From NCBI RefSeq assembly GCF_963921235.1, contig NC_086097.1, positions 58,528,001 to 58,592,000 of the forward strand: DNA of 64,000 bases, read 5' to 3'. Shown here piece after piece: positions 1-64,000 of this stretch; position 1 is the stretch's first letter, and the number at the start of each line of letters is the position of its first letter. The translations under genes and the position numbers were made by a program. The notes below the pieces were generated by a model. The model saw only the letters and a list, made by a program, of their open reading frames with translations, searched no databases and was not told where the DNA came from. Source of the stretch: Mobula hypostoma (lineage: Eukaryota).

Positions 1-299
1 GGACAGAAAGTAGAGAGAAATTATGAATGGGAAAAGTGGTTTATCCAAGAAATGGATGAAAGTAACCACTATTGCTTTGTGATTTATCTAAAGACGTACC
101 CAGATGAAATTTGATGCAGAGAACTGTTAAGTTGTAAAGATTTGGGACAAGAAGGAGGAGAGGCAATATAAACTGAAATGGTTCAATGTCAAAGAAGTTC
201 AGGACAATACACCACTGGACAGGCTCTTTGGCCAATGATGATCTTGATGCCAATTTGTATTAAACATGCTCCTGTGTATTATCTGTACCCCTACATTCC

Positions 300-1780
300 C
301 TGCATATTCCTATGTAGATAAAAAAAAACCTAAACTTCTCCAAACTGCCTGTAACCTATTTCAGGTACCTACCACTCTCTACACAAAAAAAACTCCCCCT
401 CCCCCCACCCCCAACCTTAAAAGCATGCCTACTGGTGTTTGGCATTTCTACCTTGGAGGAAATGATTCTGACTGTCTACCCTATCTCAGCCTCTCATAAT
501 TTTAAATGCTTCCATCATTATCCCTCCTCAGCTGCTGATGCTCTAGGAAGAACAACCAAGTTTGTCCAATTTTTCCTTTAGATCATACTCTCTAATCCAG
601 GCAGCATTCGGATAAATCTCTTCTGCAGCCCTTGCGCAGTCCCCACATGCTTCCAATGTGTGGGCTGAGTGAAGTTTTATGTAGCCACAACAATGGTTCC
701 CTACTCTTATACTCAGTACCATTACTAATGAAGGCAAGCATGCCATATGCCTTTTTTTTAAACCACTTTATCTATCTACATAGCCGCTTTCAGGAACCAT
801 GGACTTAGAACCCAAGATTCATTTGTACCTCAATGCTATTAAGAAATCTACCTTTAACAGTATACTTTCTCCTTTCATTTGACCTCACAGTGCAATACAT
901 CACACTTCCCTGAATTAACCTCTGACAACTCTGTGTCCATATCTGTAAATGAACTATACCCCACTATATTATTTGTTAGTCCCTTGCACCATCCACAGCC
1001 CCCAGCAATGTCACGTGCTTCTTCCAATATTCTGGGATATATGTAATCAGACCTGGGGACTTGTACACCCTAATGCTTCTCCGGAGTCCCAGCACTACCT
1101 TCACCTAATCTCAAAATATCCCAGCACAGTAGCATGCCCCACTCTGTTTTCAATACCCTCCAATTCCTTCTCCTCGGTAAATACTGACACAAAGTACAGT
1201 ATTTATTTAATACTTTGATCACTTGCTCATACTCCAAGCACCAGTCCTTCCCACCCTTCTTGAGAGATCTACCCTCTCCTTAGATACCCTACTTTTCTTA
1301 ATATAAGTATAAAATACCTTGGGATAATCTTTAATATCTTGTGGTACCTTTAGGCCTTCCTAATCACCTGCTTGAGCACTTCCCTGCAATCTTTACATCC
1401 CTCAAGGAGCCCAATACGATTTTAGCTTATGTATGTTTCTTTATTTTACCTGACTAAATTCTGGACCTCTCAGGTTCCCTTCTCTTACTATCCTCATTCT
1501 CGCCCCCTACTGGAACAATCCAACCCCTAACTCTGATCAGCTGTTTTTTAAACAACTCCCACATGTTTGACATGGACTTCTCCGACAGCAGTTGCTCCCA
1601 ATCAAAACCCCTTGGTTCCTATTTTATCCTATTGTAATTTATCCTTCCCCAATTTAGTACCTTCCCAAAGATCTAATTTTATCCATACTTATAGCTATCT
1701 TAAAACATAATGAGCTGTGGTCACTATTTCTAAAATGTTCAGCCACTATTAGATCAGTCACCTGGCTTGGCTCTAACTAG
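300..1780 (-). mobile_element. Degraded CR1-type LINE fragments
   Basis: The reverse complement resembles the CR1 RT C-terminus and ORF2 seen intact elsewhere in the window; no open frame; boundaries approximate. Confidence 0.55.
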
Positions 1781-3879
1781 CTTTAGTATTTTTTCTAGTT
1801 GTACTCTCTGCACACTGTTTCAAGGACCCCTCCATTTCAAGAAGGTTGTGATTCGTGTACACAGTTTTGGAAGTGACAGGACAAGTCGATGCAGATGTCG
1901 AGACTAGTGCTTTATAAATAGAGACATATGGTTTAAAAGCAAGAACATTATACTGAACATCATTGGTTAAAATGTTGAACACAACACTTCAGGAAGGATG
2001 TTAAGACCTTGAAAAGGATGCAGAGTCAACTTGCCATAATGATACCAGAAAGAATGGCTTCCATTAATGAAGGAAAGATAGTCCTGCTTAGTACTAAGAA
2101 GATGAAGGTGCAACATTTTGAGAGTTTCAAAATTGATAAAGCAAATAAAGAATGCTTTCCACTCGAGTGAATCAGTGACTAATGGTCAAAAGAACCAGTG
2201 AGAACGTGAGAATTTGTGGTACACTACCTGTCATAATCTAGACTGCACTGCATGAGAGTGTATTCAGCAACAACTTGTATGAGGGAATTGCAAAATATGT
2301 AAATTCCTAATGTACTGAGCTATGAGGAAAGAATGAGAGAATGGGATTAATTGGACAACTTTTAAACATACGTACAGGAATGATGGCTGAATTGGTTCCT
2401 TTATTCTGTATAATTTTGATTTTGCATGAGTTTATTAGAGAAGATCCTTTAAGAAGTTACATTTGTACGTGTTAGTCTGGGGCTCCAAATAATTGGTGAC
2501 GTGCCTTTTGTCACATCATTTCAGCAATGACAAGTGCTTTCTTTCCCCAATACAGGCCATCTCTCCTTGTAGTCTCCTCCCCCACCTCTGTTGTATATCC
2601 TCATCTGCAGGAAACAATTTCTGTTTTTTTCTTTCAGTTACAAACCAGCCCATGCAGCTGCTCTCAATATGTCTTCTGGGATTGTTGGCAGTCGAACACA
2701 TGTTTCGGGCAATCTTTTATCTCGATGGGATGAGTGCTTTCACTCATTCTTTCAAGCAAAGATAAAGTGATTGTTATTTTTTTCCCCAAAGAAATTTAAA
2801 TAATTCAGTTCAGAAGGGATATTATACTGAGAAAAAGGGGAAGCCTGCTGGTCTAGGGTCACGTAATGCCGCTTTGGGTCATAGATAGGGGGTGGGGATG
2901 TTTAGCTCTGGGATTTGAAAAACAGAATAAGGAAAATCACTGTTCCGATTCAATGGAAAATGAACTGTACATACTAGTCTGTTGCATAAGAAAATTAAAA
3001 TTTAAATATATTTGATTTATTTTATAAATTGTTTTGTGTAAGGATGCAGCAATAGTTGGTAAATTAGTTTCAAGCAATGGTACAATGATGCCACCATACG
3101 CCCTGGCTAAGAATTGCAGGTTCAAGCTGCAAGTTGGAAAATTCATGTTTATTTTCCCTATAAATGTATTTTAATATGTAATTTTTGCAAAATAGTTTCC
3201 AGGGGTAGAAACGTATTATTTTGCTAAGTTATCTTTTTTTTTGCATCAATAGTTGCAAAAGATTGGAAGTAGTTGAGGGGAAAATTAGCACCTCTGCTGC
3301 CAGAGGGATTGTTGACATGTCAACAGAATGGGGATATGGGCAATATAAAGAGTTGAGGAGGGGTGAGTTAGGAGCTGGCAAATGAGAGGTCAATCCTAGA
3401 GATGAGGGGTAATAGACAGCTGGAGTCAAGTGGAGAAGGGAGGGGTAGAGATAGTGGGAGGCTGGGAGGTGATAGTGGAGACAACCAAGGGCTCCAAATT
3501 CTGGAATCCTATAACATGGCGATGAGTAAAGCCAGAGGAGGAGCATGGTGGGCAAATAGAAAGGGTTGTTGTTATTGCATTATTGGCACGTCTTTTTCCT
3601 CAACAATATTTATTCTAATTCCTAAACTTGTGTAATTTTCTATATTAATATTCATAATTAAATTATATGGAACAGAAACACAAACATTCTGTTCCTAATT
3701 ATTTTCTCTAATACGAGAACCAGAAAATAAAAACAAGGATTCCTCTTGTAATGCTCACTATACACTCCTGCCAGAAAGGGAAATAGAAAGCTGATATTTT
3801 GTTAAACTCTGATGTAATCTGAGATGACCTTCTTCACAGTATACACTGCCAATCCTCTAATTTACTAATCATGCCATTG

Positions 3880-4590
3880 TCACCAAATATGGTTAATATA
3901 GATGACAAACACCACCAGTTTCTGTGGTACACGACTGGTCACAGGCCTCCAATCTGACAATATGTGGGGAATTGGTAGTGTCCCTGATGACCATGTGTTC
4001 AGGAAGTGAAGCAGCTCTTCAAAAACTGTCAGTACAGCCGAAGACCATATCATGTTTAGTGAGGTGGTCACACCACAAGCAGTGGCTGCATTGGTAGAAA
4101 AGCAGTAGGTGATCACCAGGAGACATAGGACAACAGTGCATCCCCTCACAAACAGATTTACCAATTTGGATACTGAGAGAAAAACCACAATGGCTAGGTT
4201 TGCGGCACCTGGCCAGCTCTGCTGCACATCTGGGGAGATTTGTTCTCGTTTCTGTGGCCACAAATGCCACTTAAATGGTGTTTTGCCTTCCTGGTGCCAG
4301 ATCTTCATTCTAAAGGGGAAAGTCGAACGGCATTTGTCATGATGCATACGAACATGGATGAAGTCCTGCAATATGAATTTAGTAATAGCATATTAAAGAG
4401 CAGGACCTCAAAGGCTACAATGTCTGGATTGTTGGATTGTTTCCTATGCTAAGTGCTCCTGAGAAAAGAATAGGATAGATCAGATGAATGTAAGCTAAAG
4501 GGACAGTGTAAAAGGGAAAGCTTTATTTTTTTTCAATAATTGGATAGGTTTCTGAGGCAGGGCAGGGCAGACTGCAGCTGAACTGGAAAA
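3880..4590 (+). mobile_element. Old CR1 LINE, ORF1 part (zinc finger/esterase), continues at 9383
   Basis: Decayed motifs MWG..VPDDHVFRK, IPLTNRFTNLDT, RFCG..(M)VFCLPGAR typical of CR1 ORF1. Confidence 0.65.
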
Positions 4591-4591
4591 A

Positions 4592-5126
4592 GTTCAATGT
4601 CTTTGTTGAATGGCACAAAACTTGCTACAGCTGAATGAAGGCAAGTCTGAAGTTGTCCTATTTGGCCCTCCCGACTCCATCAAAGTGATTACCAACAGCC
4701 TTGGTAACCTGTCCACCCTTGTCAAACCCCATGTCAAAAACCTTGGTGTGATATTTGATTCCGCCTTTAAGTTTGACAAGCAAGTTAATGCAGTAGTAAA
4801 AGTCAGTTTTCTTCCAGCTTTGTGCTATTGCCAAAATCAAGTCTTTTCTCTCTTTCAAAGATCTCGAGAAAGGCATCCACGCCCTTATATCCTCCCGCTT
4901 GGACTATTCCAACTCCCTGCATACTGGGATTAGTCAGTTGTCCCGCCTGCAGATGGTCCAGAATACCGCAGCCAGATTCCTGACAGGTGCATGAAAGAGG
5001 GACCATTTTACTTCTACCCTGGCCTCTCTCCACTGGCTACCAGTATGGTTTAGAATTGATTTTAAGGTTCTCCAGTTTGTTTTTAAAGCCCTAAGTGGGC
5101 TGGTCCCCTCCTATATTGCAGACCTT
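4592..5126 (+). mobile_element. L2-clade LINE, 5'-truncated (left half, split by L1)
   Basis: MAQNLLQLNEGKSEVVLFG...VKNLGVIFDS..., RLDYSNSL, LASLHWLPV...IDFKVL: L2-type post-RT region. Confidence 0.8.
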
Positions 5127-8100
5127 TTTTAAAATTATTTTTATAATTTTTTATTGAATTTCATCAAACAAACATTTCCACAAGATGTATTTCAGATACT
5201 GTACATATATATCATATAATCATATATGTTACAAATCTCCACATAATATTTATCTGAGGTATACACTTAGAGAAAGGAGAGGAAAGAAAGAACAATCAAA
5301 AGAAGAAAACTATATACAGAGTAGGGAGTGATTTTTTATTTTTACAACATATTCATTGACTTGTGAGAATAAAATCAGGCCTATGAGGTGTTATGTAGTT
5401 AAACCATTTTTTCCAGTATGAATAAAATTGTTGCAACTTATTAACAGATCCTGTTATCTTCTCCATTTTGTAAACGTCCATTGTAATTTCCATCCATACA
5501 TTTAAAGTTGAGCTCTCCTGTGATAACCATTTCCTGGTAAGGGTCTTTTTACCAGCCACCAGCAGTATATTCATGGAATATTTATTTCTTTTCAACCATT
5601 CTTGAGGTATAAACCCAAAATATATGGTCTTACTCTCTAAGGGTATTTCACAATTAAAGATGTCTTGTAGGGCATTATGTATCCCACTCCAATAGTCTTT
5701 GATAACGGGGCATTCCCAGAAAATATGATAATGGTTTGCATTTTGATTTCCACAATTTCTCCAGTAAACAGGGAGTTTACTATCATAATGGGATTTCTGA
5801 GAGGGTGTAATAAAATATCTTATCAAGTTTTTCCACCCAAACTCCTCCATTTCTGTGAACTGATACACTTCCATTGATACCTCCATATTATTGTCCATTC
5901 TTCCTCAGATATTATTATCCCTCCTTCCGTCTCCCATTTTGTTTTAATGTATGAAGTCGAATGTGTTTTAAGATTTGCCAAACCCTTATACACGCTTGAA
6001 ATTATTCTACCACCGTTGTCTGAATTATATGCTTTTCTAAATAGCTCTATCTGACATGTACTTGCCTTGGTTACATTTTTAACCGTCCTATTAACATACT
6101 GTCGCATCTGTAAATACCGGTAAAAGTCTTGTTTTTCTAGTAAGTGTTTCTCTTTGAGCATTTCAAAACTGGACAGTGTCCATTCTTTCATTATATTGCA
6201 AATAGCTGTTATTCCTTTTGCTGTCCAGTCCTTAAATCTAGCATCCAGTTTATTCGGCGTAAAATCTGAGTCATATGCACACCATTTAAGAATTGCAATG
6301 TCTCTCTCTCTAGTTTGTATTCTTTTATAATAGTTTTCCATATTTTAAGAGTCCATTTCACCCACAGGTTGTCAATATTATTTATGTAACTTTGTAGGTT
6401 GTTATCAGCCAAAATTGCCTGTATGGGGATGGAAAGTATCCTCTCCTCATTGTTTTTCCATTGAGCACCATATGATGGGTTGCACCAGCATATCACAGCC
6501 TCTCAACTGTGCTGCAAAGTAATAATCTCTAAGAGAAGTTAGGCCCCATTCCCCCTTTTCCTTGGCTAATTGCAAGGTTTTGAGACGAACCCTAGGCCTT
6601 TTACCTTGCCATATATATCTTGATAGCATCTTGTTCCATTCATTGAATTGATTTTGGTTAATCTCTATTGGTAGGGTCTGAAAGAGATATAGTAGTCTGG
6701 GCAGTATATTCATTTTAACAGCGTCAATCCTTGAACTGAGATCAAGAAAAGGAATTAGGTTCCATCTTGTTATAGCTTCCTTAATTTTTTTTATATATAG
6801 GCTGATAATATTATTCTGATAATTTTGCCAAATCCTTTGGCATAATGATGCCCAAATATTTGACAGACTCTGTTTGCCATGCCCAAGGATATCTACTTTC
6901 AATTTCTCTTGGTGAGCTATAGTTTTATGAAAGTAGTTGAGTTTTATCTATGTTGATCTTGTATCCTGATAATTGGCCATATTGTTCAAAGGATTGCATC
7001 AATTTAGGTGAACAGTATGTTGGTTGCCCTAGATAGATCAAAATGTCTTCTGCGTAACAAGCCAATTTATGCTCTGTCCCTTTAGTAGTAATTCCCCTGA
7101 TATCTTCATTTTGTCTGATAAATTGAGCTAATAGTTCCAGATATAATGCAAAGAGTAGCGGTGACCATGCACAATCCTCTCTCATGCCCCTTTCTGGGGT
7201 AAAACTATTATATAAATATCCATTGATTTTAATCCTGGCAGTAGGATTGTCATATAGTGCCTGTATAGTTTTAATAATTGTGTCATATAGACCAAATCTA
7301 TGTAAAACTCTGTAAAGAAAATTCCAATTAACCGAATCAAATGCCTTTTCAGCATCCATGCTTATCACTATTGCTTCAATTTCATTTTTTTAAATATGAT
7401 CTATAATGTGAAGTGTCCTTCGTATATTGTCTTGTGTTTGGCGTTGTTGTATAAAACCTGTCTGATCATTATGTGTATCAGTGTGGGTAGAAACTCTTAT
7501 ATTCGTTTGGCCATGATGGAGGTAAGTAATCTATAATCCACATTAAGAACAGATATTGGTCTAAATGACCCACATTCCATTTTATCCTTGCCTTCTCTCG
7601 GTGTAGCTGAGATTATCGCCTCCTTCCAGCTGGGTGGCATTTGCACCTTTCTTAGGGCCCAGTTCAGTGTGGGGAGTAAAACAGGAATTAACTCACTTCT
7701 AAACTCTTTATATCACTCTGCCGTATATCCAGCAGATCCTGGTGACTTGCTTAATTTAAGCCTACTAATTGCAGTTTTTAGTTCAGCTTCAGTTATGTCA
7801 GCAGTCATCATTTTATTTTGTTCTTTGCTTAAAGTGGGTAATTCTAAAGAATTCAGGAAGGTGTCAATTTGGGTTATGGTTCCCCCTGGAACATTGGAAT
7901 ATACAGTTTTGTTAAACATTTCAAAAGCTGCTTGAATTTCACTTAGCTTATTTTTTTATCACTTTTGTTCTTGGATTCCTAATTCTATGAATTGTATTTT
8001 CTGCTATCTTTTTTCTTCCAGTTTCCACGCCAGGATTTTCATAGATTTAGATCCACTTTCATAGTGTCTCTGTTTCAGAAACATTAATTGTTTTTCCAAT

Positions 8101-8858
8101 TTCTTGCATAGCCAAACTATTAATTTCATTCCTAATTTTTTAATTTCCTCTAGGGTATCCTGTGCCAAGCTCAATTTGTGTTTTTTTTTTCTAGTTCCTT
8201 CAGCTTATTTTGTAATTCCTCTAATGTTTTATTCCTTATATGAACATATTGCTATAATTTTCCCTCTTAAGACAGCCTTCAGAGTATCCCATAGAATGGG
8301 AGGTGAAACCTCTCCATTATCATTGAATTCTAAGTAAAGACCAATTTCTTTTTTAATTTGTTCCTTAAAATAGGGATCATTGAGACGACTTGAATTTAGT
8401 TTCCAAATAGTATTCTTTGGCTGTAGGTCAAAATCAACAGGTGCATGGTCACTTACATCTATTGTCCCAATTCCACAGGTGATTATTTTGTCTCTATCTT
8501 TTGCAAATGTTATGAAATAGTCTATTCTTGTATATACGGAATGGGGGGCAGAATAATGAGTGTAATCCCTTCTGTCGGGGAAAAGGTCCCTCCATATATC
8601 AATTAGACTAACATCCTCAAAAAGAGTGTTAACTTTCTTATGTAAGGACTTTGTTTTGTAAGTGTTTCTATTTGGAAGGGTCTAACTTTGGTTGTAATTG
8701 TAAATTTAAGTCTCCACCACATATCGAGAGACTTTCTGTTTCCGTTACCATAATATTAGTAATTTTCTGGAAGAAACTAAAATCACTTCCTGGGGGTGTG
8801 TATATATTCAATAAAGAAACTGGATTTCCATCTATATTCCCCCTTATGAGAATATATC
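5127..8858 (-). mobile_element. L1/Tx1-clade LINE ORF2, 5'-truncated, frameshifted
   Basis: Endonuclease (GGDLN, SDHAPV), KSPG, RT (SMDAEKAFDSV, YAEDILIYL), C-terminal CCHC-like (WRNCGNQNANHYHIFWEC); T-rich tail at the left end; 12-bp TSD attgcagacctt at 5115-5126 and 8859-8870. Confidence 0.92.
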
Positions 8859-9382
8859 ATTGCAGACCTTCTAACCCCTTATTCTACTTTCAGGTTCCTC
8901 CGATCGGCTGACTTAGGGCTCCTGGCTGTCCCAAGATCTAAATTTAAGTTCACCTCAGGGATGACTGCTCCTTTGCTGTTGTAGCCCCTAGACTGTGGAA
9001 CAGCATTCTCCGCCTATCAGATCTGCCCCCTCCACTGACCTTTTTAAGTCCAGGCTCAAAACTTACCTTTATTCACATGCGTTTGAATCTTCCTGATGTG
9101 GCTGATTTTTGGCTTGTGCTTAGGCTCATGTGTAGTTTATTTTGTGCCTAAAACATAGAACATAGAATAGTACAGCACATTACAGGCCCTTTGGCCCACA
9201 ATGTTGTGCCAACCCTCAAATCCTGCCTCCCAAATAACCCCCCCATAAAAGCTGTGTGCCTTGTTGTTTATATCTGTGTTTCTTGTATTTGTGATTTTAC
9301 CTACCTGTTATGGATTGTACCGCACTTTGGTCAACATGAGTTGTTCTTAAATGTGCTTTATAAATAAATTTGACTTGACTTG
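8859..9382 (+). mobile_element. L2 LINE right half and 3' tail
   Basis: Continues the L2 frame (FAVVAPRLWNS, FKSRLKTYL) and ends taaataaatttgacttgacttg; a short reverse CR1/SINE 3' end is inserted at about 9150-9245. Confidence 0.8.
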
Positions 9383-11460
9383 TAGGAAGCTTTCCCCTTT
9401 TAGAATGCTTGAGCTATTGGGAGGGTTTCAACAAATTTTGCATGAAGATGGGACACAATAAATGTACAACCAGGGTAAGAGGGAAAGTTCATTCAAATAT
9501 GTAAGAAAATCAAGGTCAGTATAGTAGGTAGAGCATGCATAAGACGCAGGAGGATAGGGAGGCCAAATTGCATCAGCAGGAGACAGAAACTGGTATGTAA
9601 ACAAATTGCAGGGAGGTTGAAGAGAAGAGTAGTGGGGGATTTCAACTTACAACTTGCATAGTATTAACTGGAATTGTCTAATATAAAAGGATTAGACAGG
9701 GTGGAATTTTTAAAGTGCACCCAAGAGAACTGCTTGTGCCAGCATACAGGTAGTCTAACTAGATCTTGGGTAGTGCTAGACTGAATGAAGTTGTGCACGT
9801 AGCTAAGTGTCAGTGGGTGAGTGTTTTGGGGATAGTAATCATAACCCAGGAAGTTTCAAAGTAATTCTGAAAAGATGACAGTCCAGAAATTACATGTTTT
9901 GAACTGGGAGATGATTGATCTTAATCTTAGGACCTAGGAAATGAAGACTGGGAACTGTGACTTGCCAGTAAACCTACATTCAGAAAGTGTGAGCAACACA
10001 CATCATATTTGATGTGTGATGCTTGAATTTCCAGCATCTGCAGAATTCCTCGTGTTTACGTTCAGAAAGTGTGAATCTTTTGAAAGCAAAATACTGAGAG
10101 TTCAAGGCCAATGTGTTCTTGTAAGGGTTAAGGATTACAGCATAAGACCATAAGACATAAGAGCAGAATTAGGCCATCTGGCCCATTGAGTCTGCACCGC
10201 CTTTCAATCATGGCTGATCCATTTTTACTACCACCTCCTCAACCCGTTCCCGGCCTTCCCCCTGTAACCTTTGATGCCATGTCCAATCAAGAACCTATCA
10301 ATCTCTGTCTTAAATACACCCGACAACCTGGCCTCCACAGCTGCATGTATCATGTCCTGGAATATTGGAGGTTTGATAAAGGGAACACATACAGCACACT
10401 TAAAAATGAGGACGGCCCTTCAGAGAGTGTAGAGGTGCTTTTAAAGATAAATTAGAGGTCAAAGAGGGGCCACAAAATATCACTGAAAGATAGGATTAAA
10501 GAAAATCCCAAGGTATTTTGTGAATTAGTATGAATAACAGTGTGACCAGAGGAAGAGTGGGCAAGATCTGAAAGTAATACTTTTTAACTGTATTCACTAA
10601 GGAGGGAAAATATGGTACTTAGAGATTTTCATTGGGAAGGGAAGGTTTTAGAGCATGTGAAGATTAAAAATGTGATGTATTAGAAGGCATAAAGTAAATA
10701 AATTCCCAGGGCCTGATGAGATGCATCCCAGACTGCTATAGGAGGCAGGGGAAGATGTTGTTGGAGACTTGATGGAAATATTTAAATCTTCACTGACTAC
10801 ACGTGAAGTTCCAGAGGACTAGCAAATAGCAAATGTGGTACTTAATTCAAAAGAGCACCAGGGATAGGCCAGTCAGTAAGTCAACATGATTGGGAAATTA
10901 GTGGAAAAAAATGGAGGGACATGATTAATCTACCTCTGAAATGGCATGGATTGATCAGCAATAGTCATCACAGATTTTTTTAAGTCAGAGATTCTAAATT
11001 ATGCATTAAATTCCACGTTTTTGAAGAGGTTACTAATTATATTTAAGCGTGCAGTTTGGATGTGGTTTATAGATGTAAGGCCTTTTAGTTCCCATGCGGA
11101 AGGCTGGTCCAAAAGATGACAGCCCATGGGATGCAAAAAGACTTAGCCAATTGGATCCAAAATTGCCTTGGTAATGAGTGGCAGAGAATGGTGGTGGCGG
11201 AGGAGAGTTGATTTAATGACTAGAAACCTGTGAACAGCAAGAACTCCATGCCACTGGACCCTTACTGTTTGATGTGATTGGCAGCAGGCATGAAAATCAG
11301 TGGCTTTGATAGTGAGGAGGATAGTCTTAGGCTATGGAATGATCTTGATCAGCAGGTAAAATGGTAAGAACAACTATTTAATCTTGATGCACTTTGGAGG
11401 GTCTTGAAAGAGTAGGACATGTACCATGTTGGTAGGTCCTTGGGGTTGTTTTGGAAGACT
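9383..11460 (+). mobile_element. Old CR1 LINE ORF2 (continuation of 3880-4590)
   Basis: Decayed VVGDFN, G-D-SNHN, PGPDEMHPRLL, VPED-QIANVV and PHGRLVQK-like motifs; reverse CR1 3' end inserted at 10141-10345. Confidence 0.65.
9993..10056 (+). mobile_element. Mini fold-back Penelope end
   Basis: gcaacacacatca..tttgatgtgtgatgc hairpin plus Penelope tail; flanking duplication ttcagaaagtgtga (9979-9992, 10061-10074). Confidence 0.7.
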
Positions 11461-12599
11461 GAAAATGGATGATTTATTGTGCTTTATGAAATTGTCAAGT
11501 TTTAAATAATTGCAAACTGATAAATTTTTGACCTCTGCAATTAATAATTTGAATGTTCTTTGGTGCTAAAAGACCAGCAATGTTTGTGGGTCACAAAGAT
11601 TTCAACAGTTGCACTCTTAAAACTTTGGAATGTGGCCTTTGTGGCTATTTGTAATTCTTCTTAATAAATAAAGCTCACAAAATGAATACTATTTCAAAAA
11701 TATCTACAAAGCAACCATTTTATTTCTGACTTCCATTTAAGACAATTGAAGTGGTTGTATTTTAATCGTGCTCACGTGGTCACAAATAATTTAATGTAGA
11801 GTGTCTAAATAAAATATATAGACTAAAATGTATGTTTTTGTAATGACACAGTATACTGGTAATACTGCTACTGACATTAAATATTTCTTGAATTAATCTT
11901 AATTATAGACTAGAGTATATTGATAAATACAACACTATTCAGTAGTTTGGCACCAGACGATAAATTAAACTGCCATCTGTTTGGACAAAAACTCTTGCAT
12001 CATTCCCTTAGAAACTAAAGAAAATATTAAAAATAGACAAAATACAGAATTTACAAAATAAGCTCCACAAACATTGACAAATTCTCAAAGTTACATATTA
12101 TCATGCTAAACTCTGAATAGCTTCATTGCACCATTTCATCCCAAAGGACCATCAAAGAATGAAATTGATTGCAGCAATCTTTTGACATTTAAGGCTTTAT
12201 AACAGACAATAAGTTCTGGACCAAGGAACTGCAAAGTATTGGCATTAAAATATATTGTATATATATCATATGTTTTAATGAATTTTAATTAGAATTATTT
12301 TAATATGTACCATAAAACAGTGAAAAACAATCAGATTCATATCCCAGTGAAATTGAGTGATTAGTTGTGATTTGGCTTTTCTATCAATTGTAAATAGGCA
12401 AACAGCAATTCATAAAGTACATGTATTTTTAATATCAATACTAGTTATTTTTATATTGAGTTTCATCTAATTTTGGCACATTATTGATGACTGTAGAGAA
12501 GAAACACTTATTAGTCTTACAGAATGCTGGTATTAATTGAATACTTTTTTTGGTGTTAACAGTTGTTTAGAAAAGCTTCATGCAATTGAGCTAAAGTCA

Positions 12600-13720
12600 A
12601 CTTGGTCTTATGAAAAGGAAATCATGTTTGAATAATTTTGAGTTGTATATGATAAGCAGATCAAAAGGAGAAAGCTTAAAGATGGATTTGGATTTCTGGC
12701 AAGTAATTAAAAGTATCCCACATAAAAATCTGGTGTACAAGAACTGCCTTGGGTTAATATTTCAGGGCCAAAACAACAACATAGAAGAAAGGGAAGTTGA
12801 AAGAAATGGGTGTTTCTTAAACAGGAAAGATATAACTGTTGAGTGCCCAAGAAATGGTCTTTAAGCTTCAATTTGTACTCTCAACCCTCAAAACCCTATA
12901 CAACTTGTATTATTGATTTTAGGAGGCACCAAAGTATTTAATTTTGAGGGGATTGAGGAGAATATTTGGATTCTATAACAGCAGAATATTTGAATAAATG
13001 GGACTAAAACTTGGCAAGTGGACTCTTATGGAGGAAAGTGAGTGTATTTTGGTTAGAACAATTCAAAAGCAGATTTCTCTAGAGTGCAAATGAGTGAAAC
13101 GGGGGAGATTTACATGTTCTTATGTATGAAAAATAATGTTAGCATGCAAGTACAGGTAATTACGAATGCAAACGATGCATTAGTCTTCATTGTTATGCAG
13201 CTGGAATTTATAGATATTCCAATTGTATAGGGTGTTGCTGAGGCTGGACCTGCAGTACTATGTACAATTTAGGTCCCCTTATTAAAGGGCTGTACCACCA
13301 ATGTAGGTAAACTGGAAGTAGTTCATTACGGCGAATTCCTAGGATAAGAGGATATATCCAACAAAAAAAACCTTTAAAAACATTATATATTTTGGAATTT
13401 GAAATTAAGTATGATCTTGTACATTTCAATAAGATCCTAACGTGGCACAGCAATGTAGATGTTGAACTTCTAGTGGGAGACTCAAACAAGAGGGTAATCA
13501 TTTAAAACAAAAATGCACAGGAATTTCTTACCACAGTGTAGTGAATTTCTGGAATTTTTTTCCAGAGATGTGGATAGAGAGGAGGTAGATGAATTTTTGA
13601 AAAAACAAGTAATTGAGGGCTGTGTGGAACAGGCATAGAAAATGATTGAGGCCTGGGGCAGATTGACCAGTCATGAATGGCAGGCTTCAAAGGGCACATG
13701 GCCTTTTCCTGTTTCGCTGT
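12600..13720 (+). mobile_element. Degraded CR1 LINE 3' part
   Basis: KSCLNNF, LDF..V..IPH and LYRVLLRLDLQYYVQF-like remnants followed by a CR1 3' UTR. Confidence 0.55.
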
Positions 13721-15789
13721 GTTCTTGCCATCCATCTAATGGGATATTAATGATTATCCACTGTGATGTTATGCTGCTATTTATAGTTAAAAATTACAGA
13801 TGTTATTGTGGTGGTGGTTGGGAAGAGAACCGAGAAATGATTTGCAGTATGTGATTTCTGTATCTATCAAGCCAGTCATCACCAGGGACTCCACAACCAT
13901 TTCCTCCCAGTGGCTCCTTGAATTGCAGCATGGATTCTACCCTGGTTGAGATACTAGGTGTCAACTGTAAAAGAAACGCAGGGAGCAGTAGCATCAAGGA
14001 CTGAAACGCAGGTACAGAAAACAATTAATAAACTTTTATTGCACGTGAATTTAGGTACAAGAGTCAAGATGACTTGCTCCAATCATTCAGCTGTGGTATC
14101 ATGTACATTTTAGTTTCTGTGCCCAAGGATAGAGAGTACAGCAAAGATTCATCATATCGATTTCTAGGATGGAGTGTTTGTCATACTGGGTCTTAACTCC
14201 TGAGAAGTTAAGAGGAAACATGACCTTACTGGAGAGTGTAGAATTCATTTGGAGCTTGGCAGGCTAAATGCAGGGATGTTTTCCCTGGCTGAGGTGACTT
14301 GAGCTAGATGTCAGAAATTCTAAGGGCGTGAGATCCTGAATGCTGTGTAAAATCGTCTTCACACAGATTACTCCCAAGATGCTAAGAAGTCTTTGTTGCC
14401 AAGTATATTCAAGATACTGATTTTTAAATATTATGAGTTGAGGAATACGGGTTAAAGTGACACTGATATACAAGATTGCGTGATTTTTGTAAAGTAGCTG
14501 ACTTATAGTTTTGAACACAGCCATTTTTGACCCAAATAAACACTCCTTCTCAAACACGACTACCTGCTGAAATTCAACTTTCTTTGGTACATAAAGATGT
14601 GCAAACTGTGAATCTAACCCATCCACACCAGACATTTCAGTGCAGATTAGCGTCAAGCAAAGCTTTTTTTTAAAATCAAGACGAAATTATTTTTTTCTAG
14701 ATTCATTAAAACAATGAAGAAACTCTATAGTTACAAGTGTCAGATGATTTGTACTTCACATAGGTGGAAGCACCCTCTTTAAGTTGTAATGAAGAGCCAG
14801 CCGGTGTATTCTGCTTGCAATTTTAATCAAATCAAAATTGATGTTCGTATTCTGTTTGCAAACAACTACAGCAGTTTTGATGAAGTGGTACAAAATTTCT
14901 GGAAGAGCAGGAGCTAAGCCATTGTACATCAGGATCCTAAGGATTTTGTTCCCAGTAACAAAAGGTACCTCAGCAGCATCATGGAGTCCTTCAAGATTAC
15001 AAAGCTGCTACATCCACCAACCCTTTGTTCAATCTTACTCAATGCTGCAGCTTACAAATAATACAAATGAGAAACTGCTCAACCTACGTCATGTCCTCTC
15101 CCCTGTATGATTATTCCATCGCAAACACTGAGTTGCAATAACAATAGTCACATCCTGGAACTGAGCTCCAAGTCATCATTTCCTGAATTGTGTGAGAAAA
15201 TGAGCATTGTACTCAACATCTACAAAACATAATCCTTTACCAAGCTTCTGCCGCATCACATCCTATAATTTGGGAGCCACCTCTCATTGAATAAGACTGA
15301 CGAAACTTACCATTATCTTCAGTGTGTCATCAAAGCTTTTGGGTGACTGTAGAAAAATGGCTTTTGAGGATTGACTTCCAATTCAAGCTGCTGAGCTGGG
15401 AAATCCACCCAGATATACTAGATATAACAAAGCTGTCGCCATAAAATCCTCTTAATTCCCCATAACATCAGCACCTTTTTACTGACAAATACACTGAGCA
15501 TTGAGAGCCCAGTTATAGTCAGGTGTTGACAATGTAGCAGACTGGGTAGCCAGGCATAACTTAAAGCATTACTGAAAAATAGAACAAATTTTCCAGCTAT
15601 GAACACTGATGAAACATAGACTAAGTTTCTATAAAATAAAATGAGATTTAAATAAGTTTGAGATATTCACAAACAAGACTAATTCAAGGACATAATTTAC
15701 TTAACTGCTTTCTCCAAAGATCTTTTGTGAGATGGTATAACTGTCTATTGAATTTAAGTAGCAGATGACTGATCACTAGAACAAGAATA

Positions 15790-17095
15790 TCATGACAAGA
15801 TAGGCCCAAGCCAGCATGGTTTCATGAAGTGAAGATCCTGCCTCACCAACCCGTTGGAATCTTTTTGAGGTAATATCAAATGAGATCGATAAGGGAGAGG
15901 CTGTGATTGTTGTGTATTTGGATTTTCAAAAGGCCTTCGATAAGGTGCTGCGTAATAAGATAAGAGCCCATGGAATTACAGGAAAGATATTGGAATGGGT
16001 GGAGCATTGGCTGATGGGCAGAAAGCAAAGGGTGGGAGTAAAGGGATTCTATTCTGATTGGTTGCCAGTTACTACTGGTGTTCCGCAGGGGTCGGTGTTG
16101 GGGCCGCTTCTTTTTACAATGTATATCGATGATTTAGATTATGGATTAAGTGGTTTTGTGGCTAAATTTGCGGATGACACCAAGACAGGTGGAGGAGCAG
16201 GAAGTGTCGAAGAAATGGAAAAGTTGCAGAGCGACTTGGTCAGTTTAGGAGAGTGGGCAAAAAAATGGCAGATTAGATACAATGTTGAGAAATGTATGGT
16301 TGTACATCTTGGAAGAAGAAATAATCAGGCAGATTATTATTTAGATGGGGAGAAAATTCAAATATCAGAAGTGCAAAGGGACCCGGGGGTCCTCGTGCAG
16401 GATACCCTAAAGGTTAACCACCAGGCTGGATTGGCAGTAAGGAAAGTGAATGCTATGTTGGCATTCATTTCAAGAGGAATAGTGTATAAGAGTAAGGAGG
16501 TGTTGACGAGGCTCTATGGGGCATTAGTGAGACCTCATTTGGAATACTGTGTGCAGTTTTGGGCCCCCTATCTTAAAAGGGATGTTCTGATGTTGGAGAG
16601 AGTTCAGAGAAGATTTAGGAGGATGATTCCTGGAATGCAGGGGCTAACATACGAGAAGTGTTTGTCGGCTCTTGGACTGTATTCATTAGAGTATAGAAGA
16701 ATGAGAGGGGGTTTCATAGAAACATTTCGAATGTTGAAAGGGTTGGACAGAGTAGGTGTGGAAAGGCTGTTTCCCTTGGTGGGTGAGTCCAGGACAAGAG
16801 GCCACAGTCTTAGAATTAGAGGGTACCCATTTAAAACAGAGATGAGGAGAAATTTTTTTAGCCAGAGGATCATGGATTTATGGAATTCGTTGCCACATAC
16901 AGCAGTGGAGGTCCGATTATTGAGGGTGTTTAAGGAGGAGATTGATAGGTATCTAATTAGTCAGGGTATCAAGGGATACAGGGAAAAAGTGGGCAACTAG
17001 AACTAGATGGGAGAATAGTTTAGCTCATAGTGGAGTGGCGGAGCAGACTCGATGGGCTGAATGGCCTACTTCTGCTCCTTTGTCTTGGTGATCTG
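15790..17095 (+). mobile_element. CR1 LINE, 5'-truncated, RT domain largely open (ORF 15903-17000)
   Basis: VYLDFQKAFDKV, GVPQGSVLGPLLF, FADDTK, LVRPHLEYCVQFW, RTRGHSL, CR1 3' UTR. Confidence 0.93.
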
Positions 17096-19138
17096 TGCTT
17101 GTCAAGCTTGCATTGCTCTTCATCAAAACAAATCTTGTGAAAATTGATAATAAGGAATAGACCAGAAACATAAAACAATCAAAAGGGCAGCAATTACATA
17201 AATCAATTGTCATTTAGAGGGAAAGCTTGTTTGGAGGGAAAACTGAACAAAACTCATTACCTGTATAAAGGAGCAGGTTCCTTCAAGTGACCAACCAGGT
17301 GAGTTGTATTCAGAATCATTTAAAAGGATTAATGTGAATTGAAATTATTACAGTTAAGACTTAAACCATATAATTTTAACTTATAGTATTTCCATCATAA
17401 ATTCAATTTGTTTCTAATTTTATTTAGTATTTATTTGGCTATAGTAAAACTTTTAGAAAGATCTCTTGGTTGTGCTTCAAGTCTTCATCAACTTTGGCAT
17501 GTTCAGATTGAATAGTTATAGGAGAGAACTACCAGAAACAACCTATGTAGATACTCTATACCTAGCTCTAACAGCAAGGTGCAGAGAGTGTATGATTCAA
17601 GGATGCTCTCAAAGCCTCCTAGAAAAAGTGCTATATTCCTACCCTTGAACTATTTAAAACCGAGGGGCATTCCAGATGGCATTGAGTCTCAAGTCCATAT
17701 CTTGGAAGTGCACAGTAGTTCACTGCAAACAATGGGAAAAATACCACCACCCAAACTACTCATTCCCCCCACCCCTCCACTGCATCCAATCAGGCAGAGT
17801 TCCATAATGGCCCAATCAACCACCTCAGAAACCAAAGAACATGGTTGGAAGCAAGTTAACCTTAACCCTTGACTTGCTTAAGACATAGGATGAGTTTTTA
17901 AACTGAACACACAAGCCTAGTAATTTAATTAGTATCTGTTTTTAATGCACTAATTGTGCAAAAAAAAAATTTCAACTGGAGTAGATTGTGCTAGCCATCA
18001 TTTTCAGATGAAATTGTGACTTGTGAAATTAGCCCAGGGAATGCTAGTCACGTTCCACCTCAGCATGCATGACCTTTAAGCAATATTTGACATAAATTAA
18101 ATATCAATTTTAACATTCTTTGAACTGAAATTCTAGTTCTGACATGGCAAGAATAGTTGTGCTATGACAATTATTATTTTTAAAACACACAAACCAAGTC
18201 TCCATTCTCAATTGTTTTCATAACTTTCAAGACATATTTCGAAGGTTGAAACACTTTTACATTTCCTTGCTCCATCATTGATTAGAGCCTTTTTTTATCT
18301 TATGAAATTTATAGCAGCACATTGCCATGCCTGATTATCTGTAAGTGATGTGGTTCTACTTGAGAAGTAGCCCTCTGAGCAGAGCAAAGGATCATTTGAA
18401 GGTTGGATACTCACGTTGTTCTCCCTTTTACCCCCACCTCACCTGAATTTTTCTCCACCTCCATCACAGCGAAAAGGATGCAATGAGAATGGTCCTTTTA
18501 AGATCAGAGACCCTGCCTGCACACAGCATCACAATTGTCCTCAGCAACTCCTCGAAGTGTGGATGTCCCTGTGTGCAAATTGTAGTGCTATTTCAAATGA
18601 TTTGCTGGTCAATTTGATGATTTCTTGCAGTCTGATTCTGATCAAATTCAGTGTTAAACACAGCTTATTACACCAAAAAATAAACAATATCCAATTTCTT
18701 ATTGATGAAGTTCATAAAGCCGGGTTTCATTTGAAAAGGGAGACCATTTTTACATTATTACACTGTTGCAACTATGCATGTTCAAGGTAATAAAAACAAT
18801 GCAAAGCAACTGAAAATAATATTTGTCCCTGGTTTAGGGAATGGCTTTGTTATTTCTGTTCAGTTCATGCACTCAACATTTTAGAACATTGTCAAATTTT
18901 TCTAAAGTAAGGGCTCAATATTGTATTTTACAGGGATTAAACGTATCATGGTGATTTTCTCTTTGAGATGGTTCCATTTCAAATTAATTACAATTTAAGT
19001 TATAATAGATTTATATATGCTATGCTTGATTCACAAACAAGTTTCACAGTAGAAACTATTTGCTACAATACTGCACTTTCAAGAAACAATGAAGCGTATC
19101 TCCATTAAGTGTATCTAATGGAATAGTATCAATCCTAT

Positions 19139-20413
19139 TTAAAGGCTGGTGTCTGCAGTCTCTGATTTGGCCATGGTAGGCTCAGGCATCCTGTTGGGTG
19201 GTCCATCCCTGCAGAAAAGCACAGCTGGATTTTTACAGGCCCACATCACGACATCTCCATTTGCAGGGCTAGAAGAAGACATTCTGCTACCAGCCCCTTG
19301 CCGACTTACATAGCGGTCCCTTAACCTGTCTGCCTGACTCCTAATGTCATGGTCCTGGTTCTGCCTAGACAAGTAGGCAGCTATATTTCTAGTCCTGTAA
19401 CCATCTTCCCTTTTTCTTCCCAAAAGCATGGAGATGTTGGGGTTCCTGGTAGCATAGATTAAGGGATTGAGGGCACCATTAGCCCAGGCCAGCCAGATAG
19501 CCACAGTGTCCATGATGGGGGTGAAATGGAAGTTTCCAGTGGCTGTGATGATTCCCATGACGCAATAAGGACCCCAGCAGCAGATGATAAAGACGATCAT
19601 TATCAGTACTGTGGTGGCTGTCCTCATTTCACTGTAGAAGCGCAGCAGATGGGCATATGTAGTGACTGGGCGGACTCGGATCTCTGACAGCCTCACTGTC
19701 TTACAGATGTTGTAGTGACAGAAGCACATCAGTGAGAAGGGCAACAGGTAGCAGGTGACAATCAAGGCGATGCTGTACGCAGTGCCCATACGGGAAGTGC
19801 CCGAGTGGAAGATGTACATGCAGTGGTAGAAGCCCTTCTTATGAATAACCTGCTGTCCTGGGGCTTGAAACAAGAGATACCAGGGGAAAGAGAAAATGAA
19901 GGCCGTCAGCCAGACGGCGGCCAAGAGCTGCGCGGCCAGACGCCTGCCCATCTTTTCTTGCGGCTGTCTGACGATCGCGTAGTAGCGGTCGAAGGAGATG
20001 AGGGTCATGGTGAGGGTAGAGATGATCCCGAAGCACGAATTGAAGAAACCATTGGCCACGCAGAAGCGGTCCCCAAAGATCCAGACACCGTCTTGGCTGA
20101 AGAGCATGATGAAGGAGAAGGGCACACAGAGCAGGGCAGTGAGCAGGTCGGACAATGACAGGGACATGATGAAGGCGTTAGTCACAGTCCGCAGCTGCCG
20201 GTGTTTGACGATCACCGCAATCACCGCCGCGTTGCCCAGGCTCGACAACAGAAAGATGAGCAAAAGGAGCAGAGCCTTGGAAGCTACGGCCACACCGTGG
20301 AGTAGAGACCCGACGTCGGTCTGGCCGCCCGCTCGCTCCGGCAGCGCTGCTCCGCTGTAGTTGCCGAGCGCCGTGCCGTTGCTCAGCACCGCAGCCCCGG
20401 TAGGCAGATCCAT
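19139..20413 (-). CDS. GPR135: G protein-coupled receptor 135 (class A orphan GPCR), single coding exon, 424 aa
   Basis: Intact ORF with 7 hydrophobic segments, GN in TM1, LSLSD in TM2, SFDRYY, CWGP and NPLIY motifs, and the GPR135-like segment [29 protein letters not shown]. The first in-frame ATG is at 20413; the ORF-track start at 20434 is GTG and an in-frame TGA lies at 20452-20450. Syntenic with L3HYPDH/JKAMP as in human. Confidence 0.95.
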
Positions 20414-20800
20414 GGACCCGAATGGCGCGTCCACCCAAAACTCCGCACATCACTGGGGCCGCCACTGCGGCGAGCGGTCCCTGCGGCCGCTTGGTTGGGC
20501 CACGGACCTCTCGCCCCCGGTTCCCGCGCTGCCTTACCGACGCCCTTTCAGCTGTCCATTTTCTGTGCAACATCTCCCCGCGGTAGCGCTGTTACCTCGC
20601 TCGGAAGCCGGCGCAACCGCCTGCGGTTACAAGTGCTAGCCTTTCAGCACATATCATCACCAGCGCACTCAGTGTCATCCTCCGGCTCCCGAGCCACACG
20701 TGTCCCACTCCGCCTCACTTCCGCTCACGATCTCCAAGCACCGTGGCGCGTACCGCCCTTGTCAGGGTATCAGCGGCTGCACCCAGTAACACCGACCTCT
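19900..20800. promoter_or_regulatory. CpG island over the GPR135 5' end/promoter
   Basis: Sharp rise in GC and CpG content relative to AT-rich flanks; ETS-like CACTTCCG near 20716-20723. Confidence 0.7.
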
Positions 20801-22740
20801 TTATTTCCATTTCCTGTAGCTGGAGCCCTTGAAGCAAACAAAACTGCAGGGGCACAAGTCTCTGTGAATTCCTTTTCACAAATGATGGCAAATCTCTGGA
20901 ACAGATGACCCTCATCACCTTCGATCCTGTAGAGACTGCATCATTAGAGCTATTTAGAGAGAAAATCTTTGACACATATAGGGGATCATGTGAAAGGCAT
21001 AGCAGGACTGAGGGAGGGGCCAGGGGATCTACTCCTATAATTGTTTGTGTTCCTGAGATACAACCATTTGAAGTTTGAAAGTCCACTGGCCACACCAGGA
21101 GTTAAAAGTAAACGGTTGCAATGCGTTGAGACAGATGGATGTTCATTGACAAGCTGTCCGAAGCTCCCAAATTCCTCGGTAAATATCACTTCAAACTATA
21201 CTCAGGTCTTACATTCCTGAGGATGAAGACGCCAAGATGATATTTCTGAGATCTAAAATGAAGATGTCTTAAAAGTAGAAACAGACCATTCAGGATAGAT
21301 TTAATAAGATTATATTACAAACACAAGATTATATACAGTATATAATTTTAAAAATGGGCAAACTGGATCTCTCTCCCTTTGCAAAAAGGGCAAGTGCAGA
21401 CGAGTTTTGATGGACCGGATACAGAGACAAATTTCCATAGCATAACTTGAGACCTTCATAACATAACAAGACACCAAATATGAAATGAAGAGTTTGGTGT
21501 TACTGGGTGCAGCCGCTGATACCCTGAAATTTGAAAGAAACCTCTTTACTCAAGTGGTGGTGAAACTACAGAACTTGCTACTAGGGATTGTGGTTGAAGT
21601 GAAAAAGTCAATTTATACACAAGAGCAGTAAGTGCATTACAATGGTGTAGAGGGTAAGCAGTGGTTTAGAAGATGAAAGACAGGAAAAGATTTGAGTGGG
21701 GCATGGACTTCCTATGTAATATAAGCTATTATAAAAATGGACTATCCTGCATGTGACACTGAGCTTTCAAGGCTGAGAGCTGTTTCTGAATACACAGACA
21801 AGTATAGCCAGATAGTAAACTATCAACTTTGTAAGCCATCTTACCTGAGACAACCACATATTTGTTTCTGCAGTTTGTGCATGAGTTGTTATATAATCAG
21901 GACTAACAGCTATCATTTATATAACATATTATCAGACAAAAATGTTGATTGAACCAGTTAAATACTAGGCCAGTTAAAGCCTATTCGAGGAGGTAAATTT
22001 TAGAAAGTAACCTAACAGAAGAAATTGGAGGGATTAGGAAAAGAATTCCAGATTTACACTTCTGAAAGCACCTATCACAAAATAATGCAAAATATTTTCC
22101 CTTTATTACCTAAGTATTTATGAAGAGCCAGCTTGAGCTGGGCAGCAAACCTGGAAACATTTTGGTTTATAGAGCTCTGAAATAGAGTCATATCTGGGAA
22201 TAAATAGATACTGCTGTATTTTATTGCAAAGTCTTTGAATAATATATCGACTCATTCTAAAAATATATTTAATTTTAAAATATTTTACTTCACATATTAA
22301 TTTTCAGAAAGGAGCCCAAGGCATTCTGAGCAAATAACCCAGCTATTATTCTTGTTCTGCTTTACACAATCAAACCACATTACTTGTTGCAAAGCAGATA
22401 TAAAGAACATGTGCTGCAACAATAATGTTTTTCTGTTATTTTAAAATTGGCCATTATCTACCCTTATCATTATCACTTAAATTGGTCAGATATATCACTA
22501 CTAATTTGATTGTGCAAACAAGGTTAGTAACAAGAAAAAATGTCACTAATTTAAAATGGTGCAGTGTGATTTAAAAGAGTGGAGATCTTCAAAGCTACAA
22601 CTTTTCTCTGCTTACACTGCGAGCTTACAATTAATATTATAGTGATTATTTTATTTTATTAAAAATTAAAACTATTACATACAGTGTAGATTGAAATATC
22701 AGAGTTTAGGACTTACCCACAAAGAAATGTAGAATCATAA

Positions 22741-22812
22741 ACAACAGGAATTCTGCAGATGCTGGAAATTCAAGCAACACACATCAAAGTTGCTGGCGAC
22801 TTTGATGTGTGT
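22741..22812 (-). mobile_element. Mini fold-back Penelope end downstream of the L3HYPDH stop
   Basis: caacacacatcaaagttgc-tg-gcgactttgatgtgtgttg hairpin; 13-bp duplication tgtagaatcataa at 22728-22740 and 22813-22825. Confidence 0.75.
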
Positions 22813-23057
22813 TGTAGAATCATAACACTTGTTTCTATTTCATAAATAATTAAACATGATCCATCAGTCTACTAAGCATATATATGTTACAAACTTAATT
22901 ATACATGAATAATATAGTTCAGTGTCTTTAAAGACTGAAATTCAAATATAGAATTAATACATTAAAAAACTAAATTATACTTAATAAAAGTTAGGACTTT
23001 AAAATGATACCAAGATTTTAATGTTAAGTACACATGATAACTTCTGTTTTAAATACT

Positions 23058-23183
23058 TTATCGAAGAAGAAACCCATCTTTGAGAATGTCATCATCTTCG
23101 GCATAGAAGTTTGCTGTTCCTGTGTAATGTGCTTGTCCTGATATTTCCACTATAACAGCTTTGAAATTGCCACATTTTGTTTC
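23058..23183 (-). CDS. L3HYPDH: L3HYPDH coding exon 5 (terminal)
   Basis: ttttcag acceptor; ETKCGNFKAVIVEISGQAHYTGTANFYAEDDDILKDGFLLR-TAA. Total spliced CDS is 1038 nt = 345 aa with no frameshift or internal stop. Confidence 0.95.
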   Translation of the reverse strand, partial: ETKCGNFKAVIVEISGQAHYTGTANFYAEDDDILKDGFLLR

Positions 23184-23302
23184 CTGAAAAAAAAAATCAT
23201 TTTTTAATCAGCATCCCCATCTTTTTGCTCGCATTTATTTTGGATCAAAACTTACTGCCTTGTAAGGTGCTTAAACGTAATATTTATTAAGTTGTTCTTC
23301 AC

Positions 23303-23440
23303 CTCAACAGCTTTTCCTGTGAATAATGAGCCTGTTGGACCACTTTGAAATGTCCTACTCTGATTCAGCAGAACAAATCCTTTATGATACTGCAATGCAA
23401 CACGAGCAGTCACACCTGATCCACAAGGACTTCTGTCGAC
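23303..23440 (-). CDS. L3HYPDH: L3HYPDH coding exon 4 (second catalytic residue is Cys264, not Thr)
   Basis: AG/GT bounded, 138 nt; VDRSPCGSGVTARVALQYHKGFVLLNQSRTFQSGPTGSLFTGKAVE; TGT codon at 23425-23423. Confidence 0.95.
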
Positions 23441-23854
23441 CTATTCAAGATAAATTGAGCAAAAATGTCTCTGAACTTCTTAATATACTGTATATAATTC
23501 AGTCATTCAATGTGAAATCAACTCCCAGTTGAACATCAAGGATTTAGATGAACCAAACCCAGGGAAAGGGCAATGTCATTTCATTTCAACAAGTTGCTTC
23601 TGTGTAATGTTTTTAAGTTCTATCGGGAGAACTTTGCTCGTCTTTAATTATACAATTCAATAAGAATGTGATGTACATCTTATTCAATAGTTTACATAAA
23701 TGAGTACCCAATAAAAATTCTGTACGAGCAGTTCCAGTTTAGAGTTTAAATGAGAAAGGTTATTTTGTTGTTTTAATTGTACAGTTGGATTGTTAAAATG
23801 CCTGTATTGATACTTATTGCAATAAAGTTACAAATAATGGTTTAACTTGTCTAC

Positions 23855-23977
23855 CTGAGCATCTGCAAAAACACAGATGTTTGCCGTTGGTTCTTCAGAA
23901 AATGCATCTTTGCCATCAGTTATTATAGTGCCATAGAGGAAAGCAAGATCCTCACTATCAGGGTGGTGCAGCTTGAC
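23855..23977 (-). CDS. L3HYPDH: L3HYPDH coding exon 3
   Basis: AG/GT bounded, 123 nt; VKLHHPDSEDLAFLYGTIITDGKDAFSEEPTANICVFADAQ. Confidence 0.95.
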
Positions 23978-24924
23978 CTGTAAAAAGAATACAAGTCAGA
24001 TGTGATATTAACTAACTTGATGAGTAGCAGCAGTTACATCTTGTAAGTGTCCACAAAAGAAGTGTTTTAATTGTTATGTATCATCATTCTTTAGTGTTTT
24101 TCAGAAGCCCAGAATGTTAACTGACAACCATTGGTAGTACTTGTACTTCATAAATTATTTAGCATATGGTAACTTATTAACATTAAAACAAAAAGTAACT
24201 TTTAGTCTCCATTAATCGGTATGAATACCAACTACATCGCTTAATGGGCCAGATCGCCTTGTGGCTCATACTCATTGGTATTGGTGGAACCAATCCATCA
24301 AATTTCAATCAAATCACCAGAAACAAATTAAAACAGTCCTGGAGACTGATAAGGAGGAAGGCAGCTACCACCCTTATGCTCTTGTAATGACTACCAGTCC
24401 AAACTTGTTACTGTCTCAGAGCTGCAAGGACTCTGCTTGCCCAATTATCCTAATCCCAAACCAGGTCACAAAATATTGAGTTTATATATTTCACCAAAGG
24501 TCTAAACAGTCACAAAAATCACCATACTTAAGTTCCACAGCCACATAATCTGGGCTGAACACGTATTGTTTGCCCTGTTTTCCTTAAAATTATTTACTTT
24601 GCCTTTCAGCTAAGACTGTTAGGTCTGCAAGGTAAAGACAAATTACTTGGAGCTTGGAGCAGAATACAAAGAAGCATAGTGTTTAATTCACTACACACAA
24701 CTCTGTAGAGAGGGGATCCATCTCTAACGAAAAAGACAAAGTGGCCACCTCACAACTGAAGTCTGCATATTTTTTCCATCCTCTGAGGAAGATTCTTTAT
24801 GGAGGAGGGGGTTGGATGTTTGCTACATGGAGCACATAAACACCGTCACTAATTTGCATTTAAACCGTGGCAGCTGGGAGATTTGCTTGCTGAATAAGAA
24901 AAAATACTTTATTTCTTTACGCAC

Positions 24925-25094
24925 CTGTGCTTTCACAGCATTAGTTACAGTTACTGCTGCATCTACAAGGTCTCGTGTCCTGGAGGAACAAACATCCAAA
25001 CCAAAACAATCTGCACTCACGAACGCATAAAAAGCACCTCCATATGCAACATCCACCACAACCTTGCCATGTCCTGGTAGATCAATAGGAATAT
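24925..25094 (-). CDS. L3HYPDH: L3HYPDH coding exon 2
   Basis: tttcag acceptor and gtgcgt donor; 170 nt; (D)IPIDLPGHGKVVVDVAYGGAFYAFVSA...NAVKAQ in frame with exon 1. Confidence 0.95.
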
Positions 25095-25524
25095 CTGAAA
25101 AAGACCAGTAAGGTAGGACTGTACATTGTATGCACTCATCTATGTCACAGCCCTAAATATGAATAGAGTTCTGCCCTACTTTCAAGGGACTTAAAACTGA
25201 TCCAAGAGTGAATGACCTTTTCCAGTAGTATTTTTGCTTAACCAACAGAGTAAATTCATGCATTACTGTTTGGAACCTGAATCCTCTCCTTTTAACAGTT
25301 TGCTAGTGAATCTAGGCACAGACTGTCACGCATTGTAAATCAACGCCAAAAATGTTGTGCAGATATGCCTATCTCCTTCAATAAGAAAGCAGTGTGCCGT
25401 AAGTAGGAAAGCAGCCGACAAAAGTGGTGTAATGGTGATTTAAGTATCGATTGTTCTTTTTATTATTACATTATACCATTTGGCATGATTTACTTTCCAC
25501 ATGGAACCCTCTTTTATTTCCACC

Positions 25525-25658
25525 ATGGTCTTGACGAAGGGTCTCAGCCTGAAACGTCCACTGTACCTCTTCCTAGAGATGCTGCCTGGCCTGCTGCGTT
25601 CACTAGCAACTTTGATGTGTGTTGCTTGAATTTCCAGCATCTGCAGAATTCCTCGTGT
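25525..25658 (+). mobile_element. Penelope 3' fragment beginning at the hammerhead motif (L3HYPDH intron 1)
   Basis: Near identical to 40841-40964; flanked by an imperfect duplication ttttatttc(c)acc. Confidence 0.75.
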
Positions 25659-26748
25659 TTTTATTTCACCTTCAAAGTTTTCATCAGGGCCGCTAGCAGA
25701 ACTACTACCTCACAATTCCAATGACTCACATTCAATCCCGATCTCTGGTGCAGTCTGTGTGGGGTTTGCATATTCTCCCTATGGACAATGTGGGTTTCCC
25801 CCAGGTCTCCAGTAAAAACTGGCTACATGCAAAATTGCTCCATAAAAACAAATTAACAGGAAAATAGCAAGAGACTCCATTACAGAGCCAGAAGAGAACA
25901 AATACTACCCCTCAACCATCATGCTTTGAACAAAAGAGGATAACTACACTCATTTATTGAGATGTTCCCACAACCAATGATCTCACTTTAAGGACTCTTG
26001 TTATTTCCTGCTCTCCTTATTTATTGCTATTTATTGATATGCATTTCCATTTGGCCAGTTTGTTGTCTTCTATGCTTTTATTTCCTTATTGATCCTGTTT
26101 AGTTACTGTTCTATAGATATGTCTGTAAGAAAAAGAACCTGAAGGTTGCATGTATGTATTCTGATAATAAATTTTACTTTGAATCTAAAACATTTAGTCT
26201 GCAGTCAGAGCACAGCCCAAAGGCAAGAAATATTGACAAGTACCAAGAGCAAAAATTGTCAAGCTAGAATTTATAGATTTGGAGACACAACCCACATTTT
26301 GATTAAAGACGGAAGACGTACAACTTGGAAACTTTCTATTTGCAACTGGTTCACTCTGACTGAATATATATTGTATAAGGCTATACAAACTTTGTTGGTT
26401 TGCTAGGATTGAACACGCTGTTACTGAATAAATAGGAAGCCTCACCTACAAAAGTCTGAGCTCAAATATTCACTAGAACTGAATGTACAGAAAACAGCGT
26501 GCAACCTCCGAGGCTGCATGATCCACTGGGATCAAATATACGGGATATATGTAAACTATACAGATGTATTGATTCACTGGGATAAAACAAACAGAATACT
26601 GTATGTGCGAACTCTGTGGCTGTTTTGATTCACCGGGTCTGAATACATCAAAATAATTTAGTGCGAGCGCCGAGTAAACAGGAAACGTGTAAATGACAAG
26701 ATTGAAGCAGTGATGTTGTGATCCATGCAGCAGCCATTCACCCTCTAC

Positions 26749-27229
26749 CTGTGGCGAAGACGAAGGCCGGGACGCTGTGGAAGCGGACACGTCCGCTCTT
26801 GCCCTGGTCGTACTGAACGTAAGCTCGGACGAGGCCGCACGGACAGTGGATGTTGACTTGTGTTTCAGGGGAGTTGGGTTCGGCGATCAAGCCGTAATCC
26901 AGGGCGTAGCGGCCGAGAGCCAGGACGGCGTGCCCGCACATGGTGCTATAGCCCTGGTTGTGCATGAAGAGGACGCCGAGGTGGGCGTCGGGCTTCTCCG
27001 AGCCAACTAGCAGCGCGCCATACATGTCGCGGTGGCCCCGGGGCTCGAAGAGCAAGAGCCGCCTCAGCCCGTCCAGCTGGTCGCGCACGTAGCGCCGCTT
27101 GCTTAGGATGTCGTGGCCGAGGACGGGCGGGAAGCCCCCGGTGACGATGCGCAGTGGCTCGCCGCCCGTGTGCATATCCAGCACCGAGATCCCCGCACCC
27201 GCGCCCGTCGGCGCCCGGTCGAGCGCCAT
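26749..27229 (-). CDS. L3HYPDH: L3HYPDH (proline racemase family) coding exon 1
   Basis: MALDR...DMHTGGEPLRIV...EPRGHRDMYGA...YSTMCGHA (catalytic Cys98, 26938-26936)...SVPAFVFAT. GT donor at 26748-26747; 481 nt, phase 1. Confidence 0.95.
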
Positions 27230-27361
27230 TGATTCCCCGCACCCAGCTGACGACCGGAGGCAAAGGTTAGCCGGAAATGGGAGTCTGTGTTCCGGGTCGG
27301 GACCGCGGCCCGTTTCGAGTGGCGTTTTGGTTGGCAGTCGAGTGGTTTGCTGGGCTCCACC
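27230..27361. promoter_or_regulatory. Bidirectional CpG-island promoter shared by L3HYPDH and JKAMP
   Basis: 132 bp between divergent ATGs inside a CpG-rich island (about 26750-27440); opposed ETS-type cores CCGGAA (27271-27276) and TTCCGG (27290-27295). Confidence 0.8.
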
Positions 27362-27365
27362 ATGG
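27362..27365 (+). CDS. JKAMP: JKAMP coding exon 1 (ATGG only)
   Basis: ccaccATGG|gtaagc: strong Kozak context directly followed by a consensus donor. Phase 1 matches exon 2 (G+AT = Asp). Confidence 0.85.
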
Positions 27366-28047
27366 GTAAGCCCGCGATATACGGGTCGGCTCTGTTCTGT
27401 GGGACCGCCGGGCCCGATTATCCCGGCGGTGGTTGGTGCGTATGTAATGATGATTAGGCCATACTTGGAGTATTGCATTCAGTTGTGATCGCCCCCATTA
27501 TAGGAACGATGTGAAGACGGGTGAGGATGCAGGTTCTCTAGACCCGCTGTTTTAAAATTTATTTCCAGTTCCCTCCGATGGAAGTTGGGTGGGCGGTTAC
27601 GTTGATTGGGGCTGGAGTTAATGACTGAGCCTGCTGTTGGCAATTTTCTCAGGGAGGAAGGGAGGTAGAGATGGCAGGAAGCGACGAACGAGAGGGGGTA
27701 TTGGGTGATGGGTCTGGAGGAAGGCGAATGGCAGGTTTCTGGGAAACGGAAAAATAAGCGGCCGATTAAGGATTGTAGTGGTTTATTGTCCAGTGGTGAA
27801 GGCAGTAGACAGGATTTAAATAAGAGAAGGAAGGTATTGTTACATTTTGAATGTAGACCTGTTTCTGATATCAATCCAAATAGACTAACTAAAGATTTGT
27901 GTATTGTATTTAATACTTCAGTAATATTGTAAATATATTCTTCGATTAAGTATTCTTTGTTTACATAATACATTAAGGTTATTCGTAAGAGGTACGTTAT
28001 TAGCATATGTCGTTACACCACCACGTTATATATGAGCACATTGCTTA

Positions 28048-28605
28048 GAACATAGAAATCTACACATTACAGGCCCTTCGGCCCACAGTGTTGTACCTAC
28101 TCTAGAAACTGCCTAGAGTTTCCCTAGCATATAGCCCTCTATTTTTCTAAGCTCCAAGTACTTATCTAAGAGGCTCTTAAAAGACCCTATTGTATCCGCT
28201 TCCACCACCACCTCCGGCAGTGTATTCCACTCACCCACCACTCTCCGTGTGAAGAACTTACCCCTGACACCCCCCCCCCCGTACATATTTCCAAGCACCT
28301 TAAAACTATGCCTCCTCATGTTAGCCGATTCAGTCCTGGGATAGTGCCTCTGGTTATCCACCTGATCAATACCCCTCATCATTTTATACACCACTATCAG
28401 GTCACCTGTCATCCTCCATCTCTCCAAGGAGAAAAGGCCAAGTTCACTGAACCTATTCTCATAAGGTATGCCCTCCAATCCAGACAACATCTTTGTAAAT
28501 CTCCTCTGCATTCTCTTTATAATATCCACATCCTTCCTGTAGTGAGGTGACCAGAAATGAACACAGTACTCCAAGTGGGGTCTGACCAAGATCTTATATA
28601 GCTGG
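28048..28605 (-). mobile_element. CR1 LINE 3' fragment inside the Gypsy LTR
   Basis: ORF 28113-28589 VRPHLEYCVHFWSPHYRKD...; reverse ttctatgttct tail. Confidence 0.9.
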
Positions 28606-28649
28606 TTTTATATATATAAAAGGTGGGGGGGGGGAGCTAAGTAGACAAA

Positions 28650-28805
28650 TAACACACACAAAATGCTAGAGGAACTCAGCAGGCTAGGCAACATTGGGCC
28701 AAAATGTCGACTGTACTTTTTTCCATAGATGCTGCCTGGTCTGCTGAGTTCCTCCAGCACTTTGTGTGTGTTGCTTGGGTTTCCAGCATCTGCAGATTTT
28801 CTCTT
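28650..28805 (+). mobile_element. Fold-back Penelope end
   Basis: Inverted arms aacacacacaaaatgct.../...agcactttgtgtgtgtt plus tail; duplication ctaagt(a/g)gacaaa at 28637-28649 and 28806-28818. Confidence 0.75.
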
Positions 28806-30403
28806 CTAAGTGGACAAAATCCCGACTTGTGTTTTTCTTTCAATTAGTTTCTGGAGTTGCAAAACATAATAGTGGCAATGAGGAAGTTTTAAAATGAACC
28901 TGAGATGACTACCTACCCATTGAAACACAACACATTTTTCTTCAGAAGCGGAGAGAGAGATGTAAATAAAAGGCAGAAAATGGACAAAATTAACAAGCAG
29001 AGTATGGTCGTGGATTCATAAACAGTGAATACCAGGTGATAAGAATGAATAAATAAAACAGAAATTGGTGGCTATATTGGAAAGAGACACCTTTGATTGC
29101 ACAACAGATAATTGGGTGATGTATACTGAACAAATTGAGCAGTATTTTGAAGATATGAAATAGCAAAGAAAAACCAGTGCCAGTGTTGCAGAATGCAGTA
29201 GGTGGGAAAAGAATACTGCTAGCTTAGAAGTTTAACTGCTCCAACCAAACTGGCTGAAATGTGCTGAGCTGGCATAGTAAGCATAATGTAGGAACATTTA
29301 GAGCTTAAACCACTGTTGATTACGGAATGCTATAGGTTTCATGAACAAAATCAATAGGAAGGGGAGTCCATTTTGGCTTTCATGGTTGAATTGAATAAAT
29401 TGAGCATTATCAGTTCAATGACAGGCTTAATGAAGTACTGAGAGATTGTTTAGCTTGCGGAATCTTACGATAAAGCTTTCAAAAATGGCCCCTAAGTGAA
29501 GCACAGCTCACATTTAAAAGAGCAGTTGAAATCCTTGTATCAGTGGAACCTGGAGCTGGAGATGCAATTGAGTTGCAGTCAGGAATGAAAGTGAGCGTGA
29601 ACAAAATTTCAAAGTCTATAAAGAAAACTGCCTGACCAAACAAATTTTATTACATAGTGGCAGGGGCTCACATACACCACACCAATACAGGTTTAAAGTC
29701 AATAGTTGTAGAAAATGCAACAAAATACAACATATACAAAGAGCACGTCTGGCAGACAAAAATAAATGGACTGCAAAGGGTAGAGAAAAAGTTTAACAGT
29801 CAGGTTGCATTTTCAGAAGAGCATTAAGCTGCAAGTTGATGAAAAATCTGATAATGATGAGAGTGTCGCAGAACTTGGTAACCTCGAGATTTACAATGTG
29901 AAAACTAACAAGAGACAAGCAATATGGCTTATATTAGAAGTGGACTGCAAATTTATTAAAATATAATTGGACACTGATTTGGCTGATTCAGTCATTCCAC
30001 AAAATGAGTTTGAATGGCATTTCAAAAGTATTGAACTGAAGCCTGCAGATATCCAACTAAGAACTTAAACTGCAGAAAAGATGACTCCTATGGGAATGAC
30101 ATCTGTAACAGTGAAATAACAACAATCAACAAGCCACATTTTGCATGTAATAAAAATACGAAGGCCAGTATTGTGGGCACGTGAGTGACTGAGATAACTA
30201 TAACTTGATTAGAGATCCATCTATCATTTACATGCCACATCCTTTTCAATTTAATCAACTGAAAGCAAATTAAGGAGGTTGCTGGATGATATCACAGCAG
30301 AGTTCAAGGATGAGGTTTGAAAACTTAAACGTATTAAGGGTAAAATAGTGTTAAATGAAAATGGCCTACCCGAGTTTTACAAAGCCTATCCAGTTCCTTA
30401 TAC

Positions 30404-31589
30404 CAGCGGTCCCCAACCACCGGGCCGCAGAACATGCGCTACCGGGCCGCGAGGAAGCGATATGATTTGGTCAGCTGCACCTTTCCTCATTCCCTGTCAC
30501 GGCACTGATCAGCCATTACGCATGCGAGGTCATGACCCGCGCGTCATCCGTGTCAGGGCGGGAAGGCGATCAACTCCTCGAGCTTGCAAATGATGACGGG
30601 CTGAAAAGTATGTTTGACATAACATCTCTGTCGGCATTTTGAATCAAAGTCAAGGCTAAGTATCCTGAGATAGCCACGAAAGCACTGAAAACGTTGCTTT
30701 CATTTCCAACATTTTTCTGTGAAGTGGGGTTTTCTGCAATGAATGCAACGAAAACTAAATTGCGGAATAGACTAGACATCAGGAACCCCCTTCGAGTATC
30801 GCTGTCTCCCCTCACCCCTCGATAGGACCGTCTTGTTGCAGGGAAACAAGCCCAGGGCTCCCACTGATTCAGCGATATTGGTGTGTTGCAATGATTTTAT
30901 ATATTCATACGGGGAAAATATGTGCTGTGCGTTTAATATCCAAATATTACTTAAAATGTTACAATGCTATTGACTTATAAGTGACCTATATAACCATATA
31001 ACAATTACAGCACGGAAACAGGCTATCTCGGCACTTCTAGTCCATGCCGAACGCTACTCTCACCTAGTCCCACCGAACAACACTCAGCCCATAACCCTCC
31101 ATTCCTTTCCTGTCCATATACCTATCCAATTTTTCTTTAGATCATATCAAACCTGCTTCTGCCACTTCTACTGGAAGTTCGTTCAACACTTCAAGCTCCC
31201 CTGATAATAGACTTATCATGATATCCATGCGAGGAAAATATGCGCTGTGTGTTTATATTAAATTCGTTAGATAAACCCTTTTAGAAACAAATTTGATTGT
31301 ATTACCCACTTATCACCTATATTCTGGTAGTGATTAACACCCACCCCCACGAACAGAATTGCCAAAAAGGATTTGCTTGGTGGGGGGAGTGGAATCGGCA
31401 GGTCACGACGCGCATGGGCATTGGTGCCCGCGCAAGGCTTCATGGTTATTGTAGTCTTTTGGGTAAACAACGCATTTGACTGCTACTCTTGTTCGTTGGC
31501 AACCCTACCTCCCCCCTGTTCGGCCGGTCCGCAAGAATATTGTCAATATTAAACTGGTCCGCAGTGCAAAAAAGGGTTGTGGACCCCTG
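30404..31589 (+). mobile_element. Non-autonomous hAT (Buster/Charlie type) DNA transposon inside Gypsy pol
   Basis: TIRs cagcggtccccaacc / ggttgtggacccctg; perfect 8-bp TSD ccttatac (30396-30403, 31590-31597); transposase C-terminus YPEIATKALKTLL..CEVGFSAM..KTKLRNRLD..KQAQGSH; CR1 3' end inserted at about 30990-31190. Confidence 0.92.
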
Positions 31590-34117
31590 CCTTATACCAT
31601 CCGCAAAAAAGTAGCCAGAGAGCTAGATTGCATAGAGGCTAAGTGAATTCTTTCCAACGTTGAGTGGAGCCCATGGGCGGCACCAGTGGTTCCTATAGCC
31701 AAGAAGGATGGGTCTATCAGGATCTGGTGATTTTAAGGTCACTATCAACCCAGTACTGAAAGTAGATCAGCACTGTCTGCCGAGGATAGAGGATTTCTTT
31801 GCAAACCTTTCTGGAGAGAAACACTTAGCAAAGTGGACTCAGCTGAGATCTACCTACAGGTGGAGGCGGAACAAGAGTCCTAAGTGTTTCTCACCATAAA
31901 CACCCACAAAGGGCTGTATTGCGATAATAGGCTTATTTTTGGATTAGTATCTGCACCCGCACCCTGGCAGAGAGCTAAGGACCAGGTACTGCAAGGCTAT
32001 CCAGACACTCGGTGTTACGTAGGTGATGTCATTGTGACTGGTAAGAATGACATTTCAAGAGTGCTAAAAAGAGTAGAAAATTGTGGGTTCAGAGCACAGT
32101 GCAACAACTGTGAATTCTTTAAACCAATCATTACTAACGAGGATTACACAAGTGTGCTAAGAAAATTCAAGCAACGGCAGGTGCTGCAAGACCAAAGGAC
32201 ATGTCACATTTGTGGTCCTTTTTATGATTTATCAATTACTATAACAGGTTCCTGGAAACTTGGCTGCTGTGCTCTGCCCCTTTAACTCATTACAGATCGG
32301 TAAGAAATGGCAATGGACAAAGCAGTGTGAGGTTGCTTTCCAAAAGGCAAAGGAGATGGTGATGGCAGACACTGCACTCACACGTTATGATCCACATCCT
32401 CCTGTGAAGCTTGCTGGTAATGCCTCGCCTTGTTGTCATGTCACATGTTATGAGCCATGAAAGTGAACACTCCATAACATTTGCATCATGTACCCATACT
32501 GCTGCAGAGAAAAATTACACATAGATTGACAGAGAGGTCTTGAGTCTGGTTTGGGATGTAAAACCTTTCAACGAGTACCTGTGTGGTAGAGAGTTTACCC
32601 TCATTATTCATCATCAACCCCTTCCATCCATTTTCAATCCATAGAAAAGTGTTCCATCAGTGACAAGAGGACATCAAATGATGGAAATGTTGATGGATTG
32701 CCCTATTTACCCTGAATTGGAAATAGCTGAAAAATTTACAAAACACGTCACTCCTCTTGAAGTATTCTTGCTAATGCAACTGGAAAGTCTCCTCGTTATG
32801 GCAGAGATGATCCAAAGGGAAACCAAAGAAGACCCCACACTGTCTCAGGTCTACAAGACAACTCAAAATAGCTGGAATATGTAGCAGAGATTCCAGTTCC
32901 CTCATTTTCACCAGCATTGGGATGAACCTGCCCTTGATGGGGGTTGCCTTATGTGGGGATTGTGAATTGTACCATCCAACCTGAGAGCTAAGGTGTTGGA
33001 GAAGCTACATGCTGGTCAGCTGGGCATGGTCAAAATGAAAACATTGGCTCAAAGTTTTGTCTGGTGGCCTGGGATAGATCAGATCGAGCAGCTTGCCATG
33101 CACTGATCAGGATGCCAACACATCCAGAAGGTGCCAAGAGCGGCTCCTTTCCATCCTTTGAATACTGGCAGAGTATTCAAGCGGAATTTCCCAGACCATT
33201 CGTGGACACAAATTTCGTGGTAGTAGAGGATGCAGCTACAAAGTGGCCGTAAGTGTTCCCAACAACCTCCACTACAACCTCACACACTGATGTGTTGAGA
33301 AGCCTTTTCTCAAGGACTGGTGTTCCAGAACACTTAGTCAGTGATAAGAGACCACAGTTAGTTGTGCATCAGTTTCAGTCATTCCTGAAAATTCATGGAG
33401 TAAGACAGGTTACATATGCACTGTACCACCTAGCTACAGATGGTTTGCTAGAAAGGTTTGTCCAGAGTTTAAGGAACACACTGAGAGCAATGCCAGCAGA
33501 ACACACTACACTGATTGAATCAGAAGCTCACAAATTTTTTCTTTGTATATCGCAATGCAGTACACTCCGCAACCAACAACTCACCAGCTATGCTGTTCCT
33601 GGGTCATCCCTTATGCTCACGCTTGGATCTCCTCAAATCCAATCTGAGAATGAGTACTCAGGACAAATAGCTGAGACAAATTGAGGGGTCCTCAAATGAG
33701 GTTTAATGCTTTACCCCTGGTCAAGCAGTCCTGGTGAGGGACTACACAGATGATCAAAAATGGGTACTTGGAAAGATTAAGGACAGACGTGGACCACTCT
33801 CCTGCACAGATGAGATTGTGTCTGATGTCATCTGGAGGCGACACATCGATCAGTTGGGCAGAGTCAAATGTTAGAGAAGAAAGCTGTCCAAAGCTGCAGA
33901 ACCACTTCCTGTAGTCTCAGACTCAGCTCCTACAATCACCATGAAGGAGGCCCCAGAACCTGAGATCGTTTCACAGCCACAAGTCTCTCCTACCAAGCAG
34001 AGAGACAACCAGCTCCCCCACCGACCCCCAGTCGGGAAAGATGTTTAAAATTTGATATGCTGTGATGTGTATAAATTAGTTGTATTATATAGTATACTAT
34101 GTGCTTGTGTGTGTATA

Positions 34118-35365
34118 CTGTTGTAGGAAAAAGTTTGCGAACCCTTTCCAATTACCTGGTTTTCTTCACTAATAACTAATAAAATGTGGTGGATCTTCAT
34201 CTAAGTCATAATAATAGAGAAATACAATCTGTCTAGACTAATAACACACAAACAATTGTACTTTTCATGTCTTTATTGAACACATTCTTTAATCATTCAC
34301 AGTCCAGGCTGGAAAAAGTATGTGAACTCTTGTATTTAAAAACTAGTTGAACCTCCTTTGGCAGCAATAACCTCTAGTAAACATTTCCTGTCGCTGCTGA
34401 TCAGACATGCACAATGGCAAGGATGAATATTAGACTAATCCTCCATACAAAACTCTTTCAGGTCATCAATATTTCTGGGATACCTTGCATGAGCAGCCCT
34501 CTTCAGGTCATGCCACAGTAACTCATTTGGGTTAATGTCTGGATTTTGGCTTGATCATTCCAAAGCTTGAATTTTCTTCTTTTTAAACCATACTGTTGTT
34601 GATTTACTCTTGTGTTTCGGGTCATTGTCTTGTTGCATCATCCAACTTCTATTAAGGTTCAGGTGACAGACCGCTACCCTGATAGTCTCCTATAAAATGT
34701 CTTGCTATCATTTTGAATTCATTGTTCCCTCAACGATTGCAAGTTGTCCAGGCCTCGAGGCAGCAAAGCAGCCCCAAACCATGATGCTCCTAAATTGGGA
34801 TGAGGTTGTAGTGTTGGTGTGCAGTGCCCCCTTACCTCCAAACGTAACGGTGTGCATTTCTGCTAAAAAAGTTCAACTTTTGTCTCATCTGTTCACAGAA
34901 CATTGTCCCAGAAGGGTTGAGGAACATCCAGGTGGTCTTCTGCAAACTTGAGACGTGCAACAATTTTTTTTGGAGAGCAGTTGTTTCCTTCCATAAACAA
35001 CATTCTTAAGTGTCTTTCTTATAGTGGACACATGAACAGAAACTTTAGAAAGTTCTAGAGATTTCTACAGGTCTTTTGCTATTACCCTTGGTTTTCTCAC
35101 CTCCTTCAGCATTGCATGTTGTGCTCTTGGTGTGATCTTTGCAGGACATGCACTCCTCGGGAGAATAGCAACAGTACTGAATTTCCTTCATTTGTGGACA
35201 ATTTCTCTTAATGTGGACTGATGAACATTCAGGTCTTTAGAAATGCTCTTATAGCCTTTTGCAGCTTCATGCATCTCTACAATTCTTCTTCTAAGATCCT
35301 CAAAGTTGTTTTGATCGAGTTATGGTGCATGTAAACAGATCTTCCTTGAGAAGAGCAGGCTGTGT
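34118..35365 (-). mobile_element. Decayed Tc1 transposon (one end missing)
   Basis: TIR-like ctgttgtaggaaaaagtttgcgaaccc after TA; transposase remnants TDETK, MMQQDNDPKH, SQNPDINPNE. A short copy of the same end is at about 45750-45810. Confidence 0.85.
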
Positions 35366-36135
35366 AACTGGATTTTGTTTAAGAGATGGGGTAGTCTTAG
35401 TATTTTGTAAAGATATAATCAATATGAAAATAGTTTTGGGGTTAAAAGCCATGTGAGGAAGGAAAGTAATACTAAGGAATTATATTGAACAACAGTGGCT
35501 TTGGGGAGTAATCCCTGGAGTGCCTCTAGATACGAAGTTAAAAATAATTTAGTTGTGGGAAAAGTTGTAGATGCTAAATGTTTGAAAGGGTTTTGTGGTG
35601 GAGTTAGAACAGATAGCTCAATCAGTTTTGATTAAATTTGATGGAAATAAGTTGCCAGATAGGGTTAATTTAGGTTATATGAATTATATGGTTTCAGTCT
35701 GTGTGCCACCCCCCCCCCCGAGATGTTTTTAATACCGGAGGGTTTGGTCATGTGTGCAAGGATAAAAAGCAGGTATGGTAGATGTGGTGGAGAACATGTG
35801 GCAATTGTGGCAGAAGCATTAGGGTAAATTGAAGCATGTGGGTTAGTTTATGCAGGGTGTCCTATATATAAGAAAGCTGTGGAAGTGCAGCATGTTCAGG
35901 TGGAAATGGGCAACCTATATCAGAAACTCTACAAAACAGTGTCTGTGGGACCTATTAATACCCAGGATACTGATAGTACTGTATGTAAAGTGCCTGATTG
36001 TAAAAGGATTTGCTGATTATTGATAAACCAAAGTTTGTCAGTTTCATGGCAGATGTGGTAAATTGTACAGCACAAACTAAAAGTAGGGCAGAAAAAAATA
36101 ATATTATATTAAAAGCTGCAGAAAAACATCTAAAG

Positions 36136-36215
36136 CAGGATTTCCCAACCTGGGGTCCACAGACACTCGGTTAATGGTAAGGCTCCATGGCGTAAAAAAA
36201 AGTTGGGAATCCCTG
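36136..36215. mobile_element. 80-bp hAT-type MITE
   Basis: TIRs caggatttcccaac / gttgggaatccctg; 8-bp flanks atctaaag / atttagag (6/8 match). Confidence 0.7.
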
Positions 36216-36981
36216 ATTTAGAGATAGAAGACTTAACTCTGCAAGTTATTAGTGATGCCTTATAAGGAGGATTTTATAACGTTCAGACTTCAAAGGTTTC
36301 TTAATGGTTTTTTTTAAATCTTACAATGGAATGCTTGAAGCCTGTAGCTAATGGTCAAGAATTTAAGAAATTTATTGATGATTTACCAAATAAACTTCAT
36401 GTTATATGTGTACAGGAAACCTGGTTGAGATCTTGTCTAAGTTTTAAGATACATGGTTATGGGTAATGGAGGAAGAGTGGCAACCTTTGTCAAAAATGGG
36501 ATAGCGCATAGAGTTATGGAGATTGTGGTTGTTTATGAGTCAATTGTAGTTGAAATTTGGGGGAAAATAGTAAAGAACAGATTTTTTATAACCCTTGGGA
36601 AAGGTATAACACCTGATAAATTGGAAAGAATGGGTGGAAATGGCAAAAATAAGGTTATGTGGTGTGGGGATTTTAATGCTCATAGTGCTATGTGGGGTTG
36701 TAGTGACACAAATATGGTGGTGGAAGACTTTTTGAAAGAAAAGTGATGTGTTTAAATGATGGTAGGAGTACAAGGATAAATCTATTTAAGACTTTCTGCT
36801 TTTGATCTTATACTGGTATCTGAGGATATTGCAAGTGTGCGTAACAGGGAAGTGTATACTGATACAACAGTGAGGAGTGATCATTTCCCCATTTACAATG
36901 GAAATAGATGTGTATCAGAAGAAAGGTTCTCGTATCCCCAGGCAGAATTTTAAAAATAGAAATTATGATGTATTCGATAAA

Positions 36982-38714
36982 CACTGGACAGCAATTTTTT
37001 TAAAAAAGTGTTGCTCCTTCAGAATCTTTTTATTGTTATGATGGAACGCTTGCAGCTGAACACGAATATAATTTCAGACTACTTGTATCATGTAAAAATT
37101 TGAATAAACAAGAAATTAACTTCTTTTGAATATCATATTTTGACTTGCATCGCAGTGTTGATGCTTTGCGATAGTTCAACTAAGCGAAGCATGATCTATT
37201 GATAATTTTTGTTTGTACTCAGTGTCTGAGGTTTCTCATTTAAGTGGCCAATAATAATCAGCCAGCATTGATAGATTCCAGTTGCCCTGATACCATTTCT
37301 CTATGACCGTAATGTCCTGGTGAAACCTTTCACCGTGCTCATCACTGACAGTGCCAAGATTTAAGGGAAGAAGTCTAAATGGGAATGCAGAAAATGAATC
37401 TTTAGGGTCATATTGCACTCCATGGTTTTGTATGCTTGAAGCATGTTGTCAATCAGCTGCACATAGTTTGGTGCTCTGTAGTTGCCAAAAAAAAATTTCA
37501 GTAATGTCCTTGAATGTCTTCCATGCGATATTCGCCAGTCCCACCAGAAGTTCTTTGAATTGCCTGTCATTGATGACCTGTTGATTTGTGCACCAACAAA
37601 AATGCCCTCTTTAATCTTAGCATCAGTTATTCTGGGAAACATCTGTCTCAAATATCGAAATCCTTCATGAAAATGTTTGTACCTGGTGATAGCAGATTCC
37701 ATCCTTGCAGTTTTGAACCTAGTAATTGTGCTTTTGCCTTTGACAAACCCAAGTCTCTGACCAGGTCATGTAAATCAGATTGAGTTATCAGATGAGGCTC
37801 AGTGGACATAAAGGGTTCAAAATCTGTATCAGTATCAGTATCGTTTTCCATTCCTGGCTCATGCATCGTGACATCTTCGTCTGCCTCCTCTAGACTCCAT
37901 GTCTCTGGTGTCTGCAGTACTGGAAGATTGTCATCATGCGGCACACGTCTCGTGGCTTAAGGGGCATTGGGGTATTCAATGGACTTTTTTTTTAGCAGAG
38001 AAACCAGACACATTGGTCAGACAGAAGTAGTAGTCTGTCACATGATCCTTCTGTTCTCGCTATATCATCAGGACAGCAAATGGGATTGACTTCTAAGTCA
38101 AGCTCTAGGATCAACAGCCCATGTTGTGCAACAAATGTGAGGAGCCTAGGCTCTGTCTTGGTTGCCAATTTTTCACTCAAAGTAGAGCTCATAGACTTTC
38201 TTAATAAGAGGAGTCATAAGAGGAGATTTAAGTGTATACTTGCCACAAATATAACAAAAAGTATTGTGGCTGTTGCAACATTGGTGAGACATTTTGCTAT
38301 CATAAAAACTCCTTAAAATATAATTTCTTCATTATAATGAGTACAATATGCTATGTGCAGAGCATGCTCTTCATCTATGTGATTGCAAACTGATATATGT
38401 GTAAACATAATGCATAGAACAGTGTGTGTGTGATGCTTTTATAGACTTTCTAAAACCTGCCCTGCCATGCAGCATCCACCCTGCTAAAGTATGTCCAAGC
38501 ATGCCTGGACAAGATAGAAAACTTTGCAGCTTACGTTGTGGGCAACATTTTAATTGACTTGAATTATGAATTGAAATAACAAATGCAGATGATTTTCTTT
38601 TTTTAAAATGGTGCGTGATAGGGAAATTTCATGGTGATTTTCATGATCAGTAGCCCAAAACCCATTAAGATACACTCAAAAGTATTCAGGAAGCAAATTT
38701 TTTATTGTCCAGTG
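36982..38714 (-). mobile_element. Chapaev3-type DNA transposon, internally deleted and frameshifted
   Basis: Termini cactggacagcaa / ttattgtccagtg followed by TAA; transposase motifs FCYICG, REQKDHVTDYYFCLT, LHDLVRDLGLSKAKAQLLGSKL, AKIKEGIFVG, KIHFLHSHLDFFP, VSDEHGERFHQDI. Confidence 0.8.
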
Positions 38715-39261
38715 TAATTAATGTGAAAGAAGATTTCCTGACCATTTGGTTTTCGAGGATGTCAAGTTGAGTAATAATATCTTGTACTTTGTATTCAATT
38801 TGGTAGCAAAGGAATCAATCCCAGATCATTAGGGTATAATGAAAGGAAAACTGTTCCTTGGTGAATGGATGAATGTAAAAGAGCTGTGTAGGGGTGGAAT
38901 AAAACTTTTAAGAAAGTTAGGCAGTGTTACTCCTATTCATCTTTCATAAAACATAAAAGAACTTGAGCTATAGATAGAAAAGTTGTGAGAAGGCTGAAAA
39001 AAATGTATAGAAGACCATACAATTCAGGTTGAGGAAGTGTGGGATGATACAGAAAATGGGGGATTTAGAAAACCTAATGCATTACTGGCTTTGTATGGTG
39101 GGGAGAAGATTGCAGTTACTAACTGAAAAAGCAGAATTATTAGTAAAACATATGTCAGGGTACACAATTTGGCCAATTTAAGTAAAGAAGAGAGATTTTA
39201 TAGAGAAACAGTTTTGCAAGCAATCCTCAGACTGCTGAGAAAACAAAATGTTCCAGTTCCT

Positions 39262-40964
39262 GCAACACACATCAAAGTTGCTGGTGAACGCAGCAGGCCA
39301 GGCAGCATCTCTAGGAAGAGGTACAGTTGACATTTCAGGCCGAGACCCTTCATCAGGACTAACTGAAGGAAGAGCTAGTAAGAGATTTGAAAGTGGGGGG
39401 GGGGAGGTCCAAAATGATAGAAGACAGGAGGGGGAGGGATGGAGCCAAGAGCTGGACAGTTGATTGGCAAAAGGGATATGAGAGGATCATGGGACAGGAG
39501 GCCCAGGGAGAAGGAAAAGGGGGAGGGGGGGAAACCCAGAGGATGGGCAAGGGGTATAGTCAGAGGGACAGAGGGAGAAAAGGGAGAGAGAGAGAGAGAA
39601 AGAATGCGTGTATATAAATAAATAACGGATGGGGTACAAGGGGGAGGTGGGGCATTAGCGGAAGTTAGAGAAGTCGATGTTCATGCCATCAGGTTGGAGG
39701 TTACCCAGATGGAATATAAGGTGTTGTTCCTCCAACCTGAGTGTGGCTTCATCTTTACAGTAGAGGAGGCCGTGGATAGACATATCAGAATGGGAATGGG
39801 ATGTGGAATTAAAATGTGTGGCCACTGGGAGATCCTGCTTTCTCTGGCAGACAGAGCATAGGTGTTCAGCAAAACGATCTCCCAGTCTGTGTCGGGTCTC
39901 GCCAATATATAGAAGGCCATGTCGGGAGCACCGGACGCAGTATATCACCCCAGCTGACTCACAGGTGAAGTGTCGCCTCACCTGGAAGGACTGTCTGGGG
40001 CCCTGAATGGTGGTAAGGGAGGAAGTGTAAGGGCATGTGTAGCACTTGTTCCGCTTACAAGGATAAGTGCCGGGAGGGAGATCCGTGGGGGGGGATGGGG
40101 GGATGAATGGACAAGGGAGTCGCGTAGGGAGCAATCCCTGCGGAAAGCAGACAGAGGGGAGAAGGGAAAGATGTGCTTAGTGGTGGGATCCCATTGGAGG
40201 TGGCGGAAGTTACGGAGAATAATATGTTGGACCCGGAGGCTGGTGGGGTGGTAGGTGAGGACCAGGGGAACCCTATTCCTAGTGGGGTGACGAGAGGATG
40301 GAGTGAGAGTAGATGTGCGTGAAATGGGGGAAATGCGTTTGAAAGCAGAGTTGATGGTGGAGGAAGGGAAGCCCCTTTGTTTAAGAAAGGACGACATCTC
40401 CCTCGTCCTGGAATGAAAAGCCTCATCCTGAGAGTAGATGCAGTGGAGATGGAGACAGGTTGGAGGAATAACACCTTTATATTCTGTCTGGGTAGCCTCC
40501 AACCTGATGGCACGAACATCAACTTCTCTAACTTCCGCTAATGCCCCACCACCCCCTCGTACCCCATCTGCTATTTATTTATATACACATATTCTTTCTC
40601 TCTCTCTCCTTTTTCTCCCTCTGTCCCTCTGACTATACCCCTTGCCCATCCTCTGGGTTTCCCCCCCTCCCCCTTTTCCTTCTCCCTGGGCCTCCTGTCC
40701 CATGATCCTCTCATATCCCTTTTGCCAATCACCTGTCCAGCTCTTGGCTCCATCCCTCCCCCTCCTGTCTTCTCCTATCATTTTGGATCTCTCCCTCCCC
40801 CTCCCACTTTCAAATCTCTTACTAGCTCTTATTTCAGTTAGTCCTGACGAAGGGTCTCGGCCCGAAACGTCGACTGTACCTCTTCCTAGAGATGCTGCCT
40901 GGCCTGCTGCATTCACCAGCAACTTTGATGTGTGTTGCGTGAATTTTCAGAATTCCTCCTGTTT
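39262..40964 (-). mobile_element. Penelope-like element (GIY-YIG endonuclease) with inverted pseudo-LTR
   Basis: ORF 39655-40134 VIYCVRCSRHGLLYIGETRHRLGDRFAEH; about 480-bp inverted arms 39262-39740 and 40456-40938; duplication atgttccagttc at 39248-39259 and 40965-40976. Confidence 0.92.
40839..40876 (+). ncRNA. Minimal type I hammerhead ribozyme in the Penelope pseudo-LTR
   Basis: agtc-CTGACGA-a-gggtctcggccc-GAAAC-GTC-gact: core boxes, stem II, stem I pairing agtc/gact, and palindromic ACGT in place of stem III. Confidence 0.75.
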
Positions 40965-41199
40965 ATGTTCCAGTTCTTACTTGGATGTCGAATTTATAAC
41001 GTCTGAACTTAAAAGGGCTATTCATGGTGCTGAGTTAGACATCATCTGAGAAGGATATCTGTTGTTATATGTTTACACAGTTATCAGATTCGAACCATAC
41101 TGGTTTTGAAATTCTTTAATACAATATAAGTTGAAGGGTGACTTCCTGCTTCCTTCATGTCTCGGATACATGCAGTAAATCGATTCTGCAGGGTCACGT

Positions 41200-41615
41200 A
41201 GTCCTAAAATGCTACAGCATAGCAACAGACCCTTTGGGCTATCTAATCTGTGCCAAACAATTATTTTGCCTGGTTCCATTGGCCTGCACCCAGACCATAG
41301 CCCTCTATGATCCTCCCATCCATGTGCCTTTTCAAATTACTCTTGTTAATGTTGAAATCAAACCCACATCCACCATTTCCGCTGGCAGCTCTTTCCACAC
41401 TCTCACCACCCTCTGAGTGAAGAAGTTCCCCGTCATGTTCCCCTTAAACATTTTGTTTTTTGCATTTAACCTATGATCTCTAGCTCTTGTCTCACTCGAC
41501 TTCAGTGGAAAAAGCCTACTTGCATTTACCCTATTTATACCTTTCATAATGTAGTATACTTCTATCAAATATGCCCTCACTCTCCAATGCTCCAGGGAAT
41601 AAAGTTCTAACCTTT
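41200..41615 (-). mobile_element. CR1 3' fragment
   Basis: LELYSLEH..LIEVY..NFFTQRVVRVWKELP in ORF 41332-41658. Confidence 0.8.
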
Positions 41616-42697
41616 CAACCGTTCCCTCTACTGCAATGAAGTGCTTTAATAAAGTCATGGCTAGATTCAGTTCCTGTCAGTTCTTTGGAATCATTTCCAA
41701 TTAATGACCTAGACCTGCTGCACAACAGGTCTACAGCAGAGCAGACGTGATCTGACTGGCTGTTCATATTGGCTTTGGAGCAACTAGACAATAGTAGATC
41801 ATATATCAGGCTGTTGTTTATTGATTACAGCTTGGCATTCAACACTATCATTCTCCCAGTACTAATCAACAAGCTTCAAAACCTTGGCTTCTGTACCTCC
41901 ATTTGCAACTGGATACTCATCTTCTTTATGGGAGGACCACACGCCTCCTCACTGATATTCAACATAGGTGCACCTCAAGGATGAGTGCTTAGCCCTACTG
42001 TCTCTACAATCATAAATGTGTGGATAAGCACAGAGACACCATTTATAAATTCACTAAAGACACCACTGTTAGCAGAATCTCAAGTAGCATCAAGGAGGAT
42101 TGTAGAAGTGAGGATTTAATTGTGGACTTTAGGAAGGGGAAGTTACAAGAACACACAGCAGTTGTGTTCCTGGATGTCAACGTGTTAAGAGATCTGTAAA
42201 GTTCTATTTTGAGCCTAACACATTGACACAGACACAAAGAAGGCATGCTGGCAATCCTTTAGGAGTTGGGGAGACTTGGTATGTCACCAAAGGCTTACAA
42301 ATTTCTTTAGATGTACAATAGAGAGCAGTGTTAACTGGCTGCCCCACAGCCTGGTATAGAGGCTCCATTGCAGAGGATCACAAGAGACTGCAGAGGGTTG
42401 TAGACTCAGCCAGCTCCATCACAGGCAGAACCCACCTCGCCATCGAGAACATCTTCAAAAGACAGAGCCTCAAGAAGGCAGCACCCATCATTAAGTGCCA
42501 TCACCATAACTACCACATCCAATGATTCAAGAAGAGCTTCTTCCCCTCCACCAACAGATTTCTGAACAGTCCATGAACACATCATTCCTCTGTTGCACTA
42601 TTTATTTATTTTGTAACTTGTCGTAATTTTTATGTCTTGTGCTGTACTACAGCTTCAGACCAACGCATTTCACAACATGTTAGTAATAAATTCTGAA
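41616..42697 (+). mobile_element. Rex1/Babar-type LINE fragment
   Basis: AMKCF, NRSTA, YIRLLFIDYSLAFNTII, ICNWIL, GAPQG, ESVLTGCPTAWY remnants; aataaattctga tail. Confidence 0.75.
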
Positions 42698-43239
42698 TGG
42701 GCATAAGTTCTGTATCACAGAGTATGAATTTATCCCACGTAACTAGGTGGAACTGGGAGAATTAAACCAGATTTTTAAGTTCACTTATGATAATTAGGAG
42801 AATGCATATAAAAATATCTTAGACCCATTAAGCCTACCCTGCCATTCAATATGATCATAGCTGATCAGCCTCAGATGACAACTTCTCTTCCCCATTACTC
42901 TCAATCCCAATCTTAAAAAAAATTATCTACACTTTTAATTTTCTAATAATCTTTCCTGTATAGAGAATTCCAGAGATTCGTCACCCTCCATGAGAGGTGG
43001 GGCCATCTCGTTGTTACAAGATTTAGGCTATCTTCAACTCTCATAACAATGTTTCCGCACTTGAGTGCTTCCCACTTTGGATATACCTTAACAGTTTTTG
43101 TATCATCTTATGATTTTATATGATTTGGTAAGATCACCTCATCATCCTTCTAAAATCCAGAGAATATAAATTTCAGTATTGGATAACCAAGAATTAATCT
43201 CATGAATCTCTTCCAATTGCTTTCGTCCTGTGAATAAGG

Positions 43240-43915
43240 GAACCTAAGTTGGATCTTGAGTTTCAAGTCTGTAGTGCACTGCAAGTGCCAACACAGGTAG
43301 ATGTGGTAAAGAAGGCATATAGCATGCTTGCCTTCATAGATCAAGGCATGAAATATAAAAATCCCTACATTATATTACAGTTTAACAAAATACAGTCGGA
43401 CTGTAGTTTGAATATTGTGTACAGCTCTGCTCACCTCACTACAGGAAGAATGTGATTGGGAAGAAGGGCGAGCAGAGGAGTCTCACCAGCATGTTGCCTA
43501 GATTGAAGGAATTTAGTTATGGGGAGAGATTGGAATAGACTCAGCTTTTTTCCTTGGAACCAACTAAGCTGAAGAGTGACCTGATAGAGATTTCTAAAAT
43601 TTATAAAAAGCATATATAGATTTTTTTCCCCCCACGGTAGGGGTATCATTAAAAAAAAGTCATGGGTTTAAGGTGGAATGGAGTATTAAAGGGGTTTTGT
43701 AATTGATATCTGGAATTCACTGCCAGAGGAAGAGGCATTGTCATATACATTCGTAACATTTAAGAGACATTTGTACATGTAATTAAATAGGCAAATCATA
43801 GAAGGTTTTAAATCTAATGCGGGAAAGTGGGATTAGAGTAAATGAGCAATTTGGTTGCGATGGACATGGTGGACTTAAAGGTCTGTTTCTGTATTGTGTG
43901 TCTCTATGACTGTAC
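43240..43915 (+). mobile_element. CR1 3' fragment
   Basis: QVDVVKKAYSMLAFI.. and CR1 3' UTR ending tctctatgact. Confidence 0.75.
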
Positions 43916-43990
43916 ACAGTAGTCCAGGTGCAGCCTCACCAATACGCTGTACAACTGTGAAAATTGCTTCCAATTAATAAACTACAGCCC

Positions 43991-44615
43991 TGTAATGGGC
44001 TAGGTTGATCAGACCCAAAAGACCCAAACCAATTCAAGTGTTCAGGAGATGTAATAAGTGTACAAGCACAACAAAGTAGCTTAAGCCTAATTTATTATCA
44101 TAGAATAGAAAGTATAAATAAATCACACAAAATACTACGTTGTAAATTACAAAGGTTTCTGGGCTCACGATTCTTAGCCGCCATTTTATTGCCGCTGTTG
44201 TCGGGGAACTTCAAATTCTGACTCGTAAAATCATCCTGGGCCTGTCCTAGGCACCTGCTGATCACGATTCAGTCTAGGTGAAGTCCCAGGAACTGAGGGG
44301 AAGGTGCCTTAATAAATAGGGGTTCGATCCACAAGCATTAAGAAACATTTGGTCTTTTGTTCTCATGCCACTAAGCATGGTTTTTTTAAAGACAACTTGT
44401 GTTCATCATTAGACATCCCCTTGCCACTTGTGCCGTGAGGTCAAGGAAGGCTCCAGCAGCTATCAGCAAACATTAGGTACTAATAATGTTTAACAGTGTT
44501 TAACTTGTACAGACACCTCGACAACTTACATGCTGTGAGCTCACAGAATTAAAGTGTAACTTGGAGCTGTTCAGACTTTCATTAATATTTCACAACATTT
44601 TAATACACCACAACA
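43991..44615 (-). mobile_element. Probable solo LTR
   Basis: Starts TGT, ends ACA, flanked by agccc / aaccc (5-bp TSD with one mismatch), and interrupts a reverse CR1 remnant. Confidence 0.5.
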
Positions 44616-45149
44616 AACCCTCTTGTAAGAAAGATCAATATGCTATTTACATTCTAAATTGTACTGTTTTCTAAATTAACTTGTATGGCACTTGAGTGGC
44701 CACCCAAAAGTGACAGAGAAGCAAGATTTAAATAGGTTGAAGAAACACTAACTAGTATATTACATAAAATACCCTCCCATCCATAGGAATTGGTCCAGAG
44801 TATAAAGAGTGTTGAAAATTACCACCAATGCATCCATTGTTTCTATTGCCACTTCCTTAAGTGCTCTTGGGTTGCAGAAGGTTGGGTCTGGGAATTCCTT
44901 GGCCTTCAGTCAAAGTTGAGTTCATTATCATGCACAAGCACATATATACTCAGGTGTAAAGAGAAGCTTATTTGTGGCAGCATCAAAGGCTCACGGCAAC
45001 CTATCAATTTCTGTAACTACTGATACTAATCATCTTCAGTTTCTTTGTCACTTAAAAAACTCTAGGTTTCCTACATTTCTGGAATGTTATTTCTGTCCTG
45101 ATTTCTAATGAAGGACCCAAAGTAGTTATTGAATTGGTTTATCATTTGA

Positions 45150-45745
45150 AACACACAGATTGCTGAAGGAACTCAGTAAATCAGGCAGCATCTATGGAGG
45201 GGAATAAGCAGTTGACATTTCGGGTCATCAGATCCGGAGAGGATGAGGGAAGAGGCCAGAATAAGAAGATGGCAGGCGGAAGAAGTACAAGCTGGCACAT
45301 AGGTGAGACCAGCTGGACGGGAAGGTAGGTGTATGTGGGGTTGGGGGGAGTAGGTGAAGTATGAAGCTGGAAGAGTTGAAGGGCTGAAGAAGGAGGAATT
45401 TGATAGAGGACATTGGAACCATGGAAGAAAGGAGTGGAGGGACACCAGACAGAGGTGATAGGCAAGTAAGTAGAAGAGAAGGGGTGAGAAGGGAACCAGA
45501 ATGGGGAATAGGAAGAGAGGAGGGAGAAATTACTGGATATTAAATAAATCAATGTTCATGCCATTGGGTTGGAGGTTACCCAGACAGAATATGAGGAGTT
45601 GCTCCTCCCACCTGAAAGTGGCCTCATGAGTAGAGGAGGCCACGGACCGACATATCGGAATGAGAATGGGAAGTAAAATTGAAATGGGTGGTCACTAGAA
45701 ATCCCGCCTTTTGTGGCAAAGGTGCTCGATCAGGCAGGCCCCAAA
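45150..45745 (-). mobile_element. Penelope 3' fragment
   Basis: Homologous to 39262-39890 (pseudo-LTR plus GIY-YIG C-terminus), more diverged. Confidence 0.75.
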
Positions 45746-47319
45746 TCTATAGTTGCAAGAAAAGGTTTGTGAACCCTTTGCAATTACCTGGTTTTCTGTA
45801 TTAATTACACCAGGACTATTAAACATTTCTTTGTTTCTGACTGTAAGGAGCCTTTAGTTATCTCTACAAATTTTGTTTGTTTACATATCTATAAAAGCTT
45901 TCATAGTCAACTTATGTTCCCTGTAAGTACACTCTCATATTCTGTTTTCTTGCTGTTAACTTGGTTCTCTTTTATTTTGCATTTTGCATTTGTTTCTGCA
46001 TTTGGCATTCTAAACTAATCATGCTTCTCAGCTTCATTGCTTTTATTCATCAATTTGTCTTTTCCGTGGATCTGAAACAATTTGTAATTTTCCTTGTTAG
46101 CTTGAGCTCTCCTGTTTTATTTTTGTCCCAGACTGAGAGAGAATATAATGAAAATTTAAAAAGTTATTTAGCAGTCTTTTTAGGATACGGAGAGGAGATT
46201 TGGCCCTCAAAGCGAATTTTTAAAAAGTGATCATGCATTTAAGACAGATGAGACATTTTTTAAAATCTCTCCGAAGTACATAAGTCTCTCTCAAAGGGCA
46301 CTAGAAGAGTTTTCGAAGTTCTTGAAGGCAATATGGAAATGGAAATTTTTCATTTTGTTCCTCCAACCAATCAATAAGAAAGATTGCGAATGACTCGAAT
46401 CCAAGCATTGATCCCATTGGTACCTCACCGGTTGAAGTTGGTCATATTGAGAAAGATCCATTTACTCCTGCTGTTGTTTATTAACAAGTTCTTACTCAGG
46501 GCCTGTATATTGCCACAATTCTATATGCTGTATTATCACTGACTATCTCTCTGTGTGGAACCTGACAAAAGTCTTAAAAATCTAAATAAACCTCAACCTC
46601 TGTTTTCTCGAATTACTTATGTCCTCAGAGGTCTCAAATAGATTTATCAAACACAATTTTCCTTTCATAAATTTATGCTGAATCCATTCTATTAATCTCC
46701 TTTGTGTTTTTTTCATTAGATGTTTCAATGTAGATTCCAACATTTTCCCCACTACTGCTGATAGACTTATGAATTGCTAATTTCCTCTTCTTTTTCCCCT
46801 CCCTTTTTAAATGGTCAGGTTACAGTATTGGCAGCTACTTATGTGGTCACTTGTTTGGTGAAAAATTTGGAAGCCCCAGTATGAAGATACAAATTGTTTT
46901 TAAGAACATTGTCATTGTAAAAGTAAAAATTATAATTTAACAAAAGAGCATTTTTAGAGAAGTGTAGATATTATTTACTTGGTTTTTAATTTGCACTTTT
47001 ATGTGATTGTTGCAAATGCTACATGATAAAAATGTTAGTTGTCAGAGCTGGTGTAACCAAACCAGTACCATTTAGACAGGTGACATTTTCAGATTTTCTG
47101 CTCCTTTGAATGTAATACCTCCTCAACACTCTTTAATGTCACATTTTTTTCATGTTATACAGTAGAGTCTTGTGGATTGTAGTTGTAGATATAGGCCATA
47201 AAGTCAAGTTCTGTTTTAATAATCAATTTTATTTAAATGTGAATTAGAACAAATTATAATTTTATCAGAATTAACTTAATCATTAATGCAATTTGTTTTT
47301 AAATGTTACTGTATTTCAG

Positions 47320-47408
47320 ATGTTGATTTGATATGCCCTGGATTATATTGTGGAAAGCAAATAAAAGAAATTGCAAATGATAGTCAACTGCAATATGGAG
47401 ATTGTGGG
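47320..47408 (+). CDS. JKAMP: JKAMP coding exon 2
   Basis: tttcag acceptor and gtgag donor; (D)VDLICPGLYCGKQIKEIANDSQLQYGDCG resembles the JKAMP N-terminal C-x-GLYCG...YGxCG motif. Confidence 0.9.
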
Positions 47409-47489
47409 GTGAGCTTTGTTCATTTTTGCATTTCTTACATTGTAAACTTGTAATATTTCAGGTCAACTGTATTGATGAAAGAAGATTAA

Positions 47490-47800
47490 GGGATAGCTTT
47501 ATTTGTCATGTGTACATCAAAGTATACAGTGAAATGTGTTTTTTGTGTCAATGACCAACACAGTCTGAGGATGTGCTGGGTGCAGCCTGCAAGTGTTGCC
47601 ATGTTCCCGGTGCCGATGTAGCAGGCCCACAACTTACTAACTCTAATCTGTATGTCTTTGGAATGTGGAAGGAGACCGGATCACCTGGAGGAAATCCATA
47701 TGGTCATGGGGAGAATGTACAAACTCTTTCTAGACAGTGGTGCAATTGAATTTGGGTCGCTGGTGCTGTAATAGCTTTTCAATAACCGCTACAATAGCAT
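47490..47800 (-). mobile_element. V-SINE/HE1-like SINE (JKAMP intron 2)
   Basis: The reverse strand carries the V-domain-like ggatttcctccaggtgatccggtctccttccacattccaaagac and an aataaagctat LINE-derived tail. A related partial copy is at about 25730-25830. Confidence 0.65.
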
Positions 47801-48335
47801 ATTGGCAGTCATCCATCTGGAAATATTAATTCATTTTTTTAACCACAAATGTTGCCTGACCTCCTTAGTATTTCCAGCATTTTGCATTTGTTTCAGGATT
47901 TAAACTTCTGCAGTATTTTTTTGTAGATCTAAATCATATGTTTTTTATAGAGTTCAGTGTACAAAATCATCACACTATTCAAAAATGTTCAAAAGATCAT
48001 TCATATTCACATGGTACAAGTGACATAAAATCTAATTTAGTTGTACCTGTTTGTAAGTTATCTTTGATTGCACCCAAATTCAAGCCTAAATGCACTCAAA
48101 GTAATATTAACTGCATTTTGTAATAAAGGGAATTGTAGTTTGAATGAAGTCAATAGCAGGCTCCATTATCATCTCTAATTTAATTCCAAACAATTTTTGG
48201 CTTTTTTTAAAAACAAAATTATTGAAGGTATCTAGTAGATGTAGTCTCCTCTATCAGTCTGGCATGTGGCATATGTTTGTACTCTGGTACAGAAAGTTGA
48301 AAAGATTTTTCATTTGCCCTAAAAATTCTCAACAG

Positions 48336-48490
48336 GTATGCCCAAGAGGAGAAAGATCAGATGCTCTGAAAATTTGTCGTAAATGTGAAGAATCACCAGA
48401 GTTGTATGACTGGCTGTATCTTGGTTTCATGGCAGTTCTGCCTTTGGTTTTGCACTGGTTCTTTATTGAATGGTACTCGGGCAAAAAAAG
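48336..48490 (+). CDS. JKAMP: JKAMP coding exon 3
   Basis: VCPRGERSDALKICRKCEESPELYDWLYLGFMAVLPLVLHWFFIEWYSGKK; AG/GT bounded. Confidence 0.95.
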
Positions 48491-49176
48491 GTTTGTGATA
48501 TTTCAGAATTTGGAATGTGAATCAGGGTGTTATAATTGAAGAATAAGTGCCTTAATAGATTCAGCATTGTATTTTTATCTGTAAGTCATACATTTATAAG
48601 CAGTAGGGTCCAATTTGGGTATAAGTCTGCATCTATTAACGTAAAATGTAAATGAACAGTTTTATGTTCTGGACAAAACCGAATATTTATGTACTTGTGG
48701 GGTGCAGGTGTGTATGTATCCATATAATGTATGCATCTAAATTAAAGCACAATTGGATGCTCATAAGTATTACTTTTAGAAATTAAAATCCTTTAAATTC
48801 ATAGACATGGAATTGTGACTTTGTGTCAAAGAAATGTATAATTTTACTGGAGTTATATCTAACTTTATGATATGATGCACCTATCAATGTGGACTATTAT
48901 CTGAACTGTCATAGTCCGTGCCAAAGGTGACAGTTCCCAGAATCATGCTTGCTAACATAGACTGATGTACTTGTAAAATAATAGCTATACCATAGGACTG
49001 TGTTCAAGAGAAAGAGATAATAACAATGTTAAGTTTTGTCCACAAGTGGTATCCAGAACATGGGAACAATTATTGAAAACAGCTACTTGTTGCCTTATTC
49101 TATTTCTTCATTATTTTAAATCACTCCCAAGATTATACCAGCATTCAATCATACGACTCAGATGAAATTTATTATA

Positions 49177-49691
49177 CAGTACTGTGCAAAAGTTTTTGGG
49201 ACATATATTTAGCTAGGGTGCCCAGGACCTCTGCACAGTACTTTATAATGTTATGTATTGCACTGTACTGCTGCCGCAACAAAAAACACACTTAATGACA
49301 TGTAAGTGATTATAAACCTGATTCTGATATAGGTCTCCATTGTGGACAGAGTGAAAAGGGGGCAAAGAGGCTGGAATCATGGTTGGGAAACGGGAATGGG
49401 AGAGGAGAGGGAGCGGGAAGCAGCAGAGAGACATTCTGTAATGATCAATCAACCAGTTGTTTGGAATCAAATTACCTTGCCTGGTGTCTCAGGGATAATG
49501 TGTCTGCACCCATGCCTCTATCACTCCTGCTCTGCCACCTGCCCCACATCCAACTCGCAGTGCTCCACCCTTGCCATTCCCAACAGCCTTTGCTCATGCT
49601 AGATTTATTAACTTACTCTCCACTCTAGTTGCTGTGCAAAAATTTAGGTACCCTGATATATCTTTGTTTCTAAGACTTTAGCATAGTACTA
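49177..49691. mobile_element. Tc1/mariner-type MITE (JKAMP intron 3)
   Basis: TA-cagtactgtgcaaaag ... ctttagcatagtacta-TA degenerate TIRs with internal TIR copies. Confidence 0.6.
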
Positions 49692-49750
49692 TAGAAATTT
49701 ATTTAAAACCAAATTCTTTCGAAATATAATTTATTGTATTTTTTGTACAG

Positions 49751-49957
49751 TTCCAGTGCACTTTTTCAGCATGTGACTGCATTACTAGAATGTGCTGTTG
49801 CAGCCATTGTCACATTGTTAGTGAATGATCCAATAGGAGAGCTGAAAATTCGGTCCTGCCGTGTGAAGATGCTATCAGATTGGTATACAATGCTTTATAA
49901 TCCCAGTCCAGATTATATTACTACACTGCATTGTACACAGGAAGCTGTATTTCCCTT
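49751..49957 (+). CDS. JKAMP: JKAMP coding exon 4
   Basis: SSALFQHVTALLEC...LSDWYTMLYNPSPDYITTLHCTQEAVFP; tacag acceptor, gtaagt donor. Confidence 0.95.
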
Positions 49958-50310
49958 GTAAGTATATGTTTTTCAATATATGCAATGCTGACTTGTTCAA
50001 TTTTTTGATATTAATTTAGTTATTGCCATCATGTAAAAACATCTGATATAATATTTTTAAATACAAGTGTAAACTAAGTAGTTCCCTGGTTCATATAAGT
50101 ACAGTTTGTATTTGTTTTTTGAGTCTTTGTGTTTTTAAATTTAGAATTAAGCATTGTGCTCAGAATAATGGCTGTCAGCCTTCTGAGCAGATGTCAGAAA
50201 TAGAAGAGATAATGGGAATCCTAAAAATTGGAAATCAATACTTCATAAAATGAGAATTTCACCTTCAATAAAGTTGCTGTCCTGATAGTCTGTTGTCTGT
50301 TTGTTTTCAG

Positions 50311-50492
50311 ATACACTATTGTCTTTATATACTATGCTTTTTGTCTCGTTTTCATGATGCTGCTTCGTCCACTGCTGGTTAAAAAGATTGCATGTGGTCT
50401 TGGAAAATCAGACCGATTTAAAAGTATTTATGCAGCGCTTTACTTTTTCCCAATTCTTACAGTACTTCAGGCAGTTGGTGGAGGCCTGCTTT
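50311..50492 (+). CDS. JKAMP: JKAMP coding exon 5
   Basis: YTIVFIYYAFCLVFMMLLRPLLVKKIACGLGKSDRFKSIYAALYFFPILTVLQAVGGGLL; tttcag acceptor, gtaagt donor. Confidence 0.95.
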
Positions 50493-50848
50493 GTAAGTGC
50501 ATTTTTATTTAAATACCATCTTTTGATTAACTACAATTTAAAATAAATACTGACAGAATTTTTGCCATAACACGATTGACTTTAATTAACCAATAGAACC
50601 TTGATCTAGATATTGAAAAGGATATCTCTTGACCAATTTACTTTGCAATGATCTTGGGTGTTGGTTTAATTTCACATTTAGGATTCCTAGTTAAGGATCT
50701 AGAATTGCTATTAATACTTTACCTTAATATTAAAATAAATGCTAATTAAATGTATATACCAGTTCAGTTAGTAGCAACATATATATATGTACCATATTTT
50801 AATTTGACTTTCTGCATATTTTCTTAACTTCCAACCTCTTTTTTTCAG

Positions 50849-50925
50849 ATTATGCTTTTCCGTATATAATTCTAGTCTTGTCCTTGGTAACTTTGGCAGT
50901 ATATATGTCTGCTTCAGAAATACAG
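50849..50925 (+). CDS. JKAMP: JKAMP coding exon 6
   Basis: (Y)YAFPYIILVLSLVTLAVYMSASEIQ; tttcag acceptor, gtaag donor. Confidence 0.95.
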
Positions 50926-50969
50926 GTAAGTTAGAACAAACAAGCTAAGGGTTTGGAGAACTATAATAT

Positions 50970-51682
50970 TAGACTGTAAGGCATAGGAGCAGAACTAAGT
51001 CACTCAGCCTATCGAGTCTACTCTGCCATTCCATCATGGCTGATTTATTATCCCTCTCAACCCCATTCTTTTGCTTTCTCCATGCAACCTTTGATACCCT
51101 GACTAATCAAGAACCTATCAACCTCCAACTTAAATATACAAAATGACTTGGCCTGCACAGCTGTATGTGGCAATGAATTCCAGATTCATCACCCTCAGGC
51201 TAAAAGAAATTTTTCCTCATCTCTATTCTAAGTGGACATTCCCCTATTCTGCGGCTGTGCCCCCTGGCCCTAGACTCCACCGTTATAGGATTCATATCCT
51301 CCATATACACTCTATCTAGGCATTTCAATATTCAGTAAGTTTCAATGAGATCCCTTGCCCCTCTCATTCTTATAAACTCCTGTGAGTTCAGACTAAGAGC
51401 TATCAAACACTCCTCATGTTAACCCTTTCATTCTTGGGATCATTTTTGCGAACCTCCTCTGGACCCTCTCCAATCCCCAGCATATCTTTTCTTGGATAAA
51501 GTGCTCAGAACTGCTCACAGTACTCCAAATCCAGTCTGACCAATTCCTTATAAAGCCTCAGCATTACATCCTTGTTTTTGTATTCTAGTCCTCTCAAAAT
51601 GAATGCTAACATTGCATTTGCCACCTTTACCACTAACTCAACCTGCAAGTTAACCTTTAGGGAATCTTGCATGAGGACTCCC
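50970..51682 (-). mobile_element. CR1 3' fragment (JKAMP intron 6)
   Basis: Reverse complement of the CR1 C-terminus and 3' UTR (same family type as 15790-17095). Confidence 0.85.
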
Positions 51683-51904
51683 ATATTAGACCCAATTGAT
51701 TTAAAGTATGTGAGAATTAATACGAGAATAGGTGTAGCTTTAATTACAACCTATGTGAACACTTTAAAGGATTCACAGAAAGTGTAAGTTCATAGCATTT
51801 AGGATTTTGAATTACGAATGTTTTAATTGCTTTCAGTGCAAACTACTAAATATACAAATGTAAATAAGATTCTATGTATAATTAAAAATGTTTCTCTTTA
51901 ACAG

Positions 51905-52123
51905 ACTTACAAGGATTTGATCACCAAAAAGAAGAGAATGGTTGTTCTGTTTAGTCACTGGATACTGCATGCCTATGGAATAATCTCAATTTCCAGACTG
52001 GATAAACTGGACCAGGATCTGCCACTGTTGGCCTTAGTGCCCACTCCAGCACTTTTTTATCTGTTAACAGCTAAATATACAGAGCCTTCAAGGATACTGT
52101 CAGAAGGTGGCAATGGACATTAG
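51905..52123 (+). CDS. JKAMP: JKAMP coding exon 7 (terminal)
   Basis: TYKDLITKKKRMVVLFSHWILHAYGIISIS...AKYTEPSRILSEGGNGH-TAG. Spliced CDS is 933 nt = 310 aa; AATAAA near 52290. Confidence 0.95.
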   Translation, partial: TYKDLITKKKRMVVLFSHWILHAYGIISISRLDKLDQDLPLLALVPTPALFYLLTAKYTEPSRILSEGGNGH

Positions 52124-55099
52124 AGGATAGAAAAGTAAGAACATACAGCAGATTGATCAATGAATGGTAGAGATTATTCTAATATCCCAAGGAGAAACAG
52201 TAATGACCATTCAAACTTGTTTTCGTTGCTTAAGGTTATTTATATTCTTCATATGCTTGAAAGAAATTGTTCTAAAATGTATACATTTTAATAAAGTAAA
52301 TTGCGTATGTCACACATTGGATAACTGCAACTTTGGTATTCTGTGGGGGGAAATAAATTGGGAAAGGTTAAAAAAAATTATAGTAAAGCAGCATTGTAGA
52401 GAATTTGAACTACTGCAGATTGCTAGCTGTTCAAATTCAATTAATATTTGATCTTACAGGATTGCTTTAAAGGAGAATTCTGTTGTGCACATTTGCTCAT
52501 AATTACACAGTTAAATCATTTTCTGAATGAAGAATGGGCAAAAGATCATTAAGACAGCATGTTGAGAATGCTAATTGGTAAAATACTGAAATACGCCTAC
52601 ACAATAGAGTCATTTACTTCTGTAGGCTAAACCAATTGTGCGTTGCTTTGCACAAAGCCTCAATAGTTCCCTTATTTATGGAATTCTTTTTAGGCACAAT
52701 ACCCAGAAAGTTAATCATATCAAAAACTGGCACCACTGCTTCTCTCTTCCCCCCCCCGCCAATTCACTTCACTGGACAAAACCATATTTGTATTTCAGTA
52801 TTTGTGGACAATGTTACGTAGTGAAAATACTTTAGTAAACTCAGCGGTTAATTACTATTCCTGTATTCTTTGGAGACCGGAACCATAAGCTTTTCGAATC
52901 TAAAAGCACAGACTTTTAAGGGCAAACTCATGAGTATGAAAATTTTGTAGCAAGCAAATATCAGATTGTAAATCTGAAGATTGTTTTTTCCAGCAAGCAG
53001 CATAAGCTTCTTAATGCAGAAAGAGCAATGGACATTGTTAAAACTTAACAGTTAATCCGCATTCTAGTAGACAAGTTACTCAATTGTAAATGTTTCATTG
53101 TATTCTGAATCAAAATCCTACCTCCTGTATATTCACTGATGGAGAATGGTTTGTTTTATCATACATACTTCTTTTGCTCCTATTGTGATTCAAAGAAATT
53201 AAAGTTTAAAGCATGGTTAATCCAACAAGATACAATTATTCAAAGTTTGTGTATTATAGGCTTACCAAGAGAAGGTGTACTTCCCACAAAGGATTGCAAT
53301 TTACTTAAATGTTCCTTGAGTTGTTCGCCTATATTGCCAAGCTTCATCTCCCTGAGCTGTATTTTATTCATCAGTTTATCTATGCCATTCAGAACACTTT
53401 GATTACATGTTGCAAATTCCTGCAAAGTGGTACAAAGTAATATCACACAACCTTTTCTCCTACTGTACAATACACAGTAAATACGTGATGAAAAAATGTT
53501 ACCATCTACCTTTTGAACATTAAAGTCTAATGCCCAGTTTTTCATAAGCTTATCTAAAAAAAGAGAAAAAAACAGTGAATAAACAGTGGCAGATAGTACA
53601 AATTCAAATCCATTAAATAGCTGGAGGTCAATAAATGCAACTATACTAAATTGATTGTTGCTCAGTCTTGAACACTTTGCAAAAGCATTAAGGACAATAT
53701 TGTGGTTGAAAAGTATTAAGAACAATATTGTGATACAAATACAGTATATCAAAGAAAATTTACACTAGTAAAAACTGGACCATGCTATGCAACATTTGAA
53801 AGTAAAACAAAATGTGGTTGGTCATGAGATAAAATGTGATTTCTATACATCATTTCTAAATTGGGTGTTACAACTATCTTGTTTTATTAAAAGGTCATTT
53901 ACAAGTACATTACTTAAAGCTTAGATAACCATAGTTTGCAATATATTTGGGTCTAAAGGGTCTTATAAGTTTTATATTATAAGATGATCATTTTTGATCT
54001 TTAAGCTTAAAACTAAAACTATTATGATATTAATTTAAATCAAAATCTTTCAAACCCCATCCCATGCATGTACCATAGATGGTTAGTAGTTCATTATCCT
54101 GGATCTCCTTCTTTGCTTTCTGCTTTTCTCCTCCTCCTTCGAGTATTGCAATATCTTTGGTCAGCTGGAAATTACACTACCAGTAAAGATGAAATTTAGT
54201 TCAAATTCAGTGTTGTACTGCAACTTAAAAAAAAATCAAACCATACCCACAAAACTTTTTTTTCCCAAGGGGTCTCTCATCTGGTGATCAGGTGGAGGAA
54301 TCCAGGACATTTTCATTTTTTAAATCTATTCTTTTTCTACTCCAATTCCTGGCCATTATTGGAATTTTTCTCAAAGGAATATATTTCCTCATTTTACAAT
54401 GTAATGCAGGAATTTTTTTTTGAGTCAATCGTGTTTGGTGTGATGCTATATGGTAGATACTAACTCTGAACAGAAATATAGCTAGTTCCATTCCAGAAGC
54501 TCTCCTTGCTCTGCTTGTCCTGAATTTGGATAATATAACGCTTACTGCTAATTGTTGAAGCTATAAGACTGGAAATAACACTTAGAATGAACATGGGATT
54601 TAGTTATTGTTGCAAAATAGTAGAGAAATTTGCATTTGAGACATTATTTGACATAAAGGAAATGACTTTAAATAACAGAAAATAGCCTATTTGAATGTTC
54701 TTTCAAAGATGACCTTGTCACAGAATAATGGCAATCTTTGCAACAACCTTCTGGCTCTGAATTACCTCGAGGACATGAAACAATGATGGACTGATTGATA
54801 TTTGGAGTCTGGTATATACAGTGTTTTTGCACAATACACAGGCTTTGGGGATAAAACTTGCATAAGATGGTGGAAAAGTGATAATAGATTTCTTCTGAGA
54901 TAAATAGCAGTTGTAGCTTTGTTCCCAAGATAATTAAACTTTGCAAAAATGCACGTATGTTATCACAAATGGTCACTGGGTGTGGCTAAGAACAACAGGC
55001 TAGTACAAATGATTTCTGGAGATAGTGGTTAATATTTGAGTATTTATTCATTGATTAAATAAATAAATACTACATTATTATTCATCTTCAATTTCTCAC

Positions 55100-57200
55100 T
55101 ATTGCAGTCGGAGGTTCTCATCTGCTTTGAAAGGGCAACAATCATACGAGTGTCCAAGAGCAGGGTGAGCTGCCTCCACAACTATTGCCCAGTGGCATCC
55201 ACATTTACTGTGATGAAGTACTTTGAGAAGCTGCTTATGGCTAGAATCAACTGCCTAAGCAAGGACCTGGACCCGCTTCAATTACCTATCACTCGAAATA
55301 GGTCCACAGTGGATGCGATCTCTCTGACCTTGAATCACCTGGACAATAGTAATACCTAATGGTAATACAGGCTGCTGTTTATTATAGCTCGGTGATCAAC
55401 TCAATCATACCCTCAGTTATAATCAAAAAAACTCCAAGACCTGGGCCTCTATCTCCCTCTGCAACTGAATGCTTGACTTCCTCACTAGGAGACCACAGTC
55501 TGTCAGATTGGAAATAACATCCAGTCCCTGGTGCACTTCAAGACTGCGTGTTTAGTCCACTGCTCTAATCTCTACCCCCATGATTGTATGACTAGGCACA
55601 GCTCAAACACCATCCAGAATGATTGTAGGCAGAATTTCTGATGGTAATGAAGCGGTTTATAGGAGTGAGGTATATCAGCTGGTTAAGTTGCTGGTGTTGC
55701 AGCAGCAAGCTTCTACTCAGCGGCAGTAAAACCAAGGAATTGGTTGTGTTGTGTTTGATATTGAGGGATTGTGGAGAACACATCAAGACGCTATCAGATA
55801 GGATATTCAACTGAATTTTATTGACAACTCTGCTTGTACAGTATGTGAACTCATTCCATGTGGGAGTGACTAGCTGAGTGTCATAGAAATAACACTATCA
55901 ATTACCACTACAGATTATGGATTTCAAGAAGGAGTCAATGGAATACAGGAGATAGATTGGATGGTTGAGTGGTGTTGCAACAACCATCTTGAACTCAACA
56001 TCAATAAGACCAAGGAATTGAATATGGACTTCAGGAAGGGGAAGTCAAGAGAACACATATCAGTCCTCGTTGAAGGATTAGAAGTGGAAAGGGTGAGCAG
56101 TTTCATATTCCTGGGTGTCAACATCTGAGGATCTATTCTGGGTCCAACATATTGATGCAATTACAAAGAAGGCATGGCTATAGCTATATGTCCTTTGGAA
56201 TTGGAGAGGAATTGATATGTCACCAAAGACAGATGCAAATTTCTACAGATGTAAAGTGGAGAGCACTGTAAATAGTTGCATCACCATCTGGTATGAAGGG
56301 GACACAGCACAGGGCTGGAAAAAGCTACAGAAATCCATCATCATTATTAAACACCCACACCACCCAGGGCATGCCCTCTTCTCAGTGCTACACATATAAT
56401 TATACATACAAATGTATATATACATACATAAACATATATGTTGTAAATTAATACTTAGTGTTATGTATTGCAACGTAATGTTGTGGCAAAACAACAAATT
56501 TTACAACATATGCCTGTGACGATAAACCTGATTCTAACTCTTCTGAACGAAATTGCTGTGATTAAATAGAAACCAGAGGAGTAGAGGGATTAGAAGACAG
56601 ATGGTCAGATGATAGAAGAAGCTGTTTGTGGAACTTCTTGCTTCATACGGGTTAAGAAATACTAACTGAAGCTCTGTACGTAGGTGGAACCATTGTATTT
56701 CCAAAATACCATGCTTTGTATAATCAGAGACAGTGTTGACAACCTATGAGAGTCCACTCTACCTCCTACTGAAGAGAGATCAAATATATATGAGACATTG
56801 GCCTCAATACCTCCTTGAGCAATTGGATCCTAGGTTTCCTTACTTGTACACTTCAGTCAGTTCAGATTGGCAACAAAATCTCCTCCATGATCTCTGTCAA
56901 TACAGGTGCACCACAGGGCAATGTGCTTAACACACTGCTCTGCTTCATTTATACCTCTGACTATGTGGCTAAGCATAGCTCCAAAGCCATATTCAAGTTT
57001 GCTTATGACACCTCTGTTGTGGTCCAAACAAAGGTGGTAATAGATCAGCATGCAGGAGGGAGATTGAAAATCTGGCTGAGTGGTGTCATAACACCAACCT
57101 CTCACTCAATGTCAGTAAGACCAAGGAACTGATTATAGAGCTTAGAGGAGGATCAGGGATGAAGAGGGTTAGTAACTTTTGATTCCTGGGTGTTACTACT
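55100..57200 (+). mobile_element. Three tandem Rex1/Babar-type LINE fragments (about 55100-55760, 55925-56540, 56790-57200)
   Basis: YCPVASTFTVMKYFEKL, NRSTVDAI, WCCNNHLELNINKTKEL, NTGAPQG..KFAYDT remnants. Confidence 0.75.
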
Positions 57201-57455
57201 GGCTCTTGAATAAAAGGGGATAACTACCCTCAGTTGTCCCATCATTGAAATATTCCTACAACCAATTATCTCACTTTAAGGACTCTTAATCTCATTATCT
57301 CATGTTCTCTTTACTTCTTGCTGTTTATTCATATTTGTATTTGAACAGTTCGTTGTCTTCTGCACTCTGTTAACCCTTCATTGATCCTGTTATAGTTACT
57401 ATTCTATAAACTTGCTGAGTATGCCTACAGAAAAATGAATCTCAGAGTTGTATAT

Positions 57456-58509
57456 CACAAACACAAAAAAATCTGCAGTTGCTGGAAATCCAAAGCAACA
57501 CACACAAAATGCAGGAGGAACTGATCAGAACCAAGGAGCATCTTTAGAAAAGAGTAAATAGTTGACATTTTGGGCTGAGAGCCTTCATCAGGACTCGAAA
57601 GAAAGAGAAGTCAAGTAAATTTGGGGGGAGGGGATGAAGTACAACAAGGTGGTAGGTAATAGGTGAAACCAGGAGACAGGATGAAATAAAAAGCTGGGAA
57701 GTTGTTTGGTGAAAGAGATAAAGGGCCGGAGAAGGGGGAATCTGATAGGAGAGGACCATGGAAGAAAGGGGAGGAGGAGGAGCACCAGAGGTAAAGAGAT
57801 AAGGTGAGAGAGCAAAACAGGAATGGGGAATGGTGAAGGAGAAGCGGGGAGGGGCAAATACCAGAGGTTTGAGAAGTCGATGTTCATGCCCTCAGGTTGG
57901 AGGTTACAAAGACGGAATATACTGCAAAGTGTTGCTCCTTCAAACTGAGTGTGTCCTTATCACAGCAGTAGAGGAGGGCATGAATCTGACTTATCAGTCC
58001 ATGGCTGCTTCTACTGCCCACACTCAGGTTGGAGAAGCAACACCTTATATTCCGAGTGGGTAGCTTCCAACCTGATGTCATGGACATCGATTTCTTGAAC
58101 TTCCAGTAATTCCCCCACCTCCCAAACCCCCTTTTCCTTCACCCCATTCCCCATTCCTGTTTCTCTTTCACCTCATCTCCTTACCTACCCATCACTTCCC
58201 TCTGGTGCTCCTCCCCCTTCCTTTTCTTGCATGGTCTTCTATTCTTTCCCATCAGTTTCCCCCTTCTCCAGCCCTTAATCTCTTTCACTAATCAATTTCC
58301 CAGCTCTTTACTTAACCCATTTTACCTCTTTGGTTTCACTTATCACTACCACCTTGTACTTCCTCCCTCTCCCCCTCCATACCTTCTTAATCTGACTTCC
58401 CTTTCTTTCCAGTCTTGATGAAAAATCTCGGCCCGAAATATTGATAGTTTACTCTTTTCCATAGAGGCTGCCTGGTCTGTGGAGTTTCTCCAGCATTGTG
58501 CGTATGTTG
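57456..58509 (-). mobile_element. Fold-back Penelope element (two inverted pseudo-LTRs)
   Basis: Arms at about 57495-57985 (-) and 58000-58509 (+); 15-bp duplication ctcag(a/g)gttgtatat at 57441-57455 and 58510-58524. Confidence 0.85.
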
Positions 58510-58832
58510 CTCAGGGTTGTATATGGTGACATATATGTATTTGATAATAAAATTTACTTCTGGCTGTATAAGCTGTACTTCTGGGGATGGACTATTAAAC
58601 ATGGATCTAAAATAGTTTCGTAGCATTACAAAAATGATAAAGTAATGATTGAATAAAATCTTATTCTTGTATTGAACAATTACCTAATAACATCAGTAAA
58701 TGTTAACATAGTTACTGTTTATTAAATGTTGCTGGATGCTTATACTCCTATATAAGTGTTTAAAATTGGAATATTGTATTTGCAGAATAGCATTCAGGAC
58801 AAAATAGATCAGCAAAATATCTTTATACTCAC

Positions 58833-58985
58833 CAGCCACAGTTTGCAGTTTTCTATCTCAGTAAGTTCAAGCCTCCTATCTGCTTCATAAATATCCATTC
58901 CTATCATTTTCAATTGTTCAGCAGTACTTTTAACTTGGTGGAAGGTATTGTTCCGTATTGAAGTCAACAGAGATTGTAGGTCTGG
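58833..58985 (-). CDS. Candidate internal exon of a coiled-coil protein (possibly CCDC175-like, by synteny)
   Basis: Pyrimidine tract + cag acceptor, gtgagt donor, 153 nt open phase-0 frame PDLQSLLTSIRNNTFHQVKSTAEQLKMIGMDIYEADRRLELTEIENCKLWL in non-repeat DNA. CCDC175 lies antisense downstream of JKAMP in human. Confidence 0.4.
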
Positions 58986-60029
58986 CTGATGAAAGAGATG
59001 AATAGAATGTATTTTTACATTCAATAATTTGTATTACTGGTTGAAAAATATCATAAAAATGCAATGTCTCAGTATAACTTTTTCTGGCAAGGTTGAGGCA
59101 GAGAATTTCACTGCATTTAAGTATCTAGTCGAGCACTTGAATTGACAAGACTTAGAAGGCTACAGAACAAGTACTAGTAAATAGGATTAGTATAGATGGG
59201 TACTGAATAGTCAGAATTGGCATAGTGAGTCAATGGAACTCTGTTCAATGACTCAGTAATGCATGTACATTGGCAATAATGTGGTTAAGTAGGTCGATGA
59301 TGTATTTCCATGTTCTGAATGCCACTTTTACTAGTTTTCTTCCAGAAGCAACTAAATAACTGAAAAGCAACAATGAGGAAGAAAGCAGTAGGATGGCTCA
59401 GAGTCATATTAAATACAGAAATAAATTAAGTAAAGAAAGGAAAAAAGAAGTTCTGGGAATTTAGGTAGGATTTACTAAATACAGGGGCAAAGATTTCAAT
59501 TGCAGTGTTCTGTTCTGGGTGTCCAAAGTTGAAAGGTAGGTGAAGTTGATAAAGCAAGATAATGAAATTAACAACCCCCAAATATCTAGTGTGAATTAAT
59601 TTATAACAGCCATATTTATTCAGTAATTTATAAGCTTGGAGTCTGACAGCAAGGTGGAAATTTGTGTTGATAACAGTTATGTGAAAGTGGTGCAGAGTCC
59701 TGCAATTTGGAACAGATGGTACAATTCCTTCCTTCCCATATTGTATGGTGCTAACTAGTTAAAATTCTTTACTAATGTTGGGAGCTGCAAGCTTACCATT
59801 ATTTAGTTAGCACTTTCTGAGCCATTAAAAGACAATGATATTAATATCTATAAAACTTAACTGTTAGAATATTACATCTGTATTTTAAATATTATTTATA
59901 ATATAATTATTTATTTTATTCTGTCATCTTATTGTATTATATAACTTCATTAGAATGCTTTAAAATTTAAAAAAGAGGAAAAGGAAAAATAAAGGCATAA
60001 TACGTTTGTATATTCCAGTTTAAATGTAT

Positions 60030-60730
60030 TAACCAGTCATTGAAAGTGGGCATGCAGGTACAGCAGGCGGTGAAAAAGGCGAACGGTATGCTGGCATTTA
60101 TAGCGAGAGGATTCGAGTACAGGAGCAGGGAGGTACTACTGCAGTTGTACAAGGCCTTGGTGAGACCACACCTGGAGTATTGTGTGCAGTTTTGGTCCCC
60201 TAATCTGAGGAAAGACATCTTTGCCATAGAGGGAGTACAAAGAAGGTTCACCAGATTGATTCCTGGGATGGCAGGTCTTTCATATGAAGAAAGACTGGAT
60301 GAACTGGGCTTGTACTCGTTGGAATTTAGAAGATTGAGGGGGGATCTGATTGAAACGTATAAGATCCTAAAGGGATTGGACAGGCTAGATGCGGGAAGAT
60401 TGTTCCCGATGTTGGGGAGGTCTAGAACGAGGGGTCACAGTTTGAGGATAGAGGGGAAGCCTTTTAGGACCGAGGTTAGGAAAAACTTCTTCACACAGAG
60501 AGTGGTGAATCTGTGGAATTCTCTGCCACAGCAAACTGTTGAGGCCAGTTCATTAGCTATGTTTAAAAGGAAGTTAGATATGGCCCTTGTGGCTACAGGG
60601 GTCAGGGGGTATGGAGGGAAGGCTGGGTTCTGAGTTGGACGATCAGCCATGATCATAATAAATGGCGGTGCAGGCTCGAAGGGCCGAATGGCCTACTCCT
60701 GCACCTATTTTCTATGTTTCTATGTTTCTA
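60030..60730 (+). mobile_element. Young CR1 LINE 3' fragment
   Basis: Open 197-aa frame (LVRPHLEYCVQFWSP...), CpGs retained, (TTTCTATG)n tail. Confidence 0.93.
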
Positions 60731-61157
60731 TATATAAGCCATAAATGTACACTATTGACACTATTACTACATTATTTTCTTTTTTTTACACTACCACTTA
60801 TTAACTAAGTTGCTAGAAAGAGACTTCCACCTGGTTCCTGTGATTTCTTCCCACAACTTCATGAGGGGGCCTTTTCTGCTAAATTCTGGCTTTTCCAATG
60901 AATCTTACTGGAAATCTCACTGAATAAACAACCCAGTGTAAAATTCTGACCCACTATCTGTAAAGGGCCTGCATACTATCCAAAGACACTTCAGCTAAGT
61001 GGAAGCTGTATCAGCAGCAGCAGCCTTTGATAAGTGACTGTTCTCTCAGTCCTGGAGTTCATAGAGAATAACGATCATTTAATATTTTATGAGGAACATG
61101 AGAATGCAGGAAGAAGCCTTGGTCAGGATGATGATTTACATGATAAAATATTTAAAC

Positions 61158-61386
61158 ATATTTATGTATCTGGGAACACTGATCTGACAACGATGGTTGT
61201 GTTTGCATAGCCAGTTGATGAATTGCGGCCATTTACTTCAAGTATAATTTTACCACTGCTATGGCAAGTGTTGCTGATACTATCTAATCCTAATAAACAT
61301 CTTTTGTAGCAGTAGTCAAAAATGTTGTCCAGAAATGTATGGAAGTTTATGGTACACACTACATAATTCCATTCATGCTAATTTGC
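61158..61386 (+). repeat. Direct repeat, left copy (pairs with 62910-63165)
   Basis: Colinear high-identity match to 62910-63165, lacking a ~27-bp segment present in the right copy. Confidence 0.9.
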
Positions 61387-62909
61387 CAGTAAATTCAAGA
61401 CCTGGCTATACCAATACGGCATTCTGCCCAGGCTTCTCTGGCTCTTCACACCTCATGAGTTCCCCATGACTGCCATGGAGGGCATCGGGAGGAAAACCAA
61501 CAAGCACCTGCAGAGATGGTTGGAAGCTCCCCCAAGCTTCTCTTCAGTGGGCCTCTATATTCGATCGGGGCAACTGCAGCTTCCCCTGTCATCTGTTGTG
61601 GAGGAATTCAAGGTGGCAAAATGCAGAGCCTTATTAAGCTTGAGAGATTCCAATGACATCTTGGTAAAGCAAGCAGGCATTACAACCAGATCTGGGCGGT
61701 TGGGCAGCCAACGCAGCTGTGGAGCAGGCAGTGTATTCTCTGAAGCTGCGAGATATCATCGGCAACCCCTGCGTCAGGCGGCAAGGCCTTGGCAGTTCAC
61801 TTCCAGCAGTGGGGAAACACGAGCATCAGGAACAGGCGAGAGATGATACAGGCAGAAGTACGGATCCGTGAGGAAGAGAAGCGGATGTCAAAGGCAGTGG
61901 AACAAGGGTCCCAGGGTGCCTGGACAAAATGGGATCTGCCCAAGCGCAAGATCTCATGGGCAGTTATGGAGACTGGAGCCCTTTCGTATTTCCTTCCTCT
62001 TGCAATCCATGTATGACACCCTTCCTTCACCATTACATCTGTACACATGGGGGATGAGAGAGGACCCAAACTGTAAGCTCTGTGGTCAGAAGGGGACACT
62101 GGCTCATATACTGTCTGGGTGTAAAACAGCTCTAACTCAAGGATGGTACAGGTGGCGCCGTGATAAGGTGCTTCTGGCTCTTGCTGACACACTAGAGCGG
62201 GAGAGATGCAAGAAGAGGACGGCTGGCACAGATTTGAGGAAGGCCATCAACTTCATCAAAGAGGGAGCCAGGCCTTTCATAACCAAACAACCGAAGCCTG
62301 ATCTGCTGCTAACGGCCAGGTCCTGGGAGATGAGGGTCGATGTGGGAAGGAGGTTGCAGTTCCTGGATGTGGTGCACACAATCCTACACCCAGACACTGT
62401 ACTGTGGTCAACTGAAGACAGGAAAATAATTCTGGTGAGCTGACTGTGCCATGGGAGGAGGGATGGGAAGAGTCCCATGAGAGAAAGGCCTTGAAGTACC
62501 AGCCCTTAGTACAGGAGTGTAAAGACAAGGGATGGCAGGCATGGTTGTTCCCTATGGAGATCGGCTGCGGAGGGTTCCCAGCCAAATCAGCATGGCAGTT
62601 GTCAGCTCTGGGCCTGGATGAAAGGAGCTGAAAACAAGCAGTTTGTAGGATGGGGGAAGAGGCAGAAAGAGCCTCTTGTTGGATTTGGAGTAGGTGAGAG
62701 GAGGGAAGCTGGAAGTCAGGAGTAGATGGGCAGTGATTTGGCCACCACTGCCGGTCCACCAACTGGAGAGTGTCGTGGTTAAGGGTCGAAACACTCTGTG
62801 AAGGTTGGGAACCACCTGATGACATCTGCTCCTGGCTGAAGGCTACAGTTACCTTAAAAGGTATCTGGAGAATGCACCCTAACAGGTGTATGTAACAAGC
62901 AAGACAAAT
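61387..62909 (+). mobile_element. RLE-type (Hero/R2-group) non-LTR retrotransposon, 5'-truncated
   Basis: KFKTWLYQYGILPRLLW; CCHC finger CKLCGQKGTLAHILSGC; RWRRDKV; PD..ELTVPWEE..ERKALKY restriction-like endonuclease; several frameshifts. Confidence 0.88.
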
Positions 62910-63165
62910 ATATTTATGTATCTGAGAACACCCACCTGGCAACAATGGTTGTGTTTGCATAGCCAGTTGATGAATTGTGGCCATTTACTTCAAGTATAAT
63001 TTTACCATTGCTATGGCAATGTTATCGGGATTACCTATGTAATTCAGTGTTGCTGATACTATCTAATCCTAATAAACATCTTTTATAGCAGCAGTCAAAA
63101 ATGTTGTCCAGAAATGTATGGGAGTTTATGGTACACACTACAGAATTCCATTCATGTTAATTTGC
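62910..63165 (+). repeat. Direct repeat, right copy (pairs with 61158-61386)
   Basis: Starts atatttatgtatctg and ends ttcatg(c/t)taatttgc in both copies. Confidence 0.9.
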
Positions 63166-64000
63166 AACAGAGGTGTGACGTAGCTGCCAAATATTATCAG
63201 GTAATTGCATTTCCAGAATACTTATTGATGACAACCAACAAGTTCTCTGTACTTCCATTTCTGTCAATATCAGCTTAGCTCTTCCTTGTTACTCATCAAT
63301 TTGTTAGGCTTCTTCTCTTAGTTTCAATCATTTCAACACTAATATTCAAAAGTGAGAAAGTGCAGATGCTGGAAGTCAGAAATTAAAGTAAAAAATGCTG
63401 ACAACACTCAGCAAGTGTGGTGAGAGAAATAAAGTTAATGATCCAGATCAATTACCTGAATTGTTACCTCTGCTTCTTACTCCAAAGATACTGCTTTACC
63501 TGCTTAGCAGTCCTAGCATACTCTATTTTGTTTCTAATTTTTAAAGTACACTCAAGTAAAATATCAATATATTATATGTTTCATAATAACATTAAATTAA
63601 TCCACTGAACTCTTCTTGTATTTTAACACATCCGTTTCAGCTTTTTACCAATAATCTTGTACTTTTAAGATTGTGTGGGTTTGACTGGAAAGGTGGCAGG
63701 AGGACAATTTCTCTCAAAACATAATCTAGAACTAGAATGTATAGTTTCAGAATAATGAATTATTTCTAAAAATAGGGGAGGGATGCATTTCCTCAGATGG
63801 TCATGTATCTTTGTTATTCTCCAACAAAGAGACCTGTGGTGGTGAAGTCACTGAATGCTCTTGAGGCCAAAATAGACTGTTGGACCATATAAAGCCAAGA
63901 CAGACCATTTGGACAATCAAGATTTATGAGAAACAAATAAGAAGGTGCAGTTGAAATCATGATCAGGTTATCCATGGTCTACTCTGGCTTCTTTTTCTTT

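What the first reader, a model, noticed from the sequence alone, without database searches (positions are those of the whole stretch)
23303..23440. L3HYPDH orthologue with a Cys/Cys active site: predicted natural vertebrate proline racemase / hydroxyproline epimerase
Seen in sequence: exon 4 reads VDRSPCGSGVTARVA (TGT at 23425-23423, Cys264) and exon 1 reads STMCGH (Cys98). The spliced 345-aa frame is intact with canonical splice sites. Established knowledge: proline racemases and hydroxyproline 2-epimerases use two cysteines (MCGH and DRSPCGxGxxAxxA), and this sequence fits both motifs fully. Human L3HYPDH/C14orf149 has Cys104/Thr273 (DRSPTGSG) and dehydrates trans-3-hydroxy-L-proline; its T273C mutant was reported to become a 3-hydroxyproline epimerase. 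TGT differs from every Thr codon at two or more positions, so a single base-call error cannot explain it. Synteny between GPR135 and JKAMP and the exon structure indicate the true orthologue, not a contaminant. Inference: this lineage either retained or reverted to racemase/epimerase chemistry, so it may make or recycle D-proline or cis-3-hydroxy-D-proline, and annotation as a dehydratase would be wrong. Tyr70 (DMYGA) sits at the aromatic position associated with proline-preferring rather than 4-hydroxyproline enzymes. I cannot verify from here whether this substitution has been described before.
Basis: partly seen in the sequence, partly recalled or inferred. Interest (0 to 1): 0.92.

Follow-up and report, generated by a model that had tools for sequence, protein, structure and literature searches.

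The report
Cartilaginous-fish L3HYPDH with two catalytic cysteines
This devil-ray gene is the true counterpart of human 3-hydroxyproline dehydratase, but it carries, as every shark, ray, skate and chimaera checked does, the one active-site change (Thr to Cys) that in the laboratory gave the human enzyme epimerase activity, so a whole vertebrate class may handle collagen-derived 3-hydroxyproline differently.

Summary
Window 27229-23058 (minus strand) holds a 5-exon, 345-aa L3HYPDH gene with GT-AG at every intron. It has Cys98 (MCGH), Cys264 (DRSPCGSG, TGT at 23425-23423) and Tyr70. The product is identical to the RefSeq model of Mobula hypostoma, and the gene lies between JKAMP and GPR135.

Cys264 is not peculiar to this genome. 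All 24 cartilaginous-fish species retrieved carry it. Of 68 full-length bony-vertebrate sequences, 66 have Thr. Among 345 positions this is the only fixed difference between the two groups. A second, nearly fixed one is Gln92 against Glu.

Thr also holds in a sponge, hemichordates, most echinoderms and the closest bacteria. Cys recurs in bivalves, some amphioxus paralogues and a sea cucumber. A reversion in the chondrichthyan stem is therefore most parsimonious, though no cyclostome sequence could be obtained.

The rest of the pocket matches the human dehydratase. The best prediction is a trans-3-hydroxy-L-proline 2-epimerase, probably still with some dehydratase activity. This rests on the human Thr-to-Cys mutant and on Pseudomonas LhpL. 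No activity was tested.

The parts
26749..27229 (-). L3HYPDH exon 1 (start codon at 27229-27227). Carries Tyr70 (27022-27020), Gln92 (26956-26954), catalytic Cys98 (26938-26936) and Cys129/Cys131.
   Evidence: tblastn of Hemitrygon L3HYPDH against the window; GT donor; codon coordinates.
24925..25094 (-). L3HYPDH exon 2
   Evidence: AG acceptor, GT donor.
23855..23977 (-). L3HYPDH exon 3. Carries Phe254 (23869-23867) and Gln258 (23857-23855).
23303..23440 (-). It begins VDRSPCGSGVTAR.
23423..23425 (-). TGT codon of Cys264, the second catalytic position (Thr273 in human).
   Evidence: The aligned column is Cys in all chondrichthyans and Thr in 66 of 68 bony vertebrates.
26954..26956 (-). CAG codon of Gln92. 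This is the second chondrichthyan-specific replacement (Glu in 64 of 68 bony vertebrates; human residue 98).
23058..23183 (-). L3HYPDH exon 5, including the TAA stop codon.
19139..20434 (-). GPR135-like single-exon GPCR, the downstream neighbour (synteny marker).
   Evidence: ORF; Pfam 7tm_1 E=3.9e-49; a 7tm_1 gene is called downstream of L3HYPDH in the public record.
27362..27457 (+). Start of JKAMP (first coding exon), head-to-head with L3HYPDH. The two start codons are 132 bp apart.
   Evidence: A gene with PF05571 (JAMP) ends 132 bp from the L3HYPDH CDS in locus L003; ORF. The 3' end given is the in-frame stop, not a mapped splice site.

Best explanation
[quoted passage not shown] Its second catalytic residue is Cys264 instead of Thr. 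That state is fixed in all cartilaginous fishes sampled. It most probably arose by a two-nucleotide reversion (ACN to TGY) in the chondrichthyan stem, together with Glu92 to Gln.

Proposed mechanism (inferred, not shown): Cys98 sits on the face of the alpha-hydrogen of the L-substrate and abstracts it from trans-3-hydroxy-L-proline, as in the dehydratase. In Thr-type enzymes nothing can reprotonate the opposite face, so the intermediate loses the 3-hydroxyl and becomes pyrroline-2-carboxylate. With a thiol at position 264, reprotonation from the opposite face becomes possible and gives cis-3-hydroxy-D-proline.

The enzyme is therefore predicted to be a 3-hydroxyproline 2-epimerase, probably bifunctional with residual dehydration. 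Because dehydration is irreversible, net flux in vivo could still end in pyrroline-2-carboxylate and proline.
For: Shown here:
- Gene model, codon and synteny.
- Identity to the RefSeq protein of M. hypostoma.
- Cys264 and Gln92 are present in all 24 chondrichthyan species retrieved: 9 rays, skates and sawfish, 14 sharks and Callorhinchus.
- Position 264 is the only fixed difference between 9 chondrichthyan and 68 bony-vertebrate sequences over 345 positions, while 156 positions are shared and conserved.
- The chondrichthyan clade has 99% support and ordinary branch lengths, so there is no sign of decay.
- A spliced skate mRNA contig carries the TGT codon.
- The residues described as ligand-contacting or closing the human enzyme (Asp74, Tyr76, Met103, Cys104, Cys137, Tyr192, Tyr241, Gln267, Arg270, Ser275; PMC9309405) are all identical in the ray. 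Residue 98 is changed (Gln92 for Glu).

From the literature:
- The human Thr-to-Cys mutant shows 3-hydroxyproline epimerase activity (PMC3958920).
- P. aeruginosa LhpL, which has Cys at the second site, converts trans-3-hydroxy-L-proline to cis-3-hydroxy-D-proline and also dehydrates it weakly (PMC5144071 supplement).
- The single Cys of the dehydratase is proposed to act as both base and acid in a syn-elimination (PMC4113996).

For reversion: Thr is found in the sponge Sycon, two hemichordates, three of four echinoderms, Lingula, a nemertean, the closest alphaproteobacterial homologues and archaeal 6R76.
Against: No enzyme activity was measured, and the prediction rests on one engineered human mutant and one distant bacterial enzyme. 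I could not read Visser 2012 itself, so I do not know how much dehydratase activity the mutant kept or whether proline was tested.

The column has switched between Thr and Cys at least 6 to 9 times in animals. This could mean the exchange is functionally mild. Proline-racemase superfamily members are often promiscuous, and catalytic pairs do not map cleanly onto function: a Ser/Cys enzyme acts as a 4-hydroxyproline epimerase and a Ser/Thr enzyme as a dehydratase (PMC4113996).

The direction of change is not proven. No cyclostome sequence was retrieved, amphioxus has both states, and ancestral reconstruction was not available. The link between Gln92 and Cys264 is not statistically supported outside vertebrates (independent pairs, median p 0.5).
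Confidence: 0.55

Rival explanations
1. It is functionally unchanged. [quoted passage not shown] Any epimerisation is a minor side reaction that irreversible dehydration pulls through to the same product.
For: Every other pocket and closure residue equals the human dehydratase. The best NCBIfam model is T3HypD, with a score profile almost the same as the Thr-type coelacanth protein. Thr and Cys have exchanged repeatedly in animal lineages, even between close amphioxus paralogues and two Haliotis species. LhpL, with a second-site Cys, keeps dehydratase activity.
Against: The human Thr-to-Cys mutant is reported to gain epimerase activity. LhpL's main visible product was the D-epimer, and its dehydration was about 6000-fold weaker than that of a dedicated dehydratase. 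Cys is strictly kept in all 24 species, including a chimaera, alongside a second active-site-loop change (Gln92). That pattern looks like selection for Cys, not drift.
Confidence: 0.3
2. This is the reader's headline: the enzyme is a proline racemase that interconverts L- and D-proline, or a broad proline/hydroxyproline racemase like archaeal TlProR.
For: It has a Cys/Cys pair with intact MCGH and DRSPCG motifs. It has Phe254 at 'site 5', as proline racemases do. TlProR shows that one active site can take proline, 3-hydroxyproline and 4-hydroxyproline (PMC4364671).
Against: Site 1 is Tyr70, as in all dehydratases, whereas Phe is typical of proline racemases. Positions 268-269 are Val-Thr, as in the dehydratases, not Thr-Ser or Thr-Thr. 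Phe254 is also present in the dehydratases, so it does not discriminate. The motifs alone cannot separate racemases from epimerases (PMC4417235). The NCBIfam proline-racemase model scores 70 bits below the dehydratase model. In the tree the protein sits deep inside the T3HypD clade. Some bivalve paralogues have acquired the racemase-like set (Phe70, Gly or Ala at 92, Thr-Thr at 268-269), but the ray has not.
Confidence: 0.1
3. The Cys codon or the gene model is a sequencing, assembly or annotation artefact, or the gene is a decaying pseudogene.
For: None found.
Against: Independent genomes of 24 species agree. A spliced mRNA contig from a skate carries TGT. The reading frame and splice sites are intact. 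Identity between ray and chimaera is 84%, and branch lengths are ordinary.
Confidence: 0.01

Closest known systems
[quoted passage not shown]
   Same: It is the orthologue. It has the same neighbours (JKAMP and a GPR135-like GPCR), the same Pfam domain and a near full-length alignment (557 bits, E=1.5e-166, using the 95%-identical Hemitrygon protein). It shares Tyr76, Met103-Cys104, Cys137, Tyr192, Tyr241, Gln267, Arg270 and Ser275.
   Different: Thr273 is replaced by Cys264, and residue 98 (Glu in the deposited human sequence) by Gln92.
Engineered human L3HYPDH Thr273Cys mutant (Visser et al. 2012, as quoted in PMC3958920)
   Same: It has the same catalytic pair (Cys/Cys) on the same vertebrate scaffold. 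The chondrichthyan protein is in effect its natural counterpart.
   Different: The natural protein has been under selection in this state across cartilaginous-fish evolution and carries the extra Glu-to-Gln change at position 92. Its activity is unmeasured.
Pseudomonas aeruginosa LhpL (PA1255), a Ser-Cys type member of the proline racemase superfamily
   Same: It has Cys at the second catalytic position. It acts only on trans-3-hydroxy-L-proline, giving cis-3-hydroxy-D-proline plus weak dehydration. This is the behaviour predicted here.
   Different: Its first catalytic residue is Ser, not Cys.
Proline racemases (T. cruzi PRAC 1W61; Acetoanaerobium sticklandii ProR 7PB3) and archaeal TlProR
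   Same: They share the fold, the Cys/Cys pair, the MCGH and DRSPCG motifs, and Phe at site 5.
   Different: They match the ray-type protein at only 192-243 bits. They have Phe rather than Tyr at site 1, Gly-Thr-Gly-Thr-Ser after the second Cys where the ray has Gly-Ser-Gly-Val-Thr, and they fall in a different clade.
Cys/Cys 'T3HPD-like' proteins of bivalves, amphioxus, Holothuria and the fungus Paraglomus
   Same: They belong to the same T3HypD clade and show the same Thr-to-Cys state at the second site. All are annotated automatically as dehydratases, and I found no biochemical study of any of them.
   Different: These are independent switches, often in lineage-specific paralogues. Some have further racemase-like changes that the ray lacks.

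Membership tests
Proline racemase superfamily (Pfam PF05544) | Full-length Pro_racemase domain | tested here: met
   PF05544 E=2.1e-108, residues 16-342 against profile positions 1-324 of 325.
Proline racemase superfamily (Pfam PF05544) | MCGH motif with the first catalytic Cys, and a DRSPxGxG motif | tested here: met
   STMCGH (Cys98) and DRSPCGSG (Cys264).
Vertebrate L3HYPDH orthologue group | Conserved position between JKAMP and GPR135, and placement inside the vertebrate clade | tested here: met
   JAMP-domain gene upstream and 7tm_1 gene downstream. Vertebrate clade 100% and chondrichthyan clade 99% SH-aLRT.
[quoted passage not shown] | Thr at the second catalytic position (the classification used in PMC3958920, PMC4141209 and PMC4364671) | tested here: not met
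   Cys264, codon TGT.
[quoted passage not shown] | Best whole-sequence match is to the dehydratase model | tested here: inconclusive
   NCBIfam NF045511 is the top hit at 351 bits, but this is below the equivalog cutoff of 540. The Thr-type coelacanth protein is also below it, at 363 bits.
[quoted passage not shown] | Dehydration of trans-3-hydroxy-L-proline to pyrroline-2-carboxylate | not testable with these tools
   Needs a recombinant enzyme assay.
Proline racemase (EC 5.1.1.4) | Cys/Cys catalytic pair | tested here: met
   Cys98 and Cys264.
Proline racemase (EC 5.1.1.4) | Phe at substrate site 1 (the DMFG position; R1 of Goytia et al., as described in PMC4364671 and PMC4417235) | tested here: not met
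   Tyr70 (DMYG), as in the human dehydratase. Phe is seen in AsProR and in three of the five distant Cys/Cys outgroup sequences.
Proline racemase (EC 5.1.1.4) | Groups with characterised racemases by sequence | tested here: not met
   The proline-racemase model scores 281 bits against 351 for the dehydratase model. In the tree the protein lies inside the T3HypD clade.
4-hydroxyproline 2-epimerase (EC 5.1.1.8) | Site 1 Ser or Val, and site 5 Cys or Tyr (PMC4364671) | tested here: not met
   Tyr70 and Phe254. The HypE models score 123-226 bits.
3-hydroxyproline 2-epimerase activity (human T273C; PaLhpL) | A thiol at the second catalytic position on a 3-hydroxyproline-binding scaffold | tested here: met
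   Cys264 on an otherwise human-like pocket.
3-hydroxyproline 2-epimerase activity (human T273C; PaLhpL) | Formation of cis-3-hydroxy-D-proline from trans-3-hydroxy-L-proline | not testable with these tools
   Needs an enzyme assay or tissue metabolite analysis.

The most novel reading that the evidence does not exclude
Cartilaginous fishes as a class possess an endogenous, cofactor-independent amino-acid epimerase. L3HYPDH was converted in their common ancestor, by Thr264Cys with Glu92Gln, from a dehydratase into a 3-hydroxyproline 2-epimerase with possible activity on proline. They would then make cis-3-hydroxy-D-proline (and perhaps D-proline) from collagen breakdown and route it through D-amino-acid oxidation instead of the pyrroline-2-carboxylate/CRYM route. 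I know of no such enzyme described in a vertebrate. It would also be a natural replicate of a laboratory function switch, and one that has recurred in bivalves, amphioxus and a sea cucumber.
Probability: 0.4. Interest if true: 0.72.

Novelty: new variant of a known kind. Interest (0 to 1): 0.6.

Why it matters
The proline racemase superfamily is a textbook case in which one catalytic residue is held to decide between racemisation or epimerisation (Cys/Cys) and dehydration (Cys/Thr). Here a whole vertebrate class carries, in the orthologue of a characterised human enzyme, exactly the residue swap that gave the human enzyme epimerase activity in vitro, with every other described pocket residue except Gln92 unchanged.

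If the prediction holds, the 'trans-L-3-hydroxyproline dehydratase' annotation of all chondrichthyan entries is wrong or incomplete, and probably also that of bivalve, amphioxus and sea-cucumber entries. Sharks and rays would then be a natural source of D-imino acids.

The repeated Thr/Cys toggling also gives independent evolutionary replicates for studying how a two-base proton shuttle is gained and lost. If the prediction fails, that is informative too, because it would show that the Cys/Thr rule used for annotation is not sufficient.

Tried and rejected
- **Base-call or assembly error:** rejected, because 24 species and a spliced skate mRNA contig agree.
- **Contaminant or paralogue:** rejected on synteny, introns and tree position.
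- **Tyr70 as a marker of proline preference:** rejected, because the same Tyr is present in the human enzyme and in all Thr-type sequences examined.
- **Cyclostome orthologues:** not obtained. All three word-indexed searches list only the best 120 hits, and these were filled by gnathostomes, molluscs or amphioxus plus bacteria. The representative library carries no names.
- **Ancestral state by likelihood:** Only minimum change counts were used.
- **Careful (bootstrap) tree:** did not finish in the time limit, so the quick tree was used.
- **Correlation of Gln92 (or any non-Glu residue) with Cys264 across the family:** suggestive counts only. 28 of 29 Thr-type sequences have Glu against 23 of 43 Cys-type, but the independent-pairs test was not significant.
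- **Visser et al. 2012:** not held in the library, so its content is cited second-hand.
- **Literature searches:** searches for L3HYPDH with shark, for 3-hydroxyproline epimerase, and for proline racemase in bivalves found no description of this substitution.
- **Earlier notes of this scan:** none near this place.
- **Structure prediction:** not run. The sequence matches 7QPO at E=1e-166, and the tool returns no coordinates from which Cys-Cys geometry could be measured.

Full report
**1. The observation**

It begins VDRSPCGSGVTARVA. The codon at 23425-23423 is TGT.

A tblastn of the closest database protein against the window gave five collinear blocks. The exact junctions are 27229-26749, 25094-24925, 23977-23855, 23440-23303 and 23183-23058. 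All four introns are GT-AG. The exons give a 1038-nt frame of 345 codons ending in TAA.

The window has no N.

The spliced product is identical over all 345 residues to XP_062905805.1 of Mobula hypostoma. My model therefore equals the public annotation, and the window is from that genome (chromosome record OY992592.1).

A JAMP-domain gene (JKAMP) lies head-to-head, with 132 bp between the two start codons. A rhodopsin-type GPCR (ORF 19139-20434; Pfam 7tm_1, E=3.9e-49) lies downstream.

**2. How widespread is Cys264?**

A search with exon 1 returned 120 vertebrate proteins. All eleven chondrichthyan entries had DRSPCG. 71 bony-vertebrate entries had DRSPTG, one Sinocyclocheilus copy had Ala, and one unnamed teleost-like transcript had Cys.

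Opening the 90% clusters added more species. Every one has VDRSPCGSG:
- Rays, skates and sawfish: Hemitrygon, Hypanus, two Mobula, Pristis, Narcine, Rhinoraja, Amblyraja, Leucoraja.
- Sharks: Carcharodon, Cetorhinus, two Scyliorhinus, Mustelus, Heterodontus, Stegostoma, two Chiloscyllium, Hemiscyllium, Rhincodon, Heptranchias.
- Chimaera: Callorhinchus.

A 2510-nt Logan contig (SRR11241640), nearest to skates, matches the five window exons contiguously. It is therefore a spliced mRNA, and it carries TGT at this codon. The exon is thus expressed in at least one chondrichthyan.

I aligned 9 chondrichthyan sequences with 68 full-length bony-vertebrate sequences:
- 156 of 345 positions are invariant in chondrichthyans and at least 95% conserved, with the same residue, in bony vertebrates.
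- Exactly one position is invariant in chondrichthyans and at least 95% conserved with a different residue: 264 (Cys against Thr).
- Relaxing the criterion adds one more: 92 (Gln in all chondrichthyans; Glu in 64 of 68 bony vertebrates).

Position 92 corresponds to human residue 98, six residues before the catalytic Cys. It is reported to hydrogen-bond to Gln267 in the open form of the human enzyme (PMC9309405). That paper writes Asp98, but the deposited chain has Glu there.

**3. Direction of change**

The exhaustive representative search and two further named searches sampled the rest of the family.

Thr is found in:
- the sponge Sycon;
- the hemichordates Ptychodera and Saccoglossus (67-69% and 62-65% identical to vertebrates);
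- the echinoderms Amphiura, Anneissia and Acanthaster;
- the brachiopod Lingula, the nemertean Tubulanus and Haliotis cracherodii;
- the closest alphaproteobacterial homologues;
- the archaeal T. litoralis enzyme 6R76.

Cys is found in:
- all 21 full-length bivalve sequences examined, including several paralogues per species;
- Haliotis asinina and Holothuria;
- the fungus Paraglomus;
- several amphioxus paralogues. Other amphioxus paralogues, 80% or more identical to the Cys ones, have Thr.

On an 84-sequence tree built without columns 264 and 92, the vertebrates (100%) and the chondrichthyans (99%) are clades. The character needs at least 9 changes, 6 of them forced by well-supported branches. 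The earliest branches of the dehydratase clade are Thr, and the distant racemase/epimerase-like outgroup is Cys.

The most parsimonious reading is that Thr was ancestral for this clade. This agrees with Watanabe's view that dehydratase activity arose once. On that reading the chondrichthyan Cys is a secondary reversion.

This is not proven. I could not retrieve a cyclostome sequence, the deep animal branches are unresolved, and likelihood reconstruction was not available.

**4. What the active site says**

The residues described as ligand-contacting or closing in the human enzyme are all identical in the ray: Asp74, Tyr76, Met103, Cys104, Cys137, Tyr192, Tyr241, Gln267, Arg270 and Ser275.

Tyr70 is human Tyr76. 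All 29 Thr-type sequences have Tyr. Phe appears only in Cys-type sequences, including three of the five distant outgroups and some bivalve and amphioxus paralogues, and AsProR reads DMFG. PMC4364671 gives Phe at this site as typical of proline racemases.

Phe254 ('site 5') is shared by racemases and dehydratases, so it is uninformative.

Val268-Thr269 after the GSG is the dehydratase pattern. Racemases and several bivalve and amphioxus Cys-type paralogues have Thr-Ser or Thr-Thr.

NCBIfam ranks the dehydratase model first (351 bits) and the proline-racemase model second (281 bits). This is almost the same profile as the Thr-type coelacanth protein. The literature also warns that the two motifs do not separate racemases from epimerases (PMC4417235).

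**5. Mechanism**

Established:
- Racemases and epimerases of this family use two thiols on opposite faces for a 1,1-proton transfer.
- The dehydratase keeps only the first Cys. That Cys abstracts the alpha-proton, and its conjugate acid is proposed to assist departure of the syn 3-hydroxyl (PMC4113996).
- Replacing Thr by Cys in the human enzyme gives 3-hydroxyproline epimerase activity (PMC3958920 quoting Visser 2012).
- P. aeruginosa LhpL has a second-site Cys. It turns trans-3-hydroxy-L-proline into cis-3-hydroxy-D-proline and dehydrates it only weakly.

Inferred: in the ray enzyme, Cys98 deprotonates C2 of trans-3-hydroxy-L-proline, and Cys264 can reprotonate the other face to give the D-epimer, in competition with elimination. 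Gln92 may tune this, but that is speculation.

Because elimination is irreversible, the physiological end product could still be pyrroline-2-carboxylate. This is why the 'unchanged function' rival keeps substantial weight.

**6. Comparison with what is known, and novelty**

The protein is a member of the proline racemase superfamily and of the vertebrate L3HYPDH orthologue group. It fails the defining residue of the Cys-Thr dehydratase type, and it fails the site-1 and clade criteria of proline racemases.

It works most like the human T273C mutant and LhpL. I found no paper describing this substitution in cartilaginous fishes or characterising any animal Cys/Cys member. All such entries are named dehydratase by automatic annotation. 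I rate it a new variant of a known kind.

**7. Verdict**

An epimerase on 3-hydroxyproline is a reasonable, testable prediction (about 0.55, including bifunctional outcomes). Proline racemase is unlikely (about 0.1). Unchanged dehydratase function remains possible (about 0.3). Interest is 0.6.

Noticed in passing
L002:90-1124 (Logan SRR19345908 contig; protein P0107): A teleost transcript, closest to the cichlid Pundamilia (91.6%) and the needlefish Xenentodon (91.0%), also has Cys (TGT) at the second catalytic site on an otherwise Thr-type teleost background with Glu92. It may be an independent Thr-to-Cys switch in a bony fish. It rests on a single RNA-seq assembly, and the species is unknown.
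   Followed up: partly
Proteins P0296, P0306, P0310, P0312, P0315 (Mya, Mactra, Ylistrum and Argopecten paralogues): Some bivalve T3HPD-like paralogues combine Cys/Cys with Phe at site 1, Gly or Ala at position 92 and Thr-Thr after the GSG. This is the pattern of the Phe-type outgroup sequences. They are better candidates for an animal proline racemase than the ray enzyme.
   Followed up: partly
Proteins P0362, P0381, P0434-P0441 (Branchiostoma): Amphioxus species carry several recent paralogues (80% or more identical to each other), some with Thr and some with Cys at the second catalytic site.
   Followed up: partly
L001:484-1527 (GCA_964504425.1, contig CAZDFF010000325.1; protein P0121): An intronless gene, 7 bp upstream of a glycerol-3-phosphate dehydrogenase gene and so apparently prokaryotic, encodes a Thr-type protein 60% identical to ray L3HYPDH. 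In the tree the animal clade was not clearly separated from alphaproteobacterial sequences, which raises the question of an old gene transfer.
   Followed up: no
window 27229-27362: The L3HYPDH and JKAMP start codons face away from each other and are only 132 bp apart. This implies a very compact bidirectional promoter or overlapping 5' UTRs.
   Followed up: no
window 15903-17000 (+), 28113-28589 (-), 27440-27488 (+): A 365-aa ORF has a reverse-transcriptase domain (RVT_1, E=4.6e-15). Two shorter stretches share its C-terminal LVRPHLEYCVxFW-like motif. One of them lies between the start codons of L3HYPDH and... more precisely, just beyond the JKAMP start, within about 260 bp of the L3HYPDH start codon. 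These look like copies of one retroelement family.
   Followed up: partly
window 31884-33684 (+): Broken ORFs carry a weak integrase-core match (rve, E=1e-4, below Pfam's cutoff) and pol-like sequence. This is probably a decayed LTR retrotransposon, lying on the JKAMP side of L3HYPDH.
   Followed up: partly
Protein P0084 (Sinocyclocheilus anshuiensis): One cavefish copy has Ala at the second catalytic site (DRSPAG) and lacks a recognisable MCGH motif in the simple scan. It may be a decaying duplicate in a polyploid carp.
   Followed up: no
PDB 7QPO chain sequence compared with PMC9309405: The paper names residue 98 of human L3HYPDH Asp98 (and in one legend pairs it with 'Asn267'), but the deposited chain has Glu at that position and Gln at 267.
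   Followed up: no
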